From positions 6,769 to 43,910 of the forward strand of contig JAGOBZ010000001.1 in the NCBI GenBank assembly GCA_017999015.1: a stretch of DNA of 37,142 nt, given 5' to 3'. The DNA comes from Kiritimatiellia bacterium. Its GTDB lineage: Bacteria; Verrucomicrobiota; Kiritimatiellia; RFP12; UBA1067. The stretch's first letter is position 1. The number at the start of each line of letters is the position of its first letter. The notes beneath the pieces were generated by a model, which had not been told where the DNA came from, did no database searches, and saw nothing but the letters and a program-made list of their open reading frames with translations. Shown here in pieces: positions 1 to 37,142 of this stretch. A program made the position numbers and the translations under genes.

Positions 1-1
1 G

Positions 2-328
2 GAGGCGAACCTTTTCTTCATTATCGGCGGAGATTCACTGCGCGAACTTTCGCATTGGCACAAGATCGGTGAGATGCTGGCGCTGTGTGACGTGATCACG
101 GTTCAGAGGCCGGGGGTCACGCTGGCGTTTGACGAAGCACTGGCACCGTTTCCTGAGGCGGTGCGCGACCGTCTGCGTCGGCACACGGTTCACGGCCGCA
201 CGTGCGAGGTTTCTTCCACGGAGATACGGAGAAGAATTGCCGAAGGGCGCTCAATCCGCTATCTTGTATGTCCTGACGTCGAGGCCTATATCCGCGAGCG
301 CGGCTTATACGCTGTCGGCAAGCGATGA
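2..328 (+). CDS. nadD: nicotinate-nucleotide adenylyltransferase, C-terminal part (5' end lies outside the window)
   Basis: Frame-2 translation from base 2 reads EANLFFIIGGDSLRELSHWHKIGEMLALCDVITVQRPG...VSSTEIRRRIAEGRSIRYLVCPDVEAYIRERGLY. This is NadD-like and includes the SSTxIR motif. rsfS follows 6 nt later, the usual nadD-rsfS pairing. Confidence 0.8.
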   Translation, partial: EANLFFIIGGDSLRELSHWHKIGEMLALCDVITVQRPGVTLAFDEALAPFPEAVRDRLRRHTVHGRTCEVSSTEIRRRIAEGRSIRYLVCPDVEAYIRERGLYAVGKR

Positions 329-334
329 GGAGAT

Positions 335-688
335 ATGGCCATTCAACCTGAACAGATAGCACGAGAAGCGGCTGCGGCACTGGACGCCAAGCAGGCCGAA
401 AATATCCGCATCTACGATGTCCGCGGGGTTTCGAACCTGACCGATGTCACGGTCGTGGCGACCGGCACATCGGGTCCACACCTGAAGGCGCTGATTTCGG
501 AAGTGCAGCGCCGCATGAAGGATCAGGGAACCGCAAGCTACCGGACCTCAGGCACGCCGGACAGCGGCTGGGTGGTGGTGGACTACGTACACGTCGTGGT
601 GCACGTCTTCTCGCAGGAAGCGCGGGAGTATTACGCCATTGAAAAGCTGTGGGCTACAGCCACAGAGATTCCGCTTCCTCAGTTTTAA
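335..688 (+). CDS. rsfS: ribosomal silencing factor RsfS (iojap family)
   Basis: 117 aa. The segment IRIYDVRGVSNLTDVTVVATGTSGPHLKALISEV...GWVVVDYVHVVVHVFSQEAREYYAIEKLW is a typical RsfS/iojap signature. Sits directly downstream of nadD. Confidence 0.85.
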   Translation: MAIQPEQIAREAAAALDAKQAENIRIYDVRGVSNLTDVTVVATGTSGPHLKALISEVQRRMKDQGTASYRTSGTPDSGWVVVDYVHVVVHVFSQEAREYYAIEKLWATATEIPLPQF

Positions 689-1064
689 AGAAATCGTCCT
701 CGTTCAGGCCCTGGATCTCCAGCAACAGGTTGGCAAAGCCGGCTGTGGAGTCGTCAATACGTGCGCCAGCCGCTGCGACCGGTTGCGGGGCCAGGCGGTG
801 TCGCTCGGTGCGCTGGGAAGCAAACCAGTGAGCCGTCCCGCCCAGCAGCAGCGCGAACGACGCCGCAGCCGCCAGTATGCGACGCCGCGGCCACGCCGAC
901 CGCATCCGGAGGGCCGCCGCGCGCCGCGCCTCGTCCCGGATCGCCTGCTCCACCCGCTCTGAAGGACCGCCGAGGCACACGAAGCCTTGCCGGACCCGAG
1001 GAGCGATCTCGGTCAGTTCGCGGTCAATGGCCGCGATCTCGTCAAAAGGTGTCTTCGTCTTCAT
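654..1064 (-). CDS. putative anti-sigma factor (single-pass membrane protein)
   Basis: The ATG at 1064 lies 2 nt after the stop of the upstream ECF sigma gene (the track start at 1070 is a TTG). About 136 aa with a cytoplasmic N-terminus, one hydrophobic segment (ILAAAASFALLLGGTAHWF) and a short C-terminal tail. This is the usual sigma/anti-sigma layout. No recognisable ZAS motif. Confidence 0.5.
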   Translation of the reverse strand: MKTKTPFDEIAAIDRELTEIAPRVRQGFVCLGGPSERVEQAIRDEARRAAALRMRSAWPRRRILAAAASFALLLGGTAHWFASQRTERHRLAPQPVAAAGARIDDSTAGFANLLLEIQGLNEDDFFKTEEAESLWL

Positions 1065-1066
1065 GG

Positions 1067-1648
1067 TCAAGCCTCCTCTGCCAACAGCTTCTTCAGTTTT
1101 CCCATCGCGTCGTGCATGCGTCCCAGCGCGGTGTTCAGCGGGATGCCCAGTGTGGCGGCGATCTCGTTGAAGGGCAAGTCGCCCTGAACGCGCATCAAAA
1201 AAACCTCGCGCTGCACTTCTGGCAGCGTCGCGACAGCCCGCATCACGCGCCGCGTCATGTCGTCCAGTTCCACCTGCCGTGCCGGTCCCGTCCCCGCCGC
1301 TGTCAGGCGCTCGATCAGCGGCTCATCCTCGGTGTCGGCCACCGCGTCCAGACTGATGTCCGGCTTGCGCTTGCGGCGGAAGTCGATCAACAGATTGCGC
1401 GCGATTTTCCACAGCCATGCCCGGAACGACACATCGTTGAAACGCGCCGCATGACGGATCACCCGGAACCAAACCTCCTGGAACAGATCCTCGGCGTCGG
1501 CACGGTTCGCGGTCATGCCCAGCAGCCAGGCAAACAGCGGCTGCCGGTAACGGCCCACAAGCTTGTCCAAGGCCGGTGCGTCGCCCTGCGCGAAGGCTCG
1601 GAGCAACTCGGCGTCGCTGATGTCAGGCTCTGGCATGGTTGTGTTCAT
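1067..1648 (-). CDS. ECF-type RNA polymerase sigma-70 family factor
   Basis: 193 aa. Region 2 resembles ECF sigmas (DAEDLFQEVWFRVIRHAARFN...FRAWLWKIARNLLIDFRRKR). The region 4 HTH is LPEVQREVFLMRVQGDLPFNEIAATLGIPLNTALGRMHDAMGKLKK. ATG start confirmed at 1646-1648. Confidence 0.85.
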   Translation of the reverse strand: MNTTMPEPDISDAELLRAFAQGDAPALDKLVGRYRQPLFAWLLGMTANRADAEDLFQEVWFRVIRHAARFNDVSFRAWLWKIARNLLIDFRRKRKPDISLDAVADTEDEPLIERLTAAGTGPARQVELDDMTRRVMRAVATLPEVQREVFLMRVQGDLPFNEIAATLGIPLNTALGRMHDAMGKLKKLLAEEA

Positions 1649-1770
1649 GTTGCTAAACGATAGTCATTGCTGTTTATTGGCGGAATTCTTATGATTTCGG
1701 CCGGAACGTTCAAGCAGGAAATTGGAATGGGTTAGCCTGCCGCCCGCAGGGCGGGAACAAACGGCGTGAT

Positions 1771-1801
1771 AACTTTCAACTTTCAACGTTCAACTTTCAA
1801 G
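1771..1801 (+). repeat. tandem heptamer array AAC(T/G)TTC x4 followed by AAG
   Basis: Read directly from the sequence: aactttc aactttc aacgttc aactttc aag. A single extra unit, gaacgttcaag, lies at 1704-1714. A near-identical four-unit array is at 33909-33939. Confidence 0.8.
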
Positions 1802-1856
1802 TTATTAGGACGAGTGGCAGAGATGTGCGAAGTTCATGGTGCAGGCGGTGTGGCGT

Positions 1857-2040
1857 GCGGGAGCTTGCTCCCGCTTTCCAAAGCGGCGGCAAGCCGCCGC
1901 GCTCCAAAGTGGTGCGGGCGTTCCGCCTGCAACAACGTGTCGAGCAATAGGTCGAGCGATCATGAAGTCAACGCCAACCCGCGTCTGGTAGGGACGCCTC
2001 GCCGAGGCGTCCGCGGCGGTCTCGGCGAGACCGCCCTACC
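1857..2040. repeat. cluster of GC-rich perfect hairpins (REP-like intergenic repeat cluster)
   Basis: Four hairpins: gcgggagc-tt-gctcccgc (1857-1874), gcggcgg-caag-ccgccgc (1883-1900), ggacgcctcg-c-cgaggcgtcc (1992-2012) and ggcggtctcg-g-cgagaccgcc (2015-2035). The last two are bracketed by complementary GGTAGGG (1987-1993) and CCCTACC (2034-2040). The 22-mer at 1879-1900 recurs with one mismatch at 6624-6645. Confidence 0.75.
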
Positions 2041-2059
2041 GGGGGCGCGTCCGTGTCGA

Positions 2060-3763
2060 GTGCGAACCTTCACCTCGTGGGCGTCTTTACCCTCAACAAC
2101 GTGCCTGATTCTCGCCGGCCTGATGTTTTGGGCGGGCTGCGCGTCATTGCCGCCGGCAGAAAAGGACGGCGGGGCTTCCGAGATCGCCCGTTACCAGGCG
2201 CAGGCAGCCAGCGTGCGCGGGCTGCCGTTGCGGCGTGAGATCTCGATCGAGAAGGAGACGCGCGAACAGATGCGCGCGTCGTTCGAGAAGGAGCTGGCGA
2301 AGAGCGACAACCGCGAGTTTTTGTCGCAGACCGAGCTGCTGTTGCGCCAGTTCCGTCTGCTGCCGCGCGAGACAGCGCTGTCGGCGCTTTTTCTTGAGCT
2401 GATGACTGACCAGGTGGCTGCGTATTACGATCCGGCGAGCAAGCGGCTGGTGGCGGTCAGCGAGCCGCCGCCGCAGGCTTCCGAGGCCCCGCGCCTCAGC
2501 CGTGAGGTGCCAGGCATGGAGCGTTTCGTGTATGTGCACGAATTCTGCCATGCGCTCGAAGATGATCACTTTGATTTGGAGCGCCTGATGCGCGACTCCT
2601 CGCGCGATCTGGACAGCAACCTGGCGCTCACGGCCTTCTCCGAAGGCACCGCCGTGTTGGCCGGCTTGGACGGTCTGCTCGACGGCTACGGGGTGCCGAT
2701 GACCTCGGCCTCGCCCTTTGCGGCCTGGGCGTTGGGCTTGCTCGGACGCGTCGATCTGGAGGAGGCGGCCGAACAGCTCGAAGGAACGCCGCCCTTTTTG
2801 ACGGCCGCGCTGCTGCGCCCGTATCTGGACGGCACCGTCTTCTGCAACCGTCTGCGGCGCGACGCAGGCTGGGGCGCGATCGACCGCGCCTACACCCGGC
2901 GCGTGCCGGCCACCACCGCCGAAATCCTCTATCCGGAGCGCCGCTATCTGACGGGATTCCGCGCCGCTGCGTTCGAGCCCGATCCCGGCCTGCTGCGCGA
3001 GGCCACGCACGGGGTCTCGGTCAACCGCCTGGGTGCGCTCGGCATCGCGCTCTGGCTGAACGGCGACCGCCTCGCCGCGCCTTCGCACCACAGTTTCCTC
3101 AAGGGGTGGATGGGGGACTGCGTCTATTTCCTGAAAGGCGAGCGTCAAGAGGTCCAGACGGTCTGGCTGAGCCTGTGGGAACGCCCGGCCATGGCGCGCG
3201 CCTTCTGTAGCGCGGCCCGGCGCAGGCTGAAGGAGGATTTCGAAGACACGCCGGTTGCGCTGCAGCGCGACGGCGCGCGCGTGACGATCGTCTGGGGGGG
3301 CGCCGACGCGGCGGCCTGCGAGCGGCTGATGTCCTGCGCGCGACGGTCGCGCGTCGACGCGCAGCGCCCAGGCTGGCTGGCCTCGGTCACGCGCGATCTG
3401 CCTCTGCCGTTGCGCCTGCCGCGCTATCCCGCCTTCTCGTCGGGCGTGGAGCTGCTGGGCGGCTGGGCAGCCGAGGCGCACGGCGGCGAAGATTTCTTCC
3501 GCGGCACGCTGGCATGCGGCTTGCTACGGACAGAATGGAATCCCGACCGACACGCGGTGGGCGCCGCATGGGGCTTCGTGTCGCACGCGTCCGACGCGCG
3601 CGCCGATTATACCTGGTGGAAGCTGCCGCTGCTGGCCTCGTGGCACCGCCGCGGCACGGGTGAGACGCGGCGTTACCGCTGGCGCGTGCTTGGAGGTATC
3701 CTGGCGGATGGCGATGAGCGGCGCGTCCGGCTGCTGTTTGTGCCGGTTTGGCGCGACCGTTGA
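2060..3763 (+). CDS. putative secreted or lipoprotein zinc metallopeptidase (HExxH...EGxA, gluzincin-like)
   Basis: The long ORF is open from 1766, but its first ~98 codons translate the hairpin repeats. The in-frame GTG at 2060 gives MRTFTSWASLPSTTCLILAGLMFWAGCAS, a signal peptide with a lipobox-like AGC. Contains VYVHEFCHALEDDHF (HExxH) followed ~30 residues later by AFSEGTAVLAG (candidate third zinc ligand). The start coordinate is uncertain. Confidence 0.55.
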   Translation: MRTFTSWASLPSTTCLILAGLMFWAGCASLPPAEKDGGASEIARYQAQAASVRGLPLRREISIEKETREQMRASFEKELAKSDNREFLSQTELLLRQFRLLPRETALSALFLELMTDQVAAYYDPASKRLVAVSEPPPQASEAPRLSREVPGMERFVYVHEFCHALEDDHFDLERLMRDSSRDLDSNLALTAFSEGTAVLAGLDGLLDGYGVPMTSASPFAAWALGLLGRVDLEEAAEQLEGTPPFLTAALLRPYLDGTVFCNRLRRDAGWGAIDRAYTRRVPATTAEILYPERRYLTGFRAAAFEPDPGLLREATHGVSVNRLGALGIALWLNGDRLAAPSHHSFLKGWMGDCVYFLKGERQEVQTVWLSLWERPAMARAFCSAARRRLKEDFEDTPVALQRDGARVTIVWGGADAAACERLMSCARRSRVDAQRPGWLASVTRDLPLPLRLPRYPAFSSGVELLGGWAAEAHGGEDFFRGTLACGLLRTEWNPDRHAVGAAWGFVSHASDARADYTWWKLPLLASWHRRGTGETRRYRWRVLGGILADGDERRVRLLFVPVWRDR

Positions 3764-3904
3764 GCGACAGCCTTGTCGGAACGGTACTCGCAAAAGCGTC
3801 TGGCGGGCGACAAAATTGTGACGTTTCGATTTTTTTGTGAGCGCACTGGGCGTCAGCGTGATTTTTCGCTACACTCTTGCACGTAGAAAACACAAAGAGG
3901 GTTT

Positions 3905-4810
3905 ATGAAATACGACAAGAACCATGCGTTGCTTGAGAGTGCCATTCCGGGGCTGCCCGCGCCGAAGCGCGGCAAGGTGCGCGATCTGTATGATCTGGGC
4001 GACTGTCTGCTGCTGGTGGCGACCGACCGCATCAGCGCGTTTGACGTGGTGATGCCGAACGGCATCCCGGACAAGGGGCGGATCCTGAACAGCTTGAGCG
4101 TGTTCTGGTTTGGCTTGTTGGACGGCGTGCCGAACCATTTGATCACGGCGGATGTCGAGCGGTATCCGGCTGCGCTCCAAGCGGTGAAGGAGGATTTGCG
4201 CGGCCGATCGATGCTGGTCAAAAAGGTCGCGATTATCCCCTTCGAATGTATTGTGCGCGGTTATCTGACCGGCTCGGGCTGGAAGGAGTACCAGAAGGCC
4301 GGCACGGTCAACGGCCTGCCGTTGCGGCCGGGTTACCAGAACGCGTCCAAGCTCGACACGGTGCTTTTCACGCCTAGCACCAAAGCAGAGCTGGGCGAGC
4401 ATGACATGCCGGTGACCGCCGCCGAGCTGGAGCAGGCGCTGGGGGCGGACAAGGCTCACGCGCTGGCCGAGCGCTCGGTCGGGTGCTACTCGAAAGCGGC
4501 CGACCACGCGGCTGCGTGCGGCATCATCATCGCGGACACCAAGTTTGAGTTCGGCGAGGACGAACAGGGCCGTCTCGTATTGGCGGACGAAGTGCTGACG
4601 CCCGATTCCAGCCGTTTCTGGCCGCGCGAGAGCTATGCGGTGGGGAGCAATCCGCCCAGCCTCGACAAGCAGTTCGTGCGCGACTGGCTGGACAGTGTCG
4701 CCTTCAATCACCAGCCGCCCGCGCCGGTCCTGCCCGACGAGGTGGTCGCCAAGACGCGCGCGAAATATGTCGAGGCCTTCGAAACCTTGACCGGACAGCG
4801 CTTCGTGTAA
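3905..4810 (+). CDS. purC: phosphoribosylaminoimidazole-succinocarboxamide (SAICAR) synthase
   Basis: 301 aa. The N-terminus GKVRDLYDLGDCLLLVATDRISAFDVVMPNGIPDKGRILNSLSVFWF and the segment IIADTKFEFG are classic PurC signatures. An AGAGGG RBS precedes the ATG. Confidence 0.9.
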   Translation: MKYDKNHALLESAIPGLPAPKRGKVRDLYDLGDCLLLVATDRISAFDVVMPNGIPDKGRILNSLSVFWFGLLDGVPNHLITADVERYPAALQAVKEDLRGRSMLVKKVAIIPFECIVRGYLTGSGWKEYQKAGTVNGLPLRPGYQNASKLDTVLFTPSTKAELGEHDMPVTAAELEQALGADKAHALAERSVGCYSKAADHAAACGIIIADTKFEFGEDEQGRLVLADEVLTPDSSRFWPRESYAVGSNPPSLDKQFVRDWLDSVAFNHQPPAPVLPDEVVAKTRAKYVEAFETLTGQRFV

Positions 4811-4825
4811 CGCGACGGGAAACAC

Positions 4826-6367
<1,542 letters not shown>

Positions 6368-6529
6368 TCAGGAGGCCGGCGAGAACTGGTCCTTGCCGAC
6401 GCCGCATTCCGGGCAGCACCAGTCGTCCGGAAGCGCCTCGAACGGCGTGCCGGCCGCGATGCCGTTGTTCGGATCGCCGGTCTCGGGATCATACACATAT
6501 CCGCACACATCGCACACGTATTTCTGCAT
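6368..6529 (-). CDS. rubredoxin (53 aa; below the ORF-track length cut-off)
   Basis: Hand translation of the minus strand from the ATG at 6529 gives [53 protein letters not shown] plus stop. It has both CxxCG knuckles and the YxYD, PGTxFxxLPxDWxCPxCG-type pattern of rubredoxins. A GGA-rich RBS (aaaggattcctct) lies upstream. The stop abuts the stop of the convergent activator gene. Confidence 0.85.
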
Positions 6530-6556
6530 AGAGGAATCCTTTCTGAATGATGCTTA

Positions 6557-6585
6557 AGTAAACTCGGTTTGCGGAAAACGGTCAA
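6557..6585 (-). promoter_or_regulatory. candidate sigma-70-type promoter for rubredoxin
   Basis: Minus strand reads TTGACC - 17 nt - TTTACT, about 27 nt upstream of the rubredoxin ATG. Hexamer matches only, with no other support. Confidence 0.25.
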
Positions 6586-6623
6586 CCGTTATTTCAGTGA
6601 CCACGAGAGCTTGAGTCCGTTTT

Positions 6624-6645
6624 CAAAGTGGCGGCAAGCCGCCGC
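6624..6645. repeat. second copy of the dispersed hairpin repeat (caaagYggcggcaagccgccgc)
   Basis: 21 of 22 nt are identical to 1879-1900. Contains the hairpin ggcgg-caag-ccgcc. Lies between the restriction endonuclease 3' end and the rubredoxin promoter region. Confidence 0.7.
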
Positions 6646-6674
6646 ACCACACGCGCATGCGGTGAGACCGCCAA

Positions 6675-7469
6675 TCAGTCCCCTGCGTTGTATCGGTGGA
6701 GGTCGGCGTCCGAAATGGCACTTGCAGGAACCAAGGTGTAGTGCTTCTGATCGATCACGCGCACTTGGTCATCGTTTAGTGTTAGCTCGAACATCGCAAT
6801 GCGGTTGTCGCTGAGCGCATGGACTGAAACCGGACGGCAGATGAGATTGGGGAAACGTTCTCTGCAGAACAAAAGGTCTTGCTCCGTCTGAACGACACCG
6901 TGCTGATCCTTGCCGACTTTCGCCTGCACAGGAACAATGAATTGGCTGCCCCGCCGGTTGAGTCCGACATAAATTTCATCGATTTCGATCTGCCCAATGC
7001 TTTTTACGGTTGTGCGCAGGTGGTTCTGAAGAGAGTGCGCGGTAATACCGAGAAAAAGATCAATCAATCGGTTATACCGCACTTTTGCCAACAGGGCTTG
7101 TTCGTCATCAAAGGCGTTAGCAAGCAGAATTTCAGGTGTCGCGTTGGGCACTTTGATTGCCAACATCGTCTCGTCAGGTTCGATTCGGCTCATGTGCGCC
7201 TGCTTGAAAAGATAGCGTCCCGTGCCGGCACCTTTAATGATCCAAACCATACCCGGTCGGGCTGTCCGCGTGATCGATTCGGGCAGTGCAACCCGATAAC
7301 GGAATGAGTAGAGAACATCGCCTAATTTTTTCGGTAATTTGATGTTCAACTCCGATGCCGTGGCGGCAAGTTCTTCGCGTTCGAAAAGGAATTCGCTCTC
7401 GCCCGGTTTGTAATGCGAGAAGAAAATGCGCTCAATCAGCGCGGCATACCGGTTCAGAGATTTGCCCAT
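6675..7469 (-). CDS. putative type II restriction endonuclease (PD-(D/E)xK-like), partner of the adjacent C5 methyltransferase
   Basis: 264 aa ORF starting 14 nt downstream of the methyltransferase stop on the same strand. Shares the same reduced G+C (~47% in sampled lines). Contains IEIDEIYVGLNRRGSQFIVPVQAKVGKD, a D-x(n)-(E/Q)xK-like catalytic pattern. I cannot name the family by eye. Confidence 0.5.
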   Translation of the reverse strand: MGKSLNRYAALIERIFFSHYKPGESEFLFEREELAATASELNIKLPKKLGDVLYSFRYRVALPESITRTARPGMVWIIKGAGTGRYLFKQAHMSRIEPDETMLAIKVPNATPEILLANAFDDEQALLAKVRYNRLIDLFLGITAHSLQNHLRTTVKSIGQIEIDEIYVGLNRRGSQFIVPVQAKVGKDQHGVVQTEQDLLFCRERFPNLICRPVSVHALSDNRIAMFELTLNDDQVRVIDQKHYTLVPASAISDADLHRYNAGD

Positions 7470-7483
7470 GAGAGAACGATCTC

Positions 7484-9013
7484 CTATTTTCGTGTTCTTT
7501 GCCCGATTACCGAAGCAGGCACACCAAAGTGATCGGCAGCCTGACGCATGTTAAGGTTTAACAGTACGCCGTCACCCGGCGTGATCGCGACGTTCGGCTT
7601 TGACGGCTCAATCCCGAGAGCCTCGATGATTTTCCCAGCTATGGCATGTCCGAGAAGCGGCGGGACACTGTTTCCTATCTGGCGGAAACCGTGCCATTTG
7701 GTCACATGAAACCGGAACCAATCGGGATACGAGTGCAGGCGGGCAGCCTCGCGTACCGTAATGACACGCGGCCTCGTAGGATGGATCGGTCGCGGAGACG
7801 TAAATGCGCCACGCGCGCTGTCGGTGCCTGCACGGAGCGTGTTACACTGACCGGACAGCGACAACTTGAAGAACCGGCTGACCGGCTCCGTCGTGCCAGC
7901 GACCGCGTCGATAAAACGGGCCTTCGATTCCTTTGTGTGAACCGTCCGTAAACTGCACGTCAGCATGCCACGGTCGAACATTCGGGGATAGCTGAAATCG
8001 CCCAGATCGTCCATCAGCCCCCGCAACTTCTTGGCATAGTCTGTCTTTGTTTCCCATGTGACGTTTACGGCATCCGAATCCAATAACGCTTTGAAACGGT
8101 CAGCATCCGGCAAGTCCCCGATTGCTTCCGCTACGGTCACCTTGTCTGCTTGTGGTACCGGGTAGACAGGCGGCGGCTGGCCGCTACGATAGGCCATCAG
8201 AAAGAGACGGAAACGGTTCTGGGGCACACCATAGTCGGCGGCATTCAACACGCGGTAAGGTAAAACGACATGATACCCCGCGTTTTCCAATGCAGCGATC
8301 AACTCTTTAAGAAACTGCACATGCCTGCCAATGGTCAACCCTTTTACATTCTCGAAAACACAGTATTTCGGACGTAGTTCCGTAACCAGTCTGACGAAGT
8401 GCGAAACCAGCTTGTTCCGAGGGTCGTCCAGAGCCCTTTTCCCAATCATCGAGAAACCCTGACAGGGTGCGCCGCCGAACACCACGTCAATGTCGCGGTC
8501 GCCGATGTCGCAACGGCGGCGAATCGCGGATCCCGTCAAGGCCGTGACGCTCTCGCATATCGAGGCTGCATACGGAAAGTTGTACTCATGTGTCGCACAG
8601 TGGATCGGATCGATTTCAACACATGCGGCAATGTCAAACCCCGCCCCTTCAAATCCCAAGGAAAGACCGCCGGCTCCGGCGAACAGGTCAATCCCGATAG
8701 GGCGTCCGTTCACAACAGGTGAATACTTCCGTTCGCACGGCGGTAATGCAGTCGGCAAGTCTTGGCCAACCGGCCAAAACATGAACTGTCCCTGAACCAA
8801 CAAATTGGGATGCGTGTCGGAGGACAGCAGTTGGAACCCAGCCTTCTCGAACTCAGCGTGATACGTTAAGACATCTTCGCGGATGTGCTGAGGAAGATCA
8901 TTCGCCGAAAGCACACAACCATGATGGGTTTGAGCAAAATCCGACAGGTTTTTTTGGCGCGATTGAACGCGTTTCTTATTCTGCGAATACGTTGTGGGCT
9001 GCCTCTTAGTCAT
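7484..9013 (-). CDS. DNA (cytosine-5)-methyltransferase
   Basis: All canonical C5-MTase motifs occur in order: I IDLFAGAGGLSLGF, IV GGAPCQGFS, VI FENVKGL, VIII QNRFRLFLMA, IX RVITVREAARLHSYPDWFRF, X QIGNSVPPLL. The track ORF begins at a TTG (9052); the first ATG is at 9013 (MTKRQPTTYS...), so the start is uncertain. There is an N-terminal extension of ~100 aa before motif I. Confidence 0.9.
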   Translation of the reverse strand: MTKRQPTTYSQNKKRVQSRQKNLSDFAQTHHGCVLSANDLPQHIREDVLTYHAEFEKAGFQLLSSDTHPNLLVQGQFMFWPVGQDLPTALPPCERKYSPVVNGRPIGIDLFAGAGGLSLGFEGAGFDIAACVEIDPIHCATHEYNFPYAASICESVTALTGSAIRRRCDIGDRDIDVVFGGAPCQGFSMIGKRALDDPRNKLVSHFVRLVTELRPKYCVFENVKGLTIGRHVQFLKELIAALENAGYHVVLPYRVLNAADYGVPQNRFRLFLMAYRSGQPPPVYPVPQADKVTVAEAIGDLPDADRFKALLDSDAVNVTWETKTDYAKKLRGLMDDLGDFSYPRMFDRGMLTCSLRTVHTKESKARFIDAVAGTTEPVSRFFKLSLSGQCNTLRAGTDSARGAFTSPRPIHPTRPRVITVREAARLHSYPDWFRFHVTKWHGFRQIGNSVPPLLGHAIAGKIIEALGIEPSKPNVAITPGDGVLLNLNMRQAADHFGVPASVIGQRTRK

Positions 9014-9064
9014 TGCGTAGCGAGAATAACAATTATCGAGCCTGTCTTTCAAACCTGATCGCCA

Positions 9065-10858
9065 TCATTCGGCAAAGAGCAGCCCCTGCAAATGGTAGCG
9101 GATCATACGTGGCGTGGCGTCGGGACGCGTGAGAAACAGGCGCAACGCCTCGCGGCAGGTCGCGCGTGTTTTATGTGGCAGGCCAGCCAAGAGCTGGCAG
9201 CGCGCAGCCAGCAACGGGTTGATGCGCGGAGCGCGCAGATCAAACTCCTGCAGACGCGCCATCTCTTCGAGCATGCCGGCAGCATATCCCCACGCCTGGT
9301 TTGCGACGCAGAATTCGGCGCGCAGGGCCAAGTAGGAGGGGGCCGTAGCGTCAGGATCAAAGCTGCGCGCCAGATCATCTGGGTCGAACGGCGCATATTC
9401 GCCGTATCCCTCTTCCGAGAGGGCAAGCAGGGCGTCGGGTTCAGCGCTCGCAGGCGACACCTGATACGCTTCCGGCGGGATGGTGCGGCTGCTGGCGGCG
9501 ATGCGGGCCGTCAGGCCGCCATAGCCGCGGGCCAGTTTGAAATCGAGCAACCACTGATGGGTGCCGCTGCGCATCAGCAGGTGTCTGCCTTGCTCCAAAA
9601 AGGCGATGTGGCGGATGGATTCTGAGATGCCGACCCCGGCCAGCGGGACGCGGACGGACGGGTGACCGGGGTCTTCCGCAGGGCTCACCGTCAGCGCATT
9701 GGCCGTATCGACGGCGAGTATCCAGCGGCCGTCAGGGGTTGTGGCGCTAAGGGTCTCGGTCGCAGCAGGCTTGGTAAAGAGCGTATCGGCATTCAAGCTG
9801 CGTGTGACGGTCCCGGCGTAGACATCGACGGCAACACTCCATTCGCGACGGACCGGCGGCGTGCCGTCGAACTCAGTCTGGAGGAAAACCGTGAGACCGG
9901 AACCGTCACTGGTCGCTAGCGCACCGGTGACCACGGTGTTGGTCGTGTGAGGCCAAGCATCGAACGTTTGCAGGGGCGTGCCCGTAAGGCTGTCCGAAAC
10001 GGTCACTCGGCCTTCGGCAGCGCGAAACAACAGCAACCCGTTTCCCGAAAAAAAGGTGCCTGCATGATACGGTCCGGCGTCGCGCAAACCGGGCAACAGT
10101 GTTTGCGCATAGCCGGTCAACGTGCAGTCTTGGGGATCGGTCGAGAAATAAATGCCATGCCGGATGGCTACGGGGTGTCCCGCAGTGTTCGGGAGCGCCG
10201 GCACGGGAGGCGGAATATCGAAAGTCCCCGCCCCCAGTCTGTCAACATTCATGATCGCGCCGCGAGGATCGACTTCCAGCGCGAAACGAGAGGCGTTCTT
10301 AACATAACGAACGACGAGATGGCGTTTGAAGACATACGGGGCCTCATGGGTGTCGGGCCAAGGCAAAGAGTTGGTCCAAGCCCATTCCTCCCCGCTCAGA
10401 TCAAAGAGGCCGACGTCACGCCGGTCAAAACGGTCAATCTCCATGGAGACCGCCAACGCGAAGAGACCGTCTTGCGAGAGGTGCCAGTTCCATCGTTTGT
10501 CCGGATCGGGTGGCGAAACGCGGAAGAGCGCCTCGGGTTCCTGCGCACGCGCCGCCCAGAGCCTGATGTCCACTTCGTCCGTCGCCAAACCGGCCTCGCG
10601 GAACTCTCGCCGCAGGCCGGTGAGCTGGGCCTTCTGCGCGGCACTGCCGTCGTGGAGCCGGTTGGTCAGCAGAGCGCATGAGTCGGCGGCAGGCGCAGCA
10701 GGACGGGGTGAGAGGCGATGCGAGGCCATCACGAAGAGCAAGCCGACCAACACCGGGATCAAAAAGATCGCGGCGGCGAGTAAAACGGTGTTGAGCACTG
10801 CCCGTTTTGCGGCGGGTGTCGAAACAAGGGGAGGGGCAGGATCGTGTTTGTTTTGCAT
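9065..10858 (-). CDS. hypothetical membrane-anchored protein (N-terminal TM helix, large periplasmic region)
   Basis: 597 aa with native high G+C. Has a TM segment VLNTVLLAAAIFLIPVLVGLLFVMA. The remainder is beta-rich and repeat-like, with a helical C-terminal end. No motif I can name. Starts 3 nt after the amidase gene stop. Confidence 0.6.
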   Translation of the reverse strand: MQNKHDPAPPLVSTPAAKRAVLNTVLLAAAIFLIPVLVGLLFVMASHRLSPRPAAPAADSCALLTNRLHDGSAAQKAQLTGLRREFREAGLATDEVDIRLWAARAQEPEALFRVSPPDPDKRWNWHLSQDGLFALAVSMEIDRFDRRDVGLFDLSGEEWAWTNSLPWPDTHEAPYVFKRHLVVRYVKNASRFALEVDPRGAIMNVDRLGAGTFDIPPPVPALPNTAGHPVAIRHGIYFSTDPQDCTLTGYAQTLLPGLRDAGPYHAGTFFSGNGLLLFRAAEGRVTVSDSLTGTPLQTFDAWPHTTNTVVTGALATSDGSGLTVFLQTEFDGTPPVRREWSVAVDVYAGTVTRSLNADTLFTKPAATETLSATTPDGRWILAVDTANALTVSPAEDPGHPSVRVPLAGVGISESIRHIAFLEQGRHLLMRSGTHQWLLDFKLARGYGGLTARIAASSRTIPPEAYQVSPASAEPDALLALSEEGYGEYAPFDPDDLARSFDPDATAPSYLALRAEFCVANQAWGYAAGMLEEMARLQEFDLRAPRINPLLAARCQLLAGLPHKTRATCREALRLFLTRPDATPRMIRYHLQGLLFAE

Positions 10859-10861
10859 GGC

Positions 10862-12124
10862 TCACTGTACCTTGTCGGGTGCGTAATACTCAAGCAGGGC
10901 GTCCATCTGGATCGGCGCCGAATTGGTGCCCTGCTGTTGTTGGAGGGTCGGGGTGGCCGATGCCACTGCGTTGGGCAACGTTGCGCTGGGGGCGGTCGGG
11001 AAAGACACGGCTGACGGCGTGACGGCGGCCAGTTGGCGGTCAGCCTGAGCGTCGGCTTCGACTGCCGCGCGGGTGGCCTGCGCCGCGAGATGCTTACGCC
11101 AGCGCTCATTGTTTTCAGCGTCACGCGCGCGTTTGTCCGCCACCGCACGATCTAATGTCTTGGCGCTGCGCGCATAGGCCAGAACGCCCTCGACCACAGC
11201 CGCACAACTCTGGATCTGCCAATCGGTGCGTAACATGCGGCGGGTCTCGCCTGCGTTAGAGAGAAAGCCGAACTCCAGCAGAACGGCCGGGCAACTGGTC
11301 TCGCGCAGCACGAAAAAAGACTGCCGTTTGAGGCCGCGGTCAACCGTTTCCGGTGTGGACATCAGATGGCGATGGATCGAGAATCCCAGCAGCGTGTTGT
11401 GAAAATCGTTGCGGTTGCCGATCTGCCAACCGCGGGCGCGTGAGCCCTCGGCCGTACCGGGATAACCGCTCGGCGGCAACACGTAGGTTTCCACTCCGCA
11501 TGCGTCAAGATTGCTGGCGTGATTGGCGTGGACGCTGATAAACAGATTCGCCTTTTTGGTGCGTGCGATCCGGGCGCGAGCGTCAAGCGAGAGTGTGATA
11601 TCGCGCGTCCGGGTGTAGTCCACATGCAGGCCTGCCTTTTTCAACTGCGTGCCGATCCGTTTGGCGAGCGTCAGAGTCAGATCTTTTTCTTTCACCAGCG
11701 GATCGGGACACCGCGCCCCTTCATCGTCACCGCCGTGGCCAGGGTCGAGCAGAACACGCAACGGCTCAGGCTTGCCGTTTGAAGTCTGCTGCAGAACGGC
11801 CAATTGCAGCAGGTCGAGATCCACGGCGGCCAATCTCCAACTGCCATCGGCGACGGAGCCTTCAACCGGCGCGTTGAGCCAGACCACTGTGCCGTTCACA
11901 TCGGCTTTGCGGCGTCCCGGATAAAACCGAATCACGTTCTGGCTATTGGAAAAACAGATCGTCTCGCCGTCCCACACGTGATGGGTGGCGCCCAGCGTTC
12001 GCTGGACGTGCGGCAGCGAACGCCAGGGTATCGTCCCGCTGGCGGTGTCGCCGCGCACGGCAGAGAAAGGCAGGACAAGCAACAGCAAAAGGCCCGTAAA
12101 ACGCAGGGAAGAAACAGCCGTCAT
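10862..12124 (-). CDS. N-acetylmuramoyl-L-alanine amidase (Amidase_3 / AmiC-like)
   Basis: 420 aa with a signal peptide (LLLLLVLPFSAVRG). The catalytic domain has LLDPGHGGDDEGA...LFISVHANH...ETSCPAVLLEFGFLSN, typical Amidase_3 zinc-ligand motifs. The C-terminal tail is low-complexity and Ala/Thr/Gln-rich. Confidence 0.8.
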   Translation of the reverse strand: MTAVSSLRFTGLLLLLVLPFSAVRGDTASGTIPWRSLPHVQRTLGATHHVWDGETICFSNSQNVIRFYPGRRKADVNGTVVWLNAPVEGSVADGSWRLAAVDLDLLQLAVLQQTSNGKPEPLRVLLDPGHGGDDEGARCPDPLVKEKDLTLTLAKRIGTQLKKAGLHVDYTRTRDITLSLDARARIARTKKANLFISVHANHASNLDACGVETYVLPPSGYPGTAEGSRARGWQIGNRNDFHNTLLGFSIHRHLMSTPETVDRGLKRQSFFVLRETSCPAVLLEFGFLSNAGETRRMLRTDWQIQSCAAVVEGVLAYARSAKTLDRAVADKRARDAENNERWRKHLAAQATRAAVEADAQADRQLAAVTPSAVSFPTAPSATLPNAVASATPTLQQQQGTNSAPIQMDALLEYYAPDKVQ

Positions 12125-12142
12125 GATCTCCCTTCCCCGTCG

Positions 12143-15100
12143 CTATCGGATATCGGCATGATAGGCCTGGATGGATTTCACACCGCCGGCGCTGTCGCGC
12201 GCGGCGCGGATCCCTTGGGCGCTGGCCACTGCGGCCGCGACGGTCGTCAGGTACGGCACCTTGTATTTCAACGCCGCCTTGCGGATCGAGGCGTCGTCGG
12301 CGCGCGCATCGCGGCGGCCTGACGGCGTGTTGATCACGAGGCAGACCTGGCGGTTGACGATGGCGTCGAGCACGTTGGGGCGCCCTTCGTTGATCTTATG
12401 GATCACCTCGCCCGCGATGCCGTTTTCGGCCAGCCAGCGGATCGTACCCTCGGTTCCGACCAGCTTGAAGCCCAGCTTCACGAACTCCTTGGCCGCTTTG
12501 GCGGCGGCGGGATTTTTTTCCGAAAGGCTGATAAGCACTGTGCCTTCCTCGGTCGGCAGCTTGGCGTTGGCGGCCTCCTGCGATTTATAGTAGGCCAGCC
12601 CGAAGGTAGAGGCCAGGCCGAGCACTTCGCCGGTCGAACGCATCTCAGGCCCCAGTACCGGATCGACTTCCGGGAATTTGTCAAACGGGAAGACCGCTTC
12701 CTTCGCCCCGAAATGCGGGATGACCTTGGGGCCGAGACCCAACTCGCTGATCTGCGTTCCCAGCATCAGCCGGGTGGCGATGCGGGCCATTTGGGTGTTG
12801 CACACCTTAGAGACCAGCGGCACGGTGCGCGAGGCGCGCGGATTTGCCTCCAGCACATAGACCTTATCCTTTTCGATGGCGTACTGCATGTTCATCAGGC
12901 CGACGACATGCAGCTCTTGCGCGATCTTGCGCGTGTAGGCCAGGATCGTGTCGAGGTGTTTCTCGGGGATCGAAATCGGCGGGATGACACAGGCTGAATC
13001 GCCGGAATGCACACCGGCCAGCTCGATGTGCTCCATCACGGCCGGTATGTAGACGTCCTTGCCGTCGGAAAGGGCGTCGGCCTCGCATTCCAGCGCCTCC
13101 TGCAGGAAACGGTCGAGCAACAACGGACGGTCTGGCGTGACACCCACCGCTTTGTCGACATACTCCCTCAACATCTGCTCGTCGTAAATCACCTCCATGC
13201 CGCGTCCGCCCAGCACGAAAGAGGGACGGATCATCAGCGGATACCCGATGGCGTTGGCGACCTTGACCGCCTCGTCGATATCGGCCGCCATACCCGACTC
13301 CGGCATCGGGATCTCCAGGCGTTCCATCATGTGACGGAAAAGATCGCGGTCTTCGGCGATGTCGATGGAGTCGATGCTGGTGCCCAGAATCTTGACGCCG
13401 GCGTCGGCCAGTTCACGCGCGATGTTGAGCGGCGTCTGGCCGCCGAACTGCACGATCACGCCGTCCGGCTTCTCGCGCTCGTAAATCTGCAGCACGTCTT
13501 CGAGCGTGACCGGCTCGAAGTACAGCTTGTCGGAGGTGTCGTAGTCGGTGGACACCGTCTCGGGGTTGCAGTTGACCATAATGGTCTCATAGCCGGCGTC
13601 GCGCATCGCGAAGGCGGCGTGGACACAGCAGTAATCAAACTCGATGCCCTGCCCGATGCGGTTCGGCCCGCCGCCCAGAATCATGACCTTTTTGGCATTT
13701 GAGGAGACCGGCACTTCATCGGTTTTGCCGTTGTAGGACGAGTAGTAGTAGTATGCGTTCTCAACGCCGCTGACCGGCACGGGATGCCAAGTCTCGGTCA
13801 CGCCCAGCGCCGCGCGGCGCAGGCGGATGTTCTTCTCCTTGATACCGAGAATCCGGGCCAGGTATTTGTCGGAGAACCCGTCGCGCTTCGCCTGCACCAG
13901 AAGATCGTCGGTCGGCATGGCGCCCTTGTACTGCAACACCTTTTCTTCCAGTTCGACCAGCTCACGCATCTGCTGGACGAACCAGGGCTTGATGCGGGTC
14001 AGCTCGAACAACTGCTCGTTGGTGGCCCCCTTGCGGAGTGCCTCGTACATGATGAACTGGCGCTCGCTGGTGGCGTCACGCAGCAGCTCCAGCAGTTCAG
14101 CCAGCGACTTGCGGTTGAAATCCTTGGCAAAGCCGAGCCCGTGTCGTCCGTTCTCCAGCGCGCGGATGGCTTTCTGGAAGGTCTCTTTATAGGTCTTGCC
14201 GATCGACATGACCTCGCCGACTGCCTTCATCTGCGTGCCGAGCTTGTCCTGCACGCCGCGGAACTTCTCAAAAGCCCAGCGCGCGAACTTGATGACGATG
14301 TAGTCGCCCGACGGCGTGTATTTCTCGAGGGTTCCGTCGCGCCAGTAGGGGATCTCGTCCAGGGTCATGCCGCTCGCAAGCTGGGCGGAAACCATCGCGA
14401 TCGGGAAACCGGTCGCCTTGGAGGCCAGGGCGGACGAGCGCGAGGTGCGCGGATTGATCTCGATGATGACGATGCGGTCGCTCACGGGGTCATGAGCAAA
14501 CTGCACGTTGGTGCCGCCGATCACGCCGATCGACTCGACGATGCGGAAGGCGTAATCCTTCAGGCGGTTCTGCACGGACGCCTCGATGGTCAACATCGGT
14601 GCCGAACAGAACGAGTCGCCGGTATGCACGCCCATGGGGTCGATGTTTTCAATGAAGCAGACCGCGATCATCTGGTTCTTGGCATCGCGGACCACCTCGA
14701 CCTCAAGCTCTTCCCAGCCGAGCACGGACTCCTCGATCAGGCACTGGTGGGTGAGCGACGCCTCCAGGCCGCGTTGAACGATGGTGCGCAACTCCTCGAC
14801 ATTGTAGACGAGCCCGCCGCCGGTGCCGCCCATGGTGTAGGCCGGACGCACCACCACGGGATATCCGAGTGACGCCGCGATCTCTTCGGCATGTTCGACG
14901 GTGTAGGTGATTTCGCTCTTGGGCATTTCGATGCCCAGGCGCGTCATGGTGTCCTTGAAGATCTGGCGGTCTTCGCCGCGCTCGATGGCGTCGAGATTCA
15001 CGCCGATGACCTTCACGCCGTACTTGTCCAGCACGCCTTTTTTTGACAGCTCCAGCGACAGATTCAGGCCTGACTGGCCGCCGAGGTTCGGCAGCAGCGC

Positions 15101-15349
15101 GTCCGGGCGCTCTTTGGCGATGATCTGTTCAATGCGTTCGACATTGAGCGGCTCGATATAGGTTGCGTCCGCCATGACCGGATCGGTCATGATCGTGGCC
15201 GGATTGGAATTGACAAGGACCACTTTGTAGCCGCAGGCGCGCAGGGCTTTACATGCTTGGGTTCCTGAATAATCAAACTCGCAGGCCTGTCCGATGATGA
15301 TGGGGCCTGAACCGATGATGAGCACCTTTTCGATGTCTTGACGCCTCAT
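12143..15349 (-). CDS. carB: carbamoyl-phosphate synthase large subunit
   Basis: Two ATP-grasp halves are present (KVLIIGSGPIIIGQACEFDYSGTQA... and KKVMILGGGPNRIGQGIEFDYCCVHA...) plus a C-terminal MGS-like domain. Start placed at the ATG at 15349 (MRRQDIEKVLIIGSG); the ORF-track start at 15436 would add 29 unlikely residues. No carA is adjacent. Confidence 0.95.
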   Translation of the reverse strand: MRRQDIEKVLIIGSGPIIIGQACEFDYSGTQACKALRACGYKVVLVNSNPATIMTDPVMADATYIEPLNVERIEQIIAKERPDALLPNLGGQSGLNLSLELSKKGVLDKYGVKVIGVNLDAIERGEDRQIFKDTMTRLGIEMPKSEITYTVEHAEEIAASLGYPVVVRPAYTMGGTGGGLVYNVEELRTIVQRGLEASLTHQCLIEESVLGWEELEVEVVRDAKNQMIAVCFIENIDPMGVHTGDSFCSAPMLTIEASVQNRLKDYAFRIVESIGVIGGTNVQFAHDPVSDRIVIIEINPRTSRSSALASKATGFPIAMVSAQLASGMTLDEIPYWRDGTLEKYTPSGDYIVIKFARWAFEKFRGVQDKLGTQMKAVGEVMSIGKTYKETFQKAIRALENGRHGLGFAKDFNRKSLAELLELLRDATSERQFIMYEALRKGATNEQLFELTRIKPWFVQQMRELVELEEKVLQYKGAMPTDDLLVQAKRDGFSDKYLARILGIKEKNIRLRRAALGVTETWHPVPVSGVENAYYYYSSYNGKTDEVPVSSNAKKVMILGGGPNRIGQGIEFDYCCVHAAFAMRDAGYETIMVNCNPETVSTDYDTSDKLYFEPVTLEDVLQIYEREKPDGVIVQFGGQTPLNIARELADAGVKILGTSIDSIDIAEDRDLFRHMMERLEIPMPESGMAADIDEAVKVANAIGYPLMIRPSFVLGGRGMEVIYDEQMLREYVDKAVGVTPDRPLLLDRFLQEALECEADALSDGKDVYIPAVMEHIELAGVHSGDSACVIPPISIPEKHLDTILAYTRKIAQELHVVGLMNMQYAIEKDKVYVLEANPRASRTVPLVSKVCNTQMARIATRLMLGTQISELGLGPKVIPHFGAKEAVFPFDKFPEVDPVLGPEMRSTGEVLGLASTFGLAYYKSQEAANAKLPTEEGTVLISLSEKNPAAAKAAKEFVKLGFKLVGTEGTIRWLAENGIAGEVIHKINEGRPNVLDAIVNRQVCLVINTPSGRRDARADDASIRKAALKYKVPYLTTVAAAVASAQGIRAARDSAGGVKSIQAYHADIR

Positions 15350-15514
15350 AGATATGAACCTGACCTTTCGGGCCGCAACGCATGCCGCGAGAAAACGAGA
15401 CTGCTCGTCATCGGGACAATGCACGCGATTGGGCAATTATGATAGCGGTTTCCGGCTGATGAGTCGAGCCAAAGCACCGAGCAATTTGAAACGATTTGTT
15501 CGCGACCGCGCTTC

Positions 15515-15543
15515 TTGCGACCTTGCTTGCTTTATGATATAAA
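15515..15543 (+). promoter_or_regulatory. candidate sigma-70 promoter (extended -10) for the 15585 operon
   Basis: TTGCGA - 17 nt - TATAAA, with TG one base upstream of the -10 (tGaTATAAA). About 40 nt upstream of the GTG at 15585. Hexamer evidence only. Confidence 0.35.
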
Positions 15544-15584
15544 CTGCACCAAAAGCGCAGCACGATGGACGTGGGCGCGTTGAG

Positions 15585-16361
15585 GTGAGTTTGAAAACTT
15601 CTTTGAATCTCGTTGTGACCTGTGTGGCGTTGCCCGTACTGGCCGCCTTTTCGGCGGTGGGCGATCGCCCTGTCTCTGAACAGGCCGTCGCCGAGGAAAA
15701 TCTGACGGCAGCGGAAACCTTGAATGCCTGCACGCGGCTGATACCGACTGAGCCGCTTTTGTTGAAAGGGACGTTGACCGTCCGCAAACTGCGCGGCATC
15801 GTGCTGATGGAGCAGCCGTTCAAACTCATGATGGCGTGGGGGGCACGGCCGCCTTCGGCGGAGGTGCTGCTGCTGGACCCGCAGGGCACGGGGCTCGTCG
15901 AGCGGGCAGTGCTGACGCGCCCGGAAGGGAAGCCGGCGCAGATCCAACTGTTTGACGGACCGGAGCAGAAGCCAGTGGCTGCGCCCTCGTATGCCGGGCG
16001 TATCCGGGGGACCGACATGACGTGGATGGATTTGACACTGGATTTCCTTTGGTGGACGGACGTGCGGTTTGATGATCGGCCACGCGGCGAAAGCCATAAC
16101 GGCCGTGACTGCGATATTTTGGTTGCTGTGCCGCCGGCCCCGATTCCGGGCTGTTCGGCCGTACGCATCTGGGTGGATCGTCAGTTGCGTTGCCTGATGC
16201 AGGTGGAGCAGCTCGGCCCGCAAGGTGATGCCGTGCGGAAGATGTGGGTGCAGCGCGTCAAAAAAATGGATGACCGCTGGATGATTCGCGATATGGAGAT
16301 CGAGACCCTCAACAGCGGGCATCGCACCAAGCTGTTTGTGGATGACGTTTCCAAGCCATGA
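15585..16361 (+). CDS. secreted protein, possibly LolA-like outer-membrane lipoprotein-sorting family
   Basis: 258 aa with an N-terminal signal peptide (LNLVVTCVALPVLAAFSAVG). The IRGTDMTWMDLTLDFLWW segment resembles LolA-like / DUF-type sorting proteins as I remember them. The stop overlaps the next gene's start (ATGA at 16358-16361). Confidence 0.4.
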   Translation: MSLKTSLNLVVTCVALPVLAAFSAVGDRPVSEQAVAEENLTAAETLNACTRLIPTEPLLLKGTLTVRKLRGIVLMEQPFKLMMAWGARPPSAEVLLLDPQGTGLVERAVLTRPEGKPAQIQLFDGPEQKPVAAPSYAGRIRGTDMTWMDLTLDFLWWTDVRFDDRPRGESHNGRDCDILVAVPPAPIPGCSAVRIWVDRQLRCLMQVEQLGPQGDAVRKMWVQRVKKMDDRWMIRDMEIETLNSGHRTKLFVDDVSKP

Positions 16362-17665
16362 ACCCTTCCTCCATGTGGGGCAGCAGTATCATTCTTTTGC
16401 TATTGTTCGCTCTTTCAGCCTTTTTTTCGGGGTGTGAGACCGTACTGTTCTCTCTGTCGCCGATCCAAGTCCAGCGTATTCGTAACCGGCATGCGGCGGC
16501 GGGGCGGCGGCTGGAAGCGCTGCTGGCCGATCCGGCACTGATTCTCTCCACGTTGCTGGTCGGCAACTCCTTGGTGAACTTCGCGATCGCCAGCCTCGGC
16601 TATGTGCTGATTGAAAGTCTGATTCCGCGCTGGGGCGAGGCGGTCGCCATCCCGTTCATGACCGTGAGTCTTCTCCTGGTCGGTGAAGTGACGCCGAAAC
16701 GCATCGCCATCATCCACGCGGAACGGCTGGCGCCGGTCTGCAGTAAGCTGTTGCTGTTCTGGCTCTGGCTGTTACGCCCCTTCAATGTGGTGCTGACCTC
16801 CGGTTCCCGCATTTTCAAAAAATCGCTGCGTCGTGAACGGCGCGCGCTTTCTAACGACGAATTGCTCACCGTCGTCGAAGTCGGAGAAGAACAGGGCGTG
16901 ATCGATCAGGAAGAGGCATCGATGGTCGATGGCATTCTCCGCTTGTCTGAACTCAAGGCCAGCGACGAAATGACGCCGCGCGTGGATATGATCGGAATCG
17001 ATCTGGACACACCGGTTGAAAAGCAGGTGGCGACCGCACGCGGGGCGGGACATCGTTATCTGCCTGTTTATGTGCGTACCCCTGATGCGATCGAAGGATT
17101 TCTGGATACGGTTCAGTTTTTGCTCGACCCCGCACATGACGCCAGGAAAGCCACGCGCCAAGCATTGTTCGTGCCTGAAAATGTCTCACTCGATGATCTG
17201 CTCGTGACGTTCCAGCGGAGCGGCAGGCACATTGCGTGTGTGTTGGATGAATACGGCGGCACGGCGGGTTTGATCACGCGCGGCGATATTCTGGAATTGA
17301 TCACAGACCCCGTGACGCCGGATGCGGAAGAGGACGGTTCGCCGATCCGCCGTGTTGCACCGGATGTGTGGCTGATGGAAGGCACTGTGAGCTTGGAGGA
17401 GGTGAACCATGAACTGGACCTCAATCTTGAGGCGGACGACGCGGACCGCATCGCGGGCTGGGTGACGTTCCATGCCGGACGTTTGTTGCAGGCGGGGCAG
17501 TCGGTGCTCGCACAGGGGTGCCGCGTGACGGTTCGGCGCATGCGCAAACGGCGGATCGATGCCGTTCAGCTCGAAGTGCTGGAACGACCGGAGGAAGACG
17601 CGCTCGAACAGTCAGTGAATGACGACCTGCTGCTTGAAGGCCTTGACGACGGGGGGGAGCTGTGA
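16358..17665 (+). CDS. CNNM/HlyC/CorC family transporter (DUF21 membrane domain + CBS pair + CorC_HlyC C-terminal domain)
   Basis: 435 aa. The membrane region contains the conserved GEVTPKRIA motif. A CBS-pair region and a C-terminal transporter-associated domain follow. Confidence 0.8.
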   Translation: MNPSSMWGSSIILLLLFALSAFFSGCETVLFSLSPIQVQRIRNRHAAAGRRLEALLADPALILSTLLVGNSLVNFAIASLGYVLIESLIPRWGEAVAIPFMTVSLLLVGEVTPKRIAIIHAERLAPVCSKLLLFWLWLLRPFNVVLTSGSRIFKKSLRRERRALSNDELLTVVEVGEEQGVIDQEEASMVDGILRLSELKASDEMTPRVDMIGIDLDTPVEKQVATARGAGHRYLPVYVRTPDAIEGFLDTVQFLLDPAHDARKATRQALFVPENVSLDDLLVTFQRSGRHIACVLDEYGGTAGLITRGDILELITDPVTPDAEEDGSPIRRVAPDVWLMEGTVSLEEVNHELDLNLEADDADRIAGWVTFHAGRLLQAGQSVLAQGCRVTVRRMRKRRIDAVQLEVLERPEEDALEQSVNDDLLLEGLDDGGEL

Positions 17666-18657
17666 AGGCTGAACTCCACATCGTCGGGATCTTTTTCTGT
17701 GTTTTTGCCTCCGCATTTTTTTCGGGCACTGAGACCGGCCTCTTGTCGCTCAATCACGCGAGACTCATGCACCTGGTCCGCGTGGGGGTGAAATCGGCGC
17801 AGATTTTGCACGAGTATCTGGGGGACCTGCAACGCTGTCTGGCCACGCTGTTGGTCGGGAACAACTTGGTGAATGTCATGTTGTCCACGCTGTCGGCCAG
17901 CTTGGCGCGCACCTGTTTTCCGGACAGGAGCGGTCTCCAAGCGGTTTGGGCGACGGGTGTGGCGTTCCTGATGCTGTGCTTCTGCGAGTATTTGCCCAAG
18001 TTGTTCTTTACAACCCGCCCGTTGCGGCGAACGCTGCTGGTGTCCCGCCCCCTTTATGTTGTGGATCGCCTGCTGGCTCCGTTGACAACCGCGATTCTGT
18101 TCCTGACGCGCTGGCTGGTGCCGGATACACGCAAAGGGGCCGGTCAGCGTTTTTTGCTTTCGCGTGAGTATATTCAGAACGTGGTCAGCGATGCGAAGGA
18201 GGGGTCGCGCATCACCGCGTTTGAACGGCTGATGATCAATCGCGTGTTGACGTTGCATACGCAGACAGCCGCGCAGATCATGACACCTTTGAACCGTGTG
18301 ACACAGACACGTGAGACGGCTGCGCTGCGCGATTGCTTCCGGGCCGTCCGTGATTCCGGGCATGTGCGGTTGCCGGTCTTTAGCGAGGACGGGGCACGGT
18401 GTGTCGGCGTGCTGAATGTGGCGACCGTGCTGGCGTCCAACCCCGATCCAGACGCCCTGCTGGCCAAAGACAGCATGGAAGCGCCGTTTTTTGTGAATGC
18501 CGATGAATGCGCGGACGATGTGTTGCCGTTGATGCGCAAGCACCGTCATCCGATGGTGCTGGTGCGCGAGAGCGAAGGCGACACGGTATTGGGAATCATC
18601 ACCGAGGAAAACGTGCTCTTCGCGTTAACCGGCAGCCTGCAAAAAATACGATCCTGA
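17662..18657 (+). CDS. second DUF21 + CBS-pair (CNNM-like) membrane protein, lacking the CorC_HlyC C-terminal domain
   Basis: 331 aa. GTG start overlaps the upstream stop (GTGA). The DUF21-like membrane region has the EYLPKLFF motif, followed by a CBS pair. Ends about 100 aa shorter than its upstream paralog. Confidence 0.75.
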   Translation: MKAELHIVGIFFCVFASAFFSGTETGLLSLNHARLMHLVRVGVKSAQILHEYLGDLQRCLATLLVGNNLVNVMLSTLSASLARTCFPDRSGLQAVWATGVAFLMLCFCEYLPKLFFTTRPLRRTLLVSRPLYVVDRLLAPLTTAILFLTRWLVPDTRKGAGQRFLLSREYIQNVVSDAKEGSRITAFERLMINRVLTLHTQTAAQIMTPLNRVTQTRETAALRDCFRAVRDSGHVRLPVFSEDGARCVGVLNVATVLASNPDPDALLAKDSMEAPFFVNADECADDVLPLMRKHRHPMVLVRESEGDTVLGIITEENVLFALTGSLQKIRS

Positions 18658-18683
18658 ATGAGCGCGGACTTGCTCGTACAACC

Positions 18684-18721
18684 AGAAACGCCGGGTTTCT
18701 AGTACTCTGTATAGAATACTA
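18684..18721. terminator. candidate bidirectional terminator hairpins between convergent genes
   Basis: Two hairpins: agaaac-gccgg-gtttct (18684-18700) and tagtactct-gtat-agaatacta (18700-18721; 9 bp stem with one mismatch). They lie in the 61-nt gap between the CNNM operon end and the parA end. No strong T-tract. Confidence 0.35.
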
Positions 18722-19531
18722 TGCTTGTTCAGCCGCAGGGCGAGAGGTCGGCGCGGTGCGGCGCGCGAATTCCGCAGCAAAGGCGCGGTAGGCTTCCGCG
18801 CCGCGGCTGGAAGGATCGTAGAAGATGACCGGCTGTCCGAAGCTGGGCGCCTCGCTGATGCGCACGTTGCGCGGGATAACCGTGTCGTAGACCTTTTCAC
18901 CGAAGTGTGCGCGCACCTCCGTCACGACATCGGCCGCCAGACGTGTGCGGCCGTCGAACATCGTCATCAGGATGCCTTCGAGCTGCAGGTCCGCATTGAC
19001 GCCGTTGGTGCGGAGCTGTTCAATCAGCGAGGTGATCACGCTCAGGCCCTCCATGGCGTAATACTCGCATTGCATGGTGACCACGATGCCGTCGGCCGCC
19101 GCGAGCGAGGAGGTCATCAGGATGCCGAGCGAAGGCGGGCAGTCCAGCAGCACGTAGTCAAAGACACCGGCGGTGAGTACGCGGTCGAGCACGTTGCGGA
19201 CCACGGCCAAATGATTATCCTGACGCGCGATCTCGATCTCCGCGCCGGCCAGGTCAAGCTCGGCCGGAATGATGTTGATGCCCTCATACGGGGTGGCTTG
19301 GATGATATCGGCCACATCGGCCGCGCCCGTGAGCACCGGATAAAGGCTGAGGCCCGGCTGGCGCGGCAGCCCGAGCCCGCTGGTGGCGTTGGCCTGGGGG
19401 TCGAGGTCGATGACCAGAACCGTCTTCTGCATCCGGGAGAGCGCGGCCGCCAGGTTGACGACCGTGGTCGTTTTGCCGACGCCGCCTTTTTGGTTGGCGA
19501 TCGCGATGACGCGTGTGGCGCGAGTGCTCAT
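18719..19531 (-). CDS. parA: ParA/Soj-family ATPase
   Basis: 270 aa with the deviant Walker A IAIANQKGGVGKTTTVVNLA. Also has VLVIDLDPQANAT and the ParA-typical IPRNVRISEAPSFGQPVIFYDPSSRGAEAY. Start overlaps the leuD stop (ATGA at 19528-19531). No parB in the window. Confidence 0.85.
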   Translation of the reverse strand: MSTRATRVIAIANQKGGVGKTTTVVNLAAALSRMQKTVLVIDLDPQANATSGLGLPRQPGLSLYPVLTGAADVADIIQATPYEGINIIPAELDLAGAEIEIARQDNHLAVVRNVLDRVLTAGVFDYVLLDCPPSLGILMTSSLAAADGIVVTMQCEYYAMEGLSVITSLIEQLRTNGVNADLQLEGILMTMFDGRTRLAADVVTEVRAHFGEKVYDTVIPRNVRISEAPSFGQPVIFYDPSSRGAEAYRAFAAEFARRTAPTSRPAAEQA

Positions 19532-20076
19532 TTTTTGATCATCCCGATCTCGCGGGCGTAGGCGAACATGCCGCCGGCTGCGATGACCGGCGCGACCGCG
19601 CCGACCGGTTTCAAAGTGAAAGCTTTGCCGTCCGACAGGCGGGTGATGGTGTTTTTTTCAATGTCGATCTCCGCCAGGTCTCCGGTCTTGAACTCGCCGC
19701 ACAAACGCTTCTCCGATTCGAGCGGGAAGATCTCGCCGGTGGCCACGGAATTGCGGAAGAAGATGCGGGCGTAGCTCTCGGCCACAACCGCCTTGGCGCC
19801 GGCGGCGCCGAGCGCGATCGGTGCGTGCTCGCGCGAGGAACCGCAGCCGAAATTGCGTCCGCCGATAACGATCGCATAGGGCGTGGTGCCGTCCGGGTTC
19901 GAGACGAACTTCGGGAAGGAGTCGGGCAGCCCCGCGAGTGCGTAAGAGCCAAGCTTACGGTACTCCTCCGGGATCGTGGGCACGAGGTTCAGATAGCACG
20001 CCGGGATCAGCAGGTCCGTGTCGATATTGTCTTCGAGCACGTAGACCGGGCCGCGGATAAGGGTGTCTTTAGGCAT
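19528..20076 (-). CDS. leuD: 3-isopropylmalate dehydratase small subunit (aconitase-family swivel domain, short archaeal-type)
   Basis: 182 aa: VYVLEDNIDTDLLIPACYL...IVIGGRNFGCGSSREHAPIALGAAGAKAVVAESYARIFFRNS. This is a typical LeuD/HacB pattern with the GSSREHA motif. Confidence 0.85.
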   Translation of the reverse strand: MPKDTLIRGPVYVLEDNIDTDLLIPACYLNLVPTIPEEYRKLGSYALAGLPDSFPKFVSNPDGTTPYAIVIGGRNFGCGSSREHAPIALGAAGAKAVVAESYARIFFRNSVATGEIFPLESEKRLCGEFKTGDLAEIDIEKNTITRLSDGKAFTLKPVGAVAPVIAAGGMFAYAREIGMIKK

Positions 20077-20093
20077 GATTGAGTCCTCTTCTT

Positions 20094-20711
20094 TCAGGCA
20101 AGTTGGCAGACATCATAGTCAGAAAAATGCCATAGTTCAAAACCATAGGTTGAGATGCCTTTGGTCAACTGACTATTTGTGACCCTTCTTCCGCAACCGG
20201 AGGTTATTTTCGCTGGGCGATTAAATGCCGTAACAACCGTTTGCGTTGGCGCAGGGGACGGAGGTGTTTTGCGAAAGTAGCAACAGCGTTTCGAGGAAAA
20301 CGGATCCGCAAACAGGCGTACACCGGACACGTTAAACAAATGCTCAAGGGTTTTACGCAATTGGCGGGTCTTCACCCCGGATGAAGTTGTTACCTTCATT
20401 TCAACAAGGCAGAAGACCCGATTGCTGTCGTCGTAGATAATGAAATCACACTGTTCGGGATACGGCGGAGGAATAGACCGGACATAATCACCAAACTTCA
20501 GACAGTGGATACGCAATGCGCTCAAATTATCAAAATTAGCCGTTTCGTGCCGGCTATTCTTGACAATCGGAGAGGCATAAGACGTTGTTCGACTCTGCGG
20601 GTCGTTCAAGCCGAACGAGGGACAAGTAATTATCACACAACGGTCTGATTCTGATAACGTCGCCTGCGACCAAGGCGCGACCGCAGAAAGTATTGAGGAA
20701 ATCGCGCTCAC
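20094..20711 (-). CDS. hypothetical protein with PD-(D/E)xK-like motif (candidate nuclease effector of the low-GC cassette)
   Basis: 205 aa. GTG start overlaps the ATPase stop (GTGA at 20708-20711). Low G+C. Contains SRHETANF ... CDFIIYDDSNRVFCLVEMKV, i.e. E...D-x14-E-x-K with hydrophobic beta-strand context. No other motif recognised. Confidence 0.6.
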   Translation of the reverse strand: MSAISSILSAVAPWSQATLSESDRCVIITCPSFGLNDPQSRTTSYASPIVKNSRHETANFDNLSALRIHCLKFGDYVRSIPPPYPEQCDFIIYDDSNRVFCLVEMKVTTSSGVKTRQLRKTLEHLFNVSGVRLFADPFSSKRCCYFRKTPPSPAPTQTVVTAFNRPAKITSGCGRRVTNSQLTKGISTYGFELWHFSDYDVCQLA

Positions 20712-21961
20712 GTCAGTTCCTCATACCGGTTGTAAATGACATTAATTGCGTCTGAAAGCGCGTTCGTGTCAATCAGACGATTGTCCGCCATCTTCAAATC
20801 ATCAATCCCGCCATCAGTCACATGATATGCAGCGATCTTGTCAAAGTCCAAACGAGCACCGTTTGTGAACTCGGTGTTGTTCGTGTCGTGTGCCTTGATG
20901 AGAAGGTTTAAATGGTTGAGAATGTAGGGGCTGTGCGTTGTCATCATGAAACGAATGGGATTCCGATCCTCGCCCGAGCCTAATACAATCAGACGGTTCA
21001 ATAGGTCGCATTGTGCGTTAGGGAAAAGGCCGAGTTCTGGTTCTTCAACATGAAAAAAAATGCGCTTGGAGAGTGTGTCAGTGTCTGAGATTGGTCTGAA
21101 CTCGGTTAACTTGCCTAAATCTGAGACGGTAGAAAGCAACGCCCGATTAAATGACCCGGTCAAGTCAAGATCGTTAGCAAAATATGACGCAAGCAATAAT
21201 ATGGGTACCGTGTTTTGGATACCGGAAGAACTGTGCGTAAAATCTATTTGGTATTGGGCCCCGTCTAAATTGGATACGCGATGCTTCCATCCGAATGGGG
21301 TGGATTCTGCCGAGAACCGAACATCGAGAAAATCGACATCTAACGCCTCCCGCGTTGCGCAGGCGCGCTCGAAATCCTCAACCATCTCCTCAAAATGCGC
21401 TTCAAACGCCGGTCGCCGTCCTTTGCTTTTAAGCAAAAAGGGCAAGAATCCTCGTGTTTCCGTGATATAGGAGAGCTTACTGTAAGAAATCCCGCCGACT
21501 GGGATATCACCCCTTGTATCTAATTTTTTGTCGCGATACTGAATCACAAAAGGTTGAGAGACGCCATCGAAATAAACGGAATATTGAATACTGGTATTGT
21601 TGGCAACAAATTCCGACAATCCCGCGTATTCTAGATGCTTGTCCATGCCGAGACGAAACGGCGATTTGGTGATCCTGCTGGCTTGAAGGTACGTGCGGAA
21701 ATTTAATCGTTTGAAGAGCCATCGGAACAGAGCGATGGCTTTCATGAGTGCACTTTTCCCCCCCGCTGATTCGCCGATAAAGACAGTGAACGGCTTAATG
21801 TCGCCAATCTTAACCTCTCTCACTGGGCCAAGATTACGAATGCATATTTCTTCCCTGATAATGTCCGTCTTCAGGATATCCTCGGGGGAAGTAAGAATCT
21901 GAGTCGGAGAAGACGTGAGAACCGTTCCGTCCACGTCATTTCTGTTGATGTGGCCGTTCAT
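20708..21961 (-). CDS. ABC-type / AAA_15-AAA_21-like ATPase (defense-associated ATPase family)
   Basis: 417 aa. Motifs: Walker A FIGESAGGKSALMKAI; signature-like HSSSGIQN; Walker B plus D-loop RIFFHVEEPELGLFP (matches the hhhhDEPExxLHP pattern of AAA_15/21 proteins); H-loop MMTTHSPYIL. ATG overlaps the upstream stop (ATGA at 21958-21961). Low G+C. Confidence 0.8.
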   Translation of the reverse strand: MNGHINRNDVDGTVLTSSPTQILTSPEDILKTDIIREEICIRNLGPVREVKIGDIKPFTVFIGESAGGKSALMKAIALFRWLFKRLNFRTYLQASRITKSPFRLGMDKHLEYAGLSEFVANNTSIQYSVYFDGVSQPFVIQYRDKKLDTRGDIPVGGISYSKLSYITETRGFLPFLLKSKGRRPAFEAHFEEMVEDFERACATREALDVDFLDVRFSAESTPFGWKHRVSNLDGAQYQIDFTHSSSGIQNTVPILLLASYFANDLDLTGSFNRALLSTVSDLGKLTEFRPISDTDTLSKRIFFHVEEPELGLFPNAQCDLLNRLIVLGSGEDRNPIRFMMTTHSPYILNHLNLLIKAHDTNNTEFTNGARLDFDKIAAYHVTDGGIDDLKMADNRLIDTNALSDAINVIYNRYEELT

Positions 21962-22284
21962 TGTTTTTGCTCGTTCAAACTCGAGTTGTTTGCCTGAGTG
22001 TTAAGCAAACCCAACATGCCAACTGAATGCTGGCTTGTGAACCCACATTGGTTGCAGATTAACGCTACAAGGGGCAGGAAACCATCACTAGCTCGCACAT
22101 GGCCGACACGGTTAACCTCGATTTGGTTCTGGACCAAAGGCTTGACGTAACTATCCACCAACGTCCATTCTTTGTTACCGCACATCGGACACGCCCTTGG
22201 CACGCCCCGTTCGCGAAGGCGGTCAACTATCTCCTGTTTTCGCTCTTGGGAGAGTCCTTGATTATTGGTAAGTTTTTCGTTCAT
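21958..22284 (-). CDS. small zinc-ribbon protein (CxxC...CxxC), first gene of the low-GC cassette
   Basis: 108 aa: CPMCGNKEWTL ... 41 residues ... CNQCGFTSQH. Has a basic/helical N-terminus (LSQERKQEIVDRLRERG) and an Asn/Gln-rich tail. An AGGGA RBS lies 4 nt before the ATG. Begins 46 nt after the leuC stop. Confidence 0.65.
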   Translation of the reverse strand: MNEKLTNNQGLSQERKQEIVDRLRERGVPRACPMCGNKEWTLVDSYVKPLVQNQIEVNRVGHVRASDGFLPLVALICNQCGFTSQHSVGMLGLLNTQANNSSLNEQKQ

Positions 22285-22330
22285 CGCGTCCCTGATGTCC
22301 GTAGATGAAGCAATTAAATCAGTGTCGAAA

Positions 22331-23620
22331 TCACACGTCGCGCGGGTCGGTGATATGGCCGGTGAGGGCGCTGGCGGCCGCAGTGTAGGGCGAGGCCAGG
22401 TAGACCTGCGAGTCTTTCGAACCCATGCGGCCGATGAAGTTGCGGTTCGTCGTGCTGACCACGACCTCCTTGCCGTGGGTGCGTCCGAAGGTGTCGATCG
22501 GGCCGCCCAGGCAGGCCGCGCAAGAAGGCGGCGCGATCGGATCGACGCCGGCCGCCTCGAAAATGTGTCTCAGGCTCTGGCCGTCGATGCGGGTTTCATC
22601 AAGTCCGCTTTCGACCTGGCGCGTGGCCGGCACGAGCAGCGTGCGGACCGCGACACGGCGGCCCTTCATGATTCGCGCCGCCATGATGAAATCCTCCAGC
22701 TTGCCGCCGGTGCAGGAGCCGATGTAGACCTGGTCGACTTTCACGTCGCGGCAAGAGCGCGCCAGTGCTTTGTTGTCGGGCAAATGCGGGCGGGCCACGA
22801 CCGGTTCAAGCGTCGAAACATCGTAACGGTGTTCGGCCTGAATGTGTGCGTCGGGGTCACTGTAGAGCGGTTCGAACGGTTTGGCCGTGCGGGCCTTCAC
22901 ATAGGCATAGGTCTTGGCGTCGGGCGCGATGATGCCGTTCTTGGCGCCGGCTTCGACCGCCATGTTACAGATGGTGCAGCGCTCTTCGATGCTGAGTGCC
23001 TCAATTGCTGCGCCCGTGAACTCCATCGCGCAGTAGGTGGCGCCGTCCACGCCGATGTCTCCGATGATATGCAGGATCAAGTCTTTGGCCGACAAGTAGT
23101 CCGGCATCTCGCCGTCCAGCACGAAGCGCAGTGTGGGCGGAACTTTGACCAGCAGTTTGCCGGTTCCCATGATGAAGCCTGCATCGGTGTTGCCGATGCC
23201 GGTCGAGAAGGCACCCAGCGCGCCGTGCGTGCAGGTGTGCGAATCGGTGCCGAAGATCGTCGCGCCCGGCAGCACGTGGCCGAGTTCGGGAAGGGCCACA
23301 TGGCAGACACCGCAATAGCTGTCGGTGCCGGGATCGTAGAAATAGGGCAACCCTTGCTCTTTAACGAAGTCGCGCAGGATATCCACATTGCGGTGCGCTT
23401 TTTCATCGGCCGTGAAGATGTAGTGGTCCGGCAGAATGACGATTTTTTCGCGGTCGAAAACCTTGGCATCTTTGCCGAATTCGCGCTGAAAGATGCCGAT
23501 CGTGCCGGGACCGCAGACGTCGTGCGTCAGAAGGATGCCGGCGTTGACCCAGATATTGTCACCGGGGGAAACCAGAGAGGCGCCCGACTCGCGCGCCAAG
23601 ATTTTTTCTGTAATGGTCAT
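22331..23620 (-). CDS. leuC: 3-isopropylmalate dehydratase large subunit (aconitase family, short archaeal-type)
   Basis: Start placed at the ATG at 23620 (MTITEKILARESG...). Contains GTDSHTCTHGALGAFSTGIG, YIGSCTGG, SCAACLG and STTNRNFIGRMG (Fe-S ligands and aconitase motifs). The track ORF start at 23674 would overlap the upstream gene. Confidence 0.9.
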   Translation of the reverse strand: MTITEKILARESGASLVSPGDNIWVNAGILLTHDVCGPGTIGIFQREFGKDAKVFDREKIVILPDHYIFTADEKAHRNVDILRDFVKEQGLPYFYDPGTDSYCGVCHVALPELGHVLPGATIFGTDSHTCTHGALGAFSTGIGNTDAGFIMGTGKLLVKVPPTLRFVLDGEMPDYLSAKDLILHIIGDIGVDGATYCAMEFTGAAIEALSIEERCTICNMAVEAGAKNGIIAPDAKTYAYVKARTAKPFEPLYSDPDAHIQAEHRYDVSTLEPVVARPHLPDNKALARSCRDVKVDQVYIGSCTGGKLEDFIMAARIMKGRRVAVRTLLVPATRQVESGLDETRIDGQSLRHIFEAAGVDPIAPPSCAACLGGPIDTFGRTHGKEVVVSTTNRNFIGRMGSKDSQVYLASPYTAAASALTGHITDPRDV

Positions 23621-23627
23621 AGCGGTA

Positions 23628-24326
23628 TCAACGTTTTTGGATAAGTTCGAAGAATCTGTCCTGAAAGCGTTCAAAAAGCCCGTGGTCGTGCAAGAGCTTG
23701 CCGAGCGGCTTGATCAGGCTCGCGTCTTTAGAGGCGGCTTGAAACCCCTTTTCGATCTCGTCGCGCAGCCCTGACGGCAGGCCGTCCTGCAGCTCGAAAA
23801 GACGGCGTTCGTGAAGCTCGCGGATGTTGGCCTGTGCAGAGTTTTGTATCACGGTCCAAAAGAGTCGCACAAGGCAGACGTCCCAAGGGTCGTCCACACC
23901 TTTGACCACTGCGGCGAACGGGTCGTTCTTGGTTGCGGCCTCACGCGCCACACGCTCCAGCACGGCTTCGGGCGTATCGGTCAGAACCTGCTCGCTGAAG
24001 GCTTCCTGCTTGAGGGTGTAACCATAGCGCAGGATGCGCACCGAATCCTCATGTTCCTTGAGCCACTCCAGGTATTGCTGCGCCTGCTCGCCAAACCCTT
24101 CGAGCATGGTCGATGAGTAGGCGGAGGGCGTGATGATCTGGGGCCGCAGCGCTTGCATGCGCCCCTCGCGAACGCGGACCTTGCCCACCGCGTCCATCAA
24201 CTCACTGATGAGGTAGTAGTTGATAATGGTGTTGCCGAAGGTTTCGAGATGACGTTTGGGCGGCATCACGATCTCCGTGTTGTTGACGGCAAACCAGAAA
24301 TCAAATTGTGTCGGTCTTTTACTCAT
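23628..24326 (-). CDS. conserved hypothetical protein
   Basis: About 232 aa from the ATG at 24326 (MSKRPTQFDFWFAVNN...). Native G+C and strong GC3 bias. The stop lies 7 nt before the leuC start, so it is probably co-transcribed. No recognisable motif. Confidence 0.6.
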   Translation of the reverse strand: MSKRPTQFDFWFAVNNTEIVMPPKRHLETFGNTIINYYLISELMDAVGKVRVREGRMQALRPQIITPSAYSSTMLEGFGEQAQQYLEWLKEHEDSVRILRYGYTLKQEAFSEQVLTDTPEAVLERVAREAATKNDPFAAVVKGVDDPWDVCLVRLFWTVIQNSAQANIRELHERRLFELQDGLPSGLRDEIEKGFQAASKDASLIKPLGKLLHDHGLFERFQDRFFELIQKR

Positions 24327-24409
24327 GGAAGAGAGGCAACTATAACATGAAAAACGGCACTCTGTCACGGCCGAGAAAAAAATTAGACTGTCCCCTCATT
24401 GGGCACGGA

Positions 24410-24424
24410 TGGTACCCTTTGTGC
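24410..24424 (+). promoter_or_regulatory. weak candidate sigma-54 (-24/-12) promoter
   Basis: TGGTAC-CCTTT-GTGC compared with the consensus TGGCAC-N5-TTGC. The GG and GC dinucleotides have the correct 10-nt spacing, giving 8/10 matches. Located 47 nt upstream of the ATG at 24471. Confidence 0.2.
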
Positions 24425-24470
24425 GCTTAATCAAATTTCAGCGCGTTGTCGCGTCAGAAAGGACGAATCC

Positions 24471-25466
24471 ATGAATCGCATGTTCTCGCGCCGTCAGTCA
24501 CTCAAAGCCATGTCGCAGGCTTCGGTGTTTTGCGGTTTGGGCGGTGCCGCTCAACAGTCTGTCCGGGCCGACGCGCAGACCGCCTCGAATGGCTTGACCG
24601 TGGGCATATCAACTCTCGGGTTCGGTGGCCACACAAATGCTGCCCTTGCCGCTGAGCTGTCGGCAGCCGGTTTCAACACCATTCAGCTCTTTCTCACGCA
24701 GACCGACAGCGCGTTTTGGAAATATAACAGCCGGACTGATCTTTCCGGACTCACACCGGCGCGTTGCAAGGCGATCGCCCAAACCTATCGCGATGCCGGA
24801 CTTGCCATTCACAGTATCGGTGTCTACACCAATCTGATGCATCCCGACGACGGCGAACTGAATGCCAACCTTGCCTATTTTGATGCGATGATGGCTGTGG
24901 GCGGCCATATGGGGGTCCACACCTTCATCACGGAGGCCGGCCATTATTATGATACTCAAGTTCCCTCACCGCGCGTGCCGCTGGAGTTTCAGGACGCCGT
25001 TTGGCCGCGCATGATCGCGACCGCCCGTAAATTGGACGGCCTGGCTGCCAAGCACGGTGCCAAGGTGTTGTTTGAACCCTATTTTCAGAGCTTTTTCGCG
25101 AGCGCCAAACGGGTGCGGCTCTTCGTCGAAGAGCTGAATTCGCCGCGTCTGCGCGTGCTGCTTGACCCGGCCAACCTGCTCGAACTCAACGATCTCGATG
25201 AGATGTTTTTGCAGCTCGCGCCTTGGATCGAGTGCCTGCATGCCAAAGACCGCAAGTACCACACCAGCCGTGGCGTTGCGGCCGGCCAAGGTGATATCGA
25301 TTACAAACGCTTCGTGGCCTTGGCGGCGAAGCATACGCCGCAGGTTCCGTTGATTCTCGAATACGTCGGCCCGAAAGATTATCAAGACGCGCGCGCGCAC
25401 CTGCTGGCAGCGATGCGTGCGTGCGGTATCCCGGAACGGTGCGCCCCAACAACAATCAACCAATAA
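24471..25466 (+). CDS. sugar phosphate isomerase/epimerase (xylose-isomerase-like TIM barrel) with Tat-type signal
   Basis: Start at the ATG at 24471 after an AAAGGA RBS. The N-terminus MNRMFSRRQSLKAMSQASVFCGLGGAAQQSVRA resembles a twin-arginine signal. The body is AP-endonuclease-2 / xylose-isomerase-like (HSIGVYTNL..., FEPYFQSF, LLDPANLL, HAKD). Confidence 0.7.
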   Translation: MNRMFSRRQSLKAMSQASVFCGLGGAAQQSVRADAQTASNGLTVGISTLGFGGHTNAALAAELSAAGFNTIQLFLTQTDSAFWKYNSRTDLSGLTPARCKAIAQTYRDAGLAIHSIGVYTNLMHPDDGELNANLAYFDAMMAVGGHMGVHTFITEAGHYYDTQVPSPRVPLEFQDAVWPRMIATARKLDGLAAKHGAKVLFEPYFQSFFASAKRVRLFVEELNSPRLRVLLDPANLLELNDLDEMFLQLAPWIECLHAKDRKYHTSRGVAAGQGDIDYKRFVALAAKHTPQVPLILEYVGPKDYQDARAHLLAAMRACGIPERCAPTTINQ

Positions 25467-25470
25467 TCAA

Positions 25471-25722
25471 CTATGCAATGTGGCCAAAATTAGAATTGCT
25501 GGGCAGACGGGTAGTGTTTCGGCCGCGGTCCTCGATGAAGAGGCTGGACTGGACGAACATGCCGCCGGAGCCGCAGGCGGGATCGAAGACGGCGCCGTGG
25601 TCGGGCTCGACGATGTTGACGATGGTCTGCACGAGAGAGGGCGGTGTGAAGAACTCGCCGTTGTCCTGAGCGCCCTGCATGGCGAACAGCCGATTATTGT
25701 CGCTTGTGGCCCCGAGAATCTT
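25471..25722 (-). pseudogene. remnant of a type I restriction-modification N6-adenine methylase (HsdM-like), truncated at both ends
   Basis: Minus-strand frame reads ...[53 protein letters not shown]... This matches the HsdM GEFYTP and AdoMet motif I (DPACGSGG) region. Only ~80 codons remain of a normally ~500-aa protein. An in-frame stop lies upstream and the downstream motifs are lost. Confidence 0.7.
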
Positions 25723-25775
25723 ATATTACATTGACTTCAGTGCAGGCGGGTAAACGCCCTGCGTAAGGAGTCGAT

Positions 25776-26507
25776 GTGGCGTGTCAGAATGAGGCCGAAC
25801 CGTCTTTGTGCGGATTAGAACAGAAACTGGGATATGTGTTCAGCGATCGCGCATTGCTGAAAACAGCGGTGACGGCACCGTCTTGCCGTACGGACCACCC
25901 CGGGGCTGAGGTTCACGACAATCAGCGGCTGGAATTTTTGGGTGATGCGGTCTTTGGGCTCTTGTGCGCGCAGTGGCTTTTCGCGCGGTATGCTGAGGCG
26001 GATGAAGGCGCGTTGACTGTCCGGCGCAGCCTGTTGGCGAACGGACACGCGCTGGCGGGAATGGCGCGCAGACTCGGGTTAGGTGACTGGCTGCGACTGG
26101 GCCGCGGCGACGCGGCGGCAGGCGGGCGCGATAATGACAACACGCTGGCGGACGCGATGGAGGCGCTGTTTGGCGCCGCATGGTGCGATGGCGGGCTGTC
26201 GGCTGTCGAAACGGTTTTCAACACCGTGATGGCCGGTTGCGAGGATGTCCCGGTGGACGCCGGAAGGGACAATCCCAAGGGGAAATTATTGGAAGTCGCG
26301 CAACGCTACGCCTGGCCGGATTCGCCCGTGTATGAACTGGTCGGGGTGTGCGGGCCGCAGCATGCGCCCGCTTACCGTGTGGCCGCGCGCGTGCACGGCG
26401 GTCATCGGGCGTTTGGCGAAGGCAGAACAAAACGCGCCGCTGAAAAGGCTGCTGCCGCGGCGTTGCTCCAGGTTTTGATTGAAAACGGTGTGGCGATTGG
26501 CTCGTAG
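25776..26507 (+). CDS. rnc: ribonuclease III
   Basis: 243 aa. RNase III signature NQRLEFLGDAV, second catalytic region ADAMEALFGA, and a C-terminal dsRBD (GPQHAPAYRVAARVHGGHRAFGEGRTKRAAEKAAAAALL). GTG start. Confidence 0.9.
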   Translation: MACQNEAEPSLCGLEQKLGYVFSDRALLKTAVTAPSCRTDHPGAEVHDNQRLEFLGDAVFGLLCAQWLFARYAEADEGALTVRRSLLANGHALAGMARRLGLGDWLRLGRGDAAAGGRDNDNTLADAMEALFGAAWCDGGLSAVETVFNTVMAGCEDVPVDAGRDNPKGKLLEVAQRYAWPDSPVYELVGVCGPQHAPAYRVAARVHGGHRAFGEGRTKRAAEKAAAAALLQVLIENGVAIGS

Positions 26508-26549
26508 GGCCGTTGGGTCGCGGCGATATGGCGGGATAAGGAGGTGGTA

Positions 26550-26927
26550 ATGGCAACAGGAAAATTGAAAAAAGGGACAGAAACGAAGCTCGGAAAACCT
26601 CATGGCAAAGCCGGGAAAACCGAAAGCGCGGATGACGTCCCGGCAAAACCGGCATCGGCGGCAACGCAGGAGCCGACCGCGCGTTCGTGTCCGTTGGTGC
26701 TCGACGGCGAAATGGCGGCGCGTGACTTCACGCCTGCGGCTTGTATGACCTGTGATGAGTTTGACTGCACGTACTGCGAGGCGGCACAGGGGTCGGGTGC
26801 GCTGCGGAGCAGGCTGTTTGGCAGCGGTGATGCGGAAGATGAGGCGGAGGATGACGGATGGGGCAATGACGAGCCCGCGTTCGGCACCGAGGAAGAAGAG
26901 CCCGAGGCTGATGAGGATCTCTTTTAA
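26550..26927 (+). CDS. hypothetical small Cys-containing protein with a highly acidic C-terminal tail
   Basis: The ATG at 26550 is preceded by an AAGGAGG RBS. About 125 aa with a lysine-rich N-terminus, CMTCDEFDCTYC (CxxC-x4-CxxC) and the tail DAEDEAEDDGWGNDEPAFGTEEEEPEADEDLF. Confidence 0.5.
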   Translation: MATGKLKKGTETKLGKPHGKAGKTESADDVPAKPASAATQEPTARSCPLVLDGEMAARDFTPAACMTCDEFDCTYCEAAQGSGALRSRLFGSGDAEDEAEDDGWGNDEPAFGTEEEEPEADEDLF

Positions 26928-26947
26928 CGTCATCCGGCGCGGCTGCC

Positions 26948-27766
26948 TCAACGGCGCGCGCGTTCGGAGTCGTGGACCTGACGTTCGATGTCGTGTTCCA
27001 CGAGAGGCACGCCGGCCGACGGCGTAGAAAAATCGATCGTGATGCGTGGCGTGGGATCTAAAACGACCGCCAGTTTTTCAGCCTTAAAATCCAGCACGTG
27101 GCCGCCGTGTGTGCGGTCATCGGACAGGTAATGAAGATGGAAGCCCGGCACGCCGATCGAGCCAGGAACAAAGGGCGGCGTCCAGAACCCCACCAATGTG
27201 CCGCGCGTGTCGGCATAGGCGAATTCATGTTGGTCGCGCGTGGCCTCGGCCAGCGGACGATAGGGTCGCTCCTGTCTGTCGCAGCTCCGGACACGCATCG
27301 ACTGGAACTCGCCCTGGACGCGGACGGCGTAAAAGATGTGCCGGTCTTCAAACAACGTCTCAAGCGCCTGCGTGAAAGCCGTAAACGAGCCGACATGGCG
27401 CATCATGTGATGGCGGTCGGCGTCGAAAAGCGTACAGGCGCCGAACGGCATGCCGGTCATGTCGTCGGGCACATGCACGGTGCCGTCTCCTTTCACTTGG
27501 TACACGGTCCCGTCCAACAGCACGGCTTCGCCGTCGAGTCCGTCAAAGGTGCCGATGCCGAACGTGCCCGCCGATTTAAAGTGTGAAACGGTCAGGGAAC
27601 CGTCATAGTTGCCGCTGAGAACATAGAGAAACGGTGCGAGCTGGGTGAGGGTGTCGCGGTCCTGCACGAGCGTAGTCGTGGAGGTCCGGCATCCGTTTCC
27701 TAACGCGAGCAGGAGGCACCCCGTCAACGCGGCGACATGGCGACTTTGGGAAGGATGAACAGTCAT
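26948..27766 (-). CDS. alsD: alpha-acetolactate decarboxylase family protein with N-terminal signal/lipoprotein-like sequence
   Basis: The ATG at 27766 overlaps the nth stop (ATGA). Contains GTFGIGTFDGLDGEAVLLDGTVYQV and later GFWTPPFVPGSIGVPGFHLHYLSDDRTHGGHVLDF, which are AlsD/BudA hallmarks. The N-terminus MTVHPSQSRHVAALTGCLLLALGNGC is signal-like. Confidence 0.8.
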   Translation of the reverse strand: MTVHPSQSRHVAALTGCLLLALGNGCRTSTTTLVQDRDTLTQLAPFLYVLSGNYDGSLTVSHFKSAGTFGIGTFDGLDGEAVLLDGTVYQVKGDGTVHVPDDMTGMPFGACTLFDADRHHMMRHVGSFTAFTQALETLFEDRHIFYAVRVQGEFQSMRVRSCDRQERPYRPLAEATRDQHEFAYADTRGTLVGFWTPPFVPGSIGVPGFHLHYLSDDRTHGGHVLDFKAEKLAVVLDPTPRITIDFSTPSAGVPLVEHDIERQVHDSERARR

Positions 27767-28422
27767 GGGCGCTGCTCCGTGATTGTGCAGGCGTTGCAGA
27801 AAGCGGCAATCGGGCAACCGTCGCAGCGCGGATTGCGCGGGGCGCACCGCGTCTGTCCGAAGGCGACCAGATAAGAATTCCAGGTTTTCCAGTAGCGGGT
27901 AGGTAGAAGCTGCCTCAACGCCATTTCGGTTTCGAACGGGGTCTTGGTCTGAAGCAGCCCGAGCCGGTTGGTGATCCTGTGCACATGCACATCCACACAG
28001 ATGGCGGGTTTGCCGAAGCCCAGAGCCACAACCAGGTTTGCCGTTTTGCGGCCGACGCCCGGCAATTCGCACAACGCCTCGACCGTGTCGGGGAGCACGC
28101 CCGCAAACTTTTGCTCCAATGCGTCGGGCAGGGCTTTCAGGTGCCGCGCCTTGTCCCGGTAAAAACCGACCGGGAAGATGATTTTTTCCAGATCGGCTTG
28201 GCTGATGCGCCGTAGGTCGTTGGGTGTTGTGACGACGTTGAAAAGCCGGCCGCAGGCGGCTGCGGTGCAGGCGTCTTTGGTCCGTGCACTCAGGATGGTG
28301 CCCAGCAGGACACGGAACGGATCATGCGTCTGGATCGCCACCAAGTCAATGATCGGTGCCTTGGCACGGTGAAACGCTTCCCTCAACCTGCGGTTGACAG
28401 CGGGTATGTCGGACGGGGTCAT
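27763..28422 (-). CDS. nth: endonuclease III (DNA glycosylase/AP lyase)
   Basis: 219 aa. HhH-GPD motif LCELPGVGRKTANLVV, catalytic Lys/Asp region VDVHVHRI, and a C-terminal 4Fe-4S cluster loop CAPRNPRCDGCPIAAFC. Confidence 0.9.
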   Translation of the reverse strand: MTPSDIPAVNRRLREAFHRAKAPIIDLVAIQTHDPFRVLLGTILSARTKDACTAAACGRLFNVVTTPNDLRRISQADLEKIIFPVGFYRDKARHLKALPDALEQKFAGVLPDTVEALCELPGVGRKTANLVVALGFGKPAICVDVHVHRITNRLGLLQTKTPFETEMALRQLLPTRYWKTWNSYLVAFGQTRCAPRNPRCDGCPIAAFCNACTITEQRP

Positions 28423-28445
28423 GGGCGGATGTTCGCTGTTTTGAC

Positions 28446-29114
28446 TTAAAGCGTGAGCCGTCGTTCAAACGCTTCGACGGAAAACTGATCGAGGTCGCTG
28501 AGTACCCAGTCGGCCTCTGACAGATCCTGCGGATGAGCACAAGGCCTATTGAGCGCCACGCACCGCATGCCGGCGGATCGGGCAGCCGCAACGCCGGCCT
28601 GAGAATCTTCGAAAACCAGACACTCCTGCGGGGGCACGCCTAGACGGCGCGCGCCCTCCAAAAAACCTGCGGGCGAGGGCTTGCCCGGAGCGTAGTCTTC
28701 CGCGCCGAGCACAAACCGCACATGCGGTTCAGCCTCCAGCAGACGGACGGCCTCCTCGATATCCGCGCGAGGCGAACCGGACACGATGATGACCGGGTAT
28801 GCCGCCGCGAGATTTTTAAGCAGGCGCGCAGAGGAGGCAATCACAATGTCGTCGCTCTGATCCCGCAACCGCACGTAATAGGCCCGCAGATCGACGGCCA
28901 TGTCGGCCGCTGAGACTTTCGCCAGCGAAGGCTGCAAGGCAACGACGGCGAGATAGATATCGGACCAGGAACGACCGAAAACAATATCGAGGATTTGCGA
29001 TTTTGAACAGACGCATCCACGATCAAACAGGTAGCCGCGCAGTGCGTCCGCCCACAATAATTCTGTGTCGACCAGCGTGCCGTCCAGATCAAAGATGACC
29101 GCGCTCAGTGTCAT
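28446..29114 (-). CDS. HAD-superfamily hydrolase (beta-phosphoglucomutase-like subfamily IA)
   Basis: The ATG at 29114 overlaps the ychJ stop (ATGA). Motif I is [14 protein letters not shown]. Motifs III/IV are GKPSPAGF and [19 protein letters not shown]. Confidence 0.8.
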
Positions 29115-29617
29115 GACACGGCCTGCGCCACGGCGCAGCATTTTTTGAACTTCTTGCCGCTGCCGCAAGGACAGGGGTCGTTACGTCCGATCTTGGGTTC
29201 TTCGCGCTTGACCGGGGCGGGGCCGAAGATGTGGCCGTCGATGAAACGCCACTCGCCATCGAGTTTTTCAAACTCAGCGCGCTCATGATGGTCGAACGAG
29301 GATTCCTTGACCGAATAGTGGGCGATGAACTCCACGACCCCAGCTTGATCCGCAGCGCCGCCTCCGGTCTCTTGGAGAATCTCGATGCCCGTCCAGGTCG
29401 CGGACTCCGCCCACTTGCGGCTGCTTTCGGCATCAAACTCTTTGCGGACTTTGGGGCCTGATGTTTTGAACAGGTAATCAACCGCGCCCAATGCGTATGC
29501 ACTGTATCGCGAACGCATCAACGCCGTGGCGGTCTCGGGCTTTTTCCGCTCGATCAAATACGGCTCGCAACAGGATTCAAAGACGATGCCGCTTCCGCAT
29601 GGACACAAATCGCTCAT
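29111..29617 (-). CDS. ychJ: YchJ-family (UPF0225) protein with SEC-C zinc motifs at both termini
   Basis: The ATG at 29617 follows a GGAGGAG RBS. N-terminal CPCGSG...CC and C-terminal [21 protein letters not shown] motifs flank an NTF2-like core. Confidence 0.8.
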
Positions 29618-29733
29618 GAAATCTCCTCCAAAAAACACCGGAAAAACAAAGGCTCTGTTTCAGCCATGGAAAAACGTCAATACGTTACAGAAAGGTCTGT
29701 CAGACCGCAATGCGAAAAAGGGACACTGGCATC

Positions 29734-29762
29734 TTGCTAAGGATACGGTTTTAGGGGATAAT
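29734..29762 (+). promoter_or_regulatory. candidate sigma-70 promoter for the ABC-ATPase / amino-sugar cluster
   Basis: TTGCTA - 17 nt - GATAAT, about 64 nt upstream of the ATG at 29826. Hexamer evidence only. Confidence 0.3.
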
Positions 29763-29825
29763 CACCGAAAGAAGCTGTGTTGGCTTCCGGAGCGGTTTTG
29801 AGGGTGCGGAAGGGAATGATGCGGG

Positions 29826-30917
29826 ATGGCGGTTTCCGTCGCGATTGAATGCGTGGTCAAGAGGTTCGGCGCTTACACGGCGTTGAAAGACGTGTCGCTG
29901 GGGGTGCAGCCCGGCGAGCTCTTTTTTTTGCTGGGACCGAGCGGCTGCGGCAAGACCACGCTGCTGCGCTGCATCGCCGGGTTTTACCGTCCGGATAGCG
30001 GACGCATCTTGATCGGCGATGAAGAGGTGACCGCGCTGCCTCCTCACCGTCGTGACACGGGCATGATGTTCCAGAGCTATGCGTTGTGGCCGCACATGAC
30101 GGTCGAGGAAAACGTGGCCTTCGGCCTCGAGATGCGCAAGGTTCCGCGCGCCGAGTCGCGCAGGCGGGTGGGGGAGGCGCTGGAGCTTGTCCATCTGGCC
30201 GACCGCGCCAAGGCTCGCCCCAATCAACTCTCGGGCGGCCAGCAGCAGCGCGTCGCGCTGGCGCGCGCGCTGGTCATTCGGCCGCGCTGCCTGCTGCTTG
30301 ACGAGCCGCTATCAAATCTGGATGCCAAGCTGCGGCTGGAGATGCGCATGGAGATCCGACGCATCTGTAAGCAGGCCGGCCTCACCGCGATCTATGTGAC
30401 GCACGATCAGAAAGAGGCGCTGTCGGTGGCCGACCGACTTGCCGTGATGCGCGACGGCGTGATCGAGCAGACCGGCACGCCCGAAGAGGTCTACCGCGCG
30501 CCGGCCAACCGCTTTGTCGCCGGTTTCATCGGCGAGGGCACGTTTGTTGAAGGGCGGATCGACGCGCTGGAGGCATGCGGGGTGCGCGTGTCGACGCGCA
30601 TCGGAGCGCTGCGCGCCGAGCGTGCGCCGCAGGGGATGTCGACAGGCGATCGCGTGATGCTCTGCCTGCGGCCGGAGTCGTTGTGCCTGCGCCTGCCGCC
30701 GGACGCGCCGGACGACAACCTGTTGCGCGGGCAGTTTTGCGAGAGTGTGTATCTGGGCGAGGTGGCGCAGTATCGGATCGGTGTGCCGTCGGCTGATGGC
30801 GGCGCGCCCTGCGTGCTGACCGCAGTCGAACTGAACCCGGTGGCGGGACGGCGCCGCGAAGGCGAGCCGACGTCGGTGTGGGTGCCGCCGGAGCATGTGA
30901 TTGTCACCCCGTTTTGA
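29826..30917 (+). CDS. ABC transporter ATP-binding protein (PotA/MalK/FbpC-type with C-terminal TOBE-like domain)
   Basis: 363 aa. Walker A LLGPSGCGKTT, Q-loop MMFQSYALWPH, signature LSGGQQQRVALARAL, Walker B LLLDEPLSNLD and H-loop YVTHDQ. No permease or binding-protein gene is adjacent. Confidence 0.85.
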   Translation: MAVSVAIECVVKRFGAYTALKDVSLGVQPGELFFLLGPSGCGKTTLLRCIAGFYRPDSGRILIGDEEVTALPPHRRDTGMMFQSYALWPHMTVEENVAFGLEMRKVPRAESRRRVGEALELVHLADRAKARPNQLSGGQQQRVALARALVIRPRCLLLDEPLSNLDAKLRLEMRMEIRRICKQAGLTAIYVTHDQKEALSVADRLAVMRDGVIEQTGTPEEVYRAPANRFVAGFIGEGTFVEGRIDALEACGVRVSTRIGALRAERAPQGMSTGDRVMLCLRPESLCLRLPPDAPDDNLLRGQFCESVYLGEVAQYRIGVPSADGGAPCVLTAVELNPVAGRRREGEPTSVWVPPEHVIVTPF

Positions 30918-30931
30918 ATGAAAGGATGAGC

Positions 30932-31729
30932 ATGGAGCAGACTGACACCAAGCAGGACGGACACCTGATCGCGCTGGCGATGGCGGCGCATCCGGATGAC
31001 ATTGAGTTCATGATGAGCGGCACGCTTCTGTTGCTCAAACAGGCCGGCGCGGAGATCCATATCTGCAACCTGGCCAATGGCTGCTACGGCTCGCAGGTCT
31101 ACGGCAAAGAGGAGGCGGCGCGCGTGCGGGCGCTGGAGGCGCAGGAGGCGGCGCACGTGGCCGGCGCGGTCTGGCATCCGTCGCTTTTTGACGACGTGGG
31201 ACTTTACTATGATGCCGCCTCGCTGGCGAAGGTCTCTGCGGTGATCCGCGAGATCCGTCCCGACATCCTGTTGACGCTGTCACGCTATGATTACATGGAA
31301 GACCACGAGTATGCGTCGCGCCTCGCCTCGTCCGCCGCGTTCAACCGCTGTCTGCCCAGTTACGTCACCGATCCGCCGCGGCCTTCCAGCAGCAAGCCTG
31401 TGGCGGTCTATCACTCGCTGCCGCATGCGCTGATGGACATGCAGCGCATGCCGGTCGTGCCGGAGTTCTGCATCGACGTGGGCAGCGTGATGGCGCAGCG
31501 GCGCGCCATGCTGGCGTGCCACACCAGCCAGCGCGAGTGGCTGGACGCGACGCAGGGCATGGGTTCGTATGTGGAAAGCATGGCCGATGCCGCGCGCGAG
31601 GTCGGCCGGCGCTATGGCGGTTGCGAGTTCGCGGAGGGCTGGCGCCGCCACAACCACATGGGATATTGCGCGGCCGATTATGCGCCGCTGGAAACGGCGT
31701 TGGCGCCTTTTTTGAAACAGACGAAATAA
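30932..31729 (+). CDS. PIG-L (LmbE-like) family N-acetyl-sugar deacetylase
   Basis: ATG at 30932 after an AAAGGA RBS (alternative ATG at 30926). Contains [19 protein letters not shown], the AHPDDxE zinc-binding signature of PIG-L/LmbE deacetylases. Confidence 0.75.
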
Positions 31730-31740
31730 GGAGACGAGAC

Positions 31741-32670
31741 ATGGCACGGGCAATCAGTAAGCTGGCACCGGGATGGTGGGACTACACGACGTTGGACAGC
31801 GAGATCCTGAACGATGCGGCGGCGCTCACCGCCAAGGATCTGCTGGAACTGTCGCGGCCGGGATTCAAGGTCTGTATCTATGACACGGTCGAAGAGTTTT
31901 ACACGGCGGAAGCGCTGGAGTATGTCGAGGCCTGGCGCAAGGCCACGCCCGACAACCCGGTCGGCGTGTGCGGTCCGATCGGCCCGACCGAGCAGCTTCC
32001 GCTGGTGGCCCGCATCGTGAATGCGATCGGGCTGAGCCTGCGCGACGCGCATTTCTGGGGCATGGACGAGTGGGTCGAGAACGGCAAGACCGTTTCGCCC
32101 CGGCATCCGCTCTCGTTCGCCAAGTGCGACCGCGAGATGTGTTTTGACCGGATCATGCCGAAGCTGCGCATGCCGGCGAAGAACATGCACTTCCCGACCG
32201 GCGACCTGGCGGCCTACACCCGCACCTACGATCAGGTCAAGTGTCTGCTGATGCAGGGCGGACAAGGCGAAATCAAGCACTGGGCCTTCAATGACCCGCC
32301 CAAGCGCGAAGGAGCCTACGCGGACGCGCCGCCGTCGCCGGCCGAATTCCGCAAACGCGCCGCGCGCCTCGTTGACCTGCATCCGGTCACCATCATCCAG
32401 AATGCGCGTACCTCGGGCGGCGGCAATGTCGCGATGGTGCCGACGCGCGCCGCGACCGTGGGCCCGGTGGAGACGTGGAAATCGGCCAAGGTCTCGATCT
32501 GGCATCCCGGCCACCACGACAACCCGTTCGGCATGCGGCTCACCGCGCTGATGATTGCGAAACGCATTCCGGACAGCAGCGTGCCGATGTCGCTGCTGGC
32601 GGACCATCCCAACGTCCAGTTCAACTACCTGCGCCGCGGCATCGGCGAGGTGGCCGTGGATATGCATTGA
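31741..32670 (+). CDS. glucosamine-6-phosphate deaminase/isomerase (NagB / 6-phosphogluconolactonase superfamily) homolog
   Basis: ATG at 31741 after an AAGGAG RBS; 309 aa. The [16 protein letters not shown] and HFWGMDEWV segments correspond to the NagB GxxTGxTP and FNxDEY regions. Longer than classical NagB. Confidence 0.6.
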
Positions 32671-32681
32671 GGAGCGGCACA

Positions 32682-33833
32682 ATGAGTGACTTGAAGATTG
32701 TGGCGGCGGGGCATGTCTGCCTCGACATCATCCCGACGTTCCTGCGCGGGACGCCGACACTCGACGCGGTGATGCAGCCGGGCAAGCTGGTGGAGATGGG
32801 ACCGGCGGTGCTCTCGACCGGCGGTTCGGTGTCGAACACCGGCTTGGCGCTGAAGCGGCTGGGGCTGCCGGTGCGGCTGATGGGCAAGGTCGGGGACGAT
32901 GCGTTCGGCATGGCGGTGCGCGACCATTTTCGGCGTCTGGACGAGACGCTGGTCGAAACGATGATTGTGGACCCGGCCGTCGCCACCTCCTACACGGTGG
33001 TGGTCAACCCGCCGGGGATCGACCGCATCTTTCTGCACTGTCCCGGCGCGAACGACACCTTCGGCGCCGACGACGTGGCGCCGTCGCTGCTGGCCGGCAT
33101 GCAGCTCTTCCACTTCGGGTATCCGCCGCTGATGCGCGCGTTCTACAGCCGCGCGGACGAACTGGCCCGTCTCTTCGGCGCGGTCAAGGCGTGCGGGCTG
33201 GCCACGTCGCTGGACATGGCGCTGCCCGATCCGGCTTCGCCCGCCGGGGAGGCGGACTGGCGCGGCATCCTGGAGCAGGCGCTGCCGTCGGTCGACATCT
33301 TCGCGCCCAGCCTGGACGAGATCGTGTTCATGCTGCATCGCGAGCGGGGTCTGGCCGTGCGGACCAAGGCGGCTGAGGGCGTGCCGATGGGCGGGTTGAT
33401 CGAAGATGACGTGCGCGCTCTGGCCGGCGAACTGCTGGCGATGGGCGTGGCCGTGGTGATGCTGAAGCTCGGCAGCCAGGGCGCGTATCTGCGCGTCACG
33501 TCTGACACGCGGCGGCTGGCGGCGTGCGGCTGCTTTACCGAGGAAGCCTGCGAGCGCTGGGCCGGCGCTGAATTTTACGCGCCCTGCTTTGACGCGAAGG
33601 TGGCGGGGACAACCGGTTCGGGCGACTGCACAGTTGCCGGACTGCTCGCGGGCGTAGCCAAAGGCCTCGGTCCTGCCGAATGCGTGCGGTCGGCCGTTGC
33701 GGTGGGTTCGGCCAGCGTCGAGCAGCCAGATGCCACCAGCGGTGTGCCCGCGTGGTCGGAGCTGGACGCGCGGCTGCGGGCCGGCTGGGGCCGTGAAAAA
33801 CCGAAGGTTGCATTCCGTGCGCCATGGGCGTAA
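32682..33833 (+). CDS. PfkB-family carbohydrate kinase
   Basis: ATG at 32682; 383 aa. N-terminal GHVCLDIIP and [11 protein letters not shown], plus the C-terminal ATP/anion-hole motif [18 protein letters not shown] (DTxGAGD-like). Confidence 0.75.
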
Positions 33834-33908
33834 AATCATCCCCACGATTATGATGTTCGAGTTTGGGGTCATCCTGCCGTGTGGTCGTGTCGCGAACAAC
33901 CGGCGGGA

Positions 33909-33939
33909 AACTTTCAACGCTCAGCGTTCAACGTTCAAG
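33909..33939 (+). repeat. tandem heptamer array AAC(T/G)(T/C)TC x4 followed by AAG (second copy)
   Basis: Read directly from the sequence: aactttc aacgctc agcgttc aacgttc aag. Ends 22 nt upstream of the oxidoreductase ATG. Its counterpart is the array at 1771-1801. Confidence 0.8.
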
Positions 33940-33961
33940 TAACACACGAGGAGGACTGAGG

Positions 33962-35290
33962 ATGAAGCGCAGGGATTTCTTGAAATCGGCGGTCACAACA
34001 GGCGCGGGATTGATCATCCTGCCGGGCGGCTTGCGGGCGAATGCGGCGAGCAACAAACTCAACATCGCGCTGATCGGCACATGGGGCCGTGGACTGGCGC
34101 ATTTCGATTCCATCGCAGACGAGAATGTCGTGGCGCTGTGTGACTGCTGGGAACGCAACCTGACGGACGCGGCCAAACGTTTTCCGAACGCGAAGACATA
34201 CGTTGACTGGCGCAAATGCCTGGAGCAGAAAGACATTGACGCGGTGGTCATCTGCACGACCGATTTCACGCACGCCTTTGTCGCCAACTGGGCGTTGAAC
34301 CGCGGCATGCACGTCTACCTTGAGAAGCCGCTGGGCATCTCCGTGGAAGAGGCGCGCGTGGTCAGAGCCAACTGGCTGCCCAAGAAGGACAAACTCGCGA
34401 CGCAGGTCGGCATGCAGCGCCACGCGCACGACAACTTCAACCGCATTGCCGAAATGCTGCGCGACGGAGCGATCGGCGAACTCAAGAGCGCCTACGCCTG
34501 GGGCAACCGCCAGATTCCCAAGCCCGGTTACCTCCCCGCCGCCGGCGCGCCGCCCGCCGGCCTGCATTACGACCTTTGGCTGGGGCCGGTCAAGACGGAC
34601 CATCCCTACAACCCCGAGTATTTCGCGGGCGGACCGGGCGCGAACTGCCTGAAGTGGAACATGTACTGGGACTTCGGCACCGGCCAGATCGGCGACATGG
34701 GAAGTCACACGATGGATCTCCTGTGGAATGCCGTGGACTGCGCCCTGCCGACTTCCGCCGAAGCCAAGGGCGATCCGTTCAATCCCGACGTGACGCCGGT
34801 CAAAGCCGAAATGCGTTTCGAGCATCCCGCCAACAGTTGGCGCGGGCCGATCAGCCTCACGTGGTATCAGGGCGGCGCGATGCCGAATCCGCCCAGCTCG
34901 TATGTGGACATCAACAAGATCGGCCACGGGGCGATGTTCAAGGGCACCGAGGGCATTCTGGTGGCGGACTTCACCTCGCGCGCGCTGATCCCGCTGGGCA
35001 AGGACGGCAGCCTCTCCTACTACAAGCCGCGCGCCAAAGAGGCGTTGCTGCCCTCGGTGGGGCACTTCCAGAAGCAGTGGATCAACGCCTGCAAGAATCC
35101 GTCGCTTAAAACCGCGTGCGACTTCGAATACAGCGCGAACATGATCGAGCAGATGTGCCTCGGCCTGGTGGCCTACCGGGTCGGCAAGAAGCTCGACTAT
35201 GACGGCAAGGCCGGCCGCGTGACGAACAACGGCGAGGCCGATGCGCTGCTCAAGCGCGACTACCGCGCCGGCTGGACGCTGAACGGGTAA
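33962..35290 (+). CDS. Gfo/Idh/MocA-family oxidoreductase with twin-arginine (Tat) signal
   Basis: ATG at 33962 after a GAGGAGG RBS. MKRRDFLKSAVTTGAGLIILPGG is a Tat-type signal. Has a Rossmann N-terminus (KLNIALIGTWGRGLAHF), the EKP motif (HVYLEKPL) and a typical C-terminal alpha/beta domain. Confidence 0.85.
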   Translation: MKRRDFLKSAVTTGAGLIILPGGLRANAASNKLNIALIGTWGRGLAHFDSIADENVVALCDCWERNLTDAAKRFPNAKTYVDWRKCLEQKDIDAVVICTTDFTHAFVANWALNRGMHVYLEKPLGISVEEARVVRANWLPKKDKLATQVGMQRHAHDNFNRIAEMLRDGAIGELKSAYAWGNRQIPKPGYLPAAGAPPAGLHYDLWLGPVKTDHPYNPEYFAGGPGANCLKWNMYWDFGTGQIGDMGSHTMDLLWNAVDCALPTSAEAKGDPFNPDVTPVKAEMRFEHPANSWRGPISLTWYQGGAMPNPPSSYVDINKIGHGAMFKGTEGILVADFTSRALIPLGKDGSLSYYKPRAKEALLPSVGHFQKQWINACKNPSLKTACDFEYSANMIEQMCLGLVAYRVGKKLDYDGKAGRVTNNGEADALLKRDYRAGWTLNG

Positions 35291-35326
35291 GGAACTGGCC
35301 CCGACGCCGCCCGCCCTTTTGTTGGT

Positions 35327-36871
35327 TCACTCCCATTCAATGGTGGCGGGCGGTTTGGAGCTGATGTCGAAAACCACGCGGTTGATGCCGCGCACCTCAT
35401 TGATGATGCGGTTTGAAATACGCGCCAACGTTTCGTAAGGCACGCGCGTCCAGTCCGCCGTCATGGCGTCGATGCTGTCCACGACGCGCAGGGCGCAGAC
35501 GTTTTCATAGGTGCGCTGATCACCCATGACGCCGACGGAGTTCACGGGCAGCAGAACGGCGAAGGCCTGCCAGATCGAGCGGTAGTCCGGGAGCTTGCGG
35601 ATCTCTTCCTGCACGCGCAGATCGGCCTGCTGGAGCAGGGCCACGCGCTCGGCTGTCACCTCGCCCAGAATGCGGACGCCCAGTCCGGGCCCGGGGAAAG
35701 GCTGGCGGTCGAGCAGTTCACTGTCCATGCCCAGCACACGGCCCACGGCACGCACTTCGTCCTTAAACAACTCGCGCAGCGGTTCGACCAACTCGAACTT
35801 CAGATCCGGCGGCAGGCCGCCGACATTGTGGTGGCTCTTGATGGTCTGACTCGGGCCTTTCAGCGGGCTTTCGCTTTCGATGATGTCAGGATAAATTGTG
35901 CCTTGGCCGAGAAATTTGCAATCCTTGAAGGCGCGGGCCTCTTCGGCGAACACCTCAATGAACTCGCGGCCGATGATCTTGCGCTTCTGTTCAGGATCGG
36001 TCACGCCCTTGAGCGCGCCGTAGAAGCGGTCGCGCGCGTCGATCACATGCAGGTCCATGCCGAGCTTGGCGCGGAACATCGATTCAACCTGGCGATCTTC
36101 GCCGGAACGCAGCAGACCGTTATCCACGAAGATGCAGTGCAGCCGGTCACCGATCGCGCGGTGCAGCAGCGCCGCCACGACGGAGGAGTCCACGCCGCCG
36201 CTCAGTCCGAGCACCACATGCTCGTCGCCGACCTGGCGTTTGAGCTTTCCGACGGTTTCCTCGACCCAGGAAGAGAGCTGCCAATCGCCGGTGCAACCGC
36301 AAACCTTGAAAAGAAAGTTACGCAGGATCGCGGTGCCGTGCTGGGTGTGGACCACCTCGGGGTGGAACTGCAAGGCATAGGACTTGCGCGTCGCGTTGAA
36401 CATTGCCGCGTGCGGGCAGGAGAGCGAGCGGGCCGAAACAGAAAAGCCGGGCGGCAGAACCGCGACCTGGTCACCGTGACTCATCCAGACGTCAAATTCG
36501 GAAGGCAGGTCCGCGAACAGGTCGCAGGCGGTATCGGTGCCGATGCGCGTGTGGCCGTATTCGCGGTGCAGTCCCGGTTTGACCGTGCCGCCTTGGAGTT
36601 TGGCGGTGAGTTGCATGCCGTAACAGATGCCAAGCACCGGAATGCCGAGATCAAAGAGCGCGGGGTCACAGGTCGGCGCCCCCTCTTCAAACACACTGTT
36701 CGGGCCGCCCGAGAGAATAATGCCGGCAGGTCTTCTTTCGAACAACAGGGAGGCGGGGGTGTCAAAGCGTATGATTTCTGAGTAGACCTGCTGTTCGCGC
36801 ACGCGCCGGGCGATAAGCTGTGTATACTGCGAACCGAAATCAAGAATGGCGATCCAGCAAGGCTGTTGCAT
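35327..36871 (-). CDS. guaA: GMP synthase (glutamine-hydrolysing)
   Basis: 514 aa. The GATase domain has GICYGMQL (nucleophile Cys). The ATP-PPase domain has the P-loop [12 protein letters not shown]. The C-terminus ends with the characteristic KPPATIEWE. Confidence 0.95.
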
Positions 36872-36894
36872 GGGAATTCCTTTTTGGGGCGCAG

Positions 36895-36923
36895 ATTTTA
36901 AACGTTCAACGGTGCTTTGAAAA
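36895..36923 (-). promoter_or_regulatory. candidate sigma-70 promoter for guaA
   Basis: Minus strand reads TTTTCA - 17 nt - TAAAAT, 23 nt upstream of the guaA ATG with an AAAGGA RBS between. The spacer contains another AACGTTCAA-type motif copy. Confidence 0.25.
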
Positions 36924-36940
36924 GTCCAATCCCGTTTCTT

Positions 36941-36960
36941 TTGCAGTCTATTGCAGTCTG
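36941..36960 (+). repeat. 10-bp-phased direct repeat TTGCAGTCT x2
   Basis: Read directly: ttgcagtcta ttgcagtctg. Lies in the intergenic region upstream of guaA, 70-90 nt from its start, and upstream of a possible plus-strand ORF at 37030. Confidence 0.6.
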
Positions 36961-37029
36961 TTCAGAATGGCACAGACATGGTACACTTTCACCAATCTTT
37001 AATGAGCCAATGAGGACTGACCGTAAACA

Positions 37030-37142
37030 ATGGACACCGGGGATGGACAGCAACGGGGGGAGGCTGTGAGGAACGTGGCGGACGTGGATCCGCTTGAGTT
37101 GTCTCGCCGCCATCCGGAGTGGAGCGCCGCGCAGCCGATGAC
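37030..37142 (+). CDS. possible 5' end of an unidentified CDS running off the window
   Basis: An ATG at 37030 follows an in-frame TAA. The frame is open to the window end (37 codons: MDTGDGQQRGEAVRNVADVDPLELSRRHPEWSAAQPM) with a strong G/C third-position bias. An alternative GTG at 37066 follows GGAGG. No functional assignment is possible. Confidence 0.3.
   Translation, partial: MDTGDGQQRGEAVRNVADVDPLELSRRHPEWSAAQPM

Follow-up and report, generated by a model that had tools for sequence, protein, structure and literature searches.

How did a cassette of candidate defence genes come to lie between the two subunit genes of a biosynthetic enzyme, and what might it do there? The locus is part of a 37,142-nt stretch of a contig from a Kiritimatiellia bacterium (hereafter the window), where seven genes follow one another on the minus strand in the order hyp, leuC, c108, c417, c205, leuD, parA. 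The leuC stop codon at 22331 and the leuD start codon at 20076 are 2,254 nt apart, and the interval 20077-22330 is filled by three overlapping genes that leave only 46 and 17 nt non-coding; these coordinates, first given in an initial annotation made from the DNA alone, are confirmed. Each overlap within the cassette is 4 nt long (ATGA at 21958-21961 and GTGA at 20708-20711). The insertion boundary lies somewhere within the 46-nt upstream spacer (22285..22330), which neither aligns to the spacers of relatives nor shows excess secondary structure. The 17-nt downstream junction (20077..20093) contains the leuD ribosome-binding site, AAGAGGA, and relatives with an empty site carry a similar leuD ribosome-binding site at the same spacing.

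The genes on either side, all on the minus strand, belong to a conserved operon. Its first gene, hyp (23628..24326; 232 aa), is conserved and syntenic upstream of leuC in relatives from the Planctomycetes-Verrucomicrobia-Chlamydiae (PVC) group, and has no match in Pfam. The leuC-type large-subunit gene (22331..23620; 429 aa) encodes an aconitase-family dehydratase (PF00330, 2.2e-86; NF001614, 485 bits against a cut-off of 385); its reading frame is open up to 23674 and is listed as 22331-23674 among the open reading frames, whereas other gene callers start it at 23620. The leuD-type small-subunit gene (19528..20076; 182 aa) belongs to the Aconitase_C family (PF00694, 2.1e-18; TIGR02087, 114.9 bits against a cut-off of 108.95), and overlaps by 4 nt the last gene of the operon, which encodes a ParA-like ATPase of the AAA_31/CbiA type (18719..19531; 270 aa; AAA_31, 1.5e-53). 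The leuC and leuD products pass the subfamily models NF001614, TIGR01343 and TIGR02087 but fall below the cut-offs of the equivalog models TIGR02083, TIGR02084 and TIGR00170, so that we assign them at subfamily level (LeuC/HacA type); roles in a homoaconitase or citramalate pathway are possible.

The cassette itself begins with c108 (21958..22284, minus strand), encoding a 108-residue zinc-ribbon protein (CPMC...CxxC) with an N-terminal helix. C32, C35, C77 and C80 are invariant, the AF2 model has a pLDDT of 62.8, and searches of Pfam, NCBIfam and PADLOC assign the protein to no family. This zinc-ribbon accessory protein, the first gene product of a three-gene variant of the module, is new and lineage-specific. 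The second gene, c417 (20708..21961, minus strand), encodes a 417-residue ABC-type ATPase (AAA_15/AAA_21), residues 38-366 of which align to positions 3-336 of the 410-position PADLOC profile PDC-M29A (E = 1.6e-39). The motifs that mark ABC-type ATPases are all present and intact: Walker A at 63-70, the signature-like SSGxQ at 245-249, a Walker B of the form hhhHxEEPE at 301-309 and the H-loop at 341-345. Across 60 homologues the core residues of these motifs (G63-x4-GKS70, S245-Q249, H304-E309 and T342-P345) are 98-100% conserved. An N-terminal extension of about 35 residues is found only in the ATPases of the three-gene variant.

The third gene, c205 (20094..20711, minus strand), encodes a 205-residue protein. 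From conserved residues and a structural model we predict that it is a nuclease of the PD-(D/E)xK type that acts as effector partner of the ATPase. Among 16 homologues D89 and E104 are invariant and K106 is at least 90% conserved, and in an 11-sequence set all three are invariant; common to all 16 are D37, A58, N62, C88, D89, E104, Q117, L122, C143 and F146. In the AF2 model (pLDDT 89), D89 and the ExK motif fall on adjacent strands, as in the catalytic D...(D/E)xK arrangement of this superfamily, in which the motif is carried by adjacent strands of an alpha-beta-beta-beta-alpha-beta core: D89 starts strand 90-94, strand 99-107 carries both E104 and K106, and helix 116-125 follows. Foldseek searches gave best E values of 0.1 (PDB) and 0.064 (BFVD), with top matches that are enriched in PD-(D/E)xK enzymes, none of them significant; the best of these non-significant structural neighbours are DdmD, N.BspD6I, McrC, Hjc and HincII. 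When PDB sequences were searched with a profile of the partner family, 0 matches were returned. The family comprises about 200 clusters at 50% identity, and it is related to PDC-M29B: 6 of the 16 homologues match PDLC04563 (best 3.8e-9) and 3 match PDLC04564, while the window's own c205 has no match to PDC-M29B at E ≤ 0.1. Weak Pfam matches in homologues are to HSDR_N_2 (0.015) and SduA_C (0.15). The initial reading of the cassette as defence-like is thus borne out by the matches of c417 to PDC-M29A and of the partner family to PDC-M29B.

By composition and by comparison with relatives, the cassette is foreign and horizontally acquired, as the initial annotation had proposed. Its GC content is 0.478 against 0.615 ± 0.029 elsewhere in the window (z = -4.7), and the 2,254-nt stretch with the lowest GC begins at 20066, offset by 11 nt from the cassette edge. 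GC at third codon positions (GC3) is 0.51-0.56 in the cassette and 0.74-0.83 outside it, and codon usage also differs. When the junction was compared across relatives, the seven closest (L001-L007; LeuC 81-93% identical) had the order hyp-leuC-leuD-parA with a spacer of 22-174 nt and no cassette, and the cassette was absent from all 80 LeuC loci compared. The nearest hosts, L001 and L002, are both empty although hyp is 94%, LeuC 92-93% and ParA 95% identical to the window. Where empty relatives have an enlarged, AT-rich spacer (L003, L005, L016 and others), it matches the module at chance level only.

The cassette carries no recognizable signature of mobility, in agreement with the initial annotation's view that mobility genes, terminal repeats and target-site duplications are absent. 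Direct and inverted repeats in the flanks do not exceed chance, the window contains no tRNA or Rfam element, and the gene and Pfam tables show neither an integrase nor a transposase in the roughly 6 kb to each side. DNA folds at the cassette ends are no more stable than those of shuffled sequence (z = +0.4 to +1.5). Features of IS200/IS605 elements or integron cassettes are likewise lacking, with no subterminal hairpins or attC sites, no Y1 or IntI gene within about 6 kb, and only 17 nt downstream of the last cassette gene. In phage records, plasmid records and IMG/VR viral contigs, the only relative of the module was one 28%-identical plasmid match.

We then find that the insertion is not singular. 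Among 12 contexts drawn from the top of one similarity list, a small sample, 9 of the 10 PVC-lineage module relatives examined sit in this same operon, with 42-77% ATPase identity. They occupy three junctions: after leuC (L091, L100, L094/95 and L103), after leuD (L101, L108 and L096/97) and after hyp (L109). All are co-directional with the operon, with an upstream gap that ranges from a 4-nt overlap to 65 nt, and in every case module GC is 0.1-0.2 below that of the host. The initial annotation had described a single odd insertion; the insertion stands, but not its singularity, with related modules at three operon junctions in many Kiritimatiellia. Nor is this the ancient, lineage-typical arrangement of native composition that the same annotation had set against its own reading, the occupant being recurrent, patchy and compositionally foreign. 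A metagenome scan with the ATPase returned two short fragments only, both from the same population.

The phylogeny of these modules is patchy and conflicts with that of their hosts. L101 is the closest carrier host (LeuC 90%), yet its ATPase is just 47% identical to c417 and its module uses another junction, whereas L100, the most distant host (LeuC 74%), has a 70%-identical ATPase at the same junction as the window. Both well-supported module subclades (97-97.5% bootstrap) include more than one junction type, and L096 and L107, sister modules with 100% bootstrap support and 74% identity, occupy different loci, that of L107 being in a different operon. A 100%-supported split separates all PVC-hosted modules from Bacteroidota-type modules, which are plain two-gene modules in unrelated contexts. 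The leuC-leuD spacer elsewhere holds unrelated cargo, including 23S_rRNA_IVP genes, a MazF fragment and a REP array with Y1_Tnp, and in L066 toxin-antitoxin fragments. The site thus has conserved flanks, variable or absent cargo, lower GC and no mobile-element hallmarks, the features of a core defence hotspot. Judged from these contexts, the operon is a recurrent landing site of the module family and not an accident of one genome.

How might such a module be expressed? The best sigma-70-like promoter match lies just upstream of hyp (24339..24368, minus strand; GTGACA-18-TATAGT with TG, 10/12), and we take it as a candidate operon promoter on the strength of a consensus match, with the caveat that the sigma-70 consensus may not suit PVC bacteria. 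Promoter-like consensus sites number 6 against 3.3 ± 1.7 expected, which makes the scan uninformative, and a terminator scan found none at either cassette junction. Another sigma-70-like match lies at 20140-20112, within the 3' end of c205 and 36 nt upstream of leuD; we set it aside as a leuD promoter since it is not conserved in L091, where its TATGAT reads CAACGA. The AT-rich DNA of the cassette holds sigma-70-like matches, and an internal promoter is possible. Read-through expression is the simplest model given the tight packing of the cassette, and the module is most likely transcribed from the promoter upstream of hyp because there is no room for signals of its own.

Taken together, we consider it probable that the cassette is a promoterless, horizontally acquired candidate-defence module in an operon-embedded hotspot that has been turned over by several independent gains or losses. 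The data above show that the module is foreign, that empty sites exist, which families its proteins belong to, that their catalytic motifs are intact, that it recurs at the operon and that signatures of mobile elements are absent, whereas we infer its defence function, its sensing mechanism, its read-through transcription and its route of recombination. The insert would consist of three translationally coupled genes, with a PDC-M29-type pair, c417 and c205, as its core and c108 preceding it. By analogy with HEC-02, Septu, PARIS, Gabija and Lamassu, validated defence systems that combine an ABC ATPase with a nuclease, the ATPase may be a sensor or a scaffold: it would keep the nuclease inactive, and a phage cue would then release or activate the enzyme. 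c108 may be an adaptor or a regulator and pair with the N-terminal extension of about 35 residues on the ATPase. The leuD ribosome-binding site within the 17-nt junction would keep the essential downstream genes expressed, and the position between essential genes would protect the module from deletion. The most plausible route of spread among relatives would be homologous recombination in the conserved genes on either side, which has also been proposed for core defence hotspots and would leave no scars. Homologous recombination in the flanks alone cannot bring a module to a junction not used before, be it after hyp, leuC or leuD, and it is difficult to envisage at a host distance such as that of L100 from the window (LeuC 74%).

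We weighed this reading against four others. That a low-GC segment was misjoined into a high-GC contig during assembly or binning might be suspected from the sharpness of the GC step and from one public copy that was binned as 'Betaproteobacteria bacterium ADurb.Bin341', which marks the binning as unreliable. However, at least 10 independent contigs from JGI, ENA, NCBI and Logan, representing different samples and assemblers, have identical junctions and, across the whole 5.7-kb operon, share 99.84-99.97% identity and show no indels, and diverged versions occupy the same place in other species; a chimera is thereby refuted, its residual probability being negligible. More serious, but in our judgement still unlikely, is a scenario of long residence, in which the module entered the operon in a Kiritimatiellia ancestor and was inherited vertically, mostly lost cleanly and occasionally shuffled between junctions. 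It would account for the confinement of PVC-hosted modules to one side of the fully supported split, for the 9 of 10 in the same operon, for the identical leuD/ATPase ATGA overlap in L101 and L108, and for the partial GC amelioration of L100 (GC3 0.66-0.69). Against it, module GC3 is still 0.42-0.69 while that of the hosts is 0.74-0.96, despite module divergence that reaches 42% identity; the nearest host relative is empty for 4 of the 6 comparable carriers in the identity matrices; and no module remnants turned up in the enlarged spacers tested. Moreover, the identities of hosts and modules do not agree, with L094 and L103 being mutually nearest hosts that carry unrelated modules and 74% bootstrap support for the clade that excludes L094. 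The nuclease partner has been swapped relative to the ATPase (70% versus 33%), and L107 shows a move to a different operon.

Two further readings treat the module as selfish, and we give each a small chance. In one, the nuclease and ATPase would cut the conserved operon sequence in module-free genomes and repair from incoming DNA that bears the module would copy it into whichever operon junction is nearest, in the manner of the free-standing homing endonucleases of T-even phages. Such homing would explain the several junctions in one operon, the absence of repeats and integrase, the patchiness and the very presence of a nuclease, and its architecture matches that of T4 mobE (PMC2790892). We hold it to be a little less probable than long residence. 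Against it, the ABC-ATPase and nuclease class is typical of defence systems, in Bacteroidota the module has unrelated surroundings, homing requires that donor and recipient DNA often meet in one cell, and unrelated cargo in the same spacer fits a permissive site better than module-specific targeting. A co-conversion tract was sought in LeuC, LeuD, ParA and hyp but was not demonstrable, the 13 sites against 4 in LeuD being mainly L001-specific changes. A recombination tract between the window and L091 (LeuD 96% identical) was dropped, its discriminating sites being mostly substitutions specific to L001. In the other reading, which we rate lowest of these three, the module is an addiction or toxin-antitoxin-like element with no role in defence, which would persist because its deletion risks damage to leuC or leuD or because its loss is toxic. 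Its embedding between essential genes and the toxin-antitoxin fragments in the same spacer of L066 are in line with this, and by a suggestion of Payne et al., selection that acts on the genes around an embedded system confers a selfish benefit on that system (bioRxiv 10.1101/2024.01.29.577857). On the other hand, the module has no antitoxin-like small partner from a known family, its ATPase and nuclease architecture and PADLOC matches point to defence candidates, and clean empty sites are common, so that loss is evidently tolerated.

Returning to the reading that we favour, a horizontally acquired defence candidate in an operon-embedded hotspot, the setting is what stands out. Defence genes are known to cluster in islands or in hotspots flanked by core genes, or to be nested in other defence operons. 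Here, a candidate-defence module is nested in a biosynthetic housekeeping operon between two subunit genes of one enzyme, and the same operon is used repeatedly, at three junctions, in a bacterial class with almost no cultured representatives. Should the pattern hold in a full census, it would represent a type of operon-embedded hotspot that island-based discovery would miss and a natural case of immune genes under amino-acid-biosynthesis control, and it would raise a clear mechanistic question, namely how DNA can be directed to a single operon when neither a recombinase nor repeats are involved. The compact family is offered here for anti-phage testing. If homing were instead the true explanation, the module would be a cellular counterpart of the free-standing homing endonucleases of phages, and some 'defence candidates' in this class would be primarily selfish.

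Of known systems, PDC-M29 is the closest in content: c417 matches its A component over nearly the full length, the c205 family matches its B component, and the gene pair overlaps and runs in one direction with nothing in between. The window's module differs in that its c205 is too diverged for the B profile, in its added zinc ribbon and ATPase extension of about 35 residues, and in being nested in a housekeeping operon rather than within another defence system. PDC systems are untested candidates according to Payne et al. (bioRxiv 10.1101/2024.01.29.577857), and we found no mention of PDC-M29 by name in the literature searched. HEC-02, an ABC ATPase with a NERD nuclease that the same authors report as active in defence, similarly combines an ABC ATPase with a small nuclease of the PD-(D/E)xK superfamily. 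Matches to it are weak and partial (c417 to HEC-02A, 3.2e-9; one partner-family member to HEC-02B, 0.0016), and no NERD domain is detected in c205.

With Septu, PARIS, Gabija and the OLD family, the module shares an ATPase of the AAA_15/AAA_21 class and the design of an ATPase with a nuclease effector. c417 matches AriA (4.1e-18), GajA (1e-8), PtuA (5.5e-6) and the retron Eco8 effector (7.1e-9), matches that span only the conserved P-loop and C-terminal motifs and lie far below the NCBIfam cut-offs. Septu uses the HNH protein PtuB, PARIS the Toprim protein AriB, and Gabija a Toprim fusion plus the GajB helicase. The effector here is of the PD-(D/E)xK type instead of HNH or Toprim, there is no helicase, and neither c205 nor c108 matches any cognate effector of these three systems.

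The genomic setting recalls the core defence hotspots cDHS1 and cDHS2 of P. aeruginosa, which have core-gene flanks, lower GC and no mobile-element signature, and for which recombination in the flanks has been proposed (PMC10250203). Like them, the operon holds variable, lower-GC defence-type cargo between conserved genes, with content that differs among close relatives. The P. aeruginosa hotspots, however, span 1-224 kb (median 26 kb for cDHS1) and lie between separate core genes beside a non-coding RNA (PMC10250203), whereas here the cargo lies within one operon, between subunit genes and at several junctions, and consists of one promoterless module of two to three genes with junctions of 0-65 nt. 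A parallel for this placement is T4 mobE, a promoterless gene that depends on upstream transcription and lies between nrdA and nrdB in an insertion hotspot for endonucleases (PMC2790892). In both cases a nuclease gene, patchily distributed among relatives, separates the genes for the large and the small subunit of an essential enzyme; but mobE is a single HNH gene of a phage for which homing has been demonstrated, whereas the insert described here comprises several genes, an ATPase-nuclease module, and belongs to a bacterial chromosome.

The operon runs on the minus strand from hyp, which encodes a conserved 232-aa protein (23628-24326, ORF open up to 24368), through a leuC-type gene (22331-23620; 429 aa by the start of other gene callers, ORF open to 23674) to a leuD-type gene (19528-20076) and a parA-type gene (18719-19531). 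From the leuC stop to the leuD start is a distance of 2,254 nt, occupied by three ORFs of the same orientation: c108 (zinc ribbon, 21958-22284), c417 (ABC-type ATPase, 20708-21961) and c205 (candidate nuclease, 20094-20711), leaving 46 nt (22285-22330) and 17 nt (20077-20093) as non-coding sequence. Overlaps of 4 nt link the cassette genes to one another (ATGA and GTGA) and also leuD to parA, and the initial annotation was correct in all its coordinates and figures. Family searches match the large subunit to Aconitase and NF001614, the small subunit to Aconitase_C and TIGR02087, and ParA to AAA_31/CbiA, all at subfamily level. Neither subunit reached the threshold of the equivalog-level LeuC and LeuD models in these searches, so “leuCD” is a reasonable label, short of proven. 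The hyp gene is syntenic with leuC-leuD-parA and conserved in Kiritimatiellia and Lentisphaerota-type genomes (orthologues in loci L001-L024), and its product matches no Pfam or NCBIfam family.

The leuC-cassette-leuD junction is real. Over 20 contigs in the JGI, ENA, NCBI and Logan assemblies encode the exact c417 protein; JGI samples with the contig include 3300010346, 3300009675 and 3300025730, from anaerobic digesters. All ten retrieved contigs that carry it show identical gene order and are 99.84-99.97% identical to the window across the 5.7-kb operon, with zero indels. The few SNPs among contigs leave all three cassette genes intact, and discrepancies between records (a 75-aa zinc-ribbon ORF; a last gene of 143 or 171 aa) are gene-caller effects, not mutations. 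One public c417 record (P0001) is labelled “Betaproteobacteria bacterium ADurb.Bin341”; its flanking genes place the contig in Kiritimatiellia, and the label probably reflects misbinning in the source MAG.

The insert is foreign, as the initial annotation had proposed, and both its composition and the empty sites of relatives bear this out. GC content is 0.478 in the cassette versus 0.615 +/- 0.029 in non-overlapping 2,254-nt windows (z = -4.7), the lowest 2,254-nt GC across the 37 kb begins at 20066, 11 nt off the cassette edge, and the step is confined to about 100 nt at each end, making a clear discontinuity. GC3 is 0.51-0.56 in the cassette versus 0.74-0.83 in the four operon genes, and synonymous codon choice differs sharply, with the ATC fraction of Ile codons at 0.87 in host genes versus 0.38 in the cassette and the CGC fraction of Arg codons at 0.74 versus 0.25.

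We compared 80 loci from a LeuC-based scan with one genome per species, which places the window in Kiritimatiellia, inside the PVC (Planctomycetes-Verrucomicrobia-Chlamydiae) group. Rather than the same three genes at native composition in all relatives, which the initial annotation had considered as a sign of an ancient arrangement, we found none of the three cassette genes in any of these loci. The seven closest (L001-L007; LeuC 81-93% identical) keep hyp-leuC-leuD-parA with leuC-leuD spacers of 22-174 nt; in the two nearest, L001 and L002 (hyp 94%, LeuC 92-93%, ParA 95%), the spacer is 54 nt. Because spacers of different relatives are not mutually alignable, the junction alignment only brackets the insertion endpoints, which fall within the remnants of 46 nt and 17 nt, and there is no visible sign of a target duplication. 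In the 17-nt remnant leuD has its ribosome-binding site (AAGAGGA), spaced as it is in empty-site genomes. Two close empty relatives have spacers of 171-174 nt (L003 5610-5783 and L005 7300-7470) with a GC of 0.45-0.53 versus 0.68-0.69 in the flanks. A perfect inverted repeat of 10 bp, GATTAGGATT...AATCCTAATC, lies in the L003 spacer, and neither spacer resembles any module sequence; no module remnants were found in the enlarged empty-site spacers tested.

The c417 product is an ABC-type ATPase that matches Pfam families AAA_15 and AAA_21. Its best PADLOC match, nearly full length, is the phage-defence candidate PDC-M29A (1.6e-39), with partial matches to AriA, GajA, PtuA, Old, HEC-01A/02A and the retron Eco8 effector. 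Walker A (63-70), a signature-like SSGxQ (245-249), Walker B HxEEPE (304-309) and the H-loop (342-345) are intact, with core residues 98-100% conserved across 60 homologues. PDC systems comprise 145 untested candidates predicted via “guilt by embedding” within other defence systems (bioRxiv 10.1101/2024.01.29.577857). That study validated HEC-02, which pairs an ABC ATPase with a NERD-type PD-(D/E)xK nuclease, and proposed that such ATPases are sensors activating associated effectors. The literature we searched contains no mention of PDC-M29 itself. By sequence, the window module is a new three-gene variant of this candidate family, with a putative role in defence.

The partner c205 matches no Pfam or NCBIfam family and no PADLOC family directly, but the partners of all related modules, Bacteroidota ones included, align with it. 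With sequences clustered at 50% identity, the family comes to about 200 clusters in an exhaustive profile search, consisting almost entirely of proteins around 200 aa long or of shorter fragments. Ten residues are invariant in 16 aligned homologues (D37, A58, N62, C88, D89, E104, Q117, L122, C143 and F146), and K106 is at least 90% conserved; in an 11-sequence set D89, E104 and K106 are all invariant. In a confident AlphaFold model (pLDDT 89, pTM 0.86), D89 opens one strand and E104-x-K106 lies in the next, followed by a helix, which is the canonical layout of PD-(D/E)xK enzymes. Foldseek searches with this model found no significant neighbour in the PDB, and results with the viral library were similar; the best non-significant PDB neighbours are mostly PD-(D/E)xK proteins (DdmD nuclease domain, N.BspD6I, McrC, SdaI, Hjc, HincII, FAN1 and Bax1). 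Six of the 16 family members match PADLOC PDC-M29B (best 3.8e-9), and a few weakly match HSDR_N_2 and SduA_C, which we take to be PD-(D/E)xK nuclease domains. The small c108 protein combines an N-terminal helix with an invariant CPMC...CxxC zinc ribbon (model confidence modest, pLDDT 63). Its homologues are a handful, and each one that can be placed immediately precedes an ATPase of the same subclade. Unlike the two-gene modules, this three-gene subclade has ATPases with an N-terminal extension of about 35 aa (tblastn alignments start at residues 30-37).

The window is one instance of a recurrent association between PDC-M29-type modules and the Kiritimatiellia hyp-leuCD-parA operon. We examined the contexts of twelve module variants, the window’s own among them, all from metagenome assemblies. 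Zinc-ribbon, ATPase and nuclease genes stand between leuC and leuD for P0003 (ATPase 77% identical to the window’s; locus L091), P0005 (about 70-71%; L100) and P0008 (61%; L094/L095). P0015 (about 47-48%; L103) begins 1 nt past the leuC stop, with no leuD within 6 kb downstream. At the leuD-parA junction, the ATPase start overlaps the leuD stop for P0013 (about 46-47%; L101) and likewise P0014 (47%; L108), and P0023 (about 44-49%; L096/L097) also lies between leuD and parA. P0012 (48%; L109) starts 9 nt past the hyp stop on a contig that ends inside the module. The remaining PVC-type module, P0018 (L107), sits in another operon, co-directional with the ABC-permease and GH3 glycosidase genes that flank it at junctions of 20-30 nt; the Bacteroidota-type modules P0016 (L106) and P0020 (Capnocytophaga, L104) are in unrelated contexts. 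Thus this one operon houses nine of the ten PVC-hosted modules examined, distributed over three junctions. Each of the ten runs in the direction of its neighbours, each measured upstream gap is at most 65 nt, and module GC is 0.1-0.2 below that of the neighbours in every host, AT-rich hosts included. The initial view of operon capture of a foreign, defence-like module without visible mobility genes stands; its framing as a single case does not.

Host and module histories disagree. The closest carrier host by LeuC (L101, 90%) has an ATPase 47% identical to the window’s at a different junction, whereas the most distant (L100; LeuC 74%, hyp 65%) uses the same junction as the window, and its ATPase and zinc-ribbon protein are 70% and 67% identical to the window’s. 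L094 and L103, sister hosts (LeuC 91%) and mutual nearest hosts in identity matrices, carry unrelated modules (45%). In a neighbour-joining tree the PVC modules form one group (100% bootstrap) of two subclades (97.5% and 97%), each with more than one junction type; a clade with the L100 module inside and that of L094 outside has 74% bootstrap, and the sister modules of L096 and L107 (100% bootstrap, 74% identical) lie in different loci. For four of six comparable carriers the nearest host relative is an empty-site genome, and at least four junction states are counted inside the operon. The components also differ: the L100 nuclease partner (3595-4203, compared with window 20094-20711) is only 33% identical, while L103 and L096, with ATPases 48-49% identical to the window’s, have partners 47-48% identical. 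This mismatch indicates that the partner was exchanged relative to the ATPase, and so points to modular shuffling within the system. Given host-module incongruence, partner exchange, empty nearest hosts, the lack of remnants and unameliorated GC3, vertical descent alone does not account for the pattern, which calls for several independent gains or replacements.

The leuC-leuD spacer is permissive for unrelated cargo. Among more distant PVC relatives it holds a 23S_rRNA_IVP four-helix-bundle gene in L011 (7315-7701; 1.3e-14), a weak match to the same family in L032 (1414-1722), and, in L066 (7291-9330; Planctomycetia MAG), 2 kb of inserted DNA whose small ORFs include a truncated PemK/MazF toxin. 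In another Kiritimatiellota MAG (L094 4862-7253, L095 4781-7194), the gap that houses P0008 has further contents: palindromic REP-like units, GCATCCC(G/T)TAGGGATGC, repeated over about 1 kb, a RAYT-like Y1 transposase gene and an ankyrin-repeat gene. In L095 a DUF1016 nuclease-like gene is called there as well. Several elements unrelated to one another have thus built up in this spacer.

The simplest expression model for the cassette would be transcription that reads through from the operon promoter, combined with translational coupling, because the strongest sigma-70-like match in the 7-kb region (24368-24339) lies just upstream of hyp, a consensus scan found no terminator-like sites at either cassette junction, and a promoter-like match in the c205 3' end (20140-20112) is not conserved in L091. 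Overall counts from the scan are indistinguishable from shuffled sequence. The co-directional, closely spaced embedding of the PVC-hosted modules supports this model.

The window may hold other defence-type genes. At 6675-9052 (minus strand), where GC is about 0.54 versus 0.61 for the window, a 522-aa C-5 cytosine DNA methylase (PF00145, 2.1e-67) adjoins a 264-aa ORF with no family match. The two are probably a type II restriction-modification pair, and if so, this is a second compositionally foreign defence-type locus. An orphan 69-aa ORF at 25471-25680 (minus strand) is conserved in every contig of the population. Its match to the N-6 DNA methylase model (PF02384, 4.1e-15) is confined to positions 22-76 of 311, and it resembles the remnant of a methyltransferase or restriction-modification gene.

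As to the route of entry, the initial annotation had seen neither mobility genes nor repeats, and our searches agree: there are no direct or inverted repeats at the cassette ends and no integrase or transposase in the gene tables for about 6 kb around it. Structure at the cassette ends is no more stable than in shuffled sequence, the window has no tRNA or known RNA element, and phage, plasmid and viral-contig records contain no copy of the module. Among described concepts, the core defence hotspot comes closest: it has conserved flanks, lower GC and no mobile-element hallmarks, and transfer via flank recombination has been proposed for it (PMC10250203). Such recombination fits the exchange of filled and empty alleles among close relatives, but it does not explain new junctions within the same operon and fits poorly for hosts as distant as that of L100 and the window. 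Our scan for recombination tracts gave a single candidate, which dissolved on inspection. Architecturally closer to the cassette than the hotspot is T4 mobE. This nuclease gene lies between nrdA and nrdB, has no promoter and relies on transcription from upstream, and the region around it is a hotspot shared by several endonucleases (PMC2790892). By this analogy a homing-like mechanism might have placed the modules, although we consider it improbable. Embedding in a housekeeping operon at multiple junctions adds a new form to the themes of defence hotspots and “embedding”.

Follow-up and report, generated by a model that had tools for sequence, protein, structure and literature searches.

Three genes of aberrant base composition separate leuC from leuD in the genome of a Kiritimatiellia bacterium, and they raise the question of what they encode, whether they form one unit, and whether that unit is new. 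The locus lies in a stretch of 37,142 nucleotides (assembly GCA_017999015.1, contig JAGOBZ010000001.1, positions 6,769 to 43,910), the whole of which is referred to here as the window. An initial annotation, made from the sequence alone, had proposed an undescribed anti-phage defense system consisting of a zinc-ribbon protein (ZnR), an ABC-type ATPase and a nuclease-like protein (P3). ABC-ATPase-plus-effector defenses form one of the largest classes of bacterial immune systems, and also one of the least understood. We suggest with moderate confidence, judging from architecture and genomic context, that the cassette represents a conflict module, accessory to the genome and exchanged horizontally, that most probably serves in the defense against phages or mobile genetic elements.

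Layout and composition of the cassette

The cassette consists of three overlapping open reading frames on the minus strand that occupy the leuC–leuD spacer, which otherwise measures about 50 nt. The co-directional frames and their two overlaps, read directly from the sequence, lie exactly where the initial annotation had placed them:

22331-23674, minus strand: leuC, large subunit of 3-isopropylmalate dehydratase, upstream flank (aconitase family in homologous loci)
22285-22330, minus strand: upstream junction, a 46-nt spacer from the leuC stop to the ZnR start
21958-22284, minus strand: ZnR, 108 aa, ATG start
21958-21961: ATGA overlap of ZnR and the ATPase
20708-21961, minus strand: ATPase, 417 aa, ATG start
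20708-20711: GTGA overlap of the ATPase and P3
20094-20711, minus strand: P3, 205 aa, GTG start
20077-20093, minus strand: downstream junction, a 17-nt spacer that holds the leuD ribosome-binding site (AAGAAGAGGA)
19528-20076, minus strand: leuD, small subunit of the dehydratase, downstream flank (Aconitase_C in homologous loci)
18719-19531, co-directional with the cassette: parA, located after leuD

The GTG start of P3 is correct, since its homologues share the N-terminus 'SAISS', and one homologue likewise has V as its first residue. The foreign composition that hand counts had indicated is evident from the full sequence as well: the GC content is 0.479 in the cassette versus 0.615 in the remaining window, and GC3 amounts to 0.50-0.55 in the cassette genes versus 0.78-0.83 in leuC, leuD and parA.

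No promoter or terminator is recognizable in the cassette. No promoter-like site was found in the 46-nt upstream spacer (sigma-70 consensus only; the counts were within shuffle expectation), no terminator was found in the 17 nt that follow P3, and the upstream junction lacks the GC-rich hairpin present in the empty sites with which it was compared. Hence, given its position in the leuC–leuD spacer, the cassette probably depends on read-through from the leu operon for its expression. It contains no integrase or transposase; transposon-like borders were considered and rejected, as the direct or inverted repeats and target-site duplications sought at its flanks came down to short chance matches.

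The ATPase

The middle protein is, by its profile matches and motifs, an ABC-type ATPase of the AAA_15/AAA_21 group, a type employed by defense systems. Both Pfam families are matched above their thresholds (AAA_15: 3.3e-14, 53.8 bits with a cut-off of 32.1; AAA_21: 1.8e-10, 41.8 bits with a cut-off of 27). More than 851 homologues were found, and the full set of ABC motifs named in that annotation falls on invariant columns of an alignment of 40 of them:

21752-21775, minus strand: Walker A, GESAGGKS, aa 63-70 (G63, S65, G68, K69, S70 invariant)
21215-21229, minus strand: ABC signature-like motif, SSGIQ, aa 245-249 (S246 invariant; S245, G247, Q249 in at least 90%)
21020-21052, minus strand: Walker B/D-loop, HVEEPELGLFP, aa 304-314 (H304, E306, E307, P308, E309, L310, L312, P314 invariant)
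20927-20938, minus strand: H-loop, THSP, aa 342-345 (T342, H343, S344, P345 invariant)

The best matches in the PADLOC collection are all defense ATPases. They are led by PDC-M29A (E 1.6e-39, 134 bits; residues 38-366 on profile positions 3-336 of 410) and AriA (4e-18), followed by ATPase-Toprim, NsnB, HEC-01A/02A, GajA and PtuA. A sequence search against solved structures returned just a Walker-A match to 9n69. Residues 1 to ~35 form an N-terminal extension that, when N-termini are compared, is confined to ZnR-linked versions of the protein. By analogy, the ATPase is predicted to act as a PDC-M29A-like sensor or scaffold.

The PDC systems are 145 candidates found embedded in BREX, DISARM and type I RM systems, and PDC-M29 is the cassette FAM_00005>>FAM_02872, with 110 instances (Payne et al. 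2024, 10.1101/2024.01.29.577857). In a literature search, the name PDC-M29 was absent from main texts and occurred solely in a supplementary table of that study.

The predicted nuclease

Searched directly, the P3 protein of the window has no family match (PADLOC, Pfam and other family searches) and reaches neither PDC-M29B model at E<=1. A P3 profile finds 265 relatives. PDC-M29B is matched by 66 of 119 members of the family (up to 4e-10); the profile also finds the protein P0011 (3.6e-62), which itself matches PDC-M29B at 3.8e-9, and the family aligns end to end with the PDC-M29B matchers, including the Capnocytophaga partner (2.8e-8). By this transitive profile evidence, P3 is a divergent relative of PDC-M29B.

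The initial annotation had recognized a restriction-endonuclease-like D-x14-ExK pattern in P3, and its residues proved to be invariant in 119 sequences:

20394-20447, minus strand: predicted catalytic core motif, D89-x14-E104-x-K106 (D89, E104, K106 invariant)

In the AlphaFold2 model (pLDDT 91.4; strands 90-94 and 99-107, helix 116-126, strand 140-148), D89 is placed just ahead of strand 90-94, and E104 and K106 within strand 99-107, so that the modeled core has the strand-strand-helix-strand topology expected of PD-(D/E)xK enzymes. HSDR_N_2 is matched by 75 of the 119 family members and HSDR_N by 22 (best 1.2e-4, all below the Pfam gathering score); this is the only Pfam family that recurs among the matches, and the window P3 itself matches neither model. 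Foldseek searches with the model gave no significant match (best E 0.24, TM ~0.25), and nearly all of the top entries (McrC, DdmD, N.BspD6I, SdaI, EcoT38I, Hjc) are PD-(D/E)xK proteins. Against BFVD the best E was 0.07, with PD-(D/E)XK, Cas4 and VRR-NUC among the named matches; profiles of 14 or 119 sequences matched no PDB sequence. Taken together, the invariant D...ExK residues, the modeled topology, the sub-threshold HSDR_N_2 matches and the non-significant Foldseek matches indicate that P3 is very probably a PD-(D/E)xK nuclease, and we regard it as the putative effector of an ATPase–nuclease pair. That the effector is neither HNH nor Toprim, as had been suspected, agrees with the lack of any such match among the cassette proteins. 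The predicted fold and the catalytic residues D89, E104 and K106 are now defined in a form that can be tested.

Judged from these profile relationships, the ATPase–nuclease core is a divergent branch of the catalogued PADLOC candidate PDC-M29 and hence not undescribed; this part of the initial proposal has to be given up in view of the PDC-M29A match of the ATPase and the transitive relationship of P3 to PDC-M29B.

The ATPase–nuclease pair as the conserved unit

The ATPase and a P3-type partner are adjacent, and in the same order, in each of the 14 distinct loci that were examined (the window, L001, L003, L010, L162, L163, L169, L094, L006, L008, the P0011 locus, L166, L167 and L168). Nine of these contain the duo without ZnR, including L162 at the identical leuC–leuD site, and five contain the trio. 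The conserved unit is the ATPase–nuclease pair, not the trio. The view of the three genes as one functional unit with co-occurring families therefore holds for the pair, while the ATPase-linked ZnR gene is confined to one Kiritimatiellota-like subclade. In every one of the 14 loci, the ZnR gene and the ~35-aa ATPase extension go together: both are present in 5/5 trio loci, and both are absent from 9/9 duo loci. Since duo and trio versions occupy the same chromosomal site, nature provides a plus/minus comparison for ZnR and the extension.

Most loci of the wider family lie among housekeeping genes, outside defense islands, and the link to other defense genes is weak in most of them. A GmrSD gene adjoins the pair in the P0011 locus, and in L167 the pair separates a response regulator from its kinase. 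The family is nearly missing from phage and plasmid collections; the ATPase has one weak match among plasmids.

The zinc-ribbon protein

ZnR comprises an N-terminal helix (aa 13-25), followed by CPMC (C32, C35), CNQC (C77, C80) and H86. Conservation across 126 relatives bears out its earlier designation as a zinc ribbon:

22180-22191, minus strand: first zinc knuckle, C32-P-M-C35 (C32, C35 invariant)
22045-22056, minus strand: second zinc knuckle, C77-N-Q-C80 (C77 invariant; C80, G81, H86 in at least 90%)
22027-22029, minus strand: H86, nearly invariant

With the AlphaFold2 model (pLDDT 87.7), Foldseek found generic zinc ribbons only, none of them significant; ZnR matches phrog_4293 at 1.4e-8. 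The ZnR family is large (749 representative clusters at E<=1e-3), and in 56 of 70 genomic loci its members precede a protein of ~140 aa with two transmembrane segments (2-TM). Among these 70 loci, the ATPase follows ZnR solely in the Kiritimatiellota MAG, and in the 13 loci with neither partner the neighboring frames show no recognizable recurring partner. The ZnR-2TM gene order is also found in one temperate phage; in a search of phage and plasmid collections, the sole match to ZnR was in Arthrobacter phage Shoya. The analysis thus brings out a widespread, uncharacterized ZnR-2TM gene pair, and we propose that ZnR originated from this separate two-gene module.

In the cassette, ZnR probably docks on the ATPase as an accessory regulator or sensor, a role suggested by synteny in a single lineage. 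This synteny could also reflect common descent instead of function: the five trio loci all come from the same host lineage and carry ATPases of a single subclade, so that the association of ZnR with the ATPase may go back to one historical event. Hence, the possibility has to be weighed that the system has two genes only, and that ZnR is an unrelated passenger, the remnant of a ZnR-2TM module formerly present in the hotspot. The ATPase pair would then have displaced the 2-TM gene, with ZnR kept for an independent function or as a translational leader. Both the nine loci in which the pair manages without ZnR and the habitual 2-TM partnership of its homologues speak for this explanation. However, ZnR has stayed intact with every zinc ligand in the five trio loci (46-69% identity; dN ~0.2-0.5 versus saturated dS), its frame and the start of the ATPase share 4 nt in the window, L010 and L169, and ZnR and the ATPase extension are present or absent together without exception. 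We consider the passenger explanation a serious though minority possibility.

Somewhat more doubtful is a further idea, according to which ZnR serves as a portable adaptor, for sensing or regulation, with interchangeable effectors; in the Kiritimatiellota-like lineage, ZnR would dock on the acquired ATPase extension. The 2-TM protein would be its effector in most bacteria, some archaea and one temperate phage, and the ABC-ATPase/PD-(D/E)xK pair in the Kiritimatiellota-like lineage. If true, this would establish a new, modular family of conflict systems, and the cassette would be a natural three-component hybrid of two otherwise separate, uncharacterized systems. The 2-TM family HMM had no match in either the window cassette or the ATPase N-termini, and in the window ZnR precedes the ATPase instead. 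The notion that the ATPase extension is a 2-TM remnant or a shared docking motif was rejected: an HMM of 49 2-TM N-termini, run with filters off against 120 ATPases and 2262 decoy frames, gave no ATPase N-terminal match (best ATPase E >7, at unrelated positions).

The leuC–leuD spacer as a hotspot

In nearly all leuD-anchored metagenome loci with both genes, the leuC–leuD gap measures 12-100 nt, and the sites of the closest relatives (leuD 91-95% identical) are empty; leuC is 85-92% identical among close relatives. The cassette is located upstream of leuD in some loci and downstream of it in others. It diverges far faster than its surroundings: between the window and L003, identity is 55% for P3, 76% for the ATPase and 69% for ZnR, versus 89% for leuC and 92% for leuD, and dS is 1.7-2.2 or saturated for the cassette versus 0.67-0.86 for the flanks. 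An omega of 0.07-0.2 reveals strong purifying selection on all three cassette genes.

The L162 ATPase contains a recombination breakpoint before its last ~80 residues. The identity of this ATPase is 33-62% across the aligned core up to the final two 40-column windows, and 92-95% within these two; its P3 partner is 70-80% identical, with 100% reached just in a 5-residue end window. In this recombinant allele, the ATPase C-terminus (~80 residues) has moved together with the nuclease, and it likely corresponds to the nuclease-binding interface, a prediction drawn from the alignment. Other cargo in the same hotspot comprises DUF1016/PDC-S02, an HD/dGTPase-like protein, a HARE-HTH protein, and a Y1 transposase with Ank. 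The leuC–leuD spacer is a hotspot with turnover of alleles and of other cargo.

PDC-M29 has so far been predicted through 'guilt by embedding' in restriction and BREX systems alone. The present locus adds independent evidence from context, namely the accessory nature of the cassette and its rapid turnover of alleles in a hotspot that also hosts DUF1016/PDC-S02, HD-domain and HARE-HTH cargo.

Function of the cassette

By analogy, the cassette likely belongs to the class 'ABC ATPase sensor plus separate nuclease effector', in the manner of PARIS and HEC-02. As in these systems, an ATPase oligomer might keep the nuclease inactive until the ATPase senses a cue of infection, for instance abnormally structured DNA or a protein of the phage. 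ATP binding or hydrolysis would then free or activate the nuclease, which would cut nucleic acid and halt phage replication, possibly at a cost to the cell. In the lineage studied here, the zinc-ribbon gene has joined upstream with translational coupling, and the ATPase has gained its ~35-aa N-terminal extension.

A selfish, addiction or toxin–antitoxin (TA)-like module, in which a nuclease toxin is restrained by the ATPase and/or ZnR and phage defense is a side effect at most, is in our view an unlikely alternative that nevertheless deserves discussion. Such a module would persist through post-segregational killing or by lodging inside an essential operon. The cassette is indeed small, tightly coupled, promoterless and found inside operons (leuC–leuD; response regulator–kinase in L167), and its distribution is patchy with fast allele turnover; nevertheless, the family is nearly missing from plasmids. 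Pfam labels AAA_21 as a 'putative AbiEii toxin, type IV TA' domain, and ZnR is usually partnered by a small 2-TM protein, an arrangement frequent in TA and Abi modules, but the closest validated analogues, HEC-02 and PARIS, act in phage defense. Because TA and abortive-infection mechanisms overlap, this alternative is not cleanly separable from the defense reading; the strong purifying selection on the three genes is compatible with both.

A housekeeping module for DNA repair or chromosome maintenance (a SbcCD/RecN/RecF-like ABC ATPase with a nuclease, co-expressed with leuCD and parA) is highly improbable: although SbcCD/Rad50-Mre11 likewise pair an ABC ATPase with a nuclease, the cassette is co-directional with parA, and a weak RecN Walker-A match (0.12) exists, the closest relatives lack the cassette at intact empty sites, its GC content is foreign, its divergence very fast and its position relative to leuD variable, and there is no repair-family match at curated thresholds, the best matches all being defense ATPases.

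Relationship to known systems

P3 shares its D...ExK catalytic core with the N-terminal nuclease domain of HsdR; it differs in that it stands alone (205 aa), has additional strands at its N-terminus and carries conserved CC and FNR motifs. Septu and Gabija share the neighborhood of the ABC ATPase clade (GajA 1e-8, PtuA 5.5e-6, both partial). In contrast to Septu, none of the three cassette proteins has an HNH match, and the NCBIfam PtuA score is 20.7 bits (cut-off 500); in contrast to Gabija, the 417-aa ATPase carries no fused Toprim domain, and the cassette has no UvrD-like helicase gene (GajB).

HEC-02, an ABC ATPase with a NERD PD-(D/E)xK protein, protects against phage, and both of its genes are required (10.1101/2024.01.29.577857). 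Its architecture and effector superfamily are those of the cassette, and the ATPase matches HEC-02A over part of its length (3.2e-9). However, PDC-M29A is matched far better, which places the ATPase in another clade, and P3 resembles NERD less closely than it does the N-terminal nuclease domain of HsdR: HEC-02B is matched weakly (9.4e-4 or worse) by 5 of 119 P3-family members, and not by the window P3.

PARIS is described as a complex of the AriA ABC ATPase and the AriB Toprim nuclease (PMC11464382, PMC10802454). With its two-gene design of ATPase scaffold and nuclease effector, and with AriA as the second-best PADLOC match, it is the best mechanistic template for the cassette. The AriA match is restricted to residues 235-348 of the ATPase, its C-terminal third, and the effector is of the predicted PD-(D/E)xK rather than the Toprim/DUF4435 type, with no AriB/Toprim match in P3 or ZnR.

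The closest likeness is to PDC-M29, in which a ~380-420-aa AAA_15/21 ATPase is followed directly, and usually with overlap, by a ~200-aa protein. In the window, the first gene matches the PDC-M29A HMM and the second follows it on the same strand; the initial suggestion to run PADLOC thus yields an assignment for the ATPase. The downstream gene does not match the PDC-M29B HMM, so that PADLOC would not call the system; tools of this type will miss the cassette because its effector has drifted below HMM thresholds. Beyond PDC-M29, the window adds the zinc-ribbon gene and the N-terminal extension of the ATPase.

Organization of the leuC-leuD cassette

The cassette located between leuC and leuD consists of three minus-strand genes for a zinc-ribbon protein (ZnR), an ABC-type ATPase and a predicted PD-(D/E)xK nuclease (P3).

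Features of the leuC-leuD region of the window (cassette ORFs from the ORF listing)
22331-23674, leuC, upstream flank of the cassette, 46-nt spacer
21958-22284, minus strand, ZnR ORF, 108 aa
20708-21961, minus strand, ATPase ORF, 417 aa
20094-20711, minus strand, P3 ORF, 205 aa, GTG start
19528-20076, leuD, downstream flank of the cassette, 17-nt spacer; parA then follows leuD

The initial annotation had described three overlapping ORFs at these coordinates in a region of low G+C content, and the ORF listing, the sequence and the GC profile bear this out. The stop/start overlaps read ATGA and GTGA, and a 500-nt profile gives a GC content of 0.46-0.49 across 20001-22000 versus about 0.60-0.65 on either side. 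Calculated per gene, the cassette genes have a GC content of 0.47-0.49 (GC3 0.50-0.55), while leuC, leuD and parA have 0.61-0.65 (GC3 0.78-0.83). Searches for terminal repeats at the cassette borders found none. Since neither promoter-like nor terminator-like sites were found at the cassette junctions, expression by read-through from leuC is likely.

The ATPase-nuclease pair and its relation to PDC-M29

By far the best PADLOC model for the ATPase is PDC-M29A (1.6e-39), the ABC ATPase encoded by the first gene of the candidate defence system PDC-M29; the next matches, to AriA (4e-18), ATPase-Toprim, NsnB, HEC-01A/02A, GajA, Old and PtuA, are all partial. In Pfam, AAA_15 and AAA_21 match above their gathering scores, and NCBIfam returned only far-sub-threshold Walker-A matches to the retron Eco8 effector, PtuA, MAD3 and RecN. 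All ATPase motifs named at the outset fall on invariant columns of a 40-sequence alignment (Walker A G63-S70, S246, H304-P314, T342-P345). More than 851 homologues, mostly of 380-392 aa, were retrieved by a database search, and they stem mostly from Bacteroidota, Leptospira, Endomicrobium and Kiritimatiellota. Under the MAG 'Betaproteobacteria bacterium ADurb.Bin341', an identical ATPase is listed as a hypothetical protein; contrary to this label, its nearest named and syntenic relatives are Kiritimatiellota MAGs, and either the label or the binning could be in error.

The conserved unit is the ATPase-nuclease pair. In every distinct locus inspected, the ATPase gene is directly followed by that of a partner of about 200 aa, usually with an overlap; these loci are the window and the retrieved loci L001/2, L003/4, L010/11, L094, L162, L163/4 and L169/70 (paired handles denote one locus), together with those of Capnocytophaga (L006/7) and Dyadobacter (L008/9), the P0011 contig, L166, L167 and L168. 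At L169:2323-2997, between the ATPase gene and leuD, lies an ORF resembling P3 (about 220 aa, L010-type variant) that is intact in frame yet uncalled in the source annotation.

P3 itself has no match in PADLOC (2023 version of PADLOC-DB), Pfam, NCBIfam or PHROGs, and a direct search found only 11 relatives; a profile built from these extends the family to 265 proteins of some 200 aa. An alignment of 119 sequences of the family revealed nine invariant residues (D37, N62, D89, E104, K106, L122, C143, F146, F191). When these 119 members were scanned, 66 matched PDC-M29B (best E 4e-10), 75 had sub-threshold matches to HSDR_N_2 and 22 to HSDR_N, the PD-(D/E)xK nuclease domain of type I restriction enzymes, and scattered weak matches to PDC-M47B, HEC-02B (NERD) and a type II REase model were seen as well. 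The AlphaFold2 model computed from the same alignment is confident (pLDDT 91.4, pTM 0.88) and has a core of strand 90-94, just preceded by D89, strand 99-107 with E104 and K106, helix 116-126 and strand 140-148, which in this predicted structure corresponds to the canonical PD-(D/E)xK arrangement. Foldseek gave no significant match (best E 0.24, TM about 0.25); among these non-significant results, the top rows are nearly all PD-(D/E)xK enzymes (McrC, DdmD, N.BspD6I, SdaI, EcoT38I, Hjc, FAN1, HincII), and the named viral matches lean towards the same enzymes. In all likelihood, P3 is thus a PD-(D/E)xK nuclease bearing novel decorations; judged by its family profile, it is a divergent relative of PDC-M29B whose sequence now falls short of the PADLOC model thresholds.

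PDC-M29 was catalogued as the cassette FAM_00005>>FAM_02872 with 110 RefSeq instances (Payne et al. 2024, 10.1101/2024.01.29.577857), and it is one of 145 explicitly untested candidates that were identified through genes lying within BREX, DISARM and type I RM systems (10.1101/2024.01.29.577857). The initial annotation, whose domain calls for the three proteins (ATPase, PD-(D/E)xK-like, zinc ribbon) were sound, had put the system forward as a candidate undescribed one; its core is instead, on sequence grounds, a divergent branch of this catalogued candidate, for which a newer family name may exist. New here are a three-gene form in which a borrowed zinc-ribbon component is accompanied by a matching extension of the ATPase, the biology of an intra-operon hotspot, and a concrete, model-based structural assignment of the predicted effector.

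The zinc-ribbon protein as a putative accessory component

ZnR is a member of a broad family, with proteins of 80-110 aa and 749 representative clusters at E<=1e-3, that is not represented in Pfam, is matched by phrog_4293 (1.4e-8), and is characterized by an N-terminal helix followed by CPxC...CxxCG(F/Y)xSQH. Only generic zinc ribbons (RPA12, NrdR, Rpp21) resemble its model (pLDDT 87.7), none of them significantly. Among 70 genomic loci from many phyla, the ATPase adjoins ZnR only in the Kiritimatiellota MAG. The gene following ZnR in 49 loci, and in 7 more rescued by HMM (56/70), encodes a protein of about 140 aa with two TM helices, and a 4-nt overlap joins most of these gene pairs (among L012-L081, for example, L052:4001-4671, L020 and L057). 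This pair, absent from PADLOC and Pfam when both were searched, is apparently a widespread undescribed two-gene module; it occurs in Patescibacteria, Chloroflexota, Bacteroidota, Planctomycetota, Proteobacteria and archaea, and also in one temperate phage, the Arthrobacter phage Shoya, where it makes up genes 27-28, flanked by the lysis genes on one side and the integrase on the other (L165:2501-3219). Because ZnR usually precedes the two-TM protein elsewhere, it is a borrowed component whose source is a different, uncharacterised two-gene module.

ZnR lies directly upstream of the ATPase gene in five distinct loci (the window, L003/4, L163/4, L010/11 and L169/70), and in all five the ATPase carries an N-terminal extension of about 30-35 aa. 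Nine loci with the ATPase-nuclease pair alone possess neither ZnR nor the extension, including L162, which occupies the very same leuC-leuD site as the window cassette. The zinc ligands of ZnR are all kept at 46-69% identity, and dN is 0.2-0.5 versus saturated dS. This pattern fits a functional accessory that would dock on the ATPase extension. The synteny could also stem from a single historical event rather than from function, given that all five three-gene loci come from a single host lineage and their ATPases from a single subclade. A resemblance of the extension to the N-terminus of the two-TM protein was tested, with a negative result.

The leuC-leuD region as an insertion hotspot

A leuD-anchored metagenome scan followed by tblastn showed leuC and leuD to be 12-100 nt apart in nearly all relatives, including those with a leuD 91-95% identical to that of the window. 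Most of the empty spacers inspected among close relatives (about 45-67 nt; L083-L086, L096, L097) contain a GC-rich inverted repeat or hairpin (for example, GGGCGAAC...GTTCGCCC). This element is absent from both junction spacers of the window (20077-22330 compared), and the cassette has therefore replaced the spacer.

The ATPase-nuclease pair is also found downstream of leuD (L001, L123), and in this lineage the spacers between leuC, leuD and parA form a hotspot for low-GC cargo. Other cargo comprises DUF1016/YhcG (PADLOC PDC-S02, 3e-121), an HD/dGTPase-like 539-aa protein, DUF3997, a HARE-HTH 258-aa protein, a 522-aa protein of unknown type, and a Y1 (IS200/RAYT-like) transposase with an ankyrin-repeat protein (L108:2219-5974, L109:127-561, L110:151-927, L090:3308-4876, L010:5842-7222, L011:4781-7194). 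On a 3.1-Mb contig (L167:5926-10185), the pair is situated between response-regulator and histidine-kinase genes; like the leuC-leuD insertion of the window, it thus separates adjacent, co-directional and functionally linked genes.

The window contains a second low-GC islet on the minus strand (6675-9052, GC 0.50-0.54). Its ORF 7484-9052 encodes a 522-aa DNA cytosine-5 methyltransferase (PDB 3g7u, 3.4e-74), and the 264-aa ORF directly downstream (6675-7469), without a match in a PDB sequence search, may encode the cognate restriction endonuclease.

Allele exchange at the hotspot

The cassette diverges much faster than its flanks. Between the window and L003, identity amounts to 55% for P3, 76% for the ATPase and 69% for ZnR versus 89% for leuC and 92% for leuD; the corresponding values for L010 are 28%, 61% and 46% versus 86% for both flanking genes. 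Synonymous divergence of the cassette is saturated or 1.7-2.2, versus 0.67-0.86 for the flanks, and omega is still 0.07-0.2. Taken together, these values indicate that alleles have been exchanged at the hotspot, under purifying selection, instead of being inherited strictly vertically.

The two-gene allele that L162 carries at this leuC-leuD site (L162:52-1829, set against window 20094-21961) looks recombinant. Across the aligned core before the last two 40-column windows, its ATPase shares 33-62% identity with that of the window, but the figure rises to 92-95% for the last ~80 residues; its P3 is 70-80% identical, and 100% is reached only in an end window of 5 residues. The ATPase C-terminus and the nuclease thus seem to be exchanged as one unit, and a breakpoint beyond which the ATPase C-terminus, but not the core, is close to that of the window points to the C-terminus as a likely P3-specific interface.

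Proposed mechanism and comparison with known systems

Established for the cassette are gene coupling, motif conservation, the predicted fold of the effector, obligate pairing and accessory status. In PARIS, AriA is described as a scaffold from which the AriB nuclease is released upon sensing of a phage protein (PMC11464382, PMC10802454). By analogy with PARIS and HEC-02, P3 would be the effector, held and licensed by the ATPase, and sensing would be coupled to ATP binding or hydrolysis; ZnR would tune sensing or hold the complex in an inactive state. HEC-02, a validated system composed of an ABC ATPase and a NERD PD-(D/E)xK protein, requires both genes (10.1101/2024.01.29.577857). Its architecture is like that of the cassette and provides an experimental precedent for the combination of an ATPase with a PD-(D/E)xK protein, while the family to which the cassette itself belongs is still a candidate.
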